A stretch of DNA of 64,000 nucleotides. Source: Promethearchaeota archaeon (GTDB taxonomy: Archaea > Asgardarchaeota > Lokiarchaeia > Sigyniarchaeales > SOKP01). The stretch is from the NCBI GenBank assembly GCA_016840085.1, contig JAEOTA010000018.1:140888-204887 (forward strand). The letters are read 5' to 3'. Positions 1 through 64,000 of this stretch are shown piece by piece. The notes beneath the pieces are model-generated. The model was not told the origin of the DNA. It was given only the letters and a program-made list of their open reading frames with translations, and searched no databases. Each line of letters starts with the position of its first letter. Position 1 is the stretch's first letter. The position numbers and the translations under genes were made by a program.

Positions 1-27
1 TTTTTAGAAGGTAGCTCAAAAAACATA

Positions 28-1545
28 TTATTTAGTAAAATTGATATTATTATGTTCTTCTTGCTTCTTTTTAATAATTTCAGAAAGATCTGAGATTTTT
101 ACTCTCATCTGTTCCATTGAATCACGGTCTCTAATTGTTACCGTATTATCTTCTATAGAATCATAATCGATTGTAATGCAATATGGAGTTCCCAGTTCGT
201 CTTGCCTTCGATATCGTTTTCCTATAGAACCTGTTGCATCAAAGAAGGAACCAATACGATTTTCCAATAATTCTCGATGCACCTTTAAAGCTAATTTTCT
301 TATGTTTTCTTTATTTCTAACGAGGGGAAATACTGCCACAGTATTTGGTGCTAAATTTGGATTTATCTTTAGAATTAATCTTCCCTCTTCAACATTAAAA
401 GTAGATTCGAGTAAAGTATAAATAATTCTATCGATCCCAAACGCGATTTCAAGAACTTGGGGTATTTCCTTTACGGTCGGGTCGACACCCATACTTACTT
501 CAAAATTTTGTTTTGAATATTCGGCATGTCTTTTCAAGTCATAATCAGTCCTATCATGTATCCCACATATCTCAACCCATCCATATTGCATTGTTTTAAT
601 TTCTAAATCCCACGCATCATCAGCATAATGAGCTCGTTCATTAAGAGAATGCTGCCTAAATCGAATTAATTCTTCAGGAATACCTAAAATTTTTGTAAGA
701 TAATAAGACACATAAAGACAATATGCATAAGCAGGTTTTTTAAGAATTTTATCTATGATAGCTTTTTCAAGAGAAATAAGATTTGGCTTGTTAATACCAT
801 TTTCTTGGAGTTTCCAATCTAAAAGTGGTAATGCATTATTCTTTACTTCTTCGTAATCTTCATATTCCATTTCTTGTTCTCTACTGATAAATATTTGAAG
901 TTCGAATTGATCAAATGACCTCATTCGGAGAACTCCTTGTCTAGGTGAGATTTCATTTCTATAAGCTTTACCATATTGGTAAATTTTGATAGGATATTGC
1001 CTACGCGCATCTTGATCCAAGCGATTGAAAAGTAAATATGTAGTTGTTGCTGTTTCAGGGCGTAAATAAGCAATAACATTATTTCCCACAGAGGTTTTCA
1101 ACATCAAATTATATTCTTCAATTTTTTGCATACTATTTCCGCATTTGGGGCAAATTAATTTATGTTTTTTAATTAGTTTCTCCATTTCCTCAAATGACAA
1201 ACCATCAACCATAAGATCAGGAAGATTTTCTTGAAGAAATTTATCTGCTCGATATAATGTATTGCATTTAATACACCTCATTACTGGATCAATAAATCTT
1301 TCTAAGTGCCCTGAAGCTTCCCAAACGATACTTGGCATGATTGTAGGGCACTCAACCTCTCCAAATCCAAAATATCGACATTCTTTTCTAAATAGAGCTA
1401 AGATATTATTTTTAAGTGCCATCCCTGCTGGACCATAGGAATAGAAACCTGCAAATCCTCCATAAATCTCTGGAGAAGGTCCCCACACGAATCCTCGGCG
1501 TTTTAGTAATGAATTAAACGTATCAATGCTATTCTCGATTTTCAT
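28..1545 (-). CDS. glyS: Glycine--tRNA ligase (archaeal/eukaryotic alpha2 type)
   Basis: Motifs LKRRGF..PSPEIYGG, YLRPETA, YRNEISPRQG.LRMR.F and E..FGIDR, plus C-terminal anticodon domain GSIGKRYRRQDELGTPYCITID. Confidence 0.95.
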   Translation of the reverse strand: MKIENSIDTFNSLLKRRGFVWGPSPEIYGGFAGFYSYGPAGMALKNNILALFRKECRYFGFGEVECPTIMPSIVWEASGHLERFIDPVMRCIKCNTLYRADKFLQENLPDLMVDGLSFEEMEKLIKKHKLICPKCGNSMQKIEEYNLMLKTSVGNNVIAYLRPETATTTYLLFNRLDQDARRQYPIKIYQYGKAYRNEISPRQGVLRMRSFDQFELQIFISREQEMEYEDYEEVKNNALPLLDWKLQENGINKPNLISLEKAIIDKILKKPAYAYCLYVSYYLTKILGIPEELIRFRQHSLNERAHYADDAWDLEIKTMQYGWVEICGIHDRTDYDLKRHAEYSKQNFEVSMGVDPTVKEIPQVLEIAFGIDRIIYTLLESTFNVEEGRLILKINPNLAPNTVAVFPLVRNKENIRKLALKVHRELLENRIGSFFDATGSIGKRYRRQDELGTPYCITIDYDSIEDNTVTIRDRDSMEQMRVKISDLSEIIKKKQEEHNNINFTK

Positions 1546-1670
1546 ATAGATTTTAAAAGTAATTGATAATATTTGTATTTTAAGAATTACTCAAATTGAA
1601 ATAAATTTTTATACAACTAAAAGATAATAATATTATATTTTTTTAAAGTTAAAAAAAAAATTGATGAGAT

Positions 1671-2522
1671 ATGTTATTCCAAGAAACTCCATTTAGCCAA
1701 TTTAACGTATGGGATTTAATAGAATCTGGTCTATACTTCATCATTGCTGGATATTTCGCTTTATTGTTTTTCTATTTCCTTTTCATAAGATTTCGAACTT
1801 CTAAAAAGCTATATTGGTTATATTTTAGTGTGTTATTTTTATGTTTAGGAATTGGACGCGTATTTTTCATTGTATATTACTTTTATGCTCCAGAATTATA
1901 CACTGGTACAAATGATGTTGAAGTCGTATCTTTCCTGATGTTTAACTATCGCATGGCTACATTTTTTACGTGGATTGGAATTGCATGTGCTGTGGGAGTT
2001 TTAGGGATATTACTTTTTCCTCCTGATACAGAAATAGAAAAAACTGGTAAATCACTTAAAGAATGGTTTAGAAATAAAAATAATATTAAATTATTAATTC
2101 GATTAGGACTTATAACGATTCCAGTAATTATTGGAATACTTGCATTAACATTGTCAGATGGTTATTTCATTGATCCTGATTTCTTGGAGACTTACAATAT
2201 TACTATAGAACCAATAACAGTAAGAATTGGAGGATGGGAATATCCTATTGGTAGGCTTCTTTTGAATTTTGTATTTTTACCAATATTTGTGGCAATTATT
2301 CCTTTTATCTTTATTTACCTTGCCTGGAAAACTTTCGGTGTTTTAAGAAAATCTTATGCCTTGAATGCTATTGGATTCTTTCTCTATTTTATAGGCAGAA
2401 TATCCCAAGGGGTTCTTGATATTGCGGGATTGCCACATTTTGATGCTATACTACCTCCACTGTTAATCTTATTGGCTCTCCTCCTTATGGTAATTGCCAA
2501 TAACTATGAACAACTAAAATAG
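1671..2522 (+). CDS. Multi-pass membrane protein (about 7 TM), function unknown
   Basis: 283-aa ORF with about seven hydrophobic segments. Confidence 0.7.
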   Translation: MLFQETPFSQFNVWDLIESGLYFIIAGYFALLFFYFLFIRFRTSKKLYWLYFSVLFLCLGIGRVFFIVYYFYAPELYTGTNDVEVVSFLMFNYRMATFFTWIGIACAVGVLGILLFPPDTEIEKTGKSLKEWFRNKNNIKLLIRLGLITIPVIIGILALTLSDGYFIDPDFLETYNITIEPITVRIGGWEYPIGRLLLNFVFLPIFVAIIPFIFIYLAWKTFGVLRKSYALNAIGFFLYFIGRISQGVLDIAGLPHFDAILPPLLILLALLLMVIANNYEQLK

Positions 2523-2709
2523 CGACAATTTCATTTTACTTTTTCATATTTTTGGGAAAACTCTTTTTTATTATTTACATAAATTTATTAGACAAAGATT
2601 TAGTATAGAATTCAATTTCAAAAAGATTAAAATTTTAAAACTGAATCTCTTTAAATTTAATATATTTAAATTAATATAAAATAAATAGAAAAAAAATAAA
2701 AGATAATTC

Positions 2710-4338
2710 ATGACAGTCCATGGGAACCAATATTTATTACCTTTTTTTATTAATAAAGTCACAGGGCGCCCAACAATTCAAGGAAATGATGAACTATCTC
2801 TTTCATTTTATCTTTTAACAAAAGATTTAGGGAAAAATCATAAAATTATTTCTTTTTCAAGACTTCTTTGGCCAATCTTAAGCATCCAAGGAGTAATTAG
2901 TACTCATATAATGTTAGATGGATTAAATTTACTAAACAAAAAAGATAGACTCTCAAATCCACCACGACAACCTATGGTAGGTCATATTCTTAGAAATATT
3001 GAAAATAGGAATAAAATTGAACAATTGAATAAATTGATAGATGTATTAACATATAAAGACACTAAAGCTGAAGAAATAGGAGAAGGGGAAGAATCAGAAT
3101 TTCAAACATTACAAATCAATGGTTTAATTTATCCTGGATTTCTTCAAGCATTAGTTAAGATAATTCCTTTAATTGAATATAACCCAATTTCTGATTATAC
3201 TGTATTAGATACATCCATTACTACTGAAATTGCTTTAAATATATCAGAAAGGTATCGCGAAATAATAAATACAATGAAAGGCAATGCATTAAGATGGAAA
3301 ACTCAAATAGATTTAATAGAAAAAGAGGTATCAAAATGGCTAATAGATCTAAACGTTCAATTAAAAGATGTTGACTCTAGATATTCAAGTCAAATTACAA
3401 AAACTTCTTCAACAATAGTTCCAAGTCAGGTTGATCAGCAATTAAAATTAGAACAAGATAAGGTTGATCAATGGAATGTTAATGAGAAAAAGATTATAAT
3501 TGAGAACATAACAACTCTATTTAAGACTTCTGAAAGGCATCTTGAAGAAATTATAAAAAAAAATAAATTTTTTACATCGGGGGATTCATTAAAAAGTAGA
3601 GTTTATGAAGATATTATACCACATTTTGAAAATCATTTTGTTTATTTAAAAGAAGAAGTAATGAAGTTTTTAGAGTCTCTGGAATCATTAAATCAAAGAT
3701 TCCTAGAATTAAAAGAGCGCGGATTGCAAATTGATGATGATACTAAAAGAAAATTGGAACAATATAGAGAATCTATTAAAGTGAAGCTACAGGACAGAGA
3801 TAAATTATTAACTGAATTTGAAAGTGAAAAAAAATTACAAATCTCTGAATTATATTCTTTAAAAGAGCATATTGAAAGTTTATTTAATGAAATCAAAAAT
3901 ATCGTCCAAATAAAGCATAATACGTGTTTACAAGAAGCTCAACAGTTAATAGCATGGTCTCTAAATGATAATCAATCAGATTTATTTTCTAGACCTATAC
4001 AATGGATTTATATACCTGTTTATGCGATATTTTTTGAAGATGAGAATAATTCTGAAGAATATATGCACGTGCTATTTCCTGGATACATTAATAATGACCC
4101 GAATGCGATATATGAAGAAATTTCGGATCAATTCGTAGCTTTGAAAAATATGGTATATGAAAAACTTGAAAGTGATATGGCCACCAGGTCAAACTTTGAA
4201 TTTTCTTGTGAAAGGAAAAATTTAATTAAAGATCCAAACTTTGCAAAGAGAATTCAAATAGGGCTTTCAAAATTAAGAGAAAATGCAATTTTAACTGATG
4301 ACATTGAAAAAAAGGTAAGAGAATATATTAATTTATAA
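2710..4338 (+). CDS. Hypothetical protein with long central coiled coil
   Basis: 542-aa ORF with an E/K/L/Q-rich heptad region. Confidence 0.7.
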   Translation: MTVHGNQYLLPFFINKVTGRPTIQGNDELSLSFYLLTKDLGKNHKIISFSRLLWPILSIQGVISTHIMLDGLNLLNKKDRLSNPPRQPMVGHILRNIENRNKIEQLNKLIDVLTYKDTKAEEIGEGEESEFQTLQINGLIYPGFLQALVKIIPLIEYNPISDYTVLDTSITTEIALNISERYREIINTMKGNALRWKTQIDLIEKEVSKWLIDLNVQLKDVDSRYSSQITKTSSTIVPSQVDQQLKLEQDKVDQWNVNEKKIIIENITTLFKTSERHLEEIIKKNKFFTSGDSLKSRVYEDIIPHFENHFVYLKEEVMKFLESLESLNQRFLELKERGLQIDDDTKRKLEQYRESIKVKLQDRDKLLTEFESEKKLQISELYSLKEHIESLFNEIKNIVQIKHNTCLQEAQQLIAWSLNDNQSDLFSRPIQWIYIPVYAIFFEDENNSEEYMHVLFPGYINNDPNAIYEEISDQFVALKNMVYEKLESDMATRSNFEFSCERKNLIKDPNFAKRIQIGLSKLRENAILTDDIEKKVREYINL

Positions 4339-4352
4339 TCTTAATCATTGTT

Positions 4353-5054
4353 TTGTTGCTTCTAAGTATGCCAAGTTCTAAAATAGAACGGAGAAAAAAG
4401 TTAGATATTAAAAAAAGGAAAATAAGAACTTTTTTTCTATCTATAGAAACTAAAAAGAAAAAAAAAGAAGTAATAGATAAAGCAACAGAAGAACTCTACC
4501 AGGATGGGATGATCTATTACCAAATGAGATTACCTGTTGAAAAAATTACTAAAGAATTTGAAAACAAATTGAAAGAAAAAATCGAACATAATATAATTCA
4601 AGCGAAAATCAGAGAAGCTACTATAAAAGATCTCGACACTCTTAAAAATATATATAATAGGGCTTGGCTCACCAGTAACACCCCCTTCAGACCAATTAGT
4701 AAAACTGATCTTCAAAAAATCTTAGAATATTCTGATACCATTTTTTTAATAGCGAAAGTATATGGTGTAGATGCTGCATTTGTGCTCCTAGATTTTGAAG
4801 GCGAGAATAGAGAATATGCAATAATAGCTGCTTTAGCTGTTATTCCTAGATTCCAGAGGCGTGGAGTAGGAACAATTTTAGGGGTAAATATATGGAATTA
4901 TTTAAAACAAAATTATAATAATGTTAAGGAAATTAGATGTGAAGTTTATAAAGACAATAATGTTTCATATGCTTTTATTAAAGGTATTGGTTTTGAAGAA
5001 TATGATAAAAAGGTCTATAAGGTAGAAGATTTTGAGATAGAAAATAATCACTAA
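4353..5054 (+). CDS. GNAT-family N-acetyltransferase (start uncertain; ATG 4368 or later)
   Basis: AcCoA-binding motif V.PRFQRRGVG and C-terminal N..S..F...GF. Confidence 0.8.
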   Translation: MLLLSMPSSKIERRKKLDIKKRKIRTFFLSIETKKKKKEVIDKATEELYQDGMIYYQMRLPVEKITKEFENKLKEKIEHNIIQAKIREATIKDLDTLKNIYNRAWLTSNTPFRPISKTDLQKILEYSDTIFLIAKVYGVDAAFVLLDFEGENREYAIIAALAVIPRFQRRGVGTILGVNIWNYLKQNYNNVKEIRCEVYKDNNVSYAFIKGIGFEEYDKKVYKVEDFEIENNH

Positions 5055-5085
5055 TATGTAAATAAGATTTTAAGATATATTATTT

Positions 5086-6528
5086 TTAAAGAAGATAATT
5101 ATTCTTATTATTTGTTATAGATTTTATTTTTTCCTCTAATAAATTTACATTATACTCATCATTTAATTCTAAATAATGAGTTCTTGCATTATCGAAATTT
5201 CTCAAGGCTAAATCTTTCAAACCTCTATTTAGGTAAATATCACCCATTTTATGTAGAACTATAGCTGCCTCTTTAATATAGCCTTTATGCTCGTAAATAT
5301 TTAATGCTTCGTCAAAATGATTTATCGCTTCTACATTATTTTCTATAAATTCTAAAAAAATTTTACCAACTTTAAATTTTAGTTCAGCTTTTTTATAATC
5401 ATCTCCAAATTTATGAAATATCTCACTTGACAGATTATAATATTCAATTGCCCTTTCAATTTCTCCTTTTGTCATATATAATTCTGCTAAATTTTCTAAA
5501 ATCTCACCTTCATTAATATTATCACCGATTTCAAATATACGAACAGCCTCAAGACTTTTAAGTAAAAAAGTTTCTGCTTTAGTCGAATTATTCCATAACA
5601 TATCTAATTTTCCTAGATAAAAATAACATTCCCATTCCAGTTTAGATTTCAGGTAAATAGATATTTTTTCTTTTACTCTACTAATCAACTCTATAGCGTT
5701 ATTTAAATGTTCATATGCTAGATCATAATCTTCACCAATAAGATAATATAATTTCCCATACTTAATATCTGACTGAATTATACCATAATAATCATCATGT
5801 TCTTTGAAGAATTTGATATTTCTCGTTAAAATTCTTTTTATTCGTTCATAATCTTTTAGTAAATAAAGAACCTCTATTAGATTACTAGACGATTTTATTT
5901 CCTCATAAAGTAGATTTTCTTGCTTAGATAATTTAATAGCTTCTTGGTAATATTCATAAGAATGCTCTAAATCTTTGATAACAAAATATACGTTTCCTAG
6001 ATTATTCAAAATTTTATTCACTTTTTCAGTTTCATCGAGATCTTTAAGAATTTCAAGAGATCTATTAAAATGATATATTGCTTGATCGAAAAATCCAATA
6101 TCTTCCTGAATCAGACCTATTTCATTATGACAGATTGCTATATTAAGCAGTTCATTTTCTTCTTTGAAATTTTTTAGTGCTAACTCAAGGTTCTTCATTG
6201 CATTAGTAAAATCTCTTTTTTTATAATAGAGACTTGATTTTTCTATCAATAATGCGCCAGGTATAGGTTCCCCTAATTCTTCTTTACTTGATAACTTATC
6301 ATCAACTTCTTGTATCATTCGGTCAATTTCCTTATCTTCTATAATAGAATTATCATAAAATTCTTCTTCTGCTTCTAATTCAATATAAGGAACGTCTGGT
6401 TTATCATAAGAATCTTTTAAACTTCTGTGTAGTACATCTTGTAGATTTGATATTAAAGGTTTTTCACAAGATTTACAATAAAACCAATTATCTTCGACAG
6501 GTGAGTGACAATATGGGCATTTTTTCAT
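5086..6528 (-). CDS. TPR-repeat protein with N-terminal zinc ribbon
   Basis: CPYC-x10-CKSC at the N terminus followed by multiple TPR-like repeats (NEIG, NNLG, KVG, KMG). Confidence 0.85.
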   Translation of the reverse strand: MKKCPYCHSPVEDNWFYCKSCEKPLISNLQDVLHRSLKDSYDKPDVPYIELEAEEEFYDNSIIEDKEIDRMIQEVDDKLSSKEELGEPIPGALLIEKSSLYYKKRDFTNAMKNLELALKNFKEENELLNIAICHNEIGLIQEDIGFFDQAIYHFNRSLEILKDLDETEKVNKILNNLGNVYFVIKDLEHSYEYYQEAIKLSKQENLLYEEIKSSSNLIEVLYLLKDYERIKRILTRNIKFFKEHDDYYGIIQSDIKYGKLYYLIGEDYDLAYEHLNNAIELISRVKEKISIYLKSKLEWECYFYLGKLDMLWNNSTKAETFLLKSLEAVRIFEIGDNINEGEILENLAELYMTKGEIERAIEYYNLSSEIFHKFGDDYKKAELKFKVGKIFLEFIENNVEAINHFDEALNIYEHKGYIKEAAIVLHKMGDIYLNRGLKDLALRNFDNARTHYLELNDEYNVNLLEEKIKSITNNKNNYLL

Positions 6529-6599
6529 AGACTGGAGAAAACCTAATTTATAATTTAAATTTCTGAATTAAAAATGGGAATATCTTTATTTATAATTAT

Positions 6600-7316
6600 T
6601 TAATTCAATCTTTTAATAATTTCAATTGATTCAGAAATCCTCTTAATTTTATAATCGGGTTTAATTTCTTCTGATTGTAGGTAGGAAGAATCATTAATCC
6701 ATATCGCTTTCATATCACATTGTTTAGCTCCTTTAACATCTGTTTCTAAGATATCTCCAATATGGATTATATTAGAAGGTTTGCAATTAAATTTTTTTAT
6801 CACAGTTTTAAACAAAATTGAGCAAGGTTTATAGAACCCAATTTCATCAGAAAAAACCAATATTTGAAAAAAATTAAGAATATTATATTCTTTAAAGACT
6901 TTTTTTATAAAACTACCTGGAGTAATTCCTGTATTAGAAATGAGACCAATTTTATAGTTGGAAGATAGTTCTTCTAATGTTTGTTTAACGCCTGTTTTTA
7001 AAGATGGTGGTTCTGTTAACATTACTCTTTCAAATTCATCTGTGATCAATCTTTTGTCTGAATTTGTTAATCTAACGTTCAAAATATTAAGAACCTCAGA
7101 AACTCGTTCTTCTGTATAAATATGGCGATAATTAATATCTTCCAAATTAATATTAGATAATTTTAATCCCATATTAAATGCACTTCTTACATCCTCAAAG
7201 GAACAAGATATTTTCCTCTCTTTTAAAAATTTAGTAAATATTTTTAATCGAATATCTGAATAAAATTTATTTTCAAATAAAGTATTCCATAAATCAAATG
7301 AAATTGCTTCTATCAT
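6600..7316 (-). CDS. HAD-superfamily hydrolase
   Basis: FDLWNTL, ISN, KP and HIGD..TDV.GA motifs. Confidence 0.9.
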   Translation of the reverse strand: MIEAISFDLWNTLFENKFYSDIRLKIFTKFLKERKISCSFEDVRSAFNMGLKLSNINLEDINYRHIYTEERVSEVLNILNVRLTNSDKRLITDEFERVMLTEPPSLKTGVKQTLEELSSNYKIGLISNTGITPGSFIKKVFKEYNILNFFQILVFSDEIGFYKPCSILFKTVIKKFNCKPSNIIHIGDILETDVKGAKQCDMKAIWINDSSYLQSEEIKPDYKIKRISESIEIIKRLN

Positions 7317-7511
7317 TGCATTCTAAGTGAATACTATTGTATATTATATCTTAATTCAATGAATTTTTTAATATTGTTGGTTAAAGAGAATATTCTTCTT
7401 TAAATTGAACTTTTCAAGAAAATATGACACATATGTTATTTCAACAAAATAAATAAAAAAGACCAATTTTTTAGATCCTAATATAAAAAATATATTAATT
7501 TGTGAAAAGAA

Positions 7512-7664
7512 TTGGATAATAAACTGTTCAAAAAGACTTATCCTTACATTTGTAATGAATGTCATAATTTTACTCATACAGAATATCAGTATTGTGATAA
7601 GTGTGGTTCAGAAAACTCCCTAAGAAAAGCTGAAAAAGAAGATTATAAAAATTATCATAAATAA
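7512..7664 (+). CDS. Small zinc-ribbon protein, 50 aa (not in the ORF track)
   Basis: Hand translation from TTG 7512 to TAA 7662-7664: MDNKLFKKTYPYICNECHNFTHTEYQYCDKCGSENSLRKAEKEDYKNYHK; two CxxC pairs. Confidence 0.75.
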   Translation: MDNKLFKKTYPYICNECHNFTHTEYQYCDKCGSENSLRKAEKEDYKNYHK

Positions 7665-7845
7665 ACTATTAGAAATAACAGGGTTTATTAGAATTTTAAT
7701 TCTATCTTAAAAAACTGGACATAATTTGGAGTTTAAATAAGTAATATAAGAACTATAATAACTGGATAATTTTTTCTGTAAAATTTTATAATTTTTATAA
7801 TATTGAGTTATTCATATTTAAATTAAATTATAAAAATGCTCGAAA

Positions 7846-8628
7846 GTGAGTAAAAATATGAATGAACAAATAATGTACAAAACTGAAAAAGGAGTTTTTC
7901 ACATTATTTTGAACCGGCCAGAGAAAAGGAATGCACTTACAAAAATAATGTATACAGGAATTGCTAAGGGGATAGAAAAGGCTGAAAATAATCCAAAAAT
8001 CAGAATTATCTTGATTTACGGTAATGGAAAATGTTTTTGTGCAGGAAATGACCTAAAAGACTTTCAGGATCTGGATTGGGGATCTGGAACTAGACCCGGA
8101 AGAAGTTGGACAGAAGAGATTCTCAAAGCTAAGAAGCCAATAATAGCAGCTGTACATGGTTACGCTATTGGTGTTGGGGTAACTATGTTATTACAATTCG
8201 ATTTAGTCTATGCGGGAAAAGGGTGCAGATTCCAGTTTCCATTTGTGAGTCTTGGTTTAGTACCCGAGTTTGGTTCTACGTTTCGGTTACCTCAATTAAT
8301 AGGTTATCAACGCGCAGCAGAATTGTTTTTCTTTGGAGATTGGTTTACTGCTGAAGAAGCTGAAAAAATGGGGATAATAAATAAAATCTTCTCTGAAGAA
8401 AAATTGATTACTGAGGTAACCCTTTTAGCTGAAAATTTAGCTGAAAAACCTCCAGTAGCCTTACGAAAAACTAAAGAGTTAATTAAAAAACATTATATGG
8501 AATTATTACAAAAATTAATGCCGGAAGAAGGAGCAGAATTCGTAAGAAGACAAAGATCTCCCGAAGCCCAGGAAGCATTTAGAGCTTTCTTTGAGCGTAG
8601 AAAACCAGAATTCTCAAAATTTTCATAA
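7846..8628 (+). CDS. Enoyl-CoA hydratase/isomerase (crotonase; delta3-delta2 isomerase-like)
   Basis: LNRPEKRNAL, FCAGNDL, AVHGYAIGVG and LVPEFGS motifs. Confidence 0.9.
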   Translation: MSKNMNEQIMYKTEKGVFHIILNRPEKRNALTKIMYTGIAKGIEKAENNPKIRIILIYGNGKCFCAGNDLKDFQDLDWGSGTRPGRSWTEEILKAKKPIIAAVHGYAIGVGVTMLLQFDLVYAGKGCRFQFPFVSLGLVPEFGSTFRLPQLIGYQRAAELFFFGDWFTAEEAEKMGIINKIFSEEKLITEVTLLAENLAEKPPVALRKTKELIKKHYMELLQKLMPEEGAEFVRRQRSPEAQEAFRAFFERRKPEFSKFS

Positions 8629-8633
8629 ATAAA

Positions 8634-9551
8634 CTACTTTCTGCTTTTCTCATACTTTTTTAATTCTTCTAAAATGTGTTTATCCTGTAAGCCAAGTGAA
8701 TTTAGCAGCACGCATAATTGAACTTTTGCATTTTCTGCTTTAATTTTATTTGCTAAATATAACGCTTTAATATATTGATCTTTTGCTTCTTTGATTTCCC
8801 CTAAATAAAACAGTGTTTCACCAACATAGCTTAATCCTCTAATGATTAATTCAGTAAAGTTTGCATCAATCGCTACGTTAGTCCCTTTCTTAAAGTATCT
8901 GAGAGCTCGCTCAAAATGATTGTTTTTCTTCTGAAGGATTCCTAAGTTAAAATAGGAAGTAATAATACCCTTACTATCGTTAATCTCTTTAAACGCTTTT
9001 AAAGATTTCTTGTACAATTCAAAAACAATGTCCCATCTCTCCATTTTTTCATGAATGAGAATTAGATTTCCTAAGCAATCTAATAAATTATATATATCGT
9101 TGCTATCCGAACATAGCGCACTGCAATTTAAGAAAGTGTCACAAGCTTCGTCTAATTTATTTAATTTGATATAATTATTTCCGATTCCTTTTAAACAAGT
9201 AATTTGTTCTTGGACTTGTTTTAATTCTTCATAAATATTATACGCGTTTTCATAAGATTCAATAGATCTTTGATATTCACCCTCTTTAAAAAATAAAATG
9301 CTTAATACACCATAAACTGCTGCTTGACCTAATCGATCTTTTTGTTTTTTAAAATGCTTTAGACAGATTATGTAATTTTTTTCTGAGTCTCTAAATTTCT
9401 CCAATTGTGATTGGATTAGAGCAATATCACTTAATTCTTTAATATAATTTGAATTTTTACCAAATTCTTCTAACTCTTTTAAGTTTTCCAACTTTTTATT
9501 TAATAATTGCTGTAATTCCTCTTTTTTAAATTCAGTTTCATTCTCTGTCAT
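8634..9551 (-). CDS. TPR-repeat protein
   Basis: Repeating roughly 40-aa helical units (GIGNNY, CLGNL, FNLGIL, YVGETL). Confidence 0.85.
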   Translation of the reverse strand: MTENETEFKKEELQQLLNKKLENLKELEEFGKNSNYIKELSDIALIQSQLEKFRDSEKNYIICLKHFKKQKDRLGQAAVYGVLSILFFKEGEYQRSIESYENAYNIYEELKQVQEQITCLKGIGNNYIKLNKLDEACDTFLNCSALCSDSNDIYNLLDCLGNLILIHEKMERWDIVFELYKKSLKAFKEINDSKGIITSYFNLGILQKKNNHFERALRYFKKGTNVAIDANFTELIIRGLSYVGETLFYLGEIKEAKDQYIKALYLANKIKAENAKVQLCVLLNSLGLQDKHILEELKKYEKSRK

Positions 9552-9591
9552 AAAAATTAAATATAAATTGTATTTCCTTTATTTAATCCCT

Positions 9592-10026
9592 CTATAATAT
9601 TTCTTCTAAAATCTTTGCAGAATCTTTTACATATTGAAAGCACTTCTTTTCAAAAAAATCATTTCGATCGTAGTAGGCTTTTCCTTCAGGTGTATTAATA
9701 TCACAACCAAGCAATTCCTTACAGACTATTGAGTCATGAATTTCTTGAAATCGATTTGAAAATTCTCTTATAACCTGATACGTCTTTTCTCTCGCTTCTG
9801 TATCGTCATTTATCCCCATACCATATCTTAAACCAATAACCATAAAAGCCCCAGACACTGCACCACATGTATTTTGCAAATGTCCCATTCCACCTCCAAA
9901 TCCTGTAGCTAATCTTAGAGCCGTATCTTTATCTAATCCATATTGAGCGGCATAAGAACTTAATATTGATTGAGCACAATTAAAATCTCCTCTAAAGGAA
10001 GAAATAGCTTTTTCTATTCCGGACAT
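9592..10026 (-). CDS. C_GCAxxG_C_C family putative redox protein
   Basis: NCAQS, GFGGGMG, TCGAVSGA, C.ELLG and C-terminal Cys. Confidence 0.9.
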   Translation of the reverse strand: MSGIEKAISSFRGDFNCAQSILSSYAAQYGLDKDTALRLATGFGGGMGHLQNTCGAVSGAFMVIGLRYGMGINDDTEAREKTYQVIREFSNRFQEIHDSIVCKELLGCDINTPEGKAYYDRNDFFEKKCFQYVKDSAKILEEIL

Positions 10027-10129
10027 TTTGAATAACTCCTTTTTTTTATGAATTTTGCATTTTAAAGGTGTAAGAAATATAAAATTTCATGTCTATTATA
10101 TATCTAGTGATACAATAAGCAAATAATCA

Positions 10130-11260
10130 ATGAACAAAGGTAATAGTATGAAATTAAAAGCGAAATTATTTGATAAATTAGATGATAAGAAAGTTAAATG
10201 TCATGTATGTGCTAATGAATGTAAAATCCTTCCCGATAAAGTTGGGATATGTAGAACAAGAAAGAATTTTGATGGAGAATTATACACGTTAATTTATGGT
10301 TCAATGATATCATCTGGTAGTTTAGATCCCATTGAGAAGAAGCCACTTTATAATTTCTGGCCTGGTGCTACAGCATATTCGATTGCATCAATTGGATGTT
10401 CTTTTAAGTGCCAGAATTGCCAGAATTGGTCGATAAGTCAAGCTAATCCTACAGATAACGGAAAAAAAGGTTTTTACGATTTAGAAGAATATAAAGGAAG
10501 AGGTATGTCTTTAGTTGAAATGACTCCTCAGCAATTGGAAAAGAGAGTGGTAAAAAGTGGAGCAAAAACACTTGCTTATACCTATAATGAACCTTTAATA
10601 TGGCATGAATGGATTCTAGATACTGTTCCTCTTCTAAAAAAGCATGATATTAAAACTATTTTAGTAACAAATGGATATTCAACGCCAGAGGCTTCAAAAG
10701 AGTTGGTTGAAGTAGGAATTGATGCTGCTAATATTGATATTAAGGCAATGTCAGATGAGTTTTATAAAAGAATTTGTGGGGTTCCATCTGTTCAACCTGT
10801 TTTAGATACAGCTAAATATTTTAAATCCAATGGCATGCATATTGAAATTACTAATTTAATCATCCCTGATTTGAATGATAGTAAAGAAGATATTAAAAAA
10901 TTATGTAGTTGGATTGTAGATAATTTAGGAAATAACACTCCTACTCATTTTTCTGCATACCATCCTGATTTTAAAATGCCTTCTACTAAAAGAACTCCAT
11001 ATGAAACTTTAAATATGGCATATAAAATTGCTAAAGATGCTGGGATTTATTTTCCTTATGTAGGAAATATTGCTCATGAGGAGGGAGGTAACACTTATTG
11101 TCCTAATTGCCACTATTTATTATTTGAAAGAAGAGGATATAGCTTCAAAAAAATAGATATTACTCATGAGAAAAAATGTCCTAACTGTAATTATGAATTA
11201 GATAATGATATAATTGGCGAAATAAATAAAAATTCTTCCCATCGATTTGCTTTCCTTTAA
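10130..11260 (+). CDS. amrS: AmmeMemoRadiSam system radical SAM enzyme
   Basis: DPIEKKPLY, CSFKCQNCQNW (CxxxCxxC), YTYNEP, and C-terminal CPNC pairs. Confidence 0.9.
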   Translation: MNKGNSMKLKAKLFDKLDDKKVKCHVCANECKILPDKVGICRTRKNFDGELYTLIYGSMISSGSLDPIEKKPLYNFWPGATAYSIASIGCSFKCQNCQNWSISQANPTDNGKKGFYDLEEYKGRGMSLVEMTPQQLEKRVVKSGAKTLAYTYNEPLIWHEWILDTVPLLKKHDIKTILVTNGYSTPEASKELVEVGIDAANIDIKAMSDEFYKRICGVPSVQPVLDTAKYFKSNGMHIEITNLIIPDLNDSKEDIKKLCSWIVDNLGNNTPTHFSAYHPDFKMPSTKRTPYETLNMAYKIAKDAGIYFPYVGNIAHEEGGNTYCPNCHYLLFERRGYSFKKIDITHEKKCPNCNYELDNDIIGEINKNSSHRFAFL

Positions 11261-11299
11261 AATTTTAAAGAAAAAAAATAAAACTTTATTTTATGATAA

Positions 11300-11962
11300 T
11301 TAGAATAGTCCTGTAATAGATATTCCAACTACTAAAAGTAAAAATCCTTGAATTAAACAGAGAACTGCAACAATAAAAGCAAAAGGAGGCCACGAGATTA
11401 TTTTTGAAGCAGTCATTAATCCTCCAATATAGAATTTCACCAAGATTGCTACTACTGCAAAAACTATGATAAATAATATTATGAAAAACCATTTTGGATC
11501 AAAATGAATTGCAATATGTTGGACAAGCACATCAGGAATTACTGAGGCTACTATTATTGCCACTGCGCTGGCAGCTAAAATTCCAACCACGCTAGCTATA
11601 GGTAAGTCATTTAAAGGTTTTAAAAATGTGAATACACCAATCACAATTAGAAAAATTGATGTAAAAATACTTCTACCATCTCCTATAAAAGCTACACTTG
11701 GTTTTACATCTAGAATTAAACCTCCTACACCAGAAAGAATACCAAAAATACCCACAATAAATCCTAAATAAGTTAATCCTTTCAAAAATTTAGTAACTTT
11801 AAGATCATAGTCTTCGGTTTTTCTTTTCTTGAAACCCCCTCTTCTTTTTGCTTCATATAATGCAAAGATAATCCAAATAACCCCAAGAACCAAAATAATA
11901 AAAGCAGCAAATTTAGCTAATGGTTCCAAAAAATTATCAGTAAAATCGAATTGAAAAATCAT
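11300..11962 (-). CDS. Membrane protein of unknown function
   Basis: 220 aa with about six hydrophobic segments; GGAGTGA SD-like element upstream. Confidence 0.7.
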   Translation of the reverse strand: MIFQFDFTDNFLEPLAKFAAFIILVLGVIWIIFALYEAKRRGGFKKRKTEDYDLKVTKFLKGLTYLGFIVGIFGILSGVGGLILDVKPSVAFIGDGRSIFTSIFLIVIGVFTFLKPLNDLPIASVVGILAASAVAIIVASVIPDVLVQHIAIHFDPKWFFIILFIIVFAVVAILVKFYIGGLMTASKIISWPPFAFIVAVLCLIQGFLLLVVGISITGLF

Positions 11963-12084
11963 ATGTTTTCACTCCTTAATTTAGAAATTATTATATTATT
12001 ATGTTGAAGATTATTTAATAAATATATTAAATTAATGAAGTCCAGTTTTTAATATTAACAAATACAGTATTAGAGAATTATATT

Positions 12085-13779
12085 TTATTTTATAAATGAC
12101 ACAGTCTTAGAAACATAATCCAAATAATCTTGGATTTCATTTTTTATTTTATCTTCTCTCCAAGAATATTCTTTTGCTATAATGTCTGCTACATTTTTGG
12201 CAGCTTTAGAGGCTTTTTTATGACTTATCCAAAGAGACATTTCAGTTCTTCGACAAAACATATCAATTAAATGTGGAGTCATTTCATAACGTAAACAATA
12301 AATAATTTCTGCATGAATAAAATTATTTTCATCTATAATTCTCTCTTTAAGGGTTTCATCTTCTTTTATAAGTTCAAGGATCTTTATTGCTCCCCTACCA
12401 TATTGTTGATATAAATGGTCAGCAATATCTCCATCTAAGCTTATACCAGAATTTTTAAATAATGAAAGCCATTCTTCTTTTTCAAGTCCTATTACAAATT
12501 TTTGTCTTGAAAAATGTTTTTCTCTTTTAATATTAGGAAATATATTCTTTTCGTCTATTTTATTAAATAAATCTTCAGCCATGGCTCTCCATTCTGTTAA
12601 CTTACCACCTGAAATGGTTAAGAGTCCATCATCAGAGAAAAAGATAGTATGAATTCGAGAAACATCACTCTCAGATTTACCTTTTTGCATTACTAATGGT
12701 CTGATTCCCGCATAAGTAGAAAGAATATTATTATAACTTAATTCTGCATTTGGAAAGAAATATTTAGTAGATTTAATTAAATAATCCGCATCTTCCTTCG
12801 TGCAAAAAGGATTAGCTAAATCACCCTGATAATCAGTGTCAGTTGTTCCAATTATGGTATAATCTCTATCACGAGGTAAAACAAAAAAAATCCTTCGATC
12901 TATGATAGAGTACAATGCATCAGCCATTCTGTTATTTATATGCTCTCGTTTATATTGTAAATGAACACCTTTTGTGGGTCGTATTAAAGGTCTGGGGATA
13001 TCTTCAGGATATTGATCCAATAATTCATCTGTCCAAATTCCTGTTGCATTTACAACTAAAGTTCCGCTAATTTCAAAATGGTTATTATTTTCAAGATCTT
13101 TGCACTTGACACCTGTGATTTTACCATCATCTTTAACATACCCAATAACTTTACAATAATTAATAGCATCAGTACCTCTTATTACTGCTTCTTTCAATAT
13201 TTCAATTGTTAGTCTAGCGTCATCAATATTCGTATCATAGTATACAGTACCTCCTAAATTCCCTTCTCTTAAAAATTCAGGTTCCATTTCGAAAATTTCT
13301 TCGGGAGAATGCCATTTATATTTTTTAAAATTTTTGAATTCTGATTTATCATCACTTAAAAAGTCATAGATCTTAACTGCCGATATTAATTCTCTCTTTT
13401 TATACTTTCCTCCTTCAAAATAAGGTAGATAGAATGGAATAGGTCTAACTAAGTGAGGAATATGATGCCGCATCCAATTTCTTTCTCTAGTAGCTTCTCT
13501 AACTAAATCCATTTCTCCATAAGTTAGATATCTCAAGCCACCATGAGCCATTTTTGAACTTCGTGAAGAAGTACCTGAAGCAAAATCTTGCATATCAACA
13601 ATAGCACCTTTTAGACCTCTCATAGCAGCTTCTCTTGCTATGCCTGCTCCTGTGATTCCCACTCCTATTACTATAATGTCATAATGAGATTTTTTTAATC
13701 TTTCAATTATATTATTACGATTTTTATAGGTCCATGTTTGATCAAATAATTTTTCAACTAAATCAGCCATTGCAATCAA
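12085..13779 (-). CDS. glpD: FAD-dependent glycerol-3-phosphate dehydrogenase/oxidase
   Basis: G.GITGAGIA, DFASGTSSRSSKMAHGGLRYL, DDARL, NATG.W, GTTD, AGIRPL and GGKLT motifs. Confidence 0.9.
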   Translation of the reverse strand: MIAMADLVEKLFDQTWTYKNRNNIIERLKKSHYDIIVIGVGITGAGIAREAAMRGLKGAIVDMQDFASGTSSRSSKMAHGGLRYLTYGEMDLVREATRERNWMRHHIPHLVRPIPFYLPYFEGGKYKKRELISAVKIYDFLSDDKSEFKNFKKYKWHSPEEIFEMEPEFLREGNLGGTVYYDTNIDDARLTIEILKEAVIRGTDAINYCKVIGYVKDDGKITGVKCKDLENNNHFEISGTLVVNATGIWTDELLDQYPEDIPRPLIRPTKGVHLQYKREHINNRMADALYSIIDRRIFFVLPRDRDYTIIGTTDTDYQGDLANPFCTKEDADYLIKSTKYFFPNAELSYNNILSTYAGIRPLVMQKGKSESDVSRIHTIFFSDDGLLTISGGKLTEWRAMAEDLFNKIDEKNIFPNIKREKHFSRQKFVIGLEKEEWLSLFKNSGISLDGDIADHLYQQYGRGAIKILELIKEDETLKERIIDENNFIHAEIIYCLRYEMTPHLIDMFCRRTEMSLWISHKKASKAAKNVADIIAKEYSWREDKIKNEIQDYLDYVSKTVSFIK

Positions 13780-13991
13780 ATTTTAAAGTGAATATTATGT
13801 AATTAAAGTTACTTAGAATGCATAACTAGTAAAAAATGAGAGAATTATACATCTCGACAATAATTCTTTTCATAAAGTAAAGAGATGTTATATTTATAAT
13901 AACGAAATTTGGCACTTATAATAAAGTTTATAATAAAGTTCTTTTATAACAATAGAAGTTATAACAACCATTTTTTTCTATCTATAGAAAG

Positions 13992-14375
13992 TTGATAAAA
14001 CCTATGAAAGAAAAGGGAGTCCTTATTGTGGATGATGCTCGATTTGTAAGAAATAAGCTTAAACAGATTATTGAAAAACTTCCTTCTGTTAAAGTAGTCG
14101 GAGAAGCTTCAAATGGGGAGGAAGCAGTATCTTTATATAAAGATTTAAAACCAGATTTAGTTACAATGGATTTAGTTATGCCGAACATAGATGGTATAAA
14201 AGCAATAGAAAAAATAATGAATTTTGATGAAAAAGCTAATATTCTAGTTGTTTCAGCAATGGGACAAGAAGCTTCGGTCCTTGAAGCTACAGAAAAAGGC
14301 GCAAAAGATTTTATTAAAAAACCTTTTAAAGGTGATCAAGTTTCTAAGGTAATAGAAAGATTATTAAGAAATTAA
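13992..14375 (+). CDS. CheY-like single-domain response regulator
   Basis: VDD, MDLVMP..DG, SA and KPF receiver motifs. Confidence 0.9.
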   Translation: MIKPMKEKGVLIVDDARFVRNKLKQIIEKLPSVKVVGEASNGEEAVSLYKDLKPDLVTMDLVMPNIDGIKAIEKIMNFDEKANILVVSAMGQEASVLEATEKGAKDFIKKPFKGDQVSKVIERLLRN

Positions 14376-14462
14376 TTAATTATTTTAAAGAATTTTTTTC
14401 TAAACTTCTTAAAGATTAATGAAATTATAAGATTTTAGCATTTTTTCATTATTTTCAGGACA

Positions 14463-15440
14463 CTAAATCTCTAAAAGCTTCTTTAAAATTAAGGGCATTG
14501 AATAAACATCATAGTAATTATGTTCAATACATTCTTTTACTAATCCGATATATCTTTCAGGCTTTTTTAGATATTTTTTATAGCATAAAGGTACCATACT
14601 TCCAGGAAGCTCATTTTCCCGTTTCAGATTTAATAATTGTTCTTCTATGTTTGTAAGTGTATACCTATTAATAATTCCTCTAATCCTTCGACGACAAATA
14701 TGATAAAGATCAATATGATGATATTTTGAGTTACTAATCATGTAAGGAATATCTCTTTCAGAAATCATAGGATTTTCATCAAAATAATAGAGAAATCGAG
14801 AAGAAAGAACGGGAATATCAAATGATTTGCCATTATATGACACAAAACATTTGAAATTGGGAAGAATCTTATTTTTAAAATGCTCACATATTGCAATTTC
14901 CTCTTCTAAATTTCGGGCAAAAAAAAGATGAACTTCATATTTCTGATTTTTAAAAAATCCAATCCCTAAAATTATTATAGTGTTATCATATATTCCTAGA
15001 GTTTCAATATCTAAAAATAGTAAATCTTCAACATGGAAGCAAAAACTTACATCTAAATCATCAATATATCTATTTTTCTTAAGAGCTCTAAAATCTTTTT
15101 TGTTTATTAAGTCTAATATGCGATTAGCACTAAGCCCAAACCTTAAATTTAAAAACTTTAAATCTTTAAGAGTTTTAATTCCTCGTCTTTTTAAACGATC
15201 CTCAACATATTCTCCAATGTCATGTACAATTTTAAGATTATAAAAGAGCTTTTTCTTTGTTATATACAGATTTAAATAACAAGGATAACTATCTTCCTGC
15301 CAAATTAATTCTACAAATTCACCATAAGAGTTTTTGATAATTTGATGATTTTGAAATATTTCTTCGATTTTTTTACCTCGATATCGGTTTATTACTTCTG
15401 TAATATCAAAATCTTGAATGCCATAATAATTCATTGTCAA
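14463..15440 (-). CDS. YprB-like RNase H-fold (DEDD) nuclease
   Basis: LDIETLG, SYNGKSFD.P, HIDLYH and HN..DV motifs. Confidence 0.85.
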   Translation of the reverse strand: MTMNYYGIQDFDITEVINRYRGKKIEEIFQNHQIIKNSYGEFVELIWQEDSYPCYLNLYITKKKLFYNLKIVHDIGEYVEDRLKRRGIKTLKDLKFLNLRFGLSANRILDLINKKDFRALKKNRYIDDLDVSFCFHVEDLLFLDIETLGIYDNTIIILGIGFFKNQKYEVHLFFARNLEEEIAICEHFKNKILPNFKCFVSYNGKSFDIPVLSSRFLYYFDENPMISERDIPYMISNSKYHHIDLYHICRRRIRGIINRYTLTNIEEQLLNLKRENELPGSMVPLCYKKYLKKPERYIGLVKECIEHNYYDVYSMPLILKKLLEI

Positions 15441-15556
15441 TAATATTAGTTCAAAGTATTTAATAACCTATTCTCTTGAGATTTATAATAATACAAATGA
15501 GATTTTTAAAAGAAGTAGTAGAAAATATAATTTTTTAGTAGAGAAATATCAATCAA

Positions 15557-16891
15557 TTAATAGTCAATTCTAGGAATTGTATCTTCTGTTTCTCTTCGAG
15601 TTGGTTTATATTTGAAAAATCTTCTAGATTCACTATCCTCCAATACATAATTCGACCCTCCACCATGCAGCATGCAATAGGGGTCTAATAAACCTATTTC
15701 ATTTGCATACTGTCGGGTAAATCCACGTCCACCTAAAGTTCTGAAACAATGGATTGCACTTTCAAAGCCAAGTTCTGTAGAACTAATTTTCAAACCCATT
15801 GCATTAGCTGCCATTAATTTTGAACTTCCTGACTCTGGATATTCATCCATTTTTCTTGCATATTGAATCAATGCCGAAAATAACAAGTTTAATTCTCGAA
15901 TTTTTTTAGAAATAGGAAAACGAATCACTTGATATTGATGAAGTCTTTTATCAAATTGCATTCGTTGAAGAGCATAAGCATGAGAATATAGTAATTTTTT
16001 CATAGCATCTCCAAGAGCTTCGGCACTAATAACCAATCGTTCTTCAGTAAGTTGGTGAAAAGCGATATCCAGTCCATGACCATGAAGTAAGTTTTCTTTT
16101 GGTATTTCTACTCTATCAAAGATTAAACGACTCACAAAAGCATCCGTCATACCGTAAGTTCTTACTCTAGCACTTCTAAAATTCTTTAATTGCTGATTTT
16201 CAGTATCAACTACCGTTGCACCCAATTGTCCATTATCCAATCTCCCATATAAAACTATGAAATCAGCAATCATTCCATTTGTAATGAATAACTTCTTACC
16301 TTTTGCAATTAATTTATTATCCTTTTCATATAATCTTAGTTCCATACTAAAGATATCAGAGCCAGCATTAAATTCTGTCATTCCTGAAGCTCCAATTTGA
16401 CCATCTTTGGCAACAGGGACTAAAAATTTCTCTTTTTGCATATTATCAGAAGCATAATTAACGGGATTACAATAAAGCGTTCCGCCAGATAATCTTCCCA
16501 TCTCAATACTATAATTTCCCGCTATATATCTTTCACTATATTCACTCCATCGTCCTCCACAAAGAGCATATGCAATAAGAGCATTTCTTGTAATTCTACC
16601 AATTTCATATTCCTCTGTATTAAGTACTGTAGAGTAATATCCCTTATCAGCTAATTTTTTCATTATTGCAATAACAATTTCTTTTTTCTTCTCCTGAGTT
16701 GGTTCCTCTACAAAATAATTTAAACTCTCTAATTTTCTTAACTCAGGATCTAGTTCTTTTTCCATAAAATCATATAATTCGGCCAAAAACTCTTTTTCTT
16801 TATCATTCAGAACTGGATTATTTAATAAATCTAATTCGGGAACGTATCTTTGGATTCGGATGGGTTCAAACTCAGAAATTCTCGTGTCCAT
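15557..16891 (-). CDS. Acyl-CoA dehydrogenase
   Basis: MTE..AGSD, G.K.FITNG, ERL, R.QF...L..YQ and LGGRGF motifs. Confidence 0.9.
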   Translation of the reverse strand: MDTRISEFEPIRIQRYVPELDLLNNPVLNDKEKEFLAELYDFMEKELDPELRKLESLNYFVEEPTQEKKKEIVIAIMKKLADKGYYSTVLNTEEYEIGRITRNALIAYALCGGRWSEYSERYIAGNYSIEMGRLSGGTLYCNPVNYASDNMQKEKFLVPVAKDGQIGASGMTEFNAGSDIFSMELRLYEKDNKLIAKGKKLFITNGMIADFIVLYGRLDNGQLGATVVDTENQQLKNFRSARVRTYGMTDAFVSRLIFDRVEIPKENLLHGHGLDIAFHQLTEERLVISAEALGDAMKKLLYSHAYALQRMQFDKRLHQYQVIRFPISKKIRELNLLFSALIQYARKMDEYPESGSSKLMAANAMGLKISSTELGFESAIHCFRTLGGRGFTRQYANEIGLLDPYCMLHGGGSNYVLEDSESRRFFKYKPTRRETEDTIPRIDY

Positions 16892-17199
16892 TTTATTTCA
16901 TCAAACTCATTTTAAAAAATAAGAATTTTTACAATATTATTTAAATCTGAATTTAAAATAAAACTTTACCTTAATTATCAATTCGTTTAGTTAAGCTACA
17001 AATTTAATAAAAAACATTCATGAAGTTCATTTCGAAATTCTCTTTTAATTTAAAATAGGATTATTTTCCCATTCCTAATCATTAATCTTAATTAGAAATC
17101 TTTTAATCAAAATAAAACATAAGAATAAAATATCAAATTTAGTAGAAAACTAAATTCTAAATATAAATTAAATTTAAAATTTTAAAAAGTGAAAGCAAT

Positions 17200-18621
17200 A
17201 TGATTAAATTTAGCGATAAACAATTAAAAATCCCCAAATTAATGCGACCAGTATATTTAGTAACAGTGGGAATGTCAAAGTTTGATCGTGCATTTCCTGA
17301 AACTCGAACAGAAGAATTATGTATTCAAGCATTAACGGCCGCAGCAGATTTCGTCAAAATGACCCCTAGCGAGTTAAAACAATATATTCATACTTGTTAT
17401 TATGGTCATTTTGCTGATCACTTCGGGGATCAATTACTAGGAGAAGCTGTAATTCATGATAGACTGGGTCTAGATCCACTAGGAAACATCGGAATAAAGA
17501 CAGGTGGAGCTACAGGTGGTTCTGCTATGTGGGAAGCTGTTAAAGCTGTTGCTTCTGGATATAGCGATTGTGCTCTTGCTCTAGGGTGGGAGAGAATGGA
17601 TGAAGTGCCTACAGATGAAGGTAATCACCTCATTTCCTGTGCTGCAGATAAAGATTGGGAAACACCGCTTGGACATATGTATACAGGTTATTATGCTGTC
17701 ATGGCTCAGAGATACTGGAAAATTTTTGGAAAAGAAGAAGATTCATTTAGAAATACTATGGCAGAAATAGCAGTTAAAAATCGAGGGTATGCTAGAATGA
17801 ATCCTTATGCCCACGGACCGATGAAGATAACTGTAGAAGATGTGATTAACTCTCCCATAGTCGCATATCCTCTTCGTGCTTTAGATTGTTGTTTAATGAG
17901 CGTTGGATCGGCGTGTGGAATAGTATGTGATGAAAAAACAGCATATGAAATCACAGATAAACCACTTAGGATTTATATAGCAGCTGGGAGTCATACTTTG
18001 AGAGTCGCAGATCGTCGTGATATGAAGATACCTCTATTGCCTAATGAAACAAATAACTATTACGAAGACTTGGGGAAAAGATTTCCTGGTGGAGATCGCT
18101 ATCCCGGGTTCACAAGCTTTTTAGCAGCAAGGATATCTGCTTATTATGCGTATCATATGTCTGGTGTTGTTGATCCTAGTGAAGATCTTGATTTAGTTGA
18201 ACTTCATGATGCATTTACTATTAGCGATATTCAAACATATGAAGACATTGGAATAAGACCTTACGGTGAGGGAAGAACTTATATTGAGAGTGGAGATGCA
18301 TATGTTATTAATCCAAATACTAAAAAACCAGGAAAATTAGCTAGCAATCCAAGTGGTGGTTTAATAGGGTGTATGCATGCTGTAGGAGCAACGGGACTTA
18401 TGCAGATTGCTGAGATTGGATACCATATTTGGAAACGATGGGATGAAATCCATGAGCCTGAGGAGAAATGGAAAACTTTTGGAAGGAAAAAACCAAAAGA
18501 TTGGGAGAGTTTACAAGTTAAAGGAGCAAAAAGAGGATTAGCTATAAGCCATGCAGGTGTAGGATCTCATGTAACTTGTACTATTTTGATGGATCCAAAT
18601 AATTTAATAAAGGAGGATTAA
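17200..18621 (+). CDS. Thiolase-fold protein (SCP-x type, lacks the N-terminal nucleophile Cys)
   Basis: KTGGATGG at the ACASG position; ELHDAF and NPSGG..G..HAVGATG motifs. Confidence 0.9.
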   Translation: MIKFSDKQLKIPKLMRPVYLVTVGMSKFDRAFPETRTEELCIQALTAAADFVKMTPSELKQYIHTCYYGHFADHFGDQLLGEAVIHDRLGLDPLGNIGIKTGGATGGSAMWEAVKAVASGYSDCALALGWERMDEVPTDEGNHLISCAADKDWETPLGHMYTGYYAVMAQRYWKIFGKEEDSFRNTMAEIAVKNRGYARMNPYAHGPMKITVEDVINSPIVAYPLRALDCCLMSVGSACGIVCDEKTAYEITDKPLRIYIAAGSHTLRVADRRDMKIPLLPNETNNYYEDLGKRFPGGDRYPGFTSFLAARISAYYAYHMSGVVDPSEDLDLVELHDAFTISDIQTYEDIGIRPYGEGRTYIESGDAYVINPNTKKPGKLASNPSGGLIGCMHAVGATGLMQIAEIGYHIWKRWDEIHEPEEKWKTFGRKKPKDWESLQVKGAKRGLAISHAGVGSHVTCTILMDPNNLIKED

Positions 18622-18623
18622 TA

Positions 18624-19226
18624 ATGGTAAAAAAAGATGATGAAAAGGGTTTTGTTGATATAATCAATGGTAGATATAAACCAAGGGGTATTTTCCACAT
18701 TTCAGAGGCAAATCAGCCAATTTTCAATAAAGATATAGGAAAACTAGCAGGTGTAACAAATCCTAGAGATATGACCTATATTCACTCTTATGGTGGTGAA
18801 GCTATATTTTTTGAATCTCTTGGGAAGGGTAAACTCATGGCTTCAAGATGTGATAACGATAAGTGCGACTCAAAAGGTTCTATCTTTGAACCTTTCAGAA
18901 TTTTTTGTCCTGACTGCTTAAGAAAAGCTACTCCAATTGATATAACCGAAAAAGCTCGAAAAATTGCAAGAATCCATTCCTTTATTGTGACTCATCGATC
19001 TGGGGCTTTTAATACACTTCCCAAACCAATAAAATTCATTAATGTCGAATTTGATGAAGAAGTGGTCACAATTCTTATGAGCATTCTAGCAGTTGGAGAA
19101 CCGGAAATTGGGAAAAAAGTTATTCCGATTTTTCGAACGAAAAGTCCAACTTACACGATTATGGACCTAATGTTTGTCTTAGAAGGAACAAAGGAATTAG
19201 AATTACCTGAAGGATTTACTTTTTAA
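18624..19226 (+). CDS. DUF35 Zn-ribbon/OB-fold thiolase partner
   Basis: CxxxxC..CPDC followed by an OB-like region; 2 nt downstream of the thiolase. Confidence 0.85.
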   Translation: MVKKDDEKGFVDIINGRYKPRGIFHISEANQPIFNKDIGKLAGVTNPRDMTYIHSYGGEAIFFESLGKGKLMASRCDNDKCDSKGSIFEPFRIFCPDCLRKATPIDITEKARKIARIHSFIVTHRSGAFNTLPKPIKFINVEFDEEVVTILMSILAVGEPEIGKKVIPIFRTKSPTYTIMDLMFVLEGTKELELPEGFTF

Positions 19227-19348
19227 TTTTGAAAACTTTTTTTTTCTATTCTATTATATTTCTCTAACTTTATAGTTTTTAGAGACAATGTGATTTTACT
19301 TTAAAATAATAAAGGGTAAAAAAAGATTAAATTATGAATTAATATATC

Positions 19349-20224
19349 TTACTGAAGCAGATTGAAGAGCTTACGGGCTTCTTCTGGAGTTGCTACTTCC
19401 CTTCCAGCTAGTGCTGCAACTTTTGCAGCCCATTCTACCTGTTCCCATGATCCTTTAGCTAGACAACCATCAGGAACGCGAATATTATCTTCCAAACCAA
19501 CTCGAATGTGTCCTTCCATTGCTGCTGCGCATAATCCAGCTCTAAATTGATCTTTAGCTACTCCACATACACTCCATGAGGATTCAGGAGGGCTCAGATT
19601 GAGTAAACCTGCTAAATTTTGGTAAGAAAAAGGAATACCACCCAACACACCGAAAACAAATTGAAAATGAAGAGGTCGGTCAAATAAGTCTTGTTTTTTA
19701 TTAAGAAATAATATGTTATACAATCCTCCAAAATCATATACCTCAATCTCAGGTTTGGTTTTAGCTTTTTTCATTTCTTTTAAAAGAACTTGAATTGTTT
19801 GAAAAGTATTTCTAAAAATTCCATCAGGGTTTGCCATTATTTCCCCTGTTTTAAAATTACCTATACTATAATTCATTGAATTAGTATTTAATGAGGAAAT
19901 CAATGGTTTAAAAGTCTTGGTAGGAGCAACTCTTTGCTCAAGTGTGATTCCTGTCGAGCTGGTAATATTTATTATAATCTCAGGAGCTTTTTCATGAATG
20001 TTGTCTATCACTGCTTTTATTTTATCCAAATCAGCAGTAGGGAATCCTGTTTCAGGATCTCTTGCATGGATATGTACAACTGCAGCTCCAGCATCATAAC
20101 ATTTTTTTGCCTCATCTCCAAACTCTTCAGGAGTATAAGGAACAGCAGGATTTTGTTCTTTCCTAGTGAAAGCTCCCGCAAGAGCAGCACTTATTACTAA
20201 TTTATTTGATAAATCTTCTGACAT
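19349..20224 (-). CDS. Beta-keto acid cleavage enzyme (BKACE/Kce, DUF849)
   Basis: AGAAVVHIHARD, KPEIEVYD and HIRVGLEDN motifs. Confidence 0.92.
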   Translation of the reverse strand: MSEDLSNKLVISAALAGAFTRKEQNPAVPYTPEEFGDEAKKCYDAGAAVVHIHARDPETGFPTADLDKIKAVIDNIHEKAPEIIINITSSTGITLEQRVAPTKTFKPLISSLNTNSMNYSIGNFKTGEIMANPDGIFRNTFQTIQVLLKEMKKAKTKPEIEVYDFGGLYNILFLNKKQDLFDRPLHFQFVFGVLGGIPFSYQNLAGLLNLSPPESSWSVCGVAKDQFRAGLCAAAMEGHIRVGLEDNIRVPDGCLAKGSWEQVEWAAKVAALAGREVATPEEARKLFNLLQ

Positions 20225-20315
20225 TATTCAATCACACTAACATTTGGTTTGTATTGCTAAATTTAATATTTAAAAATTAAAATACTATTTCTTACTAAAA
20301 TTTAACTATTAAAAA

Positions 20316-20563
20316 ATGGAGAGAGACGAGAAAATGATTGGAAACAAGTTGTAACATCGGAAATAATTAAGTTGTTTACTCTAGCCCCACTCATTGCGCA
20401 TAGTGAGAAATTAAGACTTCCCAAGGTTATAGCATTAATTGATATTGAAGAAACAACCAGCATAATGTTAGGAATAGTAAAAACTAAAGATTATAAAAAA
20501 GGTTTCACTTGTGTAAAAGTAAAAGTAGTTCTTAGATCTAAGGACAAAAGAGAAAGAATTTAA
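20316..20563 (+). pseudogene. Degenerate DUF35 OB-fold fragment
   Basis: Open frame reads ...NDWKQVVTSEIIKLFT...PKVIALIDIE...VKVKVVLR, resembling the DUF35 C-half; the Zn ribbon and a convincing start are absent. Confidence 0.5.
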
Positions 20564-20672
20564 AAATATATACTATTTTGAGAATAAATTAAATCATATT
20601 TTATTTTTATATTGAACTACTCTTTTAAAATTAAAAAATAAAAAAAAGTAAGTAATTTATACACATTTTCTA

Positions 20673-21596
20673 TTATTCTAATTCTATATCATCTTTTAAG
20701 CAATTAAAAATCTTTCGTGCTTCGGCACCTTGAGCTATTTCCCTACCAGAAATTTCAGTTACTCTTTTAGCCCACGCAACTTGTTCCCAGCTACCCTTAG
20801 CTAATTCTCCATTTGGCATTCTGATATTATCTTCTAAACCTACTCTAATATGCCCACTCCAAGCAGCAGCACACATCCCCGCTTGAAATTGTTGTTTAGC
20901 AACACCGCATACGCTCCATGTAGCTCTAGGTGGTTTTAGATTAAGTAAAGTCTCAAGATTTCCTGGAGAAAATGGAATCCCCCCAAGGACTCCAAAAACA
21001 AATTGAAAGTGTAAGGGTTGTTCAAATATACCTTCTTGTTTATTAAGGAAAAGCATGTTATACATTCCACCAAAATCATATATTTCCATTTCTGGTTTAG
21101 TACGAGATTTTCTCATATACTTAGCAAAAGTTTGAATAGTTGAAAATGTATTTGAAAAGATATTGCCTGCTCCCATAGTTACTTTTCCCGTTTTAAAATC
21201 ACCAATCGAAAAATTCATTGAGTTAGTATTTAAAGAGGCGAGTGGGGGTTTATACTTTCTAACAGGCATTATCCTTTCTCTATCACTTGCTACTGCACTG
21301 ATAGCGGTACTTAAGTTTATAATAACATCTGGCGCTTTTTCTTTTATGTTTTCAACTGTAGCTTTAATAATATCCAAATTAGGAGTTGCAATACCTCCTT
21401 TAGAGGCATCTCTGGCATGAATATGAACTACAGCAGCTCCAGCATCATAACATTTTTTTGCTTCATCTCCAAACTCTTCTGGTGTATAAGGTACAGCGGG
21501 ATTTTGTTCTTTTCTCGTAGCTGCCCCTGCTAACGCGGCTGAAATTACTAATTTATTTTCTGGATTATTTTCATATATTTCTGCCATTTTTAACAC
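20673..21596 (-). CDS. Beta-keto acid cleavage enzyme (BKACE/Kce, DUF849), paralog 2
   Basis: Same motifs as 19349-20224 with a near-identical N terminus; likely ATG at 21587. Confidence 0.92.
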   Translation of the reverse strand: MLKMAEIYENNPENKLVISAALAGAATRKEQNPAVPYTPEEFGDEAKKCYDAGAAVVHIHARDASKGGIATPNLDIIKATVENIKEKAPDVIINLSTAISAVASDRERIMPVRKYKPPLASLNTNSMNFSIGDFKTGKVTMGAGNIFSNTFSTIQTFAKYMRKSRTKPEMEIYDFGGMYNMLFLNKQEGIFEQPLHFQFVFGVLGGIPFSPGNLETLLNLKPPRATWSVCGVAKQQFQAGMCAAAWSGHIRVGLEDNIRMPNGELAKGSWEQVAWAKRVTEISGREIAQGAEARKIFNCLKDDIELE

Positions 21597-21896
21597 TTTT
21601 TGTTTACTTTTTTTGGATTTAAATAAATTATTAATTATTAATTCTTGAATAAAATATTAATTTCCTAAATATTTAAAGTTTAAAACTTAAATAATTAATG
21701 ATTAAAACTTTTAAAATTAAGTAGAAGATTCTTAATCAACTATTTTCTTATACGAGTTATTCTTTTTCACAATATCGCAAAAATATTTTAATTTTCTTTA
21801 AATTCCTTAAAAATTCTCTTTAAAAAGTTTTTTTTAATACAAATCATAAGATTAATCATAATAAAATTATAAATAAAAAATATAGAATGAAAAATT

Positions 21897-22358
21897 ATGA
21901 CCAATAAAGTGATTGTGGCTAATAAGGGTTTAATTCGGGCGGAATTTAATTTCTGGGTTGGTCAATATATGGATAAATTCTATGATGGTCTTGAAAATAA
22001 AAAAATAATTGGAAATGAATGCCCCGAATGTGGAGACATTTTCGTTCCGCCAAGGAAAATATGTGGAAAATGTAATTTTTTAATTCCTTTGGATCAGAAC
22101 TGGGTAGATTTGCCAGATACAGGAACTCTAAAAAATTATACAATAACACATTATAAAGTTAATGATAGATCGAGTCGTAAAGTAAAGAAACCTCAAATTA
22201 TAGGAATGGTGCAGATTGATGGGAGTAATACAGCAATAATTTATAGACTTTTAGGTCTAGAGTCAGAGGAAGTCAAGATAGGAATGAAATTAAAAGTTCA
22301 ATGGGAGGAAAAAACAAAGGGAGACCCTTCAGATATTAAGGGTTTCATGAAAGCATGA
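21897..22358 (+). CDS. DUF35 Zn-ribbon/OB-fold protein
   Basis: CPECG..FVPPR..CGKC followed by an OB fold. Confidence 0.9.
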   Translation: MTNKVIVANKGLIRAEFNFWVGQYMDKFYDGLENKKIIGNECPECGDIFVPPRKICGKCNFLIPLDQNWVDLPDTGTLKNYTITHYKVNDRSSRKVKKPQIIGMVQIDGSNTAIIYRLLGLESEEVKIGMKLKVQWEEKTKGDPSDIKGFMKA

Positions 22359-22373
22359 GGGGTGATAACATAA

Positions 22374-23516
22374 ATGCAAAGAGTTGGAATTGTAGGATTT
22401 AATCAAGTAAAATTATATTCAGATGCTAATTATGGTAGGTATGAGATGATCTTTGAGGCTGTGCGAGGAGTTTTAGACAGCGCAGGTCTGAAAAAGAAAG
22501 ATATATCAACTGTGGTCTCGGCTACTAATGACTATTATGATGGTCGAACAATTTCAAATGCGCTAACTGTAGAGCCTGGAGGGGGATACTTAACAGATGA
22601 GTCTAAGGTTGAAATGGATGGTGCTCATGCTGTATTATACGGATTAATGCGGATTTTATCTGGTAATCATAAATTAGCAGTTGTGTGGGGTGGGAGTATG
22701 GCATCATGTTTTCCATACCATTCTGCTCGATTATATGAGACAGATCCCACATGGGAGCGTCCACTTGCATATGTAAATGATATAACCTCTGCTGGATTTC
22801 AGATGAGAGCTTATATGGAAAAGTTTGGAGTAAGTGCTGAAGATATTGCTAAAATCGCTGTTAAAAATAGAAAAAACGCTGAAAAAAACCCTTTAGCTTT
22901 AGCAGAAGCTCAAAATCCAAACTTAACAGTTAAAGACGTTTTAGATTCTGAGATTTATGCAAATCCAGTAACAGAATTAATGGTAGCTCAACCCTGTGAT
23001 GGTATAGCTGCTTTATTATTAGCACCAGAAAAGCAAGCACTAAAGATCACAGATAATCCAGTCTGGATTACAGGTGTGGGTTATAGTCAAGAAACATATT
23101 ATCTTGGAGATAGAGACTTATCCATTAGTAAATCCATGGAATTGGCAAGTAACATGGCATTTAATACTGCTGGAGTTAAAGATCCTATAAATGAAATTGA
23201 TGTAGCTGAATTATTTGAAGCTTATGCTCATGAAGAATTAATTTTTAGCGAAGCTTTAGGATTTGCTGAAAGAGGTAAAGGAACAAGTCTAAACTCTGAA
23301 ATTGGTGGTGATCTACCGATCAATCCTTCTGGAGGTGCTCTTGGGGGGAATCCCCCTTGTGCAACGGGTTTGATAAGAATTATTGAAGCTGTTAAACAAC
23401 TAAGAGGAGAGGCAAATGGTTATCAAGTTAAGAGTGCTAAAAAAGCCATTGCTTCGGGCCAGATAGGAATGTGTGCCCAAAATAACATATTATATGTATT
23501 AGAAGGAGGTAATTAA
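22374..23516 (+). CDS. Thiolase-fold protein, Ltp4-like
   Basis: ESKVEMDGA in place of the Cys motif; NPSGGALGGNP..ATG. Confidence 0.85.
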   Translation: MQRVGIVGFNQVKLYSDANYGRYEMIFEAVRGVLDSAGLKKKDISTVVSATNDYYDGRTISNALTVEPGGGYLTDESKVEMDGAHAVLYGLMRILSGNHKLAVVWGGSMASCFPYHSARLYETDPTWERPLAYVNDITSAGFQMRAYMEKFGVSAEDIAKIAVKNRKNAEKNPLALAEAQNPNLTVKDVLDSEIYANPVTELMVAQPCDGIAALLLAPEKQALKITDNPVWITGVGYSQETYYLGDRDLSISKSMELASNMAFNTAGVKDPINEIDVAELFEAYAHEELIFSEALGFAERGKGTSLNSEIGGDLPINPSGGALGGNPPCATGLIRIIEAVKQLRGEANGYQVKSAKKAIASGQIGMCAQNNILYVLEGGN

Positions 23517-23518
23517 AA

Positions 23519-24766
23519 ATGGGAAGACAAGTATGTGTTGCAAGTGCAGGTTTTAGTGAGCATGCTTCGAAGCGTTCAGATGTAAGCATGCCGGAATTAG
23601 TAAATGAGGCAATAGAAGATTGCTTAAAAAAAATTCCAAGTATTGATCTTAAAGATATTGATGCTTTTGTAAATGGAAATATGCCTGCGTTTGAAGGTTC
23701 AAATATTCCTGAACTATGGATGACAGATTGGATGGGTGCCAGAAATAAACCTTTATTGAGAGTCACTACAGGAGGTACTACAGGTGGTTCAGTAGCTATT
23801 GCAGGATATTATTCTGTCGCTGCTGGATTACCGGGTGTAGATACTGTATTAGCTATCGCTTTTGAGCAACAATCTCAAGGTGATACAAGTGTTGGACTTG
23901 CTAGCGTAGCTTATGGAGAAATATCTGTTATGAACTCATTAGGTATTCCTTATGATCAATTAACACTTCTTTTATCTGGTGGTGCTGCTATAGGAATTGC
24001 TTCGTATCAAGCTACTAATTATATGCGTAAAAGTAAAATTACAGAAGAAGATTTAGCTAGAGTTGTTGTTCAGAATAGACATAATGCAGCAAAAACATGG
24101 TGGGCTCATCTTAAAATGCCTGATCTTACAATTGAGGAAGTTTTAGATACACCCTACATTTCATATCCTTTAAGGTATGGAATGGTCTGCCCAGCATCTG
24201 ATGGAGCATGCGCAATGCTATTTACAACCGAGGAAAAAGCAAAAAATATGTGTGATATTCCCGTATATGTAAATGGGGTAGGTAGTATAGCAACTGAAAC
24301 TGCTCTTATTGGATTTGATGGGAGTGGATCAGGACAACTAGATCTTTCTGAACAATTAGGTGCCCAAAAAACTTCTGAATTAGCCTTTAAACAAGCAGGC
24401 ATTTCATTTCCAAGGAAAGAAGTTGACTATGCAGAAGTTTATTCTCCTTTTCCTAATCAAGAACTTATGTGGGTTGAGAAATTGGGTCTATTTGAAGAAA
24501 ATACTGCTCCAAAAATGTATGAAACAGGAGTAACTGCTTTAAATGGTGAATTACCTATAAATTGTTCAGGAGGGGTTAATTCTACGAATGCAATTGGAGC
24601 ATCAGCATTGGAAAGACCTGCTGTAGCAGCTTTACAAATCATGGGAAAAGCTAGTAATCAAGTTCCAAAAACAGTACACACGTCATTGGGGCATGGATGG
24701 GGGGGATATGTTAATTTAGTTACAATGATGGCTATGGCTGATGAACCAGCTAGAAAATTTAAATAA
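23519..24766 (+). CDS. Thiolase-fold protein, Ltp3-like
   Basis: KPLLRVTTGGTTGGS, CP.SDGACA, AEVYSPF and SGGV.STNAIGAS motifs. Confidence 0.85.
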   Translation: MGRQVCVASAGFSEHASKRSDVSMPELVNEAIEDCLKKIPSIDLKDIDAFVNGNMPAFEGSNIPELWMTDWMGARNKPLLRVTTGGTTGGSVAIAGYYSVAAGLPGVDTVLAIAFEQQSQGDTSVGLASVAYGEISVMNSLGIPYDQLTLLLSGGAAIGIASYQATNYMRKSKITEEDLARVVVQNRHNAAKTWWAHLKMPDLTIEEVLDTPYISYPLRYGMVCPASDGACAMLFTTEEKAKNMCDIPVYVNGVGSIATETALIGFDGSGSGQLDLSEQLGAQKTSELAFKQAGISFPRKEVDYAEVYSPFPNQELMWVEKLGLFEENTAPKMYETGVTALNGELPINCSGGVNSTNAIGASALERPAVAALQIMGKASNQVPKTVHTSLGHGWGGYVNLVTMMAMADEPARKFK

Positions 24767-24785
24767 AAAATTGAGGTAATATAAA

Positions 24786-25316
24786 TTGTCTAAAAGAACG
24801 TTAAGAAAATCAATGGATTATATTAAAGAAGAATATGTAAGAACAAGGACTATGCCAGCAAGTTGGTATTTATCCAGTTATCAATTTAAATTTAATATTA
24901 CTCATATGAAACCATTTCTTGATAAATTAAAGCAGAAAAAGCTAATTGGTTTACAATGTTCAAGTTGTAATAGAATTTATTTCCCTCCACGCCAAATTTG
25001 CGGTAAATGCCTCGTTAAACCTGATAGGTGGGTTGATTTGCGTGAAACTGGGAGGGTAGCCTCGTACACCGTAACTTATTTAAAAGATCCCGAAACTGAT
25101 GAAGTTTTAGAACGACCTATTGTTTGTGCGCAATTAGATGGGGCAGATACTTCATACCCAGCACAGTTAGATCCTGATGTTGAATTTAAGGATACTTATA
25201 TAGGAATGCCAATAAAAGTTCACTGGGCTGAAAATATTAAGGGTGGAATGATGGATATTGAATATTACGATCCAATTGAAGATGATGCTAAAGATTTAGG
25301 TTTACGTAAAGAGTAA
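24786..25316 (+). CDS. DUF35 Zn-ribbon/OB-fold protein
   Basis: CSSC..YFPPR..CGKC and LDGADT; TTG start after GAGGT. Confidence 0.9.
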   Translation: MSKRTLRKSMDYIKEEYVRTRTMPASWYLSSYQFKFNITHMKPFLDKLKQKKLIGLQCSSCNRIYFPPRQICGKCLVKPDRWVDLRETGRVASYTVTYLKDPETDEVLERPIVCAQLDGADTSYPAQLDPDVEFKDTYIGMPIKVHWAENIKGGMMDIEYYDPIEDDAKDLGLRKE

Positions 25317-25335
25317 AAATTAATTTTCTACAAAC

Positions 25336-25346
25336 TTTTTTTTTTT
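25336..25346 (+). terminator. Oligo-T archaeal terminator
   Basis: T11 run about 20 nt after the operon's last stop codon. Confidence 0.55.
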
Positions 25347-25373
25347 AATAAATAGCACTTCAATTTAAAATTA

Positions 25374-26432
25374 TTATATAAATTTAGTCAAAACTTTTCC
25401 TATTTTCTCACTAGCAAATTCGATATCGTTCTCATTTAGTCCGTAATGAGTCACAAATCTGATTTTATCTTTACTTATACTAAAAGCTAAAACTCCTTCT
25501 TTTCCAAATTCAGTTATTATTTTTGATATTTCTATTTTTTTCATAAGTTCAACAATAACAATATTGGTATCAGGTGTATGAATTTTAACCGGTAAATTAT
25601 AAGTCTTAATACATTCAGCAAGTAATTTAGCATTTTTATGATCTTCTTCAAGCCGTTGTATCCACTTCGGTTCAAGTGCGATTAATCCAAAAACGGCTAT
25701 TATTCCTGCTTGTCGCATACCACCTCCTAACATTTTTCGATATCTTCTAGCTTTTGAAATAAAATCTTTTGAACCTGCTACAATTGACCCTACAGGGCAT
25801 GATAATCCTTTAGATAAACAAAACATAACACTATCCACATGTTTAGTAAATTCTGTGACTGGAACATTTAAACCTATTGCAGCGTTGAATATTCTTGCTC
25901 CATCCATATGAAATTTCAATTTATTTATATCAGCAAAATTTTTCATTTTTTGTAAATCTTCGGGGTTTATTATAACTCCACCATGATAATTATGCGTATT
26001 TTCTTGACTTATCAGAGTTGTGGGTGGTTGATGAATATCTTCTCGATTACGAATCATATCCTGAAGATTATCTAAATTGGGAACACCTTTATCAGAAGAG
26101 AACGTACATATCATTAATCCGCCTAATCTAGCAGTACTCCCAACTTCATGTCCATAAATATGACTTCGTTTCTCAATCATTATTTCATCTCCAGGATTAG
26201 TTTGAGACAGCAAGGAAATAAGGTTGCCTTGTGTTCCTGAAGTAACTAATAATGCTGCTTCTTTACCAACAACTTTAGCTGCTTTTTCTTCCAAGTCATT
26301 AACAGTTGGATCTTCTCCTTCAACATCATCGCCCAATTTGGAATTACCTAATGATCTTAATGCTTCCCACATTTCTGGTGATGGTTTTGTTACAGTATCA
26401 GAACGTAAATCAACAATCCTCAATTTAATCAA
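25374..26432 (-). CDS. ltaE: Low-specificity L-threonine aldolase
   Basis: DLRSDTVT, SGTQGN, ENTHN, HMDGARIFNA and CLSKGL (PLP lysine) motifs. Confidence 0.93.
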   Translation of the reverse strand: MIKLRIVDLRSDTVTKPSPEMWEALRSLGNSKLGDDVEGEDPTVNDLEEKAAKVVGKEAALLVTSGTQGNLISLLSQTNPGDEIMIEKRSHIYGHEVGSTARLGGLMICTFSSDKGVPNLDNLQDMIRNREDIHQPPTTLISQENTHNYHGGVIINPEDLQKMKNFADINKLKFHMDGARIFNAAIGLNVPVTEFTKHVDSVMFCLSKGLSCPVGSIVAGSKDFISKARRYRKMLGGGMRQAGIIAVFGLIALEPKWIQRLEEDHKNAKLLAECIKTYNLPVKIHTPDTNIVIVELMKKIEISKIITEFGKEGVLAFSISKDKIRFVTHYGLNENDIEFASEKIGKVLTKFI

Positions 26433-26526
26433 GATTTATTCAATAATTTATTAAATCTGTATAATGCTTCATAGCACTAAAATTGTATGATAAAAACAAA
26501 AAGCACTAGATGGTTATTTTCTAGAG

Positions 26527-27366
26527 TTAAAACTTATGATAAACTTCGCTTATCTGTTTTCCTATTATTTCAATATCATTTATATTTGCCGTACCAAGTT
26601 GTTTTTCTTCTCCATATTTTAAATATTTCACTTTATCCGGACCAAATCCCATAATTGCACTCCCAACTCTATCAACAGCTACAGGATCTTCTCCAGCAAT
26701 GATCAGATCCATTTGAATAGGTTTTCCTCCTAGTTCCCAACCATTTGACCCAACAATCCCATCAATGATTTGGAATTTCATTTTAGATCGCAACACTGAA
26801 ACTAAATCAGCTATCTTTTTATGAAGGTTTGAATGCATTATACTTTTAGGTGAAATAGTTCCCATCATATTTTTCATGCTTAACGTAGTTCTGGCCATGT
26901 TATGTGTTTTTAAAGAAGGAACTGAAATAATAAAACTCGCGTCCATGGCTGTTTTTGCTATGTTAACAGTTTTCAGTGCTAAGGGATTAAGTATTTCAAT
27001 ATTATTTATAATCTCATCATTATTTAAATTCATAATCTTAATTCCATATTCCTCTAACCGAAAGATCTCATTTAACCTAAAAAATTTTTCTGATGTTCCA
27101 AAGGAACCACCATCAGCAACGATTATTTTTTTTGGATTGATTTTCGCCTCTTGAATGAGATACATAACGATTCCTTCCAAAGTATCTGTTGAGGTTACAT
27201 TTCCAGTACTAAAATGATCCGAGGTTACCCAATTAGGATTTACTAAGACTTTTTTTTCTACTCTTGTTATAAAGTTCTTTAAAGGAATCATTTTAAGAGT
27301 TCTTAAAACAACATCTTGAGTAGTTTCATGCGATTTTCTTTTGATTGTATAGACTTTTGTTTTCAT
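26527..27366 (-). CDS. DUF362 domain protein
   Basis: PN, LKTH, TLSMKNMMG and D.VAVD motifs; start moved to ATG 27366 because the ORF-track extension runs through a poly-T tract. Confidence 0.85.
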   Translation of the reverse strand: MKTKVYTIKRKSHETTQDVVLRTLKMIPLKNFITRVEKKVLVNPNWVTSDHFSTGNVTSTDTLEGIVMYLIQEAKINPKKIIVADGGSFGTSEKFFRLNEIFRLEEYGIKIMNLNNDEIINNIEILNPLALKTVNIAKTAMDASFIISVPSLKTHNMARTTLSMKNMMGTISPKSIMHSNLHKKIADLVSVLRSKMKFQIIDGIVGSNGWELGGKPIQMDLIIAGEDPVAVDRVGSAIMGFGPDKVKYLKYGEEKQLGTANINDIEIIGKQISEVYHKF

Positions 27367-27483
27367 CTTTACTATAATTCTCTCGAATAAAAGGAATAAG
27401 CTTTTAAACAATAAATAGTAAAAAAAAAAAAAAAATTTTTGTTTAAACATTCATTATTTCAATATTTCAAATTCTTGTTTTTA

Positions 27484-28263
27484 CTATAAACCTGGAATAG
27501 CGGTCCGTTTGTGGACAGAATCTAACAACTTGGAAATAATTGTGATTAGAACTAGAAATATGAGAGCAACAAGGCTGTACGTAGCAAGTGTGAGAAATAC
27601 CTCTGAAATAATATGATGTGCTTTAGCAAAAAGTTCCGTTACTCCAATATAAAAGACAACAACAGTGTATTTCGGAAGATAAGCAGCTTCATTAGACCAT
27701 GCAGGAATAACACGGCGTAGAGCCTGTGGTAAGATAACATGAAAAATACCCGCTCGACGAGACATACCAAGCGATTGGGCTGCTTCTAACTGTCCGGTGC
27801 CAACAGATGTAATGGCTCCACGAAAATATTCAGCTTGATAAGCTGCACTATTAAGACCTAACGTGAGAATACCAATTAGAGTTGGGTGATCTAGGAGGAC
27901 AATCGTTATATCCCTGTCAAAGATTTGAGTGCTGACGTAGAAACGCCACCTTACAATGGGGATATAGGGAAGTCCCTCCGCTTCTAGGATAGCAATTATA
28001 CTATAGGGGAGAAAGTAGAAGAGGAACAATTGTGCAAGCAAAGGTGTGCCACGCATAAGTTCGATATATCCTGTAGCAATCCGTGAAAAAATCTTTCCTC
28101 CGTATTGGCGGAGACCAGCGAGCAAGAGGCCAAGGAAAAAACCTATTATAAGAGCCCACATATATAACCACATAGTCTTTGTTAAGCCTTCGAGGATGTG
28201 ATCCCAGAACTCTAATACGCGAAGAAATTCCTCTATCTGTTCAGGAAGAGCTTGAAATATCAT
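27484..28263 (-). CDS. Polar amino-acid ABC transporter permease
   Basis: RGTPLLAQL, AAYQAEYFRG, GQLEAA.SLG and ILPQA motifs. Confidence 0.93.
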   Translation of the reverse strand: MIFQALPEQIEEFLRVLEFWDHILEGLTKTMWLYMWALIIGFFLGLLLAGLRQYGGKIFSRIATGYIELMRGTPLLAQLFLFYFLPYSIIAILEAEGLPYIPIVRWRFYVSTQIFDRDITIVLLDHPTLIGILTLGLNSAAYQAEYFRGAITSVGTGQLEAAQSLGMSRRAGIFHVILPQALRRVIPAWSNEAAYLPKYTVVVFYIGVTELFAKAHHIISEVFLTLATYSLVALIFLVLITIISKLLDSVHKRTAIPGL

Positions 28264-29051
28264 TTAGTTCCCTCCTCGTCCGGCAACTTTAAAAGTTCTT
28301 CATGACGTCCATATAAAATATCGATCTGTTCTATGAAGTTCTTTACTCGATCTGATTTGGGAGATGTTAAGATATTTTTAGGAGATCCTTGTTCTATAAT
28401 AACTCCTCCATCGAGAAAGATCATTTCTGATGCAACTGCACTAGCAAATCCCATTTCATGAGTAACTACTACCATTGTTGTGCCCGCTTTAGCAATTTCC
28501 AGCATCACTTGAAGCACTTCTCCAATTAGTTCAGGATCCAAGGCAGAGGTCGGCTCATCAAATAATAATACATCAGGCTCCATAGCCAAGGCACGTGCAA
28601 TACCCACTCTTTGTTGTTGGCCACCTGACAGTTCTGCAGGATAATGATCAGCCCATTCCACCATTTTAACACGCTTTAAAGTCTCTAATGCCTTTGATTG
28701 AGCTTCCTCCTTTTCCAATCCCTTCACTCGGCGCAGTCCGAGACTAACGTTATCAATCGCTTTGAGATGAGCAAATAAGTTAAAATGTTGGAATACCATC
28801 CCGATCTTCGATCGTATTATATTGAGATCGACTCCAGGTGCCATCAAATTCTGTCCAGAAAGAAACACCTTACCTTTATCAGGGGGACTCAACATATTGA
28901 TGCAGCGAAGTAGTGTACTTTTACCACCGCCACTCGGTCCAAAAATGACTTTAACCTCTCGTTCCGCTAACTCGAATGATACTCCCTTAAGGACTTGCAA
29001 ATCCTCATATGATTTCCACACATTAATTATACGCAGTACAGGTTCAACTAT
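28260..29051 (-). CDS. Polar amino-acid ABC transporter ATP-binding protein (GlnQ-like)
   Basis: GPSGGGKST, LSGGQQQR and FDEPTSALDPE motifs; the frame extends upstream of GTG 29021 to ATA 29051 (xVEPVLRIINVWKSY). Confidence 0.9.
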   Translation of the reverse strand: MVEPVLRIINVWKSYEDLQVLKGVSFELAEREVKVIFGPSGGGKSTLLRCINMLSPPDKGKVFLSGQNLMAPGVDLNIIRSKIGMVFQHFNLFAHLKAIDNVSLGLRRVKGLEKEEAQSKALETLKRVKMVEWADHYPAELSGGQQQRVGIARALAMEPDVLLFDEPTSALDPELIGEVLQVMLEIAKAGTTMVVVTHEMGFASAVASEMIFLDGGVIIEQGSPKNILTSPKSDRVKNFIEQIDILYGRHEELLKLPDEEGTK

Positions 29052-29053
29052 AT

Positions 29054-29740
29054 CTAACCACCCCCCATTCCTAACTTTCCAAGTTTCTTGGTTTGTCGTT
29101 CACCAAAGATTCTAGTTACTGGATATGTAAACAAAAAGTATAGAATTGCGACCACTCCCATTGTAAGGGCCCAAAGTTGAGGGAAGTTTCCAGAGATATC
29201 TAAACCTGCTTTCGTCATCTCAACAATTCCAACCGCATATGCGAAAGATGAATCTTTGATGACTACCGCATACTCATTAGACCAACTAGGAACAGATAGT
29301 CGTAATGCTTGAGGAAAAACAACATGTCGGAAAGCTTGGAATCGGTTCATCCCCAGCGCACGAGCAGCCTCCATCTGCCCTGGATTCACTGATAAAATAG
29401 CCCCACGAAAAATTTGAGACTGGTAGGCCCCACTACGAAGACCAAGTGCTAAGAATACACCAGCAAGAGGTCTAATTCCGCGTTCCATATACCAAAACAA
29501 ACCCGGTATTCCGAATGCAAATATGAAGATCAGGACTAGGACTGGGATACCGCGGAATAGCTTTTCATAACCACTCGCTAACCAACCGAGTTCCTTACCG
29601 CCATAAACTCGCATAAGTGCTAGCGATAGACCTAAAGCAAATCCCAATAATAAGCCTACGGCGGTAAGTATTAATGTTGCGGGTAAACCAGTTGTAAGAA
29701 TATAAAAAAAAATTGTGGGGAAATCGGGATTATCACTCAT
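29054..29740 (-). CDS. Polar amino-acid ABC transporter permease
   Basis: RGIPVLV, GQMEAARALG, FPQALR and IKDSS motifs. Confidence 0.93.
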   Translation of the reverse strand: MSDNPDFPTIFFYILTTGLPATLILTAVGLLLGFALGLSLALMRVYGGKELGWLASGYEKLFRGIPVLVLIFIFAFGIPGLFWYMERGIRPLAGVFLALGLRSGAYQSQIFRGAILSVNPGQMEAARALGMNRFQAFRHVVFPQALRLSVPSWSNEYAVVIKDSSFAYAVGIVEMTKAGLDISGNFPQLWALTMGVVAILYFLFTYPVTRIFGERQTKKLGKLGMGGG

Positions 29741-30549
29741 TCAAACCACTTTGCGAGTAATTCATCCATCGTTCCATCGGCATAGGCTTCAAGGATGACT
29801 TTGTTGATCACTTCTAGCAATTCTGGTTCTTCCCAACGGCACCATAGCGCTGTAGGTTCAGCTGGTACTGTGAATACAGTCTTAAGGTTATGTATTTTGG
29901 AATAGACAGTAAAAACAGGCTCATCTACAAAGGCAGCATCGATAGCTCCACCCAATAGATCCTGAATTAGCGTGTCAGCTTTAGGGTATACTTTAAATTC
30001 CGTATCCTCAGTTAAACCAAGACCGCCATCTGCCACTGGATCACTTAACGTATAATATTGTGTTGTACCTGCTTGGCAGCCAACAAAATAATCTGCAAGA
30101 TCCTCTACTTCAGTAATAGTAATGGTAGACGCTTCCTTGACCATGACCACTTCGTTTACACGAATGTAAGGAACAGAATGTGCGAGTTCTTTTGAGCGAT
30201 CTGTTGTGACCATCATTGCGGCAGCTATCATGTCAATTGTACCTGATTGACAAGCACCAATCAGTTCAGCAAACGCTATGTTTGTCATCGTAAGCTCAAC
30301 ACCAAGTTCATCTGCAATCATTTGTGATAATTCAACATCGAAACCACTCCACTTCTCTGTAGTTGTGTTATATAGTTCAAAGGGTGGCCAAGGTGCATCA
30401 GTTCCAACAATTAGTTCATCAGCATCTTGAATCTTCTCGACTGCCGTTTTACCTGGCGTTGGGGCAAATAATCCAGGTATAAACCATCCAACAACAAACC
30501 CTACTGCTAAGCAAGCTATCATCCCAATTATTGCCATTTCTCTTTTCAT
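29737..30549 (-). CDS. Polar amino-acid ABC transporter substrate-binding protein
   Basis: N-terminal TM anchor; VGTDAPWPPFE, GFDVEL and Q.GTT motifs. Confidence 0.92.
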   Translation of the reverse strand: MKREMAIIGMIACLAVGFVVGWFIPGLFAPTPGKTAVEKIQDADELIVGTDAPWPPFELYNTTTEKWSGFDVELSQMIADELGVELTMTNIAFAELIGACQSGTIDMIAAAMMVTTDRSKELAHSVPYIRVNEVVMVKEASTITITEVEDLADYFVGCQAGTTQYYTLSDPVADGGLGLTEDTEFKVYPKADTLIQDLLGGAIDAAFVDEPVFTVYSKIHNLKTVFTVPAEPTALWCRWEEPELLEVINKVILEAYADGTMDELLAKWFE

Positions 30550-30849
30550 AAACTAATAACCTCTTTATTTTATTTTTAATAAATTCTATATTCCATTTTT
30601 AGTTTGATTTCTGATGTGGATATATTTCATAAGTTAATATATAAAGCTTTCTATTCTTGAGTTGAAGATATGATTTATCATTATTACTCAGAAAGATATA
30701 TATACCTATTTCTACTTATGAGATAAGCTTTATTCGTGCATATGAATTTTATACAGTTATTTTATTTAATATTCTCGCAAAAAACTCTCTGAAAGATAAT
30801 TATTTCATATAAAATGTTTCAATATTATTTGTTTTTCATCACTAACGTT

Positions 30850-31422
30850 TTAAAATGGAGGAGTTGCTAAAAATTCATATAAGACATCCTCTTCTAAATT
30901 TAAGAGTAATGCAGGGGTGATTTCTTTAAATTTTATACCTTCTGTTTTTTTGATTAAAATTTCTTCATTTACTAGTCCTGTATTATACCAATGCTTTAGT
31001 AATCCTATTCTTTTTATTTTTGCCATGTTTAGAAGAGTATGCAAGAAATTCATCCAGTTATCTATCTCTTGATGAATCTCCATAGGAGTTTTTCTTAGAG
31101 CATTTTTATGTTGTTTTGAGCTAATTTTCCTCTTTATCCAATTATGTATCTGTTCTTCAGACCACTTCTTTTTTTTAAGCGTCCTAATTTTTTTTGATTT
31201 AAGTAATTTCTTATATTCTTGCGAACAGTTTTGAGATCCTAAAACCGTATCACAGTCGCAATAGCTTTTTGTTGCTCTAAGATACAATTCATTGGTCCTC
31301 AATTGAGATTTTACATTAACATTGTTAATAGGCGAAAAATCCATATCGAATTTGTTAAAATAAGATTTTAATTCTTCTAAATTAACTTCATTTGGTAAGG
31401 TCGCTGTAATGTAATAACACAT
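30850..31422 (-). CDS. Hypothetical protein with CDC motif
   Basis: 190-aa ORF; MCY start and YCDCDT. Confidence 0.65.
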   Translation of the reverse strand: MCYYITATLPNEVNLEELKSYFNKFDMDFSPINNVNVKSQLRTNELYLRATKSYCDCDTVLGSQNCSQEYKKLLKSKKIRTLKKKKWSEEQIHNWIKRKISSKQHKNALRKTPMEIHQEIDNWMNFLHTLLNMAKIKRIGLLKHWYNTGLVNEEILIKKTEGIKFKEITPALLLNLEEDVLYEFLATPPF

Positions 31423-31503
31423 TTTAATCGCAGTACATTTGCCAAATTTTGTATTTCCTGAAAATATTAATATTAATTAAAAATAAGAAATGAAATAATA
31501 ATT

Positions 31504-31875
31504 TTATTTTGTTTTTAGAACAAGAGTTATTGCTCTTGTAAGTCGGATGACATCCATAACTTTCCCCTTTTCTACAGTTATTTGTTCTCTACTAATTGCA
31601 TGTGTAAAATCCCCCTTTCCTTCGCATATTCTTACGATGGCAAGGTTATCGCCAGACATAACGATCTCTGGTGAAGAAAATGTTCCTTGATTGACTTTTG
31701 CTTTCAGATCTTGTATCTCTACATAAAATGGATCTTCGTTATCTAAATTAAATTGAAATGTCATATCCCAATGTACTGGTTTACCGCCTATATCTGTTAC
31801 AAATACTTGCTGAGCCTTAGGAAGCGTATTCATTTTTTCAACGATCCTTGTTAAATTTTCATATGCTATTCCCAA
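31504..31875 (-). CDS. SCP2 sterol/lipid-binding domain protein
   Basis: FQF.L.....FYVEI....AKV..G....P pattern; 123 aa; last gene of a thiolase-DUF35 operon. Confidence 0.75.
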   Translation of the reverse strand: MGIAYENLTRIVEKMNTLPKAQQVFVTDIGGKPVHWDMTFQFNLDNEDPFYVEIQDLKAKVNQGTFSSPEIVMSGDNLAIVRICEGKGDFTHAISREQITVEKGKVMDVIRLTRAITLVLKTK

Positions 31876-31877
31876 TT

Positions 31878-32372
31878 TTATTCTCCTCCCTCATATTCAG
31901 GTTTATTTATCCAATTTTCATATTCATCTTCAGGAACAAAGAAAAAATCAGTCATTTTTCCTTCTCTTTCTTTTTGAAACACAGCTCTCACTCTTTTTCC
32001 TTTTTTAATCTTTGAAGGCACTAAATTTTCTGAAAAAATTCCTTGTAATATAGCAGTATCTGCTCCTTCTAATTTAATGTATCCTACTGCATATGGAATA
32101 TTTTTGATAAAAGCAGATGTTGTAAACCAAACTATCGTACTAACTTCAATTATTCCCGTTTTTTTCACTTCAATCCATTCGGCTGGTACATAGCAATCAG
32201 AGCAATTTATTCTCGGGGGCATCCATACTTTCCCGCAATTAGAACATTTTGTCCCCAATAACCTTTTACTTTTTATTAGCTCTTTGAAAAATTTGGATTG
32301 CCCACCCATTGTATATTTATAATTAATTCTGATAACATCTCTTATTTCATGTGCTTGAAAGTTTTCTGTCAT
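31878..32372 (-). CDS. DUF35 Zn-ribbon/OB-fold protein
   Basis: CSNCG.VWMPPRINCSDC and LEGADT motifs. Confidence 0.9.
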   Translation of the reverse strand: MTENFQAHEIRDVIRINYKYTMGGQSKFFKELIKSKRLLGTKCSNCGKVWMPPRINCSDCYVPAEWIEVKKTGIIEVSTIVWFTTSAFIKNIPYAVGYIKLEGADTAILQGIFSENLVPSKIKKGKRVRAVFQKEREGKMTDFFFVPEDEYENWINKPEYEGGE

Positions 32373-33616
32373 TTTTTCAATCCCTCCTCATTAGACATTA
32401 CAATTATAGCAGCATAAGCTGCCCCTGGACCTCCAATTGAATGTGAGATCGCTCTACCATTTTCGATTGTTTCAATTTGATGTTTACCAGCATCTTCACG
32501 TATTTGTAAAGCTGCTTCTCCCGTAGACATAATACCAGTTGCACCTACAGCGTGTCCACAACCTATTAAACCACCACATGGACAACATGGTAATTCTCCA
32601 GCCATCATTGGGCCTCCTTCTTCAATCCATTTCCCACCTTCTCCGAATGGAACAAAACCAAGTTCTTCGTATGAAATCACCTCCTGTCCACTAAAGGCAT
32701 CATGAAGTTCAGCTACATCGATTTGTGATTTTATTTTTTTATAGTCCAATCCTGCCATCTTATAAGCAGCTTTTGCTGCATAAATATTCGAATATAATCT
32801 TCCCATATCTTCTCTATTTCCTATAAAACAATCAGTATTCGCTGCGCCAACCCCCGTTATCCAAATTGGTTTTTCAACTTTTAATTCCTTTACTTTTTCT
32901 TCACTTGCTAAAATTAATGCAGCAGATGCTTCTGAATAAAGACAACAATCAAGCATCTTGAAAGGATAGCAGATAATTCTTGAATTCATTACATCCTCAA
33001 CTGTTATTTCCATTGGAGATTGAGCTTTAGGATTATTTATTGCATTTCCATGATTTTTTACAGATACGAGTGCCATTTGTTCTTCTGTTGGATTTCCAAA
33101 TTCCTCAAAATGAGCATTCACCATACTTACATAAGAGCTTGCTGCCATCATTCCCATTGGATATTCGTAAGTCATATCAGCAGAGTATGCAATAGCATTA
33201 AGTACTTCAGGAGTAGTAGTTCCAGTTTGTTCATCATAGCAATCATTGCATTTCTCGACTCCTATACATAAACATAATTCTGACAATCCCGACGCTACTT
33301 CAGCATAAGCCATCCTAACAGTATATCCTCCCGTTGCACCTCCCGTTGCTATGCGTGTTCCTGGTTTATTATTCATGCCTAAATAACTGTTTGTAAAAAT
33401 ATCTGGCATAAATTGTCGCTCAAATAATTCATTATATATTCCGTAAACTGTTGATTGAAGGTCTTCATGAGTTATTTCGGCACCATTTTTATTAGAATCT
33501 TCTAGAGCAAGCTTAGTAGCATTAAATGCGAGCTCAAAATAAGTCTTATCTAAATAACGGGCTTTAAAGGGAGTAATTCCTATTCCAATTATTGCAACCT
33601 TTTTCATATTACTCAT
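32369..33616 (-). CDS. Thiolase-fold protein (SCP-x type, lacks the nucleophile Cys)
   Basis: ATGGATGG, ELHDAF and GG.IGCGHAVGATG motifs. Confidence 0.9.
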   Translation of the reverse strand: MSNMKKVAIIGIGITPFKARYLDKTYFELAFNATKLALEDSNKNGAEITHEDLQSTVYGIYNELFERQFMPDIFTNSYLGMNNKPGTRIATGGATGGYTVRMAYAEVASGLSELCLCIGVEKCNDCYDEQTGTTTPEVLNAIAYSADMTYEYPMGMMAASSYVSMVNAHFEEFGNPTEEQMALVSVKNHGNAINNPKAQSPMEITVEDVMNSRIICYPFKMLDCCLYSEASAALILASEEKVKELKVEKPIWITGVGAANTDCFIGNREDMGRLYSNIYAAKAAYKMAGLDYKKIKSQIDVAELHDAFSGQEVISYEELGFVPFGEGGKWIEEGGPMMAGELPCCPCGGLIGCGHAVGATGIMSTGEAALQIREDAGKHQIETIENGRAISHSIGGPGAAYAAIIVMSNEEGLKK

Positions 33617-33827
33617 TTTAGACTATAATTTAGATATTTTTGAATAAAGCAATATAATAATTTAGATTTAGTAAGTAATTAATTTTAGTTTTAGTTAATA
33701 TTTTGAAGTTTAAAAACTAAAATTTATAGAATATTAGCTATCAATACCTTAATTCTAGAGGTACTTTTATTCCTAAGTTAGTTACGTTAAATACATGAGG
33801 AATTTGATAATTGCTATTACATATTAA

Positions 33828-34301
33828 TTACCAAAATTGAACAGAATAGAATGTAATCGTTGCAAAAATAATCCCACAAATAATAATTACCAAAAAGTCC
33901 AAATTTTTTATTTCAATATTCATATTACTCGCTAATCTTTTTTTAAAAATTAGAGTGATTAGAAAGGGTATAAGAAATATAAGACCATATGCTGCGAAAG
34001 TAGTTGGTTCATATAATTGTTCAGGGACATTTCGATACAATCCAAAAAAGATCCAATCGAATATGATTGCCAATAATAGAAAGATTAAAGCTACGTATAG
34101 GCTTCCAATCCAAAATGATCCGTTTGAATATTTTTTTAAGCAGTAATACGAAGTAAGACCCCAAATGGTTGGTGCTAGAATAAGCATCATAATTATTCCA
34201 AATATTTCATTTAATATCCAAGGTATCCATAAAACAGCATTTGAAAACCAATACGCAGAGATTCCAACTAAGAGCGTTAAAAATAACCAGTTCTTTCTCA
34301 T
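33828..34301 (-). CDS. Small multi-pass membrane protein
   Basis: About five hydrophobic segments; GGTGA SD-like element upstream. Confidence 0.7.
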   Translation of the reverse strand: MRKNWLFLTLLVGISAYWFSNAVLWIPWILNEIFGIIMMLILAPTIWGLTSYYCLKKYSNGSFWIGSLYVALIFLLLAIIFDWIFFGLYRNVPEQLYEPTTFAAYGLIFLIPFLITLIFKKRLASNMNIEIKNLDFLVIIICGIIFATITFYSVQFW

Positions 34302-34382
34302 TTTCTCACCATTAATATTTAGAGATTTTTTAATTTTTTAACCTTAAGTTAAGTCTTTTAGCGACATTTAAGTTTAAAAACC

Positions 34383-35471
34383 TTATTTTTCAATAGGATA
34401 TTTGCCATATTTTTCAATTGCTTCGGGGATGGCTAAAATATTTGGTATTGGAACACCCCATGGCAAACAACAAATTGGTCCACAGATATATCTCCCTGTG
34501 GGTGCTAGATTTAAAATATTCTCTTTGACTTTTTCTTTGACTTCTAATGCTGTTCCTGAGAACATCTCTCGACTAACATCAATGTTTGCACCCATTATAG
34601 TAATATTCGGGAATTTTTTCTGAAATTGTATCCAATATTCAATATCTAGAGGATGAGAGCCATTTACAGCAATAAATTCAATTTGTTCACAAATTTCTTC
34701 GAAATAAGGACTCGTCCCGCAATTATGGAGAATAAAAGGAACTTTAATTTTATCTTGAAATTTTTTTATAAATTGTCCCTCGAATTGCATAGCATCTTGA
34801 AAAGACATCATATGTCTATTAAACGCATAAGCAGGATAAAGAATAATACTACATGATCCTACTTCTTCAATCCATGCATTGTATGAATTAATTTGGCTTT
34901 CAAAAATCTTTTTACAAAGCTTTAAGAGTAAATCAGGATTTTGCTTAATATCTCTATAAGCTTGAACCCCTCTTAATTCTTGCACAACAGACCATAGACC
35001 AAGTCCCATATTTTGTGGATATTTCGTTTTTTTTTGTATAATTTTCGCAGCTGCATAAGTAGTTTTCCATAATCCACTTTTTGTATGGTTTGGAATTTCT
35101 AATTTTTCAATATCTTCTTCAGTTTTGCAGAGTTCTCCTTGTTTTATAGCTAACGGTTTGTAATCATACCATTCAATTAAGTCCATTCCATCATTTGCTT
35201 CAGCGAACGCATAAGCTTCTGCAGGACCTGCATAAGCAGAGGGTAACTGAATGGAATCAGCTCTAATGAACTCTGCGGACATTATCATAGATTTTGCATA
35301 TAGTTTAGGTGAACTTAACATTTCTTTTGCAGTTCTTCCTACTATACGTGTGGCAAATTGTTCATCAATAATAGGGAAAAATGGAACTTTATCAACTTTC
35401 TTTTTATATCCTGAAAGCGTATTCATCATCCTACTGGCAGATCTAACCCAATCATGTGGCATTTCATACAC
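34383..35471 (-). CDS. MtaA/CmuA (uroporphyrinogen decarboxylase-fold) methyltransferase
   Basis: Zn-ligand pattern H-N-C-G plus a C-terminal C (GPICCLP); overlaps the corrinoid protein gene. Confidence 0.8.
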   Translation of the reverse strand: MYEMPHDWVRSASRMMNTLSGYKKKVDKVPFFPIIDEQFATRIVGRTAKEMLSSPKLYAKSMIMSAEFIRADSIQLPSAYAGPAEAYAFAEANDGMDLIEWYDYKPLAIKQGELCKTEEDIEKLEIPNHTKSGLWKTTYAAAKIIQKKTKYPQNMGLGLWSVVQELRGVQAYRDIKQNPDLLLKLCKKIFESQINSYNAWIEEVGSCSIILYPAYAFNRHMMSFQDAMQFEGQFIKKFQDKIKVPFILHNCGTSPYFEEICEQIEFIAVNGSHPLDIEYWIQFQKKFPNITIMGANIDVSREMFSGTALEVKEKVKENILNLAPTGRYICGPICCLPWGVPIPNILAIPEAIEKYGKYPIEK

Positions 35472-36108
35472 TCTCCATCATTTTTAAAATTTTTTGAATC
35501 CCTTCCCATCCATCCTTAGCATAATCATCCGCTCCTATTATATCGCAAGATTCTTTTGATAAAATTCCTCCCCCGACAATTATTTTAGAAGATAAATTTT
35601 CTCGTTTTAAAAGATTAACTGTTTCAACCATTTTAGAAATACTCATTGTGAGAAGACCACTTAAGCCAATTACCTTTGGGTTCACTTCTTTGGCCTTTTC
35701 AATAAATACTTTTGGAGATACATCAACACCTAAATCAATTACCTCAAATCCTTGCCCTTCCAATAACGCGATTACTAAGCTTTTTCCTATTTCGTGAATA
35801 TCTCCTTCTACAGTTCCTATTAAAATCGTTCCTTTAAATTTTTTGTTTAAATCCTCTTTCAATTTAGGTTTTAAAATTTTCATTATGTGTTTCATTATAT
35901 CAGCGGCAATTAACATATCTGGAAGAAAAAATTCCCCGCTTTGATACAACTCTCCAATTTTTTCAGCAGCTTTAGCAATAACTTCTGTAAAAATTTGTTT
36001 TATACTAATATTAGATTTTAAAAGTTTTTGAAAGCCATCTAAAGCTTTTTGAGTCTCCCCATAAATAATAGATTGTTTTAAGGTGTCGATTCTTTCTTTA
36101 TTATTCAT
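35464..36108 (-). CDS. Corrinoid (B12-binding) methyltransferase protein
   Basis: GE.FLP cap domain; GTVEGDIHEIGK, DLGVDV, GLSGLL and VGGG motifs. Confidence 0.92.
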   Translation of the reverse strand: MNNKERIDTLKQSIIYGETQKALDGFQKLLKSNISIKQIFTEVIAKAAEKIGELYQSGEFFLPDMLIAADIMKHIMKILKPKLKEDLNKKFKGTILIGTVEGDIHEIGKSLVIALLEGQGFEVIDLGVDVSPKVFIEKAKEVNPKVIGLSGLLTMSISKMVETVNLLKRENLSSKIIVGGGILSKESCDIIGADDYAKDGWEGIQKILKMMESV

Positions 36109-36151
36109 AATTTATTCTTATATCACTTTAAATTAAAAATTATTAATTAGT

Positions 36152-37225
36152 TTAAATTGATTTTTCAACTATTCTTAATTTGCTTTTCGCGCCAATCATA
36201 TTAAACTCACTGGGGCTGATTTCAATGTCTTTGCCTGTTAAGGCATTCACGATTGTTGCTGTTAAAATGCCCCAAGGACAGATAGAGTTTTTCAACTCTT
36301 CCGGTTCCATATAAGAGCGAACTGTAGCTGTTGAACAATTGAAAGATTCCACAGTTAATTCATTTTCAGATATCCATTTTACTTTTAATTTCTCTGCCAA
36401 ACCTATTTCAGTAAATTTCTTCATCGCAATTTCTAGAGCTTCATTTAGATTAAACTTTTTTAACTCATCTAGATCGAGCCCAATCTGTTCAGAATATCTT
36501 TCTAGAAATTCATATGTTTTAGGAAATACATATTTATATAAAACAGGCGTTCCAACTAATTCTTTTGCACTTCCCTCATATCCAAATGTAATTCCATGTA
36601 ATATCATAGCAACTCCATGAAGATTTGTTTGTTTTGTTGCTTCTCCATAAGTTTTGAATTTAAAAGCTTTTACTATTGCAAAAAGGATTAAGCCGATTAA
36701 AACTGAAAGAATTAACGACAATAGATAATTTGGTATTAATTCTGGTGTAGGAATCCCAACCGAAGGATTAACAAAAAAATAAAAATCAATATTACTAGTA
36801 AAATAAGCTAATGCCCATCCAGCAAATCCAATAGGCCCAAGAATCTTTCCATATTTATAAATAAAATCTTTTTTATATCTAGCAATTACAAACTTAATTG
36901 TAAATAAAAAAAATGCAATGATCCCCCCAAGAAAAGTATGCCAAAAAATAGTTGTAATAAAAAAATCACTAAAACCATCCGGATTCAATCTTGGTATTAC
37001 AGCAAAATAAATACATAAAGCAGAAAGTAAATAAAAAGTGGTTGCAGCAATCCACCCAAACCTCTTATGTGCTTTAACTTCTAATAATGTTAATTCCTTT
37101 AAATCTCTAATATATGAAATCCCTATGAATGCATTAGCAAGGGCTAAGCCGAAGCCCACTGTTGAGAGATATATCATAAAGTGATTAAGAAATATCATTT
37201 GATCAAATGTTAATTGAAATATCAT
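36152..37225 (-). CDS. Membrane protein (His-containing TM domain) fused to a C-terminal V4R-like domain
   Basis: Five TM segments with HKRFG and WHTFLG; C-terminal C..ICPWG.L...V...TG pattern. Confidence 0.65.
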   Translation of the reverse strand: MIFQLTFDQMIFLNHFMIYLSTVGFGLALANAFIGISYIRDLKELTLLEVKAHKRFGWIAATTFYLLSALCIYFAVIPRLNPDGFSDFFITTIFWHTFLGGIIAFFLFTIKFVIARYKKDFIYKYGKILGPIGFAGWALAYFTSNIDFYFFVNPSVGIPTPELIPNYLLSLILSVLIGLILFAIVKAFKFKTYGEATKQTNLHGVAMILHGITFGYEGSAKELVGTPVLYKYVFPKTYEFLERYSEQIGLDLDELKKFNLNEALEIAMKKFTEIGLAEKLKVKWISENELTVESFNCSTATVRSYMEPEELKNSICPWGILTATIVNALTGKDIEISPSEFNMIGAKSKLRIVEKSI

Positions 37226-37354
37226 TCTTTAATTTCACCTTAAGTTGATTTATTTTAAAAGAAAAATCTTTCAGTTATGGAATACTAATAAAAGAATATT
37301 TACCTATATACCATTTTTATATATAAAATTAATGCTTAAGAGAAAAAACTAAAT

Positions 37355-38458
37355 TTATTTTACTTGGAGAAATATGTTAAAACAGATATCTTGTATTTTT
37401 TGAAATATATTCAAATCTTCAACTTTTCCTATCATAACTAAAACAATATTATTAAAATTTATACAGATTGTAGTTATTTTCTCTCCGCCAATAGAACTAT
37501 TAAATAATACCCTATTATATATTTCTTCGCTCAATTTTTTTGAAGAAGTTAATACACTAATGGTTTCAGGAATATAATCAGTGCAATCATATTCTTCATC
37601 AAATAATTTGGCGTAGATTATTTTTCCCAATAAATCTACAAGGTATATTTGTTTAATCTTAGGATCCCAAATTAGTTTTTCAAATATTTCTGCGATTTTT
37701 TTAGGTTTCTTAACGTATTTATCCTTAGTTTTAAAAAACTCTAAATCCAAAAACTCATTTTCGATATTCTCTGATAATTGATATTGTTTCACTATTAGAA
37801 TCTTCTTTCTTATCTCTACAAGTATATTTTCATTCCTCACAGTAGTTAATAAAATCCAATTTACATTCTCATTGAGATTATTTTGGTATAAAAATTGAGC
37901 TGAATTAACAATCAATGGAATGAGAAAACTTAGTTTTCCTTTATTAACAAATTGTTTTGCATGTATATAAAAAACATGTCCTGCTTTTGGTTCAAGAAAT
38001 ATGACAGATTTAAATATTCCTCCCTTATCAATTTGGCGAATAGATGACATTAATGTATTTAAACCGTGAGCAAAGAGAATTTCTTCTAACTCTTTATTAA
38101 AACTAGTAAATTTTGTAACTTCACCATCAAATTCTTTATTAAGCGGTTCTTTAAACATCTTCGTGAAGCTTTCCATTATATCATGAACAATTGAATGTAG
38201 AAATTCTATTAATTCTTCATTTTTACTTGTTACGACAAAAGTAAGTTTTTGCACATAAGTAGACCATTTTTCAAAAATTATATTAGTTTCCTTTAATTTT
38301 AAGGCTTTAATATCTTCTCCCCTTTCCACACTCACAAAGCTATCTAAAGCTGATAAAAAACCACTAATTAAGTCATCATCACTAGTTTTACTAATATTTT
38401 CTGAATGCCAACTATATAATAACTGACCTGATTCATTGATGATAAATAAGTCATCCAT
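37355..38458 (-). CDS. Longin-like domain protein with additional longin/roadblock-like domains
   Basis: N-terminal LFIINESGQLLYS...DDDLISGFLSALDSF and later F...F......FDG.V..F..F; two further beta/alpha units start SVIFLEPKAGHVFY and QIYLVDLLGKIIY. Confidence 0.65.
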   Translation of the reverse strand: MDDLFIINESGQLLYSWHSENISKTSDDDLISGFLSALDSFVSVERGEDIKALKLKETNIIFEKWSTYVQKLTFVVTSKNEELIEFLHSIVHDIMESFTKMFKEPLNKEFDGEVTKFTSFNKELEEILFAHGLNTLMSSIRQIDKGGIFKSVIFLEPKAGHVFYIHAKQFVNKGKLSFLIPLIVNSAQFLYQNNLNENVNWILLTTVRNENILVEIRKKILIVKQYQLSENIENEFLDLEFFKTKDKYVKKPKKIAEIFEKLIWDPKIKQIYLVDLLGKIIYAKLFDEEYDCTDYIPETISVLTSSKKLSEEIYNRVLFNSSIGGEKITTICINFNNIVLVMIGKVEDLNIFQKIQDICFNIFLQVK

Positions 38459-38675
38459 GATAATATTAAAAATGATTTTAAATTAAATGAATATGATGTT
38501 TTTTATAACTTTAATCTAATATCTTACAATCAGAAGAATTTAATATTAACTATAAAGTAATAAATTCTAATTAATTAAAAAGTAAAACCAATTATTATAT
38601 AAAATTACTAAGAATTACTTAATTTTTAATAGATATAAGAGATTTTCCCTATTAATAATAAATTGGTAACTACAT

Positions 38676-40178
38676 ATGGATAAAAAAAAGATTCCAATTA
38701 TTGTAGGAGCAGCACAGTTTACACAACGTAAAGGTACTTCCAAACCTTTAGACCCACTTAGTTTAATGGTTAAAACCAGTCTACATGCTATCAAAGATAC
38801 GGAAGCAGAAAATTTAGTAGAGTATGTTGATGCAATTTACATGATAAATATTAATTCATGGTCGTATGAGGATGCACCAGGAGAACTTTCTGCAAAACTG
38901 GGTATAAAAACTGTTGAAAAGATATATTTGCCTGATGGGGGGCATTCGCCTCAGATGTTGGTAAATAGAGCCGCAAAAGATATAACCTCTGGTAAACAGA
39001 GCTGCATTTTAATTGTTGGGGGCGAGGCTGCATATTCCATATTTAAAACTTTTAAAAATCAGCAACCGCAACATTGGCCAGAAAAGAAAGACCCAAAATA
39101 TATAGAACAAAAGCTATTTGAATATACCAATGAATTTGAAAAAAAATATGGATTTAGGTGGGCACTACTCACATACGCTATTTTCGAAAGTGCATTGCGT
39201 TCATCCTCTGGACGAAGTCCTAAGGAGCATAGAATGTACCTAGGAAAACTCTTTGAACAATTTTCTAAGTATGTTGAAAAAAATTCTTTTAGTTGGACCC
39301 AACACCCCTATAATGCAGAAGAAATTATAACTCCCACTCCTGAGAATCGTTATATAGAATATCCATATACAAAACGTATGTGTGCAAACTTTTTTGTAGA
39401 TCAATCTGCTTCTGTTATAATTACAAGTGAAGAAATTGCTAAAATGCTTAATATAGAATGCAATAAATGGGTATATTTAATGGGAGGAGCAGACTTGCAT
39501 AATATACCTAAAGTTATTCGACGCCCACGACTTGATACCTCTCCTGCGGTAAAAGAAGCATCTCGACTTGCTTTAGAGCAAGCAGGGCTCACACTTAAAG
39601 ATATAGATGCTTTTGATTTGTATAGCTGCTTTCCTTCTATAGTGGAGATAATTATGAATGAACTGGGGATAAGTGAGGAGGATCCTCGTGATTTGACAAT
39701 TACAGGAGGCCTTCCATATTTCGGAGGGCCGTTAAGCGTTTATTCTTTACATGCAATTGTTAAGGCTGTAGAATTAATTCGTAATAATCCTTCCTTAAAA
39801 ATAATGATTGTGGCAAATGGAGGATATAACACGATACAATCCATTGGAATTTATGGTTCTAAAACCCCTAAAATCCTTTGGGGTGTACGTGATGACTCTA
39901 AAATACAAGAATCTATTCTAGAAAAATCTTTACCTCCACCAGTTGAAAAGGCGAATGGCCTACTTACTATTGAAGGATATACAATTATTTATAATCGCGA
40001 AGGTCAACCAGAACGCGGAATTTTGATTGGAACTCTTGAAAATGGGCATCGTACACTCGCCATTATGAATGGGACAAGCCTACTTTTAACTCTAGAAACT
40101 CAAGAACTAGTCGGAAGAACTTTTATGATTCAGTATGATTCCAATGTTGATAGAAATATAGTTATCTCTATAGATTAA
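38676..40178 (+). CDS. Thiolase-like protein (long acetyl-CoA acetyltransferase family with C-terminal extension)
   Basis: P.IVG..Q, GG.SPQ, PYTK.M, VDQ.A, DLYSCFP and T.TGGLPYFGGP motifs. Confidence 0.85.
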   Translation: MDKKKIPIIVGAAQFTQRKGTSKPLDPLSLMVKTSLHAIKDTEAENLVEYVDAIYMININSWSYEDAPGELSAKLGIKTVEKIYLPDGGHSPQMLVNRAAKDITSGKQSCILIVGGEAAYSIFKTFKNQQPQHWPEKKDPKYIEQKLFEYTNEFEKKYGFRWALLTYAIFESALRSSSGRSPKEHRMYLGKLFEQFSKYVEKNSFSWTQHPYNAEEIITPTPENRYIEYPYTKRMCANFFVDQSASVIITSEEIAKMLNIECNKWVYLMGGADLHNIPKVIRRPRLDTSPAVKEASRLALEQAGLTLKDIDAFDLYSCFPSIVEIIMNELGISEEDPRDLTITGGLPYFGGPLSVYSLHAIVKAVELIRNNPSLKIMIVANGGYNTIQSIGIYGSKTPKILWGVRDDSKIQESILEKSLPPPVEKANGLLTIEGYTIIYNREGQPERGILIGTLENGHRTLAIMNGTSLLLTLETQELVGRTFMIQYDSNVDRNIVISID

Positions 40179-40341
40179 TTAACTATTTTCTTGAAATTTG
40201 AGAATAATTCCTAAAATATTTTCATAAAACATGTTTGTTATATTTAAATTATTATTCCTTTTTTTAAACGCAAAATGAGTATCTTTTCAAATTAATAAAA
40301 AAAAAATTTTGTAAAATAGTATTTTTAATTTCTTCGATTTT

Positions 40342-40851
40342 TCACTCTTCTTTCTTATTAAGTTCAATGCTAGGATCTTCAATAGGTTCATAATGATCAA
40401 TGTCTAACCATTGACCTTTTCTTTCTTTAGCCCAAACGACCTTTAAAGGCATTCCAATATACACTGAACGAAAATCGATTTCAGGTGGGAGGTTATGTAA
40501 CCACACTGTATCTGCACCGTCTTGGCGAACTGCTATTATTGGACGTGGTTTCTCTCGCAATTTATCGTTTGGGTCATATGTGGCCGATGCAGTAGCAACT
40601 GAAGCAGTCTCAGGTAATCTGACCCATTGATCGGGTTTAACTAGGCATCTACCGCAGATTAATCTAGGCGGGAACGATACTGTATTACACGATCTGCATT
40701 TCAAACCTAAGATGAGTCCATCTTTTAATCCCTTCAGAAAAACTTTTGTTCTTGATAAATTGAATTTATATTTATATAATGCAAGATTCCAGCTCCCAGG
40801 CATCGTTTTTGTTCTTTTATATTCCTTTTTAATATATTCTGGTAATGGCAT
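40342..40851 (-). CDS. DUF35 Zn-ribbon/OB-fold protein
   Basis: CRSC..FPPRLICGRC; paralog of 24786-25316. Confidence 0.9.
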   Translation of the reverse strand: MPLPEYIKKEYKRTKTMPGSWNLALYKYKFNLSRTKVFLKGLKDGLILGLKCRSCNTVSFPPRLICGRCLVKPDQWVRLPETASVATASATYDPNDKLREKPRPIIAVRQDGADTVWLHNLPPEIDFRSVYIGMPLKVVWAKERKGQWLDIDHYEPIEDPSIELNKKEE

Positions 40852-40865
40852 TTTTTTATCTTACC

Positions 40866-42107
40866 TCACTTGAATTTTCTTTGTGGCTCATCAGACATGA
40901 CCACATGGGTAATTAAATTAATAGACCCTCCCCAACCGTGTCCTACTGCAGTATGAATCGTTTTAGGTACTTGATTACCAGCCTTTCCCATGATTTGTAG
41001 AGCTGCTTCAGCGGGTCTTTCCATGGCAGAAGCTCCAATTGCATTGGTAGAATTAACACCTCCAGAACAATTTATGGGTAATTCTCCATTAAACGCAGTA
41101 ACTCCATTTCTATAAGCTTCTGGAGCGGTATTTTCTTCAAAAAGCCCAATTCTTTCAACCCACATCAATTCTTGGTTTGGAAATGGAGAATAAACTTCTG
41201 CATAATCAATCTCTTTATTAGGAAAAGAAATTCCTGCTTGACCATATGCAACTTCAGCTGATTTCATTGCTCCTAGTTGCTCACACGGATCAACCTGTCC
41301 AGCACCTCCACAATCAATTCCTATAATAGCTGATTCATTGCTATAACTAGCAACACCGTTAATATAAACAGGAATATCTACTATTTGTCTTGCTTTTTCT
41401 TCGGTTGTAATTAACATGGCACAAGCTCCATCAGAAGTTGGACATACCATCCCAAATCTTAAAGGATATGATATATATGGAGTATCTAATACATCCTCTA
41501 TAGTAATTGTTGGCATTTTTAAATGAGTCCACCAATTTTTTGCAGCATTTCTTCTATTTTGGACAACTACTCGGGCGAGATCTTCTTCTGTTGCTCTACT
41601 CCGTCTCATATAATTCATAGCTTGGTAAGAAGCAACTCCTATCGCTGCTCCTGCACCAAAATTAGCTAGCAATCTATCATAAGTATACCCAATATAAGGA
41701 AAAATTGAGAACTCACCTAAACCTACTGATCCTAAACCTACCGAAGTATCACCACACGATTGTTGTTCAAAACCAACTACCAAAACCATATCATGTATTC
41801 CTGATGCGACGCTATAGTATCCAGCGATAGTAACAGACCCACCTGTTGTTCCTCCGGTAGTTACTCTTAACATTGGTTTATTATAAGCAGCCATATGATC
41901 CCCCATCCACAACTCAGGTATATTAGCACCTTCAAAAGCAGGCATGTTACCATTTACGAGCGCATCTATATCCTTCCAATCTACATTAGTTTTCTTCAGA
42001 CAGTCTTCTATAGCTTCGTTTACTAGTTCCGCCATATTGACATCTGATCGTTTTGAAGCATGCTCGCTAAAACCACAGCTTATTATTGCTGGTTGTACTT
42101 TTGACAT
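40866..42107 (-). CDS. Thiolase-fold protein, Ltp3-like
   Basis: RVTTGGTTGGS; close paralog of 23519-24766. Confidence 0.85.
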   Translation of the reverse strand: MSKVQPAIISCGFSEHASKRSDVNMAELVNEAIEDCLKKTNVDWKDIDALVNGNMPAFEGANIPELWMGDHMAAYNKPMLRVTTGGTTGGSVTIAGYYSVASGIHDMVLVVGFEQQSCGDTSVGLGSVGLGEFSIFPYIGYTYDRLLANFGAGAAIGVASYQAMNYMRRSRATEEDLARVVVQNRRNAAKNWWTHLKMPTITIEDVLDTPYISYPLRFGMVCPTSDGACAMLITTEEKARQIVDIPVYINGVASYSNESAIIGIDCGGAGQVDPCEQLGAMKSAEVAYGQAGISFPNKEIDYAEVYSPFPNQELMWVERIGLFEENTAPEAYRNGVTAFNGELPINCSGGVNSTNAIGASAMERPAEAALQIMGKAGNQVPKTIHTAVGHGWGGSINLITHVVMSDEPQRKFK

Positions 42108-43244
42108 TTATTTCTCACCTCCTTCTAACACAAATAATACATTATTTTGAGCACAAAAACCTATTTGCCCGGTGGCAACAGCTTTTTTAACATCAGATAT
42201 TTGGTGTCCTTCTGCTTCGCCTCGGATTTGCTTAGCTGCTTCTACTATTCTTGTCAAACCACATGCACAAGGTGTGAAAGCGCTCATAGCTCCTCCAGAA
42301 GGATTTAAAACAGGACCATCATTTAATAAATATACACCTTTCCCCTTTTCACATAAACCAGTTGCTTCAGCTAAAATCACCTCTTCACATGCTGTATGCC
42401 CAAATATTTCAGCTACATCAATTTCATTTTTTGGATCATTTATTTCGGCTAGTTTGTACGCTTTTTCAGCAGCTTTTTCCATTGAAACACTAACGCTTAA
42501 ATCTCTGTCACCTAAATAATATGTCTCTTGACAATGTCCAACGCCAGTTATCCATACTGGATTTTCTGTAATTTTTAAACTTTGTCTTTCTGGAGCAAGA
42601 ATTAATGCAGTAGCACCATCACAAAGCATTGGATACATTAATTCCCTTAAAGGGGCACTTAAAACTTTGGAATTTAAAATGTCTTGAACGGTTATGCCGG
42701 CTTTCTGAGCATCTGGTAAAGCTAGGAGATTTTTAGATGAATTTTTTAAATTGTGTACAGCAATCTTCGCGATATCTTCTTCGGGGACTCTATAAGTTTT
42801 CATATAGGATTTCATTTGAAGTCCACCTGCAGTATATGGATTCAATAGATTAATTTGTCTATCGAATGTAGGATCTGTTTCCAAAATTCTTGCTATCTCA
42901 TAAGGGAAGCAAGAAGGCATGCTAAATCCGTAAATCATAGCCAACTTATGATTCCCAGAAAGAATCCTATATAAACCATACAATGCTGCATAAGCACCAT
43001 CCATTTCTACTTTACTTTCATCTTTCATGTATGCTCCACCTGCTTCCACTTTGAATGTGTTCGAAATTGTCTTACCATCGTAATAGTCGTTAGTGCACGA
43101 GACTACTGTTGTAATATCTTTTCGTTTTAATTTTGCAGAATTTAAAGCGCCTTTTACAGCAGTGTATATCATTTCATATGGGCTCATCATCGCATCCAAC
43201 TCAGGTTTTACTTGATAATAACCTACTATTCCTACTTTTTCCAT
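42108..43244 (-). CDS. Thiolase-fold protein, Ltp4-like
   Basis: ESKVEMDGA; close paralog of 22374-23516. Confidence 0.85.
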   Translation of the reverse strand: MEKVGIVGYYQVKPELDAMMSPYEMIYTAVKGALNSAKLKRKDITTVVSCTNDYYDGKTISNTFKVEAGGAYMKDESKVEMDGAYAALYGLYRILSGNHKLAMIYGFSMPSCFPYEIARILETDPTFDRQINLLNPYTAGGLQMKSYMKTYRVPEEDIAKIAVHNLKNSSKNLLALPDAQKAGITVQDILNSKVLSAPLRELMYPMLCDGATALILAPERQSLKITENPVWITGVGHCQETYYLGDRDLSVSVSMEKAAEKAYKLAEINDPKNEIDVAEIFGHTACEEVILAEATGLCEKGKGVYLLNDGPVLNPSGGAMSAFTPCACGLTRIVEAAKQIRGEAEGHQISDVKKAVATGQIGFCAQNNVLFVLEGGEK

Positions 43245-43246
43245 TG

Positions 43247-43726
43247 CTATACACCTCCAAATGGTTCAAATCCTTGAATGTCTTGCGGACGACCCATAGG
43301 ATTATTTGCCCATACTACTTTCACCTTCATCTCCTCCCTTATATCTTCACCATTTACATTAATAATAGGTACTATCATGGCAGTATCAGCACCATCTAAT
43401 TGAACCAACCCAACTATTACACCATCTTTGCGTATTCTAATTTTCCTTTCTGAAATAATATAATTTGTCACAGTAAAGTTTTTTAAAGTTCCAATTTCAG
43501 GTAAATCTACAAAATCTTCTGATTTTGCAAAACATATTCCACATCTATTTCTTGGTGGTACCATGACTCTACCACACTTGGAGCATTTTGTTCCAATAAA
43601 TTTCTTGTTTTTCAAGCTTTCGAAGAATGCATCCATTACTAAGCCAACCCAAAAGTTAAACTCGGCACGTACTATACCACTTGTAATAAAAACATCTTTA
43701 TCTTCTTTTAATATATTTTTTGAAAT
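43247..43726 (-). CDS. DUF35 Zn-ribbon/OB-fold protein (probable ATT start at 43726)
   Basis: CSKC..PPRNRCGIC; the frame upstream of ATG 43636 encodes GIVRAEFNFWVG, matching paralog 21897 (GLIRAEFNFWVG). Confidence 0.85.
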   Translation of the reverse strand: MSKNILKEDKDVFITSGIVRAEFNFWVGLVMDAFFESLKNKKFIGTKCSKCGRVMVPPRNRCGICFAKSEDFVDLPEIGTLKNFTVTNYIISERKIRIRKDGVIVGLVQLDGADTAMIVPIINVNGEDIREEMKVKVVWANNPMGRPQDIQGFEPFGGV

Positions 43727-44121
43727 GATTATTTCACCTAATTACATTAAAAAAATTTGTTAATAATGTAGTTTAGGAATTTTGCTATTTATATGTTCAT
43801 GAAGTAATTTAAAAAATGATCATATATCATAAAAAATTTTTCAGTAATTCGATTTCATATGATCTAGGACTCTTATTTATGAAAATAAATAAGATTACAA
43901 AAAAAAATCTAAAAATCCTTATGTTTTTCATAGATATCATTTATTTTTTTAAAAAAATATCACAAAAAAAAAGCTTAAATATAAATTCTATTATAAAATT
44001 GTTGTAAAAATTTAATAAATAAAGCTATAAGTGTCAATTTTTCAAATTAGGTTTTTTTTACTATGTCTAAACTAATAATTTAAGATAAGAAAGAGGTGTC
44101 ATTTCTATTTCTCAAGATGAA

Positions 44122-44808
44122 ATGAAAGAATTAACAGAAAATCTTGATGAAAAAATAGTACAAAATTTACAAGAAAAAGTTTCCGAATATTCTGCTAAAA
44201 TTAATGAACTTGCAGAAACTCTATCAAAAAAAAGTGAAGAATTAGAAAATCTGACAAAAAATCATAGTGATTTAAATTCTAAATTAGAAGAAGCAGAATT
44301 AAATTTAGAAAATAAAGCGAGTGAACTTAATAAATTAAATTCGGAGATTTATGATTTAAAGAAGACTGTTTCTTTACAAGAGGACGAAATTAATAAATTA
44401 AATACAGAAGTTAACGAATTGAAACAAAAAAATGAGGAACTAACCAATACACTCCAAGAAAAAGAAAAGAAAATAAAAGAATTAAACGATGGACTTACAG
44501 ATAAAGAAAATCAAATCAAGGAACAAAATGATAGACTAACAGATAAAGAAAAAGTTATTGATGAACACAAAGCTAAATTAGAACAAGCTGAAGCAGAATT
44601 AGAAAAAGCTAAAATAGAATTATCAGAGTTGAAACCTCAGGAACCGACAATATATACAAGTGAAGAAAGATTGATTTGCCCGCGCTGTGGTGCAAAAGGG
44701 AAAGATTTAAAATCTGAAGAAGATAAAAGTAAAGTACTTGGATACGTTGGACATAGTCCTCTTTACGCTAAGAAGAATGTATGTAAAAAGTGTGGTTATG
44801 ACTTCTAA
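44122..44808 (+). CDS. Coiled-coil protein with C-terminal zinc ribbon (may start at ATT 44107)
   Basis: About 170 aa of heptads then CPRCG...CKKCG. Confidence 0.8.
   Translation: MKELTENLDEKIVQNLQEKVSEYSAKINELAETLSKKSEELENLTKNHSDLNSKLEEAELNLENKASELNKLNSEIYDLKKTVSLQEDEINKLNTEVNELKQKNEELTNTLQEKEKKIKELNDGLTDKENQIKEQNDRLTDKEKVIDEHKAKLEQAEAELEKAKIELSELKPQEPTIYTSEERLICPRCGAKGKDLKSEEDKSKVLGYVGHSPLYAKKNVCKKCGYDF
44494..44577 (+). repeat. Imperfect 42-nt tandem coding repeat
   Basis: ACAGATAAAGAAAA occurs twice 42 nt apart (LTDKENQIKEQNDR / LTDKEKVIDEHKAK). Confidence 0.6.
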
Positions 44809-44956
44809 TTAAATTATTTTATTTCTTTTTTAATCTATTTAACCTATACTTTATTTTACAATTAAAATTAAATAGAAAAAAATTTAGATAGCTTTTTTAC
44901 TTCTAAAAAAGAAGATATAAACAATGTTAATTTTTATTTGTAAAGTGAGATAAGAG

Positions 44957-45979
44957 TTGATTAAAACAAGAATTACAGATAAATTTGGAATAAAATATCC
45001 AATTATTAGCGCTCCAATGGGTCCATTTTATACAACTAAATTGACTGTCGCTGTTTCTGAAGCTGGCGGACTTGGTGTTCTAAGCCACGTGACTTTACGA
45101 GGTAAAAATCCAGTAAAAGATTTTAAAGAACAATTAGATTATGTTATCGAACATACTGATAAACCATTTGGTTTAAATATAAGAACTGCTCGCATTCAAA
45201 CTGATCATAAAGTATTATTAAGAAAAATTCCTCAATGGCGTAAAGAAAACCCAAAACTTAGAGAACAATTAATTTATGGAGTAACCAGTGCTGGAGGTCC
45301 TCGAATTGCTGGAAAGATGTGGAAGGAAAAAGCACCTGACATGTATCACTTCCACGTTGGTCCCGCATTATGGTTAGTAGATAAAATAGTGGAATCTGGT
45401 TGTGATGGTATTGTAGCTACTGGAACAGAAGGAGGAGGTCATCAAAGCTATGAAGGGATCACTACATTGGTGTTGGTACAACAAGTTGCGCAAAAGTATC
45501 CTGAAAAATTGTTAGTAGCATGTGGAGGTTTTTCTAGCCCTGAAGGGGTAGCTGCGGGATTAGCTATGGGAGCTGATGCTATAGCAATGGGAACTCGATT
45601 TATTGCTTCTATTCAGAGTGAGTTTCATCAAAATTATAAGGATCTTATACCTCCTGCAACAGCTCGAGACACTATGCTCACAACTGGGGGATTTGGTCCC
45701 ATTCGTTTATTAAAAAATAAGTATTGTTTAAAACATGGAAAAGTGATGGCTAAAGAAGATAAAATTTCTCAAGAGAGGGTTTATGAGATGGCTGAATATC
45801 TCGAAGACCTGCATAGATATGAAATTGTCTATACTGAAGGAGATGTAGATAATGGGGCTATACCAGTAGGTCAAACATGTGGGTTAATTGATGCTATAAT
45901 AGATGTAGATGATATTATAAGTGGGTTTACAAAAAAAGCTGAGGAATTATTAAAAAAAATATGCTCAAATATCTCTTAA
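44957..45979 (+). CDS. Nitronate monooxygenase / FabK-like flavoprotein
   Basis: PIISAPMG, AVSEAGGLG, G.EGGGH, A.GG and MGTRF motifs. Confidence 0.9.
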   Translation: MIKTRITDKFGIKYPIISAPMGPFYTTKLTVAVSEAGGLGVLSHVTLRGKNPVKDFKEQLDYVIEHTDKPFGLNIRTARIQTDHKVLLRKIPQWRKENPKLREQLIYGVTSAGGPRIAGKMWKEKAPDMYHFHVGPALWLVDKIVESGCDGIVATGTEGGGHQSYEGITTLVLVQQVAQKYPEKLLVACGGFSSPEGVAAGLAMGADAIAMGTRFIASIQSEFHQNYKDLIPPATARDTMLTTGGFGPIRLLKNKYCLKHGKVMAKEDKISQERVYEMAEYLEDLHRYEIVYTEGDVDNGAIPVGQTCGLIDAIIDVDDIISGFTKKAEELLKKICSNIS

Positions 45980-46041
45980 AAATATATTTTTTCTACTTTT
46001 TATAAAATATTAAATAAAAAATTAAAATTAAAAAAAAAGTT

Positions 46042-47844
46042 TTATTCTCCTTCTTTACGTAATTCTCTTCTTAATATCTTTCCAACAACAGACTTAGGTA
46101 ATTCAGGGACGATTTCAATTATTCTTGGATATTTCAATGGACCGATATTATCCTTACACCATTCCATTAGATCCTCTTCAGTAACTTTCCCTTGATATTC
46201 TGGTTTTAATGATACAAAAGCCTTGATAGTTTGAACTGCTTCTGGGTCTGGCACTCCAATAACTCCTACTTCATTTACAGCTTCGTGCATATAGATGAGA
46301 TCTTCAACTTCTCTGGGGAATACACCATGTCCTTTATATTTTATCATATCACGCTTTCTATCTTTAATGCGGAGATATCCGTCTTTATCTATACACCCAA
46401 TATCTGCGGTGTAATACCATTTAATTCCTTTAGAATCCTTCCTTAAAGCATATTCAGTATCTTCCTTTCTTCCTAAATACCCTAACATAACTTGAGGACC
46501 TGTACCACAGATTTCACCAATATATTTGAATTCATCTGGACCACAATTTTCGCAGCTTTCATTTGGGCATTGAGGTAAAATTTTTGTACCCTCCTCTGCA
46601 TCCACTATCTTAACAAAAGTATCTGATAATGGAAAACCAACTGTGTTAGTTTTTTGAAGCTCTTTTATAAAGGGATTTAGTGATAAAACTGGAGAGAGTT
46701 CTGACATCCCATATCCCTCAACAAGACTAGCTCCTGTAATTTCTTCGAATTCTTTTTTAATTTCCTCAGGTAACGCACTAGCAGCTGAAATACATGCTAT
46801 TAGCGAATCTAACTTCCCTTTATATTTTTTAGAATCAGGATCTTGGTTAATTTTTATATAAAGAGTGGGAACTCCTGGCATGTAAGTTGCTTTTTCCTTA
46901 GCTATATCTTTCAAAATTTTTGATATTTTATCTGGAGGTCGTGGTAATAAAATCATTTTCCATCCTTCTAATACTGATACCGTCATTCCTATATTTCCAA
47001 AAGCATGAGCAAGTGGCACTACTATTAACATTCCCCCTTTACCCTTTAACTGATTCATTTCTGGAAGTTGTTTTGTTGCCCAAATATCCGTTTGTTGAGC
47101 ATTCACCACCATATTATAGTGTGAGGTCATAACACCTTTTGGGACTCCCGTAGTTCCCCCTGTATATATGAGAATAGCCGGGTCATTCTTGATATCGATA
47201 TCTACTTTAGGTACATTAATAGGTATTCCACTCTGTAATATATCTTGGTATTTATGGAAGATTATATCACCTACTTTTTCTGGCCATTTTTTCATCCTAG
47301 GAACCTTACCTAAAGCAGTTCCGAGTTTTGCTTTCATTTTAGGTAGATACTCTCCAAGTCCAGTCAAAATAATTTTCTCTAAGGTAGGCATTTTGCTAAG
47401 ATCTTTCCCTAAAAGATATTCTTCATATAGGTAATCTAATATTAGCAACACTTTAGCTTTTGAATCATTTACTTGGTGAACAATTTCTACAAATCGGTTT
47501 ACTGGAAGTATTGGGTTAGATATTGCTCCAATTCGAACAACTGCCCAATGAGCGATAACAAATTGAGGAACGTTCGGTAAATCAATACATACAACATCAC
47601 CTTTTTTAACACCTAGTTTAGAAAGTCCTGTAGCAAATTGGTCTACTAATGTATCTAACTCTAAATAAGTCATTCGAAAACCTTCAAAGAAAATCGCCTG
47701 AGAATCAGGATACTGTATAGCTGTTCTACTTAGAAGTTCTCCTAAAGGAACCTCGTCATAATCAAAATGTCGTGGGACCTCTTTTGGCCAATTTTTATCA
47801 ATACCATAAAATTTTATTAGTTCTTCTTGACTCATTTCGATCAA
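46042..47844 (-). CDS. Long-chain fatty-acid--CoA ligase
   Basis: YTGGTTGVPKG, EGYGMSE, DRKRDMI and LPKSVVGKILRR motifs; likely ATG at 47835. Confidence 0.93.
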   Translation of the reverse strand: MIEMSQEELIKFYGIDKNWPKEVPRHFDYDEVPLGELLSRTAIQYPDSQAIFFEGFRMTYLELDTLVDQFATGLSKLGVKKGDVVCIDLPNVPQFVIAHWAVVRIGAISNPILPVNRFVEIVHQVNDSKAKVLLILDYLYEEYLLGKDLSKMPTLEKIILTGLGEYLPKMKAKLGTALGKVPRMKKWPEKVGDIIFHKYQDILQSGIPINVPKVDIDIKNDPAILIYTGGTTGVPKGVMTSHYNMVVNAQQTDIWATKQLPEMNQLKGKGGMLIVVPLAHAFGNIGMTVSVLEGWKMILLPRPPDKISKILKDIAKEKATYMPGVPTLYIKINQDPDSKKYKGKLDSLIACISAASALPEEIKKEFEEITGASLVEGYGMSELSPVLSLNPFIKELQKTNTVGFPLSDTFVKIVDAEEGTKILPQCPNESCENCGPDEFKYIGEICGTGPQVMLGYLGRKEDTEYALRKDSKGIKWYYTADIGCIDKDGYLRIKDRKRDMIKYKGHGVFPREVEDLIYMHEAVNEVGVIGVPDPEAVQTIKAFVSLKPEYQGKVTEEDLMEWCKDNIGPLKYPRIIEIVPELPKSVVGKILRRELRKEGE

Positions 47845-47949
47845 ATTTTATGTTTTTATGTAGATGTTATAATATTCGTTTCTATTTAATAATATAAACA
47901 AATTCTTATTCAAAATCAGATTATTCATGGGAGATAAAAAGTGTCATTA

Positions 47950-48387
47950 TTAGATATTCATCTTATATAAATTCTTATCTGGGATATAGCTCATCATAAT
48001 TAAATCATCTCTTATTTCCCAACCTAAATTACGATAAAAATTAACAACTTCTTGATTATATTTTTCAATGAATAGGTGAATTTTATGTGCTCCTATTTCG
48101 CGAAATCTTTCAATTAATTTATCCATTATCACTTTTCCAAATCCTTTTTTCTGATATTCCGGATCAACAGCAAGGTGATGAATATATCCTCTTCTCCCAT
48201 CAAAACCTCCTATAACTACAGCAATTATTTTTTCGTTTAATCCCCCTATTAAAAAAAGATTAGGATTTCGAAGGAACATTTTTTCCAGTTCTTCTTTTGT
48301 ATCTGAAGACCCCACATTAATTCCTGCCTTCCTCCAAATCCTAATTACATCATCATAAAATTTCATAGAAAACTTTTCAATCATCAT
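47950..48387 (-). CDS. GNAT acetyltransferase (YpeA-like)
   Basis: GFDGRRGYIHHLAVDPEYQKKGFG and FY..LG motifs. Confidence 0.9.
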   Translation of the reverse strand: MMIEKFSMKFYDDVIRIWRKAGINVGSSDTKEELEKMFLRNPNLFLIGGLNEKIIAVVIGGFDGRRGYIHHLAVDPEYQKKGFGKVIMDKLIERFREIGAHKIHLFIEKYNQEVVNFYRNLGWEIRDDLIMMSYIPDKNLYKMNI

Positions 48388-48434
48388 ATTAATAAAATCT
48401 CATTAGAGTTTTTTCTTTTAGTTTTAAATTTGAT

Positions 48435-50522
48435 TTATTCCTCTAATGATTCCAATGATAAGTGGTTTATTTTTTTCCTAATTTCTGTTTTGGTATCAAT
48501 AATTTCTTTTAACTTCCTTGAAATTTCTTTTCTTTTATAAATATCGGAGGGTATTGGTAATACAACTTCCATAATCCTATTTCCTATAGTAGCTATTGTT
48601 CCTTGTACAAAAGTAATTGCTTGAATTTGTTTTTGGACAATATCAAGGTTTAGAAGATATAAAAGTAGGTAAGAATCAATCATCTCATTATTGGGTAAGG
48701 TTTTTATTTGAAAAATATGGCTCTGAATTATAATTTTTGTGTCTAATTCTGTAATATAGGCTGTTTTGCCGATTAAGTTAGGACCGCCATCCTTTACTAA
48801 AAGTATATCTCCAACTTCAATATTTTGTTTATCTTTATATTGCTCATAAACTTCTTCCGATGTTTTTTTATGCGAGTCGAGGTTAATTTCCCAATTACTC
48901 ATCTCGCTTGTTCGAATAAAGGGTATATCACCTAATCCATATACTGAAGAACCAATTTCTGCCCCGCGTGGCAGGTAACCATTTTTATTCGTGTATATAA
49001 TTTTTTTATCAACTAAGTCTTTTATCCTTAGAGTTGAAAAATTTTGATTATTTTCAAGTTGTTTCAGTGTTTTTTCAACACCAGTATAATAACTGGGAAT
49101 AAAAATATTGTTTTTAGTTTGACTAAAGTTGATTTTAAAGATTTTTTGTTCTTTTTCATAATTAAATTCTTCAGCCTTTTGGAGTTTAATGCTTAAATCT
49201 ATTAGATCATCATTGATTATAGGTTCACCATTAAAATCTAATTTTTTGCTTCCATCCTTATTCAATTTAAATAAAACTTTACCATCCTTATCATGTCCAA
49301 CATTATCAACAATCATAAAATCAATTTGATAATCTTTTGGAATATTTTTTAATTTTTGAAAAAACAAAATACTGGCTTTATTACATGTATATGGTTGAAA
49401 AGTATTTTGATCCAAGCTTATAATTGCTAGAATCTTTCCATTTTGTTCTAAGTATTCCCATATATATCTATTAGTAGAGTTTCCGAATATTCCTTCAGGT
49501 AAAACAATGCCCATTTTACCATTTTCTTTTAATAACTGAACACATCGTTCTATAAATAATATTTGAGGTGGCTGTCTCTTTACTAAATATTTTTGCATCT
49601 CCCAGTGATTATCATTAACATTTTTCCATACATGACCTAATTCATAATTTTTAAGAACTTCTCTACTGTTAATAGGGATTTTAACACCAAAGGGAGGATT
49701 AGTAAATATATAATCAAAAGAGTCATTTTTAACCAATGATTTAACTTCAGAGCGATAACTTAAAATATCAAGAGAATCTTCACAAAAAATGTTTGATTTT
49801 CCACCACTTAAGATTTCTAAATATAATTTGCAAATTTTTGATAGGAATAAATCTTTATCTATGCCGTATAGGTTAGAAATAATCTTAACTTTATTTTCTT
49901 CACTATCAATTTTTGACCATAGATACTCCTTTGCTTCAAGGAGAAATCCGCCATGACCACATGCAGGATCTATGATTTTTGCTTCTATATTAGGGTCTAG
50001 ATAGCTAACCATGAATTTAACTATATTTGGAGGAGTAAAGAATTGACCTCCTTCATCCTTTAAGATTTTACTTACAAAAACCTCAAAAGCATCACTTAAA
50101 ATATCTTTAGATGATTGAAGGAGAGAAATATGTTGTAATTCTTTAACAAATAAATAAACAAGGTCATTTGTCAGTTTGATTTGGTCATTATCATCAAATA
50201 TCTCATTATATTTTTGTCTAACATTTATTTCAAAAAAAGAATTAATCCTTTCAAACAGTTCAGTTTTAAATTCTCCTTCTTTTATACAAAATTCTACTTC
50301 TTCGTCAGGTTTTTTATCTATTTCATCAACTAGCTTGCAAAGCAAAAGATTAATTATTTGCTTTGAACGTGTTCTAGTATCAGTATCGGTATATTTCAGT
50401 TTTCCATATAAATGTTGATTTATTAAGTTGAATAACTTTTTTAAATTGGCTGACCTTACCAAATCTTTCTTCTTTACTCCTCTAATTTTCTTCTCTACAA
50501 AATCAGTGATTTTAACTGGCAT
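48435..50522 (-). CDS. N6-adenine DNA methyltransferase (HsdM-like) fused to a TRD/HsdS-like domain
   Basis: GQFFTP, DPACG.GGFL, NPPFG and VLPEG motifs; C-terminal IPFIRTS..GDILL.KDG...IG TRD pattern. Confidence 0.88.
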   Translation of the reverse strand: MPVKITDFVEKKIRGVKKKDLVRSANLKKLFNLINQHLYGKLKYTDTDTRTRSKQIINLLLCKLVDEIDKKPDEEVEFCIKEGEFKTELFERINSFFEINVRQKYNEIFDDNDQIKLTNDLVYLFVKELQHISLLQSSKDILSDAFEVFVSKILKDEGGQFFTPPNIVKFMVSYLDPNIEAKIIDPACGHGGFLLEAKEYLWSKIDSEENKVKIISNLYGIDKDLFLSKICKLYLEILSGGKSNIFCEDSLDILSYRSEVKSLVKNDSFDYIFTNPPFGVKIPINSREVLKNYELGHVWKNVNDNHWEMQKYLVKRQPPQILFIERCVQLLKENGKMGIVLPEGIFGNSTNRYIWEYLEQNGKILAIISLDQNTFQPYTCNKASILFFQKLKNIPKDYQIDFMIVDNVGHDKDGKVLFKLNKDGSKKLDFNGEPIINDDLIDLSIKLQKAEEFNYEKEQKIFKINFSQTKNNIFIPSYYTGVEKTLKQLENNQNFSTLRIKDLVDKKIIYTNKNGYLPRGAEIGSSVYGLGDIPFIRTSEMSNWEINLDSHKKTSEEVYEQYKDKQNIEVGDILLVKDGGPNLIGKTAYITELDTKIIIQSHIFQIKTLPNNEMIDSYLLLYLLNLDIVQKQIQAITFVQGTIATIGNRIMEVVLPIPSDIYKRKEISRKLKEIIDTKTEIRKKINHLSLESLEE

Positions 50523-50634
50523 TTACTATGAATTAAAAGTTTGGTTGTTTTCTTTAAACGTTTATTTCTCTATTATTCATTTATATTGAATCAATTTATT
50601 ATTCTTTTTTATTAATTAAAAATTAAGGTAAATT

Positions 50635-51420
50635 ATGTCTTCAAATAATTTAGATTTTGGCGAATATATAGAATTTAACGTAAAGAAACGTTTTGGAATT
50701 ATAATTTTAAACAGAGTTCATAGATCCAATGCTTTTACAATTGAACAATTAGAAAATTTAAAGAAAGCCGTAGAATTTTGCCAGAATAATGAGAAAATTA
50801 GAGGATTGATCTTAGCTAATAATGGAACTTCATTTAGCACAGGAATAGATATAGAAGCTATTGATGGGAGTGATCATGATGCCATTAAATATTTAGAATC
50901 AACAGCAGCAACCATCTGCAAATTATTATATAATGGTAAACCGGCTATATGCGCTATTAATGGAAGAACAATGGGTGAAGGAGTAGTTTTTTCAATATGT
51001 TGCGATTATCGAATTGCTACTAAAGAAAGTTTTTTTCAAACGCCCGAAATCTTTTCCGGAATTTTTACTGGTACTGGTTGTATAATTCTCTTTTCAAAAA
51101 TTATTGGAATTCCCTGGACTAAAAAACTGTGCATGTTTGGTGAAAAAGTAAGTTCTCAGAAGGCGTTAGAAATAGGTTTAATTGATCAAATTGTAGAAGA
51201 TAAAGATGAGTTGATGAAAGAAGCCTTGGATAAAGCAAGATTTCTCTTTACAAAAAATCAAACTGTTTTAAATGCTATAAAATTGTGTAGTAATCATTTA
51301 CTTGATAGAACGTTTTATGATGCTTATGAGTTAGAAAAACAGGGATCTGCATGGTATGAATATGAAGATGGTGAACAGCTTCTTAAAAAATTTCGAGACA
51401 AATTCAATTGGAACACATAA
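50635..51420 (+). CDS. Enoyl-CoA hydratase/isomerase
   Basis: LNR...SNA, FSTGID, AING..MG.G and PE motifs. Confidence 0.88.
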   Translation: MSSNNLDFGEYIEFNVKKRFGIIILNRVHRSNAFTIEQLENLKKAVEFCQNNEKIRGLILANNGTSFSTGIDIEAIDGSDHDAIKYLESTAATICKLLYNGKPAICAINGRTMGEGVVFSICCDYRIATKESFFQTPEIFSGIFTGTGCIILFSKIIGIPWTKKLCMFGEKVSSQKALEIGLIDQIVEDKDELMKEALDKARFLFTKNQTVLNAIKLCSNHLLDRTFYDAYELEKQGSAWYEYEDGEQLLKKFRDKFNWNT

Positions 51421-51481
51421 AAATTTTAATTATTTTGGATTAAATATCATACTCTAATAAAAAATTAAGAGGATAAAAGAT

Positions 51482-53167
51482 ATGTCTTGGGAAGAATATA
51501 ATCAGCATCCACATACAATTGTAGGTGTCATCGAAAAATGGGCAAAAGAACGACCAGATAAGATTGCATTCATTATATATGATACTGAAAAGCAATATAC
51601 ATTCAGGGAATTCATTAATGCCATCAATGCAATGGCATATAAATTCTATAATATGGGTTTTAGAAAGGGCGATATCATCGCTACTTCTCTCCCATTTTTA
51701 TATGAACATATTGTTTTAGGTTATGCTTGTGCGAAACTTGGTATAATGTGGACGCCTTTCGATTTGAGGTTAAAACCTCCGGAAATCATGCAGAATTTAA
51801 GTTTATTAAAAGAAAAATGTAAGATGTTTTGTCATCTTGGAAAAACTCCACTTGCAAATTTTGGTTTGATTGGAGCTGCTGTGAAAAAGAATAATCCTTG
51901 GTTAGAATATGTTGTGCAATTTAGCACTCCAGACGATAAATATAGAGCTAGAATTATCCCTGCTTATCAAATCGCTGAAGAAGCTCAAAGTGAGATTATA
52001 GAAGCAATGAAAAATCCAGAATCAATGAAACTATTTATTAAAGAGTGTGCGAAAGTAGGGGAAGATGATCCTATTATGATTGTCTTTACGACAGGATCTA
52101 CGGGTTATCCAAAACCTGCTATGTTAACTAACAAAAGCATAACTTGCCAAAATTTGTGCTTATCAAAAGGTTTTGATGTCGATGAAAATGATAAAATGCT
52201 TGTAAATCTCCCTCCTTCTCATGTAGGAGGAACCACAGAACAATTCATGACTCCTATGTTTATTGGGGGAACTTGTGTTATTCTACATATTTTTGATGCC
52301 GAAAAAACTTTGGATGCTATTCAAAAATATAAGGTAACGACGTTTGGTCAGATACCAGCAATGTTTATTATGCAATGGAGGTTACCAAATTATAATGACT
52401 ATGATTTAAGTTCATTAAAATTTGCGTTATATGGTGGTCAAGCAGTAGATAGACCGTTCCTAGAAAAGTTATCAAGTATGGCTCCCAAATTTGGTAGTGG
52501 ATTTGGATTAACAGAAAGCTCCGGTTTCTGCACATTTACACCTCTGGACGGAACTGTTGATGATATTCTAGCGGGTATTGGAAAAGATTATCCAATTTAT
52601 CCTATGAGCATCAGAAAACCTATAAAAGAAGATGGCTCAGCTGGAGATGAATTAGCTGATGGGGAGATTGGAGAAATATGTTTTCAAGGTCCTCAAAATT
52701 TCTTAGGATATTTTGGAAATGAAAAAGCTACACGAGAAACATTATCTACTGATGAAATGCTTTATACTGGAGATATGGGCTATAAAGATGATAATGGACT
52801 ACATTTATCAGGGAGAAGAAAGTATTTAATTAAGCCAAAAGGATTCCAAGTTTTTCCCCCTGAAGTTGAAGCTTTTATTGCTGAAATTCCGCAAGTTGAA
52901 TTTGTAGGTGTTATTGGGGCGAAACATGAAGTTTTCACTGATGGGATTGTAACTTATATTAAAGTTAAAGAAGGTCAAACGCTAACAGAAGAACAGATTT
53001 TCGAGCATTGTAAAGGTATAGCAGCATATAAGAGACCCTCTTTAGTAGTATTTTTAGATGAATTCCCATTGAATAGAGTTGCAAAAACTGATTATGTTGT
53101 ATTGAAAGAGCGGGTAGAAAAAGATGTTGAAGAAGCTCGAGCTAAAGGTGGCTGGGATGCCCAATAA
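51482..53167 (+). CDS. Acyl-CoA synthetase (AMP-forming)
   Basis: FTTGSTGYPKP, FGLTE and YTGDMG motifs. Confidence 0.92.
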   Translation: MSWEEYNQHPHTIVGVIEKWAKERPDKIAFIIYDTEKQYTFREFINAINAMAYKFYNMGFRKGDIIATSLPFLYEHIVLGYACAKLGIMWTPFDLRLKPPEIMQNLSLLKEKCKMFCHLGKTPLANFGLIGAAVKKNNPWLEYVVQFSTPDDKYRARIIPAYQIAEEAQSEIIEAMKNPESMKLFIKECAKVGEDDPIMIVFTTGSTGYPKPAMLTNKSITCQNLCLSKGFDVDENDKMLVNLPPSHVGGTTEQFMTPMFIGGTCVILHIFDAEKTLDAIQKYKVTTFGQIPAMFIMQWRLPNYNDYDLSSLKFALYGGQAVDRPFLEKLSSMAPKFGSGFGLTESSGFCTFTPLDGTVDDILAGIGKDYPIYPMSIRKPIKEDGSAGDELADGEIGEICFQGPQNFLGYFGNEKATRETLSTDEMLYTGDMGYKDDNGLHLSGRRKYLIKPKGFQVFPPEVEAFIAEIPQVEFVGVIGAKHEVFTDGIVTYIKVKEGQTLTEEQIFEHCKGIAAYKRPSLVVFLDEFPLNRVAKTDYVVLKERVEKDVEEARAKGGWDAQ

Positions 53168-53387
53168 ATTATAAATTCTTCATTTTCATTTTACTGATAA
53201 CTTTTCTTTTACCAAAGGAATTTCTCAATAACTATTTGAAATTGCGAAATCTTAAAATCTAAATGTGGTTTATAAAACTTAGTTATCAATTGATAATAGA
53301 CCTAATACAAATAACAAAAAAGAAGAGCAAGGGATTTAAACCCATAAAAAGGAAAAAGTATTCAAAACGTAGAAAAGGTGAAGAAAA

Positions 53388-53669
53388 TTGCCTAAAGAAG
53401 ATGATTCAAAAGTTTTTATTGGTAAAAAGAAGACAATGGCTTATGTTATGGCTGCTATGGTTGTTTTAAATGAAAAGCCAGTTAGATTATTGGCGCGTGG
53501 TCGTTCAATTTCGCGAGCAGTTGATGTTGCTGAGATTTTGATAAATAAATTTTTCAGTGGAAGTAGTTATGGAGAAATTTTGATTGGAACTGAGACACTA
53601 ACTAATCAAGATGGAACTACAAGTAATGTTTCCTCCATTGAGATTGAAATTCTTCAGCCAAAGAAGTAA
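53388..53669 (+). CDS. albA: DNA/RNA-binding protein Alba
   Basis: VFIGKK..M.YV, ARGRSISRAVDVAE and NVSSIEI; TTG start after AGGTGA. Confidence 0.95.
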   Translation: MPKEDDSKVFIGKKKTMAYVMAAMVVLNEKPVRLLARGRSISRAVDVAEILINKFFSGSSYGEILIGTETLTNQDGTTSNVSSIEIEILQPKK

Positions 53670-53722
53670 TGAAAGAAAATTCTAAACAAATACAGGAGAA
53701 AATCAGGAGACTTTCTCATATC

Positions 53723-53743
53723 TTTTTTTTTATTTTATTTTTT
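53723..53743 (+). terminator. Oligo-T terminator downstream of albA
   Basis: T9 run followed by further T tracts. Confidence 0.5.
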
Positions 53744-53976
53744 AAAAGTTTTATCATTTCGAGATAAACCTATAATGGTGTTTATCAATAATTGGGCGAT
53801 ACCCTATTTTTAGTAAATACTGTTTGAAGTAGGATTACTTAAATCTGTAAATAAAAACAAAATTTTTTATCTTCTTTTAATCGATATATTTACAAAAATA
53901 GAATAAACTGTAAAAAACTTTAAATATTCAAGTATTAAAAATAGAAATAGAAAGGTTCAAATCTTAAAGTTATATT

Positions 53977-55761
53977 ATGAAAAAAAAAAAATATGTAATA
54001 TTCTTCCTAATACTTGTTTTAGTTAATTCACTTCATTCGATAAGAACTCAAGAGGACACTTCTTCTTTCCTTACATGCGCTTCATTAAGATTAAATAATT
54101 CTATCTCAGGCAACTCTATAGACTATCTAATTATTACCACTAATGATTTTAAAAATATTTTAGAACCTTTAGCTATGTGGAAAACACAAAAAGGATTAGT
54201 TCCAAAAATCGAAACTGTTGAAGATATTAAGGAACATTATCAAGGTAGAAATCTTGCGGAAAAAATCAAGAATTGCATAGCAACCTATTATACTAATAAT
54301 AAGACTCAATGGGTATTATTAACTGGGGATCACTTGCATCTTCCTTCCCAATATGTAAGAATTTATGATAATTATTCACCAGATGGTGATTACGTAAGTT
54401 GTGATACTTATTATACTGATTTAGATAATAATTGGGATTTAAATAATGATGGTTTATGGGGAACTAACCAAGATGAATTTGATTTTGAAGCGGAGGTTTA
54501 TGTAGGACGATTATCAGCAAATAACAAGAAAGAAATGGCTGATTTAGTTCAGAAATTATTAAATTATGAGAAAAATCCTGCAATTGGAAATTGGATGACT
54601 AAAACAATATTGGCTTCGTCTATTTTAGCTTTTGATGAAGATTGGAATAATGATAATGTTGTAGACTTTGAAGAATGTGATGGAAACCGTTTCAATAATT
54701 TTTTAAAAAATCATCTTCCATCCAATTTTAGCAGTACAATTCTTGCTTTAACAACTGGTATTAAAGGATCTGATTATTCTTACAACTTATCTTTAAACTA
54801 TGAGAATTTCAAAGATATTATTGTAAATGGATTTAATATCGGTTCATTTTCTCTCCATGGGAGTGAGATAGCACTCCATTATGAGGAATGGGTTCAAGAT
54901 TATGATGGAGATATGTTATATGATTATACTGATGATCCTATTTTCGGAAATGGAACTCGAATTGATCAATCAATATGGAAACGGTTAGTAGATACAAGTT
55001 CTTATACAATAGAACCAGAAGAAAATAAATTGGGAATGCTATTTCTTCTAGCTTGTTCTACAGGAACTTTTGATTGGTATGAAGATTGTCTTGCGGAATA
55101 TTTTCTAAAAAATATAGCAATAGGTTGTGTTGCATCCAGCTATGTAAGTTGGGCAGAAGATCAATGGCATGAACGTGAACATGGAGGTTGGTTTGCTGAA
55201 GGATTAGCCTTTCGTTTTTGGGAACAATTATTCCAAATAAGTCAACCTGGTAAAGCATTAGCTAACGCTAAGGCAGATTATATCTCTGATAGAAACAGCT
55301 CTACTGAACTTTATGAATATCCAGAATGGCATGATAAAGTTTTAAAACAGTTTAATTTATTTGGGGATCCAGAAGTTCCTATTTGGCTAAATATACCTAA
55401 AATACTAAATATTACCGAAATTTCTTCCCTAGACGAATCTACAACCTTTCAAGTTTCAGCAGATGATATTCCCATCGAAAATAGTACAATAACTTTAATT
55501 AAAGGTAATATGCTTTTCTGGAAAGGCGACACAAATCAGAATGGAATAATTGAATTACCTTTCAATAAAGATCAAATCAAACTATTTACTCTTACAGTAA
55601 CTAAGATGGGCTATGTACCACATCAAATTGAACCTATAGAGAAGAAAACAAAATCAATTTCTATAAAAGGTTATAATATTTTAATATCGAGTATGATTCT
55701 TTTAGGGATGATTTATATTTATTTCATTCATAGTAAGAAAAAGAAATTAAACTACATTTGA
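53977..55761 (+). CDS. Secreted C25 (gingipain-like) cysteine peptidase with C-terminal membrane anchor
   Basis: Signal peptide; YLIIT, WK..KG, VLL.GD, D.YY.DLD and VGRL motifs; catalytic-like HG and AC..G.FD; LFGDP; C-terminal I.GY + TM + KKKK. Confidence 0.88.
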   Translation: MKKKKYVIFFLILVLVNSLHSIRTQEDTSSFLTCASLRLNNSISGNSIDYLIITTNDFKNILEPLAMWKTQKGLVPKIETVEDIKEHYQGRNLAEKIKNCIATYYTNNKTQWVLLTGDHLHLPSQYVRIYDNYSPDGDYVSCDTYYTDLDNNWDLNNDGLWGTNQDEFDFEAEVYVGRLSANNKKEMADLVQKLLNYEKNPAIGNWMTKTILASSILAFDEDWNNDNVVDFEECDGNRFNNFLKNHLPSNFSSTILALTTGIKGSDYSYNLSLNYENFKDIIVNGFNIGSFSLHGSEIALHYEEWVQDYDGDMLYDYTDDPIFGNGTRIDQSIWKRLVDTSSYTIEPEENKLGMLFLLACSTGTFDWYEDCLAEYFLKNIAIGCVASSYVSWAEDQWHEREHGGWFAEGLAFRFWEQLFQISQPGKALANAKADYISDRNSSTELYEYPEWHDKVLKQFNLFGDPEVPIWLNIPKILNITEISSLDESTTFQVSADDIPIENSTITLIKGNMLFWKGDTNQNGIIELPFNKDQIKLFTLTVTKMGYVPHQIEPIEKKTKSISIKGYNILISSMILLGMIYIYFIHSKKKKLNYI

Positions 55762-55812
55762 AATCAGCAGATCATCTCGTATTTTTTTTAATTTTGCTTT
55801 TTCTATACAAAA

Positions 55813-56685
55813 TTATTTTGGTATAAATTTGTAATGGTTTTCATCAATAACAGGACGATACCCAATTTTTAGATATATACTGTTTGAAGTACGATTACTT
55901 AAATCAGTAAACAGAAAACAATATTTATTTCCTTCCTCTAAGAGGTATTTACTTAATTTTGCCACGCATTCAGTCGCATATCCTTTTCTCCTTAAGGAAG
56001 GAGGAGTATAGACAAGATTAATCGAATTTCCATTAGGAGTTTTACCTGCTTTTCTTGCCATCGAAACAGGCTTATCATTATCAAACAATAAAAAGATCTG
56101 ACTATCATCATTCTCAAATTCGCCCTTGAAATTAGTAATATTTCGATTTAATTCTTCTTGTGTAATATCCACTAATGCTTCGGTTAACATTTCTCTTGCC
56201 CACGTGAGAACTGTAGACTGATGGGGTTTTGTAGCAATGGAAAATTTTTTATCCCCTAATATCTCTTTCGAGACTTTTTGTAATTTATAAATTCTTTCCT
56301 TTCTTAATAACTGTGGTTCCAAAGAATTTTTATCACACCATAATTTCGTAAATTTATCTGCGGCTTCACTGAAACTTAAAACACCAGGTAATTTCTCATT
56401 CCGCTTTAAAAGTTCTTCAACTAATACATTAATATTTTCTATCTTATCTGTATAAGATATAAGAAGATCATATGGAGGGGTTCTTAGAGCTATTAAATTT
56501 ATGGCAATATCACCAGTTAACGAAAATAAAAGTGGCATTTCTTCTCCATATCTATGAATATTCTCTTTGAGAGAATTAAGAAGAGATAAAAGAAGACCAT
56601 TTTCAACCTCATGTTTAAGCAAAAAAGGAGTTGCTAAATTGTAAAACTTATTTATATCATCGTAAAACCTTGCTTCCATATTCAC
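55813..56685 (-). CDS. GNAT-family acetyltransferase
   Basis: VYTPP..RRKGYA and LFTDLSN.TSNSIY..IGY motifs. Confidence 0.88.
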   Translation of the reverse strand: MNMEARFYDDINKFYNLATPFLLKHEVENGLLLSLLNSLKENIHRYGEEMPLLFSLTGDIAINLIALRTPPYDLLISYTDKIENINVLVEELLKRNEKLPGVLSFSEAADKFTKLWCDKNSLEPQLLRKERIYKLQKVSKEILGDKKFSIATKPHQSTVLTWAREMLTEALVDITQEELNRNITNFKGEFENDDSQIFLLFDNDKPVSMARKAGKTPNGNSINLVYTPPSLRRKGYATECVAKLSKYLLEEGNKYCFLFTDLSNRTSNSIYLKIGYRPVIDENHYKFIPK

Positions 56686-56739
56686 TTAAGAAGATAATTT
56701 ATTTAAAAAAAGTTCTTATTTGGGTATTGTTTTATAACT

Positions 56740-57039
56740 TTAAAGGTCTTGTTTTAAAATTTCTAATTTATTAATAATTGTATCAATATCTGATTTCGTG
56801 GCAGTATTTACACTTAATTTGTTAACTAAATTGATAAAATCTTTGATTATTGGATTCTCAAGAATAAGACATTTTTGATTCATAGTATTTACATTCAAAA
56901 TAAGGGCAGATTCAAGCTTTTCTCCAATCCCTAACACATCCTTAAAAATTAATTCATTATCTTCATTGTAAGATAATATGACAATATCCTCTAATATCTG
57001 AGAACCATCATTTTTTTTTATAATCTTGAATTCACACAT
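56740..57039 (-). CDS. CooT-family nickel-binding protein
   Basis: MCE start, ..I.EDI, L...DVLG pattern; about 3 kb from cdhB/cdhC. Confidence 0.75.
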   Translation of the reverse strand: MCEFKIIKKNDGSQILEDIVILSYNEDNELIFKDVLGIGEKLESALILNVNTMNQKCLILENPIIKDFINLVNKLSVNTATKSDIDTIINKLEILKQDL

Positions 57040-57166
57040 TTTTATTGAGATTGTGTCTGATTTTATTTATATAATGAAATCTAATACTCCTATTATAGTT
57101 TCATTTTTTAAGATTTTTTATATATCAAAAATAATTAGAGTAAACTATATAAAGATATAAAAAAGG

Positions 57167-58636
57167 TTGATCAATGTGAATAAGGAAGATCTCTATTACA
57201 TTCCCGCATGGGAAATGAAAGAAAAGATAATAAAGCAAGAATTGACTTCAGAGGAATTAACTGAAACAATTATTGAAAGAATTGAAAAAATCAATCCGAT
57301 AATTAATGCTTACTGTTCTACTACATTCGATTTAGCTAGAGATTTAGCAAAAAAAGCTGATACGGCTATTAAAAAGGGTGAAAAATTGGGACTATTACAT
57401 GGTATACCGACTTCTATCAAAGATAATGTTGATGTTAAAGGAATTAGAACTACATGTGGCTGTAAAGCATTTGAAAACTATATTTCTACAGAAGATGATA
57501 TAGCAGTCAAAAGATTGAAGGAAGCGGGCGTGGTTATTTTAGGAAAGACAAACATGCCTGCCTTTGGTTATAAAGGAGTTACTGATAATCTAATTTTTGG
57601 TGCAACGAAAAATCCTTGGCATTTAGAAAGGACTCCAGGAGGATCTACTGGGGGAGGCGCAGCAGCAACAGCTTCTGGATTAAGTCCTTTAACTCAAGGT
57701 TCGGATGGAGGAGGTTCTATCCGAATTCCAAGTAGCTTTTGTGGGTTATATGGTATCAAACCAACTTTTGGACGTATCCCACAAAAATCAATGAAAATAG
57801 AGGGCAATATGGGCACATACGTTCAAAAGGGACCTTTAGTTAGGCATGTAAAAGATGCTGCACTATTTTTAGATGCTTTAGTTGGAGCTGATGATATAGA
57901 CAGATATTCTATACCAAAACCAAATTATAGCTTTTATGATGCAATAGAAGAGAAACCTAAAAAACTTAAAATAGGATATGCAATAGACCTAGGAAATTTA
58001 GAAGTTATTCATTCTGAAGTCGAGAAATCAGTACTAAATGCTGTTAAAAAATTTGAAGAATTCAATTGGTCAGTTGAAAAAAGCAATATTAATCTGTTAT
58101 CAATTGGACATACAATTAGAGGTAATGTGAGTATAGGAAACTATGGATTGACATGGTATACTATATGGACTTATGGAATTGGATACTTTCTCAAACCAAT
58201 AATTGAAGAATTTGGGAGTGTTATGGACCAAGAATTAGTACAAATGGCTCAAAATGGATTCCAACTTACCGCTGAAAATATTTATATGGCAGAAATCCAA
58301 AGGGAAATCATATATGATAATGTATGTAGACATTTTAAAGAATTTGATATTTTAATTACTCCTACCATGGCATGTCCTGCTTTTGAATTAGGTGTATCCT
58401 CCCCAACTAAAATTGATGGGAAGGAGGTTTCCCCAGGAGCCTATTCACCTTATACTCATCCCTTTAATATGAGTGGTCATCCAGCAGCTTCAATTCCTTG
58501 TGGGTGGTCTAAGGATGGTTTACCTATAGGTATGCAAATAGTTGGGAAGAGATTTGATGAGATAACGGTTCTTCAAGTCTCTAAAGCATTCGAAGACGTT
58601 GCCCCTTGGCAAGATAAAAAACCTAAATTTAATTAA
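57167..58636 (+). CDS. Amidase-signature family amidase
   Basis: SIKD, GKTN, GGSTGG and GSDGGGSIR.P motifs. Confidence 0.92.
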   Translation: MINVNKEDLYYIPAWEMKEKIIKQELTSEELTETIIERIEKINPIINAYCSTTFDLARDLAKKADTAIKKGEKLGLLHGIPTSIKDNVDVKGIRTTCGCKAFENYISTEDDIAVKRLKEAGVVILGKTNMPAFGYKGVTDNLIFGATKNPWHLERTPGGSTGGGAAATASGLSPLTQGSDGGGSIRIPSSFCGLYGIKPTFGRIPQKSMKIEGNMGTYVQKGPLVRHVKDAALFLDALVGADDIDRYSIPKPNYSFYDAIEEKPKKLKIGYAIDLGNLEVIHSEVEKSVLNAVKKFEEFNWSVEKSNINLLSIGHTIRGNVSIGNYGLTWYTIWTYGIGYFLKPIIEEFGSVMDQELVQMAQNGFQLTAENIYMAEIQREIIYDNVCRHFKEFDILITPTMACPAFELGVSSPTKIDGKEVSPGAYSPYTHPFNMSGHPAASIPCGWSKDGLPIGMQIVGKRFDEITVLQVSKAFEDVAPWQDKKPKFN

Positions 58637-58675
58637 TTATACTTATTATAAATTTAAATTTGGATCAAGAGAAAA

Positions 58676-60094
58676 ATGAGAAAATATGATATTTGTTTTA
58701 TGTCTGCTTGCGATATGGCAGAGAAAATAAAAAACCAAGAATTATCCTCTGAAGAAATCACTGAAATCATTATTGAAAGGATTGAAAAAACCAATCCAAT
58801 AATTAACGCATATTGTACTACTACATTCGATTTAGGAAGGGAAATGGCTAAAATAGCAGATGAACGAGTAAAGAGAAATGAAAAAATTCCTCTCCTAAAT
58901 GGAATTCCTACTTCTATAAAAGATTTAGTTCCAGTAAAAGGAGTGAGAACTACTTATGGTTCAAAAATTTATGAACATAACATTCCTGAAGATGATGCAA
59001 TTGTCGTTAAACGTTTAAAGGATGATGGTTGCGTAATTTTAGGGAAAACAAATACGCCTGAATTCGGTTTTAAAGGAGTTACTGATAATCTTATTTTTGG
59101 AGTAACACCAAATCCATGGGATCTTGAGAAGACTTCTGGAGGCTCCAGTGGAGGTGCGGCAGCCTCTGTTGTTTCTGGAATGGGCCCTCTAGCTCAGGGT
59201 TCGGATGGAGGAGGTTCTATTCGGCATCCTGCTTGCTTTTGTGGGGCTTATGGTCTTAAACCGAGTTTTGGAAGGGTTCCAATTTATCCAAAAACCAGTC
59301 ATAGCGGTCAAACTTTGTCTGTTATTGGTCCAATTGTAAGATATGTTTCCGATGCAGCATTAATGTTAGATGTTATGAAGGGTCCATTTGAGGGAGATAG
59401 ACATTCATTACCAGAAGATCATATTAAATATTTTGATCATATAAATGAGAAACCAGATAAATTAAAAATTGGGTATACTTTAGATTTAGGTTATGCAAAA
59501 GTTGTAGATGACGAGGTTAAAAAAGCAGTAGTTAATTCAATCCATAAATTTGAATCATTTGGCTGGGAAGTGGAAGAAGCAAAATTTAAGGAGTTCGATC
59601 CTTCCATGGCTTTTAGTACAATGTGGCTAATAATGTTTGGATATGAATTAAAACCTAATTTGAAAGAATGGAAAGATAAAATAGATACCGATTTAGTAAC
59701 TTGGGTTGAAGCGGGATTACGATTTCCAGCATCAAGTCTACCCGATGCTATGAGAATTCGTAGCCAGTTTTATCAATCGATATATGAAACTTTTAAAAAC
59801 TATGATATACTTCTTACTCCATCAACAGCAGTTCCCGCCTTTGAATCAGGGATTACTTACCCATCCAAAATAAATGGGATTGATGTAACTCCCACCGCGT
59901 GGCAAGCATTTACATTTCCATTCAACTTTACAGGACATCCTGCTGCTTCTATTCCTTGTGGATGGACAAATGCCGGTCTACCGATAGGATTACAGATTGT
60001 GGGTAAAAGATTCCAGGAAATGCTAGTTTTACAAGTTTCAAAAGCTTTTGAAGAGAGAGCCCCTTGGCAAGATAAAAAACCAAAGTTTAATTAA
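58676..60094 (+). CDS. Amidase-signature family amidase (tandem paralog)
   Basis: SIKD, GKTNTPEFG, GGSSGG and GSDGGGSIR motifs. Confidence 0.92.
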   Translation: MRKYDICFMSACDMAEKIKNQELSSEEITEIIIERIEKTNPIINAYCTTTFDLGREMAKIADERVKRNEKIPLLNGIPTSIKDLVPVKGVRTTYGSKIYEHNIPEDDAIVVKRLKDDGCVILGKTNTPEFGFKGVTDNLIFGVTPNPWDLEKTSGGSSGGAAASVVSGMGPLAQGSDGGGSIRHPACFCGAYGLKPSFGRVPIYPKTSHSGQTLSVIGPIVRYVSDAALMLDVMKGPFEGDRHSLPEDHIKYFDHINEKPDKLKIGYTLDLGYAKVVDDEVKKAVVNSIHKFESFGWEVEEAKFKEFDPSMAFSTMWLIMFGYELKPNLKEWKDKIDTDLVTWVEAGLRFPASSLPDAMRIRSQFYQSIYETFKNYDILLTPSTAVPAFESGITYPSKINGIDVTPTAWQAFTFPFNFTGHPAASIPCGWTNAGLPIGLQIVGKRFQEMLVLQVSKAFEERAPWQDKKPKFN

Positions 60095-60293
60095 TTTTTA
60101 ATTAATTTTTTTGACAACTTAGTAAATTTTACTTTTTAAATTAACCCATACTTTATTTTTCACTTCTATTTTAATATTTTACCCATCTATTTTTAGTTAA
60201 ACTTCATAAAAACAATTTTTTTAAATTGTCCTTAATAATTCTAAGTATAATAATTGTTTTACAACTTATAAGTAAAAATACAAACAGAGGAAA

Positions 60294-60833
60294 TTGAGTA
60301 AAATGGCACGTCCATATCAAAAAGCTAACATTCCTGGTCCTGAGATGGGTACTTCTGTCTCAGATCCAGCGGTGATGGCGAATTTGCTTAAAACACCTAA
60401 AAAGAAGGTGTTCGTTATAGGTGCTGAATCTTTAAATTGGGAACTTGATGGGAAAAAGCTTGCAGATTATTTCATAGAAATTGCAAATAAACTTGATTGT
60501 CATGTAGTCTCAACAGGACATGCATACAAATATTTAAAAGATAAAATTGCTGATAACAAATTGTTCGATATGTCTCTGATAAACATTACAAATCGTTTAT
60601 CTGATAAAGATTGGGCTGGTTTCGATGGAGAAGGACAATATTCTATGGCTATCTTCGGTGGACATATAGTTTTTTACGTCTCTCAAACATTATCTCGACT
60701 CAAGAACTTTACAAATTGGTTAAGAACGATTGATCTAGACAAATATTCTCATCCGAATGCACGATTTAGCTTACCAAATCTAAATGAAGCGGAATGGAAA
60801 GCATTTTTAGAAAATTTGATTGAAAAGTTATAA
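60294..60833 (+). CDS. cdhB: CO dehydrogenase/acetyl-CoA synthase complex subunit epsilon
   Basis: PYQ.ANIPGP, W.GFDG.GQY, YVSQTLS.LKNF and HPNA.FS.PN motifs; directly upstream of cdhC. Confidence 0.9.
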   Translation: MSKMARPYQKANIPGPEMGTSVSDPAVMANLLKTPKKKVFVIGAESLNWELDGKKLADYFIEIANKLDCHVVSTGHAYKYLKDKIADNKLFDMSLINITNRLSDKDWAGFDGEGQYSMAIFGGHIVFYVSQTLSRLKNFTNWLRTIDLDKYSHPNARFSLPNLNEAEWKAFLENLIEKL

Positions 60834-60892
60834 AAGTTAAAATATTAAATATAAATTACCAAAATGAGAATTCAAATGAGGAGATAAATTAT

Positions 60893-62344
60893 ATGAGTTT
60901 TGCAGATTTACCTTTTGATGTAGGACCAGTCTACGAAGGTGAACGTATTAGAGGTAATCAAATGTATATTGAACTTGGTGGGCCTAAGGTCGAGAAGCAT
61001 TTTGAACTCGTGAGAGTGAAGAAAGACAAAGAAATTGAGGATGGGAAGATTACAATCATAGGTCCAAATATTAAAGACATGGAAGAAGGTGGTCGGTATC
61101 CAATTGGTATTTTAGTCGAAGTATCGGGTCCTGAGTTAGAAGAGGATTTAGAAGCAGTGTTCGAGCGTAGAGTTCATGAATTCTGTAATTTCGTGAATGG
61201 CATCATGCATTTGAACCAAAGATATACTAACTGGATGCGACTCTCAAAGTCTCTAATTCAAAAGGGCTTTGATGATCTTACTATGTTAGGGACTGTTCTA
61301 ATTCGATTATACAAAGCAGAATTACCGATTATCAAAAAAGCGCAGGTAACTCTAATAACAGACCCTAAGAAGATTGAAGAACCATACGAGTTTGCCATGG
61401 GTATATACGATAAAAGAGATGAGAGAGCACGAACTATTCATGATGAAGACGTAGATATGTATTACGGTTGTGTACTCTGTCAGTCATTCGCTCCAACGCA
61501 TGCCTGTTGTATTACACCTGATAGAACATCTCTCTGTGGCAGTATTAACTGGTTTGACGCTAGAGCTGCTGCTAAGGTGGACCCTAAAGGACCACAAGAA
61601 ATTGCCAGTTAGGCATTCTGGTTAATTTATGAGGTTCCACCTGGAGAGTGCTTGAATAAAGAAGCAGGTGAATTTTCTGGAGTAAACGAAATGATAAAGA
61701 AACGATCTCTCGGTGAAATCGAAAGAATTTATCTTTATAGCGGAATGGAATTTCCCCATACATCTTGTGGATGCTTTGAGGCTATAGATTTTTTCATACC
61801 TGAAGTGAATGGACACGGAATAGTGGATAGAAATTATGGCACTGTCGCAATAAATGGGCTACCCTTCTCAGCTATGGCAAATCAAACTGGAGGAGGCAAA
61901 CAAATGCCCGGTTTTAATGGTGTGAGCTTCCAGTATATTGGTTCGCCAAAATACCAATTGTATGATGGTTTACAATTGGGTTTTGAAAGCGGCATTTACA
62001 CAATCGTGTGGATGCCAACTACAGTGAAAGAACGAGTGGTAGATTTTCTTCCAGAAGACCTTATTGATAAAATCGCAACAGAAGAGGATGTTCAAGATAT
62101 CAATGAATTAAAGGTATTTCTTAAGGAGAAAAACCATCCTGTAGTGGACACATGGGTAGAGATGGAAGAAGAAGAGGAAGAAGAATGGGAGGAAGAAGGA
62201 GCAATGGTTCCTATGGGAACTGTTGGACTAACAATTCCTGGAGCTGGTGGTGCGGGAGGATTTAAAGTAATTCTTAAGAATTGTAAAGTACACGCCGAAT
62301 CAATAATTATTAAGAAGATCGAGCCTAAACGTAGGAAGAAATAG
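60893..62344 (+). CDS. cdhC: Acetyl-CoA synthase, CODH/ACS subunit beta; interrupted by a candidate 30-nt intron (join 60893..61595, 61626..62344; 473 aa)
   Basis: The two ORF-track pieces are in the same frame. 5' part: YEGERIR, ELGGP, CVLCQSFAPTH.C.ITPDR..LCG. 3' part: PHTSCGCFE, GGG.Q..GF, IVWMP and the acidic linker. A single TAG lies at 61610-61612 inside a 30-nt insertion. Confidence 0.92.
61596..61625 (+). other. Candidate bulge-helix-bulge mRNA intron (30 nt)
   Basis: Central helix GACC 61590-93 / GGUU 61620-23; bulges ACA 61594-96 and AAU 61624-26; intron stems AGAA/UUCU and UGCC/GGCA; exon stem GGUGGACC 61576-83 / GGU(U)CCACC 61633-41; excision restores an open, family-typical sequence. 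Confidence 0.75.
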
Positions 62345-62360
62345 TCTTTTAAAATTAATC

Positions 62361-62384
62361 TTTTTTTACTTTTTTTTAATTTTT
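62361..62384 (+). terminator. Oligo-T terminator of cdhBC
   Basis: T7 and T8 runs 17-33 nt after the cdhC stop. Confidence 0.55.
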
Positions 62385-62483
62385 AATTATATAATATATA
62401 GGGTTGTAAAACCTTATTTTGGCAATTGGATTTAATAACCGCAATCTCTAATAACTGGATTATATTGGTTTTTTATACAATGT

Positions 62484-63218
62484 TTGAGTATTTTTAAAGT
62501 AAGTTCATTTTTAATGTACATTGGTTATAATTTTACAAAAGGAGTTAATGGATCCATCCAATTACCGTATTTATTCGTATTTTTAGTTTTAGTAGGAGAA
62601 GAATTCGTTGTTTTTTACTTTTTAATAGTAATAATTTTCGGATATTCTGCTAATATTATTTGTATGAAATTAAGACCTAAGTACGGCGCTAAAAAATTGA
62701 TGATCCGATTTGGTTTAATACAAAGTATAGGGGGGTTTATTATATTCTTTTTAATACTCATCCCTGCTATTGAAACCCCTATAATTTGGATTGGACTTTT
62801 ATTTTCGACATTCTTTGGAGGTGCGGGAGTATTATCAGTAATTCTTCAAACATTACCTATTGATGAAGATGAAGTTAAATATGGCTATAGACGAGAAACT
62901 ATGTTTTATGGTATTAATGCCCTTTTTACAAAGCCTGCCGAAAGTCTTGGTCCAATTATGGCAACAGTCATTTTGGTATCATTTTCATATGTTCAAGGGG
63001 GACCGCCAGAAGTTCAACCTGATTCGGCTATACTTGGTATAAAAATTCTTTTTTATGTAGTTCCAAATATTTTTGTGTTAATCGGATTAATATTTGTTCA
63101 TTTTTTTCCATTGGAGGGAGAAAAATATGAGCAACTACAAATAGAATTACGAGCAGTTCACGAGCAGAAAAGAAGGAGTTTAAAATCTGAAAAAAATTTG
63201 AATCCTAATATATCTTAG
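62484..63218 (+). pseudogene. 5'-truncated MFS/GPH (MelB-like) symporter
   Basis: C-half motif DEDEVKYGYRRE.MFYGINA..TKPA; only 244 aa, with no room for the N-terminal six TMs after the cdhC terminator. Confidence 0.6.
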
Positions 63219-63309
63219 ACTGAATACAATTATAAAATGTGATTTTACAAAAATATCAAGTTTAAAATTGGTTAGAAAATATCAATAATTAATCCAATTT
63301 TAAAATAAA

Positions 63310-63867
63310 GTGATTTTTGTGAGTTATGAATCCAATGTATATAGCCCGTCTGACAAAATTGAAATAGAAGAGACTTTAAGAGGTCAAGCTTCAGCGATAA
63401 TTTGTGTTGATATTTGTGGTATTATAATAATGGTAATAGCTTCTATAGCAGCTATTAGTATATCGGGAGGTAATTTTGTGGGAATTGCTATAGTTATCTT
63501 CATCTGGTTAGCTATGGGGGGAATACTATTTTGGTCTTACTTTTATATAAGAGGAAGCGGTAAGGTTAGAAAATTTATTATAACTGATGAATATATAAGT
63601 ATTCAAATACCGGATAAAACAACATTTACAGTCAATTTATCAGATTTTAATACAATTGAAATGAGAAGAAGAACAACAGGATATAAATACACAAAAAAAG
63701 TTTATTATATATTTACTTTTACTGGAGCGAATTATTCGAACGGTTATCAAATTCAAAGTCAAAAAGACTTTTCAAGAAAAGCAGTAAAAAAATTTAGAAG
63801 ACACCTAGAAGAATTTTCCCCTAGAAAAGGTATACAATTTAGTTACCGAAAAGGCAGGAAGAAATAA
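63310..63867 (+). CDS. Hypothetical membrane protein (2 TM plus beta-rich soluble domain)
   Basis: Two hydrophobic segments followed by a basic soluble region; T-tract terminator downstream. Confidence 0.7.
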   Translation: MIFVSYESNVYSPSDKIEIEETLRGQASAIICVDICGIIIMVIASIAAISISGGNFVGIAIVIFIWLAMGGILFWSYFYIRGSGKVRKFIITDEYISIQIPDKTTFTVNLSDFNTIEMRRRTTGYKYTKKVYYIFTFTGANYSNGYQIQSQKDFSRKAVKKFRRHLEEFSPRKGIQFSYRKGRKK

Positions 63868-64000
63868 TTATTTATTAATTGAGTAAATTTTAACTTTTAA
63901 TTTTTTTATTTTTTTTACTTATTCTTGTATTAATTACTTCCTTTATAATAGTTCCATACCTATTAGATTTATGTCGTGCGATTTGAGCCCTCCATTACAA

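What the first reader, a model, noticed from the sequence alone, without database searches (positions are those of the whole stretch)
61576..61641. Candidate tRNA-type (bulge-helix-bulge) intron in the mRNA of acetyl-CoA synthase cdhC
Seen in sequence: cdhC reads GAC CCT AAA GGA CCA [CAA GAA ATT GCC AGT TAG GCA TTC TGG TTA] ATT TAT GAG GTT CCA CCT GGA, a 10-codon insertion with a TAG, and both halves of the gene are otherwise intact and in frame. The region folds by hand into a complete hBHBh' motif. It has a 4-bp helix GACC(61590-93)/GGUU(61620-23), 3-nt bulges ACA(61594-96) and AAU(61624-26), an intron hairpin AGAA/UUCU + UGCC/GGCA with loop AGUUA, and an exon-exon stem that is weak next to the bulge but ends in GGUGGACC/GGU(U)CCACC. 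Established: archaeal splicing endonuclease (EndA) cuts after the second nt of each bulge and RtcB ligates; such introns are common in tRNA and rRNA but rare in mRNA (crenarchaeal cbf5 is the classic case). That rule removes exactly 61596-61625 (30 nt, including the stop) and gives GGA CCA C|TT TAT GAG = DPKGP-L-YEVPPGECL, matching the CdhC pattern I recall (DPxGP-hydrophobic-aromatic-E-x-x-x-G) and a normal 473-aa length. Inference: this is a spliced protein-coding gene in a probable Asgard archaeon, conceptually similar to non-spliceosomal HAC1/XBP1 splicing. I do not know of a described intron in cdhC but could not search.
Basis: partly seen in the sequence, partly recalled or inferred. Interest (0 to 1): 0.95.

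Follow-up and report, generated by a model that had tools for sequence, protein, structure and literature searches.

The report
tRNA-type mini-intron in Asgard cdhC
The only acetyl-CoA synthase gene of this Loki-type Asgard archaeon is split by a 30-base, stop-containing insert shaped like a tRNA intron, so its messenger RNA very probably has to be cut and rejoined by the tRNA-splicing enzymes, which the papers I could search report inside only one archaeal coding sequence (cbf5).

Summary
Observation confirmed. A 30-nt insert (61596-61625, TAG inside) splits the single cdhC of a Promethearchaeota (Lokiarchaeia) genome. Two separate Logan assemblies carry it letter for letter. The bulge-helix-bulge (BHB) cut rule restores GP-L-Y-E and a 473-aa protein colinear with solved ACS. 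Three other cdhC genes have an insert at the same nucleotide (30, 29, 29 nt). Their sequences differ but the fold is kept (94% paired, 5 compensatory pairs), and the 29-nt ones shift the frame, which excludes readthrough there. In 189 cdhC loci all 16 gene inserts are 29-32 nt with BHB ends, at six sites. The same genome has such inserts in single-copy EF-2 (two), rps3 (two), rpo10 and purA. Both exons are under purifying selection. Best reading (0.9): an EndA/RtcB-spliced mRNA micro-intron, gained or lost repeatedly. Gaps: no RNA data, and the catalytic EndA alpha gene is missing from this assembly together with its neighbour. The scan has reported the same phenomenon before on other DNA (42 notes, at least 25 genomes, other genes).

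The parts
60294..60833 (+). cdhB (ACDS epsilon subunit), upstream neighbour
   Evidence: TIGR00315 over cut-off
60893..61595 (+). cdhC exon 1 (codons 1-234 plus the C of Leu235); carries Cys193/196/205/215, equivalent to Moorella ACS Cys506/509/518/528
61576..61583 (+). 5' arm of distal exon-exon stem (GGUGGACC)
   Evidence: folds; 100% paired in 4 alleles
61590..61593 (+). 5' strand of the 4-bp central helix H (GACC, exon)
   Evidence: pair probabilities 0.90-0.98
61594..61596 (+). 5' bulge ACA; predicted cut between 61595 and 61596
   Evidence: BHB rule plus register test
61596..61625 (+). 30-nt BHB intron with internal hairpin (61597-61619) and in-frame TAG (61610-61612)
61620..61623 (+). 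3' strand of central helix H (GGUU, intron)
61624..61626 (+). 3' bulge AAU; predicted cut between 61625 and 61626
   Evidence: BHB rule plus register test
61633..61641 (+). 3' arm of distal exon-exon stem (GGUUCCACC, one U bulged)
61626..62344 (+). cdhC exon 2 (rest of Leu235 to stop); Cys282-Gly-Cys284 at 61766-61774 corresponds to the Ni-binding Cys595-Gly-Cys597

Best explanation
The insert is a tRNA-type (BHB) intron in the cdhC mRNA. The pre-mRNA folds so that exon GACC pairs with intron GGUU between two 3-nt bulges, braced by the intron hairpin and a strong exon-exon stem (predicted and supported by covariation). The archaeal (alpha-beta)2 splicing endonuclease EndA cuts after the second base of each bulge and RtcB joins the exons (inferred from the established tRNA, rRNA and cbf5 pathway). 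This creates the Leu235 codon and a 473-aa ACS with the whole A-cluster. Unspliced mRNA gives a 239-aa fragment without the Cys-Gly-Cys nickel ligands (shown by sequence). It is one of a class of 29-32-nt mRNA micro-introns in conserved genes of one Lokiarchaeia family. They come and go at a few recurrent sites and are most likely near-neutral passengers kept harmless by a permissive EndA; how they arrive is not resolved.
For: Unique register restoring the nearest relatives' residue. Colinear with solved ACS 9c0s and 1mjg across the junction. Same-site inserts in L137 (29 nt), L219 (29 nt) and L296 (30 nt) with different sequences: 94.2% of cells paired, 5 pairs with two-sided changes, 3/500 shuffles as high, slid controls 24-52%. 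Exon-exon duplex of intron alleles -15.4 to -17.6 kcal/mol against median -5.3 for 145 intronless alleles, none as strong as the three compared directly. 16 of 16 inserts in 189 cdhC loci are 29-32 nt, 15 break the frame, and the BHB register is among the best homology registers in all; the nine with a single best register score 8-12 of 12, while 120 ordinary in-frame insertions have median 6. Single-copy EF-2 of this genome has two stop-containing BHB inserts; one is shared by 13 genomes with 96.9% pairing. rpo10, rps3 and purA are broken the same way. Lineage-specific codon changes in exon 2 are 28 synonymous to 7 non-synonymous. RtcB intact; EndA beta present; about 17 of 24 plausible tRNA genes carry extra sequence, mostly near 30 nt.
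Against: No RNA, cDNA or peptide evidence exists for this or any related locus in what I could reach. The catalytic EndA alpha gene was not found in this assembly; its fixed neighbour MEMO1 is also missing and all five relatives tested have both subunits, so a gap is likely but not proven. The strict exon-side helix next to the 3' bulge is weak (2 bp) and an alternative 5-bp helix register has about equal weight. The four-allele structure count used a structure drawn from the window sequence, which favours it. A structure-only genome scan shows no excess over control geometries.
Confidence: 0.9

Rival explanations
1. Split enzyme: the 239-aa fragment and a second chain started at TTG 61652 (GGAG lies just upstream) assemble into a working ACS without splicing.
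For: Gene callers call both halves; a ribosome-binding-like GGAG precedes TTG 61652; exon 2 is under selection.
Against: Loses residues 235-243 and does not explain the BHB fold, its covariation, the fixed 29-32-nt length, or inserts inside CxxC of cdhC and next to the G1 motif of EF-2.
Confidence: 0.03
2. Dead insertion: cdhC is a recent pseudogene and the fold is incidental.
For: In-frame stop; nearest relatives lack the insert.
Against: Exon 2 is 92-99% identical to its two nearest sisters with 28:7 synonymous to non-synonymous changes; only cdhC copy, with two CdhD/E-family genes in long open frames; the same logic would kill EF-2, rps3 and rpo10; shuffle probability 5e-5.
Confidence: 0.02
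3. The segment is removed at the DNA level (tiny mobile element that excises precisely), so working cells have an uninterrupted gene.
For: Patchy distribution on the tree shows that such inserts are gained or lost often.
Against: No terminal repeats or target duplication at this site; both Logan contigs hold only the interrupted form, though contigs drop rare variants; helix geometry matches an RNA enzyme's substrate.
Confidence: 0.02
4. Recoding: amber readthrough (pyrrolysine or suppression) or ribosomal bypassing of the 30 bases.
For: This insert is in frame and its stop is TAG; a hairpin after a take-off codon is typical of bypass elements (my own knowledge).
Against: No PylS over cut-off; TAG ends 357 of 2352 long ORFs; same-site alleles of 29 nt shift the frame; other inserts use TAA or TGA; no repeated take-off and landing codon gives the conserved GPL.
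Confidence: 0.02

Closest known systems
BHB intron in cbf5 pre-mRNA of Sulfolobales and Desulfurococcales (Watanabe 2002; Yokobori 2009, PMC2738675)
   Same: Short insert inside a coding sequence; borders at the second base of each bulge; often relaxed motif; (alpha-beta)2 EndA; patchy gain and loss.
   Different: cbf5 is one site in one gene and is proven by cDNA and in vitro cleavage. Here there are six sites in cdhC alone and more in EF-2, rps3, rpo10, purA and others, a tight 29-32-nt size, a different phylum, and no RNA proof.
Asgard tRNA introns (PMC11291895; bioRxiv 10.64898/2026.10.13.758758)
   Same: BHB borders, repeated gains, unknown route of arrival, (alpha-beta)2 EndA; this genome's tRNA genes carry inserts of similar size.
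   Different: The passages I searched concern tRNA genes only (the preprint never uses the word mRNA), and its most interrupted classes are Jordiarchaeia and Atabeyarchaeia, not Lokiarchaeia.
BHB element in the 5' UTR of Haloferax HVO_1309 (PMC7714728)
   Same: An mRNA cleaved by EndA at a BHB motif.
   Different: Lies outside the reading frame; not needed to rebuild a codon.
IRE1/RtcB splicing of XBP1 and HAC1 mRNA (PMC13149111; own knowledge)
   Same: Short intron removed without a spliceosome by an endonuclease and a tRNA-type ligase.
   Different: Different nuclease and motif (two stem-loops), and stress-regulated; no regulation is shown here.

Membership tests
Archaeal BHB (EndA/RtcB) intron | 4-bp central helix of exon and intron strands flanked by two 3-nt bulges | tested here: met
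   100% paired in four alleles
Archaeal BHB (EndA/RtcB) intron | Intron-side helix h' | tested here: met
   (5 of 8 pairs with two-sided changes)
Archaeal BHB (EndA/RtcB) intron | Exon-side helix h directly beyond the 3' bulge (strict hBHBh') | tested here: inconclusive
   2 bp possible in all four alleles but 2.9 kcal/mol above the best fold; strong distal stem present
Archaeal BHB (EndA/RtcB) intron | Cutting after the second bulge base restores the functional product | tested here: met
Archaeal BHB (EndA/RtcB) intron | Host encodes EndA able to cut non-canonical substrates | tested here: inconclusive
   beta-like subunit present; alpha and its neighbour MEMO1 absent from the assembly; both subunits in 5 of 5 relatives
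Archaeal BHB (EndA/RtcB) intron | Host encodes RtcB ligase | tested here: met
Archaeal BHB (EndA/RtcB) intron | Spliced RNA or in vitro cleavage demonstrated | not testable with these tools
   no RNA holder listed
cbf5 mRNA intron family | Located in cbf5 at the catalytic Asp codon | tested here: not met
   host gene is cdhC
Group I or II self-splicing intron | Ribozyme core of over 100 nt | tested here: not met
   30 nt; no Rfam match at E up to 1
Amber recoding (pyrrolysine) | PylS in the genome and TAG as the only interrupting codon | tested here: not met

The most novel reading that the evidence does not exclude
Lokiarchaeia of this family run an active population of about 30-nt, endonuclease-spliced mRNA introns that move between sites and lineages and make core genes (carbon fixation, translation, transcription) dependent on splicing. 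This would be the first prokaryotic lineage with many enzyme-spliced introns across its protein-coding genes, in the closest relatives of eukaryotes, and a possible forerunner of RtcB-dependent mRNA splicing.
Probability: 0.6. Interest if true: 0.92.

Novelty: new variant of a known kind. Interest (0 to 1): 0.82.

Why it matters
Published work I could search has one archaeal coding-sequence intron (cbf5). Here the key enzyme of the Wood-Ljungdahl pathway and single-copy essential genes of an Asgard archaeon appear to need mRNA splicing. That bears on how introns could spread through protein-coding genes in the ancestors of eukaryotes, gives a multi-site system for the open question of how BHB introns arrive, and means Lokiarchaeia genomes are mis-annotated: database CdhC fragments end at exactly these sites, so pathways can be scored as broken when they are whole.

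Tried and rejected
No RNA holder listed; this is no evidence either way. Laying four DNA runs did not cover the window's own allele (run X1 only 67% read); it showed one relative about 92% alike without the 30 nt. Exact search for the intron in JGI metagenomes found nothing; no Rfam match. Structure-only and loosely filtered genome scans do not separate BHB from control bulge sizes; only with a gene-break filter is there a modest excess at 27-33 nt (14 against 5, 2, 3), so I give no genome-wide count. A 400-kb sample of a relative (324 orthologues) found only the three introns already known, so density is low. Co-conversion of flanks: synonymous identity drops near the site, but also between two intronless genes, so inconclusive. 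Homology of this intron to the L137 intron or to tRNA introns is not established. Relaxed ARAGORN output was mostly false and was not used. Truncated CdhC in two distant long contigs are breaks without a 30-nt insert. One paper (PMC3064391) was not held; most subscription papers are not searched.

Full report
Observation. The window lies on contig C4 of a 4.68-Mb, 29.5% GC assembly whose nearest cdhC records are titled Promethearchaeota. The gene at 60893-62344 translates as CdhC with ten extra codons and one TAG after DPKGP. All 29 same-genus relatives lack them and read GP-L-[FY]. Of 18 ways to remove 30 nt, only 61596-61625, the register set by the BHB rule, gives Leu. Ile occurs in 19 of 107 homologues, but the four nearest genes have Leu. 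The spliced product is 473 aa, the two halves meet with one HMM position between them, and numbering runs on without a gap against PDB 9c0s and 1mjg. Two Logan assemblies carry the gene with no difference, so this is not an assembly slip.

Structure. The central helix has pair probabilities of 0.90-0.98. The HBh' form equals the minimum-energy fold; forcing the 2-bp exon helix next to the 3' bulge costs 2.9 kcal/mol. One shuffle in 20,000 of the insert reaches the same BHB score, and none with the hairpin energy as well. Relaxed motifs are cut by (alpha-beta)2 EndA, the type reported for Asgard archaea (PMC5829648).

Same site elsewhere. Three other cdhC genes have an insert after the first base of codon 235: L137 (29 nt), L219 from MAG AMARA_1S (29 nt) and L296 (30 nt). 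BHB cutting gives Leu, Ile and Leu. Across the four alleles 94.2% of cells pair, five intron-stem pairs change on both sides, and slid controls pair at 24-52% (the structure came from the window sequence, which biases this upward). All four have an unusually strong exon-exon stem, -15.4 to -17.6 kcal/mol against a median of -5.3 in 145 intronless alleles, built from synonymous codon choices. This excess was clear only at site 235, not at the other sites. The first three alleles do not form a clade (AU p = 0.004) and each has an intronless nearest gene at 86-96% identity; the fourth is likewise nearest to an intronless gene. So the intron was gained several times, transferred, or lost many times. 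My tests could not separate these.

Other sites and genes. In 189 cdhC loci, 14 carry 16 inserts (at least one locus pair is the same genome). All are 29-32 nt, 15 break the frame, and they fall at six codons (104, 194, 235, 280, 320, 327). The BHB register is among the best homology registers in all 16 and is the single best BHB register of 21 in 12. Ordinary in-frame insertions score far lower. Truncated CdhC proteins in the public collection end at the same codons. In this genome the single EF-2 gene has two stop-containing 30-nt inserts; one is shared by 13 genomes with 96.9% pairing and one compensatory pair, the other by four. rpo10 (31 nt, three genomes), rps3 (31 and 30 nt), purA (31 nt) and an acyl-CoA synthetase are interrupted in the same way. 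In the rows listed, such breaks were seen only within the genome's family. Density is low: 324 orthologues gave only the three introns around which the sample was chosen.

Function is kept. Exon 2 is 92-99% identical to its two nearest sisters, with 28 synonymous and 7 non-synonymous lineage-specific changes. cdhC is single-copy and two CdhD/E-family genes lie in long open frames. Unspliced mRNA would give a protein with the iron-sulfur cysteines but without Cys282-Gly-Cys284, the counterpart of the nickel ligands Cys595 and Cys597.

Machinery. RtcB is intact. The one EndA gene found lacks the catalytic His and matches the beta subunit. Five of five relatives have both subunits; the alpha gene and its neighbour MEMO1 are both missing from this assembly, most likely a gap. 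About 17 of 24 plausible tRNA genes carry extra sequence, mostly near 30 nt, so the cell must splice. There is no PylS and TAG is an ordinary stop.

Mechanism. Shown: the insert, its fold by prediction and covariation, the restored frame, selection on both exons. Inferred from the known pathway: EndA cuts at 61595/96 and 61625/26, RtcB ligates, the intron may circularise. Not shown: splicing in vivo, any regulation, the route of arrival. I put the intron reading at 0.9; split protein, pseudogene, DNA excision and recoding share the rest.

Comparison. It works like the crenarchaeal cbf5 intron (PMC2738675) and meets the structural definition of a BHB intron, but it is not a cbf5-family member. 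A 2020 study names cbf5 as the only earlier mRNA case and adds a 5' UTR element in Haloferax (PMC7714728). Asgard intron papers treat tRNAs (PMC11291895; bioRxiv 10.64898/2026.10.13.758758). Nine literature searches found no report of coding-sequence introns in Asgard archaea, within a library that lacks most subscription papers. The scan's own index holds 42 notes on the same phenomenon in at least 25 genomes; these are unchecked leads, and I tested the ones on rps3, rpo10, the acyl-CoA synthetase and EF-2 myself.

Verdict. Real feature, very probably a spliced mRNA micro-intron; new variant of a known kind; interest 0.82, limited by the lack of RNA proof.

Noticed in passing
L035:3145-3174 and L035:3274-3303 (minus strand; G000:C4:16144-16173 and 16273-16302): Two 30-nt stop-containing BHB introns in the only EF-2 gene; shared with 12 and 3 other genomes of the genus.
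   Followed up: yes
L286 (G000:C49:147228-147258, minus): 31-nt BHB insert in purA that restores the GLSWGDEGKGK motif.
   Followed up: partly
L266:1487-1517 and 1577-1606; L272: Two introns in rps3 and one in rpo10; the second rps3 intron has only 2 of 4 central pairs, implying a very relaxed EndA.
   Followed up: yes
L038 (G000:C9:138211-138240, minus), L036 (C24:30582-30611), L037 (C6:13999-14028), L039 (C88:13630-13659): Further 30-nt BHB candidates: AMP-phosphorylase-like (restores DKHSTGG), Rab-like GTPase, acyl-CoA synthetase, and an unidentified gene.
   Followed up: partly
L025, L030 (codon 327) and L108, L177 (codon 320): Introns at two cdhC sites 7 codons apart have clearly similar sequences, suggesting an intron moved between neighbouring sites with a similar exon helix.
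   Followed up: partly
L137, L219, L296: All three other site-235 alleles also carry the codon-194 intron, whereas the window has only the 235 one; L137's 194 intron is in frame and has no stop.
   Followed up: partly
L033:1210-1818; L236:1453-3057: Only the EndA beta-like subunit is in this assembly; in relatives the alpha gene sits divergent to MEMO1, and both are missing here.
   Followed up: yes
window 60294-62344: cdhB-cdhC stand apart from cdhA, cdhD and cdhE; CdhD/E-family genes are on contigs C19 and C11.
   Followed up: partly
window 57167-60094: Two tandem amidase-signature genes with near-identical C-termini directly upstream of cdhB.
   Followed up: no
G000 whole genome: No second EF-2 paralogue was found at E 1e-10, although many genus members show one at about 47% identity.
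   Followed up: no

What the first reader, a model, noticed from the sequence alone, without database searches (positions are those of the whole stretch)
60893..62344. Intron position makes A-cluster assembly depend on splicing: a possible switch on the Wood-Ljungdahl pathway
Seen: the stop-containing insert lies between the CxxC...C cysteines (exon 1) and the SCGC motif (exon 2), so unspliced mRNA gives a 239-aa fragment. Established: these motifs ligate the [4Fe-4S] and Ni sites of the ACS A-cluster. Inference: acetyl-CoA synthase activity would be gated by EndA/RtcB, coupling carbon metabolism to RNA processing.
Basis: inference. Interest (0 to 1): 0.7.

Follow-up and report, generated by a model that had tools for sequence, protein, structure and literature searches.

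The report
tRNA-type mini-intron splits Asgard cdhC
The only acetyl-CoA synthase gene of this Asgard archaeon is interrupted by a 30-base, stop-containing insert with the shape of an archaeal tRNA intron, so its mRNA very probably has to be cut and rejoined by the tRNA-splicing enzymes. Nothing indicates that this works as a dedicated switch on carbon fixation.

Summary
cdhC (60893-62344, +) is a single reading frame broken by one TAG (61610-12). The TAG lies in a 30-nt insert that every close homologue lacks. The insert sits between the [4Fe-4S] cysteines and the Ni-binding SCGC, and the unspliced frame gives 239 aa.

The insert (61596-61625) folds as a canonical bulge-helix-bulge (BHB) motif. 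Cutting after the second base of each bulge gives GP-L-YEVPPGE, as in intron-less relatives. EndA and RtcB are present. PylS is absent, and TAG is a normal stop here.

Among 161 related genomes I found BHB introns of 29-32 nt at three cdhC sites in 7 genomes. One is a frameshifting 29-nt intron at the same site as in the window. More occur in cdhA, including two tandem introns around a 20-nt micro-exon, and in EF-2. This genome's EF-2-like and uS3 genes carry them too.

Obligatory splicing of the cdhC message is therefore well supported by sequence, though no RNA data exist. The "switch" reading is not supported. The intron is sporadic, the nearest relatives lack it, and the same enzymes must also splice translation genes and most tRNAs.

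Earlier reports of this scan describe the same phenomenon on other DNA and elsewhere in this genome.

The parts
60294..60833 (+). cdhB (CODH/ACS epsilon subunit), immediately upstream of cdhC
   Evidence: PF02552, E 2.4e-25
60893..61595 (+). cdhC exon 1. It ends after the first base of the Leu codon that is completed by exon 2.
   Evidence: PF03598 plus the start of PF19436. Splice register.
61469..61537 (+). Codons of Cys193, Cys196, Cys205 and Cys215, the [4Fe-4S] ligands of the A-cluster
   Evidence: Read from the sequence. The spacing C-x2-C-x8-C-x9-C is invariant in alignment A1.
61575..61581 (+). 5' arm of a 7-bp outer helix, AGGUGGA, which pairs with 61636-61642 and brings the exon ends together
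   Evidence: MFE fold, z = -2.4. The helix is kept in the BHB-constrained fold.
61590..61593 (+). BHB central helix, exon strand (GACC), which pairs with 61620-61623
   Evidence: 4 of 4 pairs
61594..61596 (+). Bulge 1 (ACA). Predicted 5' cut between 61595 and 61596.
61596..61625 (+). 30-nt BHB mini-intron
   Evidence: Absent from all close homologues. It is the only register with a BHB, and that register restores GP-L-YEVPPGE. Shuffle p 2e-4 to 5e-4.
61597..61619 (+). Intron hairpin h': AGAA:UUCU, a 2-nt bulge, UGCC:GGCA, and a 5-nt loop
61610..61612 (+). In-frame TAG inside the intron, which ends the unspliced frame at 239 aa
61620..61623 (+). BHB central helix, intron strand (GGUU)
61624..61626 (+). 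Bulge 2 (AAU). Predicted 3' cut between 61625 and 61626.
61626..62344 (+). cdhC exon 2, including its own TAG stop at 62342-62344
   Evidence: PF19436 continues across the junction. The C-terminus aligns with the homologues' ends.
61636..61642 (+). 3' arm of the outer helix (UCCACCU)
61763..61774 (+). Codons of Ser-Cys-Gly-Cys, the Ni-site ligands of the A-cluster
   Evidence: Read from the sequence. Invariant in A1.

Best explanation
Bases 61596-61625 are a 30-nt bulge-helix-bulge (BHB) intron inside the coding sequence of the genome's single cdhC (acetyl-CoA synthase beta subunit). In the pre-mRNA, exon bases GACC (61590-93) pair with intron bases GGUU (61620-23). This 4-bp helix is flanked by two 3-nt bulges on opposite strands (ACA and AAU), by an intron hairpin, and by an exon-exon helix. 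The splicing endonuclease EndA would cut after the second base of each bulge, and RtcB would join the exons to give ..GGA CCA C|UU UAU GAG.., that is GP-L-YEVPPGE. Only the spliced message encodes both the [4Fe-4S] cysteines and the Cys-Gly-Cys Ni site. Unspliced message yields a 239-aa fragment without the Ni site. The intron belongs to a population of roughly 30-nt mini-introns scattered sporadically over protein genes of this Asgard (Promethearchaeota, Loki-type) family, in a lineage whose tRNA genes are also heavily interrupted. It is most likely a tolerated, constitutively removed element and not a regulatory device. Shown here: the anatomy, the comparative pattern, and the presence of the enzymes. 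Inferred: cleavage, ligation and constitutive removal.
For: - **One frame, one stop, private insert.** cdhC is a single frame with one TAG and a 10-codon insert found in no close homologue.
- **Unique BHB register.** There is one register with central helix 4/4, h 2 bp and h' 4+4 bp, and it alone restores the conserved junction. Intron-less relatives read GGACCAC|T at exactly that point.
- **Statistics and energy.** Shuffle p is 2e-4 to 5e-4. The BHB-constrained fold is -26.6 kcal/mol against an MFE of -27.3.
- **cdhC in relatives.** Six more cdhC genes among 129 carry 29-30-nt stop-containing or frameshifting inserts at three sites. One is a 29-nt insert at the window's own site. In each, one BHB register restores the protein.
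- **cdhA in relatives.** There are single 30-nt introns in two genomes. Five genomes have two introns (29-32 nt plus 31 nt, each frameshifting) around a 20-nt micro-exon. Only one BHB combination restores YMPICDMCCLCTxGKC.
- **EF-2 of a relative.** A 30-nt BHB intron lies in the P-loop codons.
- **Same genome.** The EF-2-like gene has a 30-nt insert at C4:16273-16302. A BHB register that restores AH-IDHGKTT was worked out by hand from that output. uS3 has a 31-nt intron at C85:142161-142191.
- **Enzymes and code.** EndA (202 aa, N and C domains) and RtcB are present. PylS is absent. TAG ends 15% of long frames and ends cdhC itself.
- **Selection and copy number.** dN/dS is 0.06-0.07 in exon 1 and 0.05-0.08 in exon 2. 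There is no second cdhC.
- **tRNA genes.** Only 13-21 tRNA genes are detectable, many about 30 nt too long, and tRNA-Gly has a strict-BHB 30-nt intron.
Against: - No RNA evidence exists for this or any related intron. Cleavage, ligation and completeness of splicing are inferred.
- The helix next to bulge 2 is only 2 bp, and the unconstrained MFE uses a slightly different register.
- Only one EndA gene was found, so the broad-specificity two-subunit form is not shown.
- My genome-wide BHB/ORF-bridging scans showed no excess over decoys. They had no power to show how many introns the genome holds.
- Pairwise dN/dS cannot exclude a very recent inactivation.
Confidence: 0.85

Rival explanations
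1. Regulated splicing. The intron is spliced, but the spliced fraction varies with substrate, Ni supply or growth state, so that EndA/RtcB gate acetyl-CoA synthase. This would be analogous to HAC1/XBP1 mRNA splicing in eukaryotes.
For: - The unspliced product lacks the Ni site, and there is no second cdhC.
- In Haloferax, removal of a BHB intron from the 5' UTR of HVO_1309 appears to matter for its expression (PMC7714728).
- cdhA and cdhC both carry introns in about 5% of related genomes.
Against: - The intron is absent from the nearest relatives, and intron sites differ between genomes.
- The same intron type sits in this genome's EF-2-like and uS3 genes, and tRNA genes are heavily interrupted. 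Lowering EndA/RtcB activity would stop translation as a whole, not one pathway.
- No sensor or dedicated nuclease lies nearby. The neighbours are cdhB, two amidases and an MFS fragment.
Confidence: 0.07
2. Pseudogene. A small hairpin element inserted into cdhC and inactivated it, nothing is spliced, and the organism no longer makes ACS.
For: - The in-frame stop is present in the assembly, and the two closest relatives lack the insert.
- The CODH/ACS genes are dispersed over four contigs.
Against: - There is no other lesion in 473 codons, and dN/dS is equal and low in both exons.
- cdhA, cdhB, cdhD and cdhE are intact.
- The insert has exactly the structure and register that allow precise removal.
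- The same class of insert occurs in uS3 and EF-2, which are essential genes by general knowledge and cannot all be pseudogenes.
Confidence: 0.05
3. Translational recoding. TAG is read as pyrrolysine or read through, or the ribosome hops over the hairpin, giving a CdhC with or without ten extra residues.
For: - Both halves are in the same frame, and the insert is a multiple of three.
Against: - There is no PylS: best hit 25 bits against a cut-off of 178.
- TAG ends 15% of long frames, and it ends cdhC itself where the homologues end.
- Inserts at the same and other sites are 29, 31 and 32 nt long, which read-through cannot repair.
- No matching take-off and landing codons flank the insert (sequence).
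Confidence: 0.02
4. Assembly or sequencing artefact.
For: - The genome is a draft MAG of 89 contigs with 7.6% contamination.
Against: - The 239-aa and 230-aa products are recorded on 3 and 2 contigs from two sources, NCBI and Logan.
- An artefact would not carry a BHB in the right register, and it would not recur in other genomes' cdhC, cdhA and EF-2.
Confidence: 0.01

Closest known systems
BHB intron in the cbf5 pre-mRNA of Crenarchaeota (Watanabe 2002; Yoshinari 2006; Yokobori 2009, PMC2738675)
   Same: Both are introns inside an archaeal protein-coding sequence with a bulge-helix-bulge motif, removed by the tRNA splicing endonuclease and ligase. Both are sporadically gained and lost among relatives.
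   Different: The lineage differs (Asgard/Promethearchaeota) and so does the gene (cdhC, a central metabolic enzyme). Here the introns have a uniform mini size of 29-32 nt. Several sites occur per gene, and tandem introns enclose a 20-nt micro-exon in cdhA. Other genes of the same genome are also interrupted. cbf5 splicing was shown experimentally, whereas here it is inferred.
[quoted passage not shown]
   Same: The motif, the predicted cut positions and the enzymes are the same. This genome's tRNA-Gly(GCC) has a strict-BHB intron of the same 30-nt length.
   Different: The host RNA is an mRNA. The exon half of the motif is made of codons, and removal must preserve a reading frame.
BHB intron in the 5' UTR of Haloferax volcanii HVO_1309 mRNA (PMC7714728)
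   Same: It is an mRNA substrate of EndA, and it has a possible effect on expression.
   Different: That intron lies in the untranslated leader and not in the coding sequence.
HAC1/XBP1 unconventional mRNA splicing (Ire1 plus tRNA ligase/RTCB) in eukaryotes
   Same: A short intron (26 nt in XBP1) is cut out of an mRNA by a non-spliceosomal endonuclease. In metazoa the exons are joined by RtcB. The unspliced message gives a truncated or altered protein.
   Different: There the nuclease is a dedicated stress sensor and the splicing is a proven switch. Here the nuclease is the housekeeping EndA and no regulation is indicated.

Membership tests
Archaeal BHB intron (EndA substrate) | [quoted passage not shown] | tested here: met
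   GACC:GGUU with bulges ACA and AAU, 4 of 4 pairs
Archaeal BHB intron (EndA substrate) | Flanking helices h (exon-exon) and h' (intron hairpin) | tested here: met
   h is 2 bp, with a 7-bp outer helix further out. h' is 4 + 4 bp with a 5-nt loop.
Archaeal BHB intron (EndA substrate) | Cuts in the bulges give a functional joined RNA | tested here: met
   The junction gives GP-L-YEVPPGE, which equals the intron-less relatives at both protein and DNA level
Archaeal BHB intron (EndA substrate) | EndA and an RNA ligase (RtcB) are encoded by the genome | tested here: met
   PF01974 and PF02778 in one 202-aa ORF on C79. PF01139 at 555 bits on C83.
Archaeal BHB intron (EndA substrate) | Structure kept while sequence changes at homologous sites | tested here: met
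   The same site in G046 has the same central helix and a different hairpin. cdhA introns 1 and 2 in five genomes keep 3-9-bp hairpins with different sequences.
Archaeal BHB intron (EndA substrate) | Spliced RNA or excised (circular) intron observed | not testable with these tools
   No transcriptome is available
CdhC / acetyl-CoA synthase beta subunit | CdhC N-terminal and ACS C-terminal domains over the full length | tested here: met
   PF03598 at 2e-61 to 4e-61 and PF19436 at 3e-71. 9c0s at E 3e-152.
CdhC / acetyl-CoA synthase beta subunit | A-cluster ligands C-x2-C-x8-C-x9-C and C-G-C at canonical spacing | tested here: met
   Present and invariant in A1. The 67-residue spacing is reached only after removal of the 30 nt. 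The comparison with Moorella numbering comes from my own knowledge.
Pyrrolysine-decoded TAG | PylS/pylT system present, with the TAG at a position that homologues fill | tested here: not met
   TIGR02367 best hit is 25 bits against a cut-off of 178. The TAG lies in an insert that homologues lack.
Regulatory unconventional mRNA splicing (HAC1/XBP1-like switch) | Intron conserved at one site across the lineage that uses the switch | tested here: not met
   The intron occurs in 7 of 129 cdhC genes, at three sites, and is absent from the two nearest relatives
Regulatory unconventional mRNA splicing (HAC1/XBP1-like switch) | Signal-controlled nuclease, and a spliced fraction that varies with condition | not testable with these tools
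   This needs RNA measurements. Only the housekeeping EndA was found.
Pseudogene | Relaxed selection, further lesions, or an intact paralogue | tested here: not met
   dN/dS is 0.05-0.08 in both exons. The TAG is the only lesion. There is no second cdhC.

The most novel reading that the evidence does not exclude
Splicing of the cdhC intron, and of the cdhA introns in relatives, is incomplete and condition-dependent. The tRNA-splicing machinery would then set the level of active CODH/ACS. That would make it an archaeal counterpart of HAC1/XBP1 splicing in the closest prokaryotic relatives of eukaryotes.
Probability: 0.07. Interest if true: 0.85.

Novelty: new variant of a known kind. Interest (0 to 1): 0.6.

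Why it matters
In the papers I could search, endonuclease-type splicing inside an archaeal coding sequence is documented only for cbf5, plus one 5'-UTR case in Haloferax. Here a central carbon-fixation enzyme of an Asgard archaeon needs it, and so do translation genes of the same genome. If confirmed by RNA data, these relatives of eukaryotes routinely splice mRNAs with EndA and RtcB. RtcB is the ligase that joins XBP1 mRNA in animals. That would bear on how broken genes and RNA-level repair were tolerated before the spliceosome.

There is also a practical consequence. Gene callers split or truncate such genes: the public collection holds 239-aa and 230-aa halves of this cdhC. Metabolic reconstructions of Asgard MAGs can therefore wrongly score the Wood-Ljungdahl pathway as broken.

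Tried and rejected
- **Pyrrolysine or TAG reassignment.** Rejected: no PylS, TAG ends 15% of long frames, and cdhC's own stop is TAG at the homologues' end.
- **Read-through or ribosome hopping.** Rejected because sister introns are 29, 31 and 32 nt long.
- **The 28-nt register suggested by the unconstrained MFE fold.** Rejected because it breaks the frame. The 30-nt register costs only 0.7 kcal/mol more.
- **Genome-wide search for more mRNA introns in G000.** I scanned for BHB geometry plus ORF bridging, with decoys in which the 3' cut is shifted by 1-2 nt. The strict scan gave 319 against 299-330, and the relaxed scan gave 1616 against 1529-1592. There was no excess. The method is swamped by adjacent genes and says nothing either way.
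- **Two bridging candidates inside the window (about 4314 and 22335).** Pfam shows these are separate genes.
- **Exact-match scans of metagenome contigs.** Scans for the intron and for the spliced junction each gave 0 hits.
- **uS3 intron 2.** My quick script gave no single clean BHB register. Only intron 1 is claimed.

Full report
**What is in the sequence**

The finding's coordinates are the whole cdhC gene. ORFs 60893-61612 (239 aa) and 61652-62344 (230 aa) lie in the same frame and are separated by one TAG at 61610-12. Read through, the 483 codons match CdhC/ACS along their whole length. Pfam gives PF03598 and PF19436, and Methanosarcina CdhC 9c0s matches at E 3e-152. cdhB lies directly upstream.

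In the PDB alignments, and in an alignment with 12 Asgard homologues of up to 92% identity, the window has a private 10-codon insert that holds the TAG. The best database hits are named Promethearchaeota, that is Asgard.

The four cysteines C-x2-C-x8-C-x9-C (61469-61537) precede the insert, and S-C-G-C (61763-61774) follows it.

**What the insert is**

One register, and only one, gives a canonical bulge-helix-bulge motif.
- Exon bases GACC (61590-93) pair with GGUU (61620-23).
- The bulges are ACA (61594-96) and AAU (61624-26).
- The intron hairpin spans 61597-61619.
- A 2-bp helix flanks bulge 2, and a 7-bp outer helix joins 61575-81 to 61636-42.

Cutting after the second base of each bulge removes 61596-61625. 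The join CCA C|UU UAU reads GP-L-YEVPPGE, identical to homologue P0003. The closest intron-less relatives read GGACCAC|T at exactly this point in their DNA.

With the 30 nt shuffled, such a motif appears in 2e-4 to 5e-4 of trials. The BHB-constrained fold is within 0.7 kcal/mol of the MFE.

The genome encodes EndA (202 aa, with N and C domains) and RtcB.

**Rivals**

- *Pyrrolysine.* Excluded. There is no PylS. TAG ends 15% of long frames. cdhC itself ends with TAG where the homologues end.
- *Pseudogene.* Unlikely. The TAG is the only lesion. dN/dS against the two nearest relatives is 0.057 and 0.074 in exon 1, and 0.047 and 0.079 in exon 2. There is no second cdhC. cdhA, cdhD and cdhE are intact, on other contigs.
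- *Artefact.* Unlikely. The two half-proteins are recorded on 3 and 2 contigs from NCBI and Logan.

**Relatives**

In 161 genomes of the class, 129 have cdhC and six more are interrupted.
- G046 has a 29-nt, frameshifting insert at the window's own site. It has the same GACC:GGUU helix and a different hairpin.
- G064, G121 and G067 have 30 nt at SAMA^NQTGGG.
- G087 and G080 have 30 nt at QTGGG^KQ.

In each of these, one BHB register (3-4 of 4 central pairs, hairpins up to 10 bp) restores the conserved protein, while neighbouring registers pair 0-2 of 4 or lack both flanking helices.

cdhA shows the same pattern. G038 and G046 have single 30-nt introns. G051, G069, G101, G102 and G059 each have two introns (29-32 nt and 31 nt, each frameshifting on its own) around a 20-nt micro-exon. 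Exactly one BHB combination restores YMPICDMCCLCTxGKC.

EF-2 of G073 has a 30-nt BHB intron in GHIDHGK^TT.

Frameshifting lengths and paired introns cannot be explained by read-through or by random damage.

**The same genome**

ARAGORN finds 13 tRNA genes and Rfam's tRNA model finds 21. Many are about 30 nt too long. tRNA-Gly(GCC) has a strict-BHB intron of 30 nt.

My own genome-wide BHB and ORF-bridging scans showed no excess over decoys and had no power.

Earlier notes of this scan say this genome has a dozen or more mRNA mini-introns. I tested two of them.
- The EF-2-like gene has a 30-nt insert at C4:16273-16302 that splits AH^IDHGKTT. I worked out its BHB register by hand from that output.
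- uS3 is broken and has a 31-nt BHB intron at C85:142161-142191, with 4 of 4 central pairs.

**The interpretation**

The dependence of A-cluster formation on splicing follows if the intron is spliced, which I rate at 0.85. The further claim of a switch is not supported, for four reasons.
- The intron is sporadic. It is found in 7 of 129 cdhC genes, at three sites, and is absent from the nearest relatives.
- Nothing ties it to the metal-binding motifs beyond lying in conserved sequence.
- EndA and RtcB must also process this genome's own translation genes, and probably most of its tRNAs, so they cannot be throttled for cdhC alone.
- No sensor lies nearby.

Regulation remains untested, and I give it 0.07.

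**Literature**

Searches found coding-sequence BHB introns only for crenarchaeal cbf5 (PMC2738675), plus a 5'-UTR intron in Haloferax HVO_1309 (PMC7714728). A 2026 preprint on Asgard tRNA introns does not treat mRNAs. No paper on Asgard mRNA introns turned up.

This scan has reported the same phenomenon before, on other genomes and on other parts of this genome.

Noticed in passing
Loci L046-L050 (cdhA of G051, G069, G102, G101, G059): Two BHB mini-introns, each frameshifting, flank a 20-nt micro-exon that encodes the CD-x-CC part of the N-terminal cysteine motif of CODH alpha. G038 and G046 have single introns at two further points, so three intron sites fall within about 27 nt.
   Followed up: yes
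All intron loci: The exon side of the 5' cut is often TGGC, TGCC or TGGT followed by AA or TA, and the intron then ends with its complement plus AA or AT. This may be an insertion-site preference or just what the motif needs. The window's own intron (GACC AC|A) does not fit the pattern.
   Followed up: no
G000:C4:16273-16302 (minus strand) and G000:C85:142161-142191: This genome's EF-2-like gene and its uS3 gene each carry a BHB mini-intron of 30 and 31 nt. uS3 has a second interruption near 142242-142285, for which I found no single clean register.
   Followed up: partly
G000, whole genome: Only 13 (ARAGORN) to 21 (Rfam RF00005) tRNA genes are detectable in a genome scored 98.8% complete, and many are 101-133 nt long. 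Most tRNA genes are probably interrupted beyond what standard tools can recognise.
   Followed up: partly
L051 (G034 cdhA) and L054 (G130 EF-2): These genes have single in-frame stops without any insert: TGA in GACGVA*GAMSQ, and TAG in RLIREL*LTDEQ. They are not introns. They may be point mutations, sequencing errors or recoding.
   Followed up: no
window 62484-63218 (+): This ORF matches only the C-terminal half (profile positions 234-426 of 427) of an MFS_2 transporter and starts 140 nt after cdhC. It is either a truncated gene or a half-size transporter.
   Followed up: no
window 57167-60094 (+): Two tandem amidase paralogues (489 and 472 aa; Pfam Amidase PF01425 was run on the second only) lie directly upstream of cdhB-cdhC. 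cdhA, cdhD and cdhE lie on three other contigs, so the CODH/ACS genes are dispersed and do not form one operon.
   Followed up: partly
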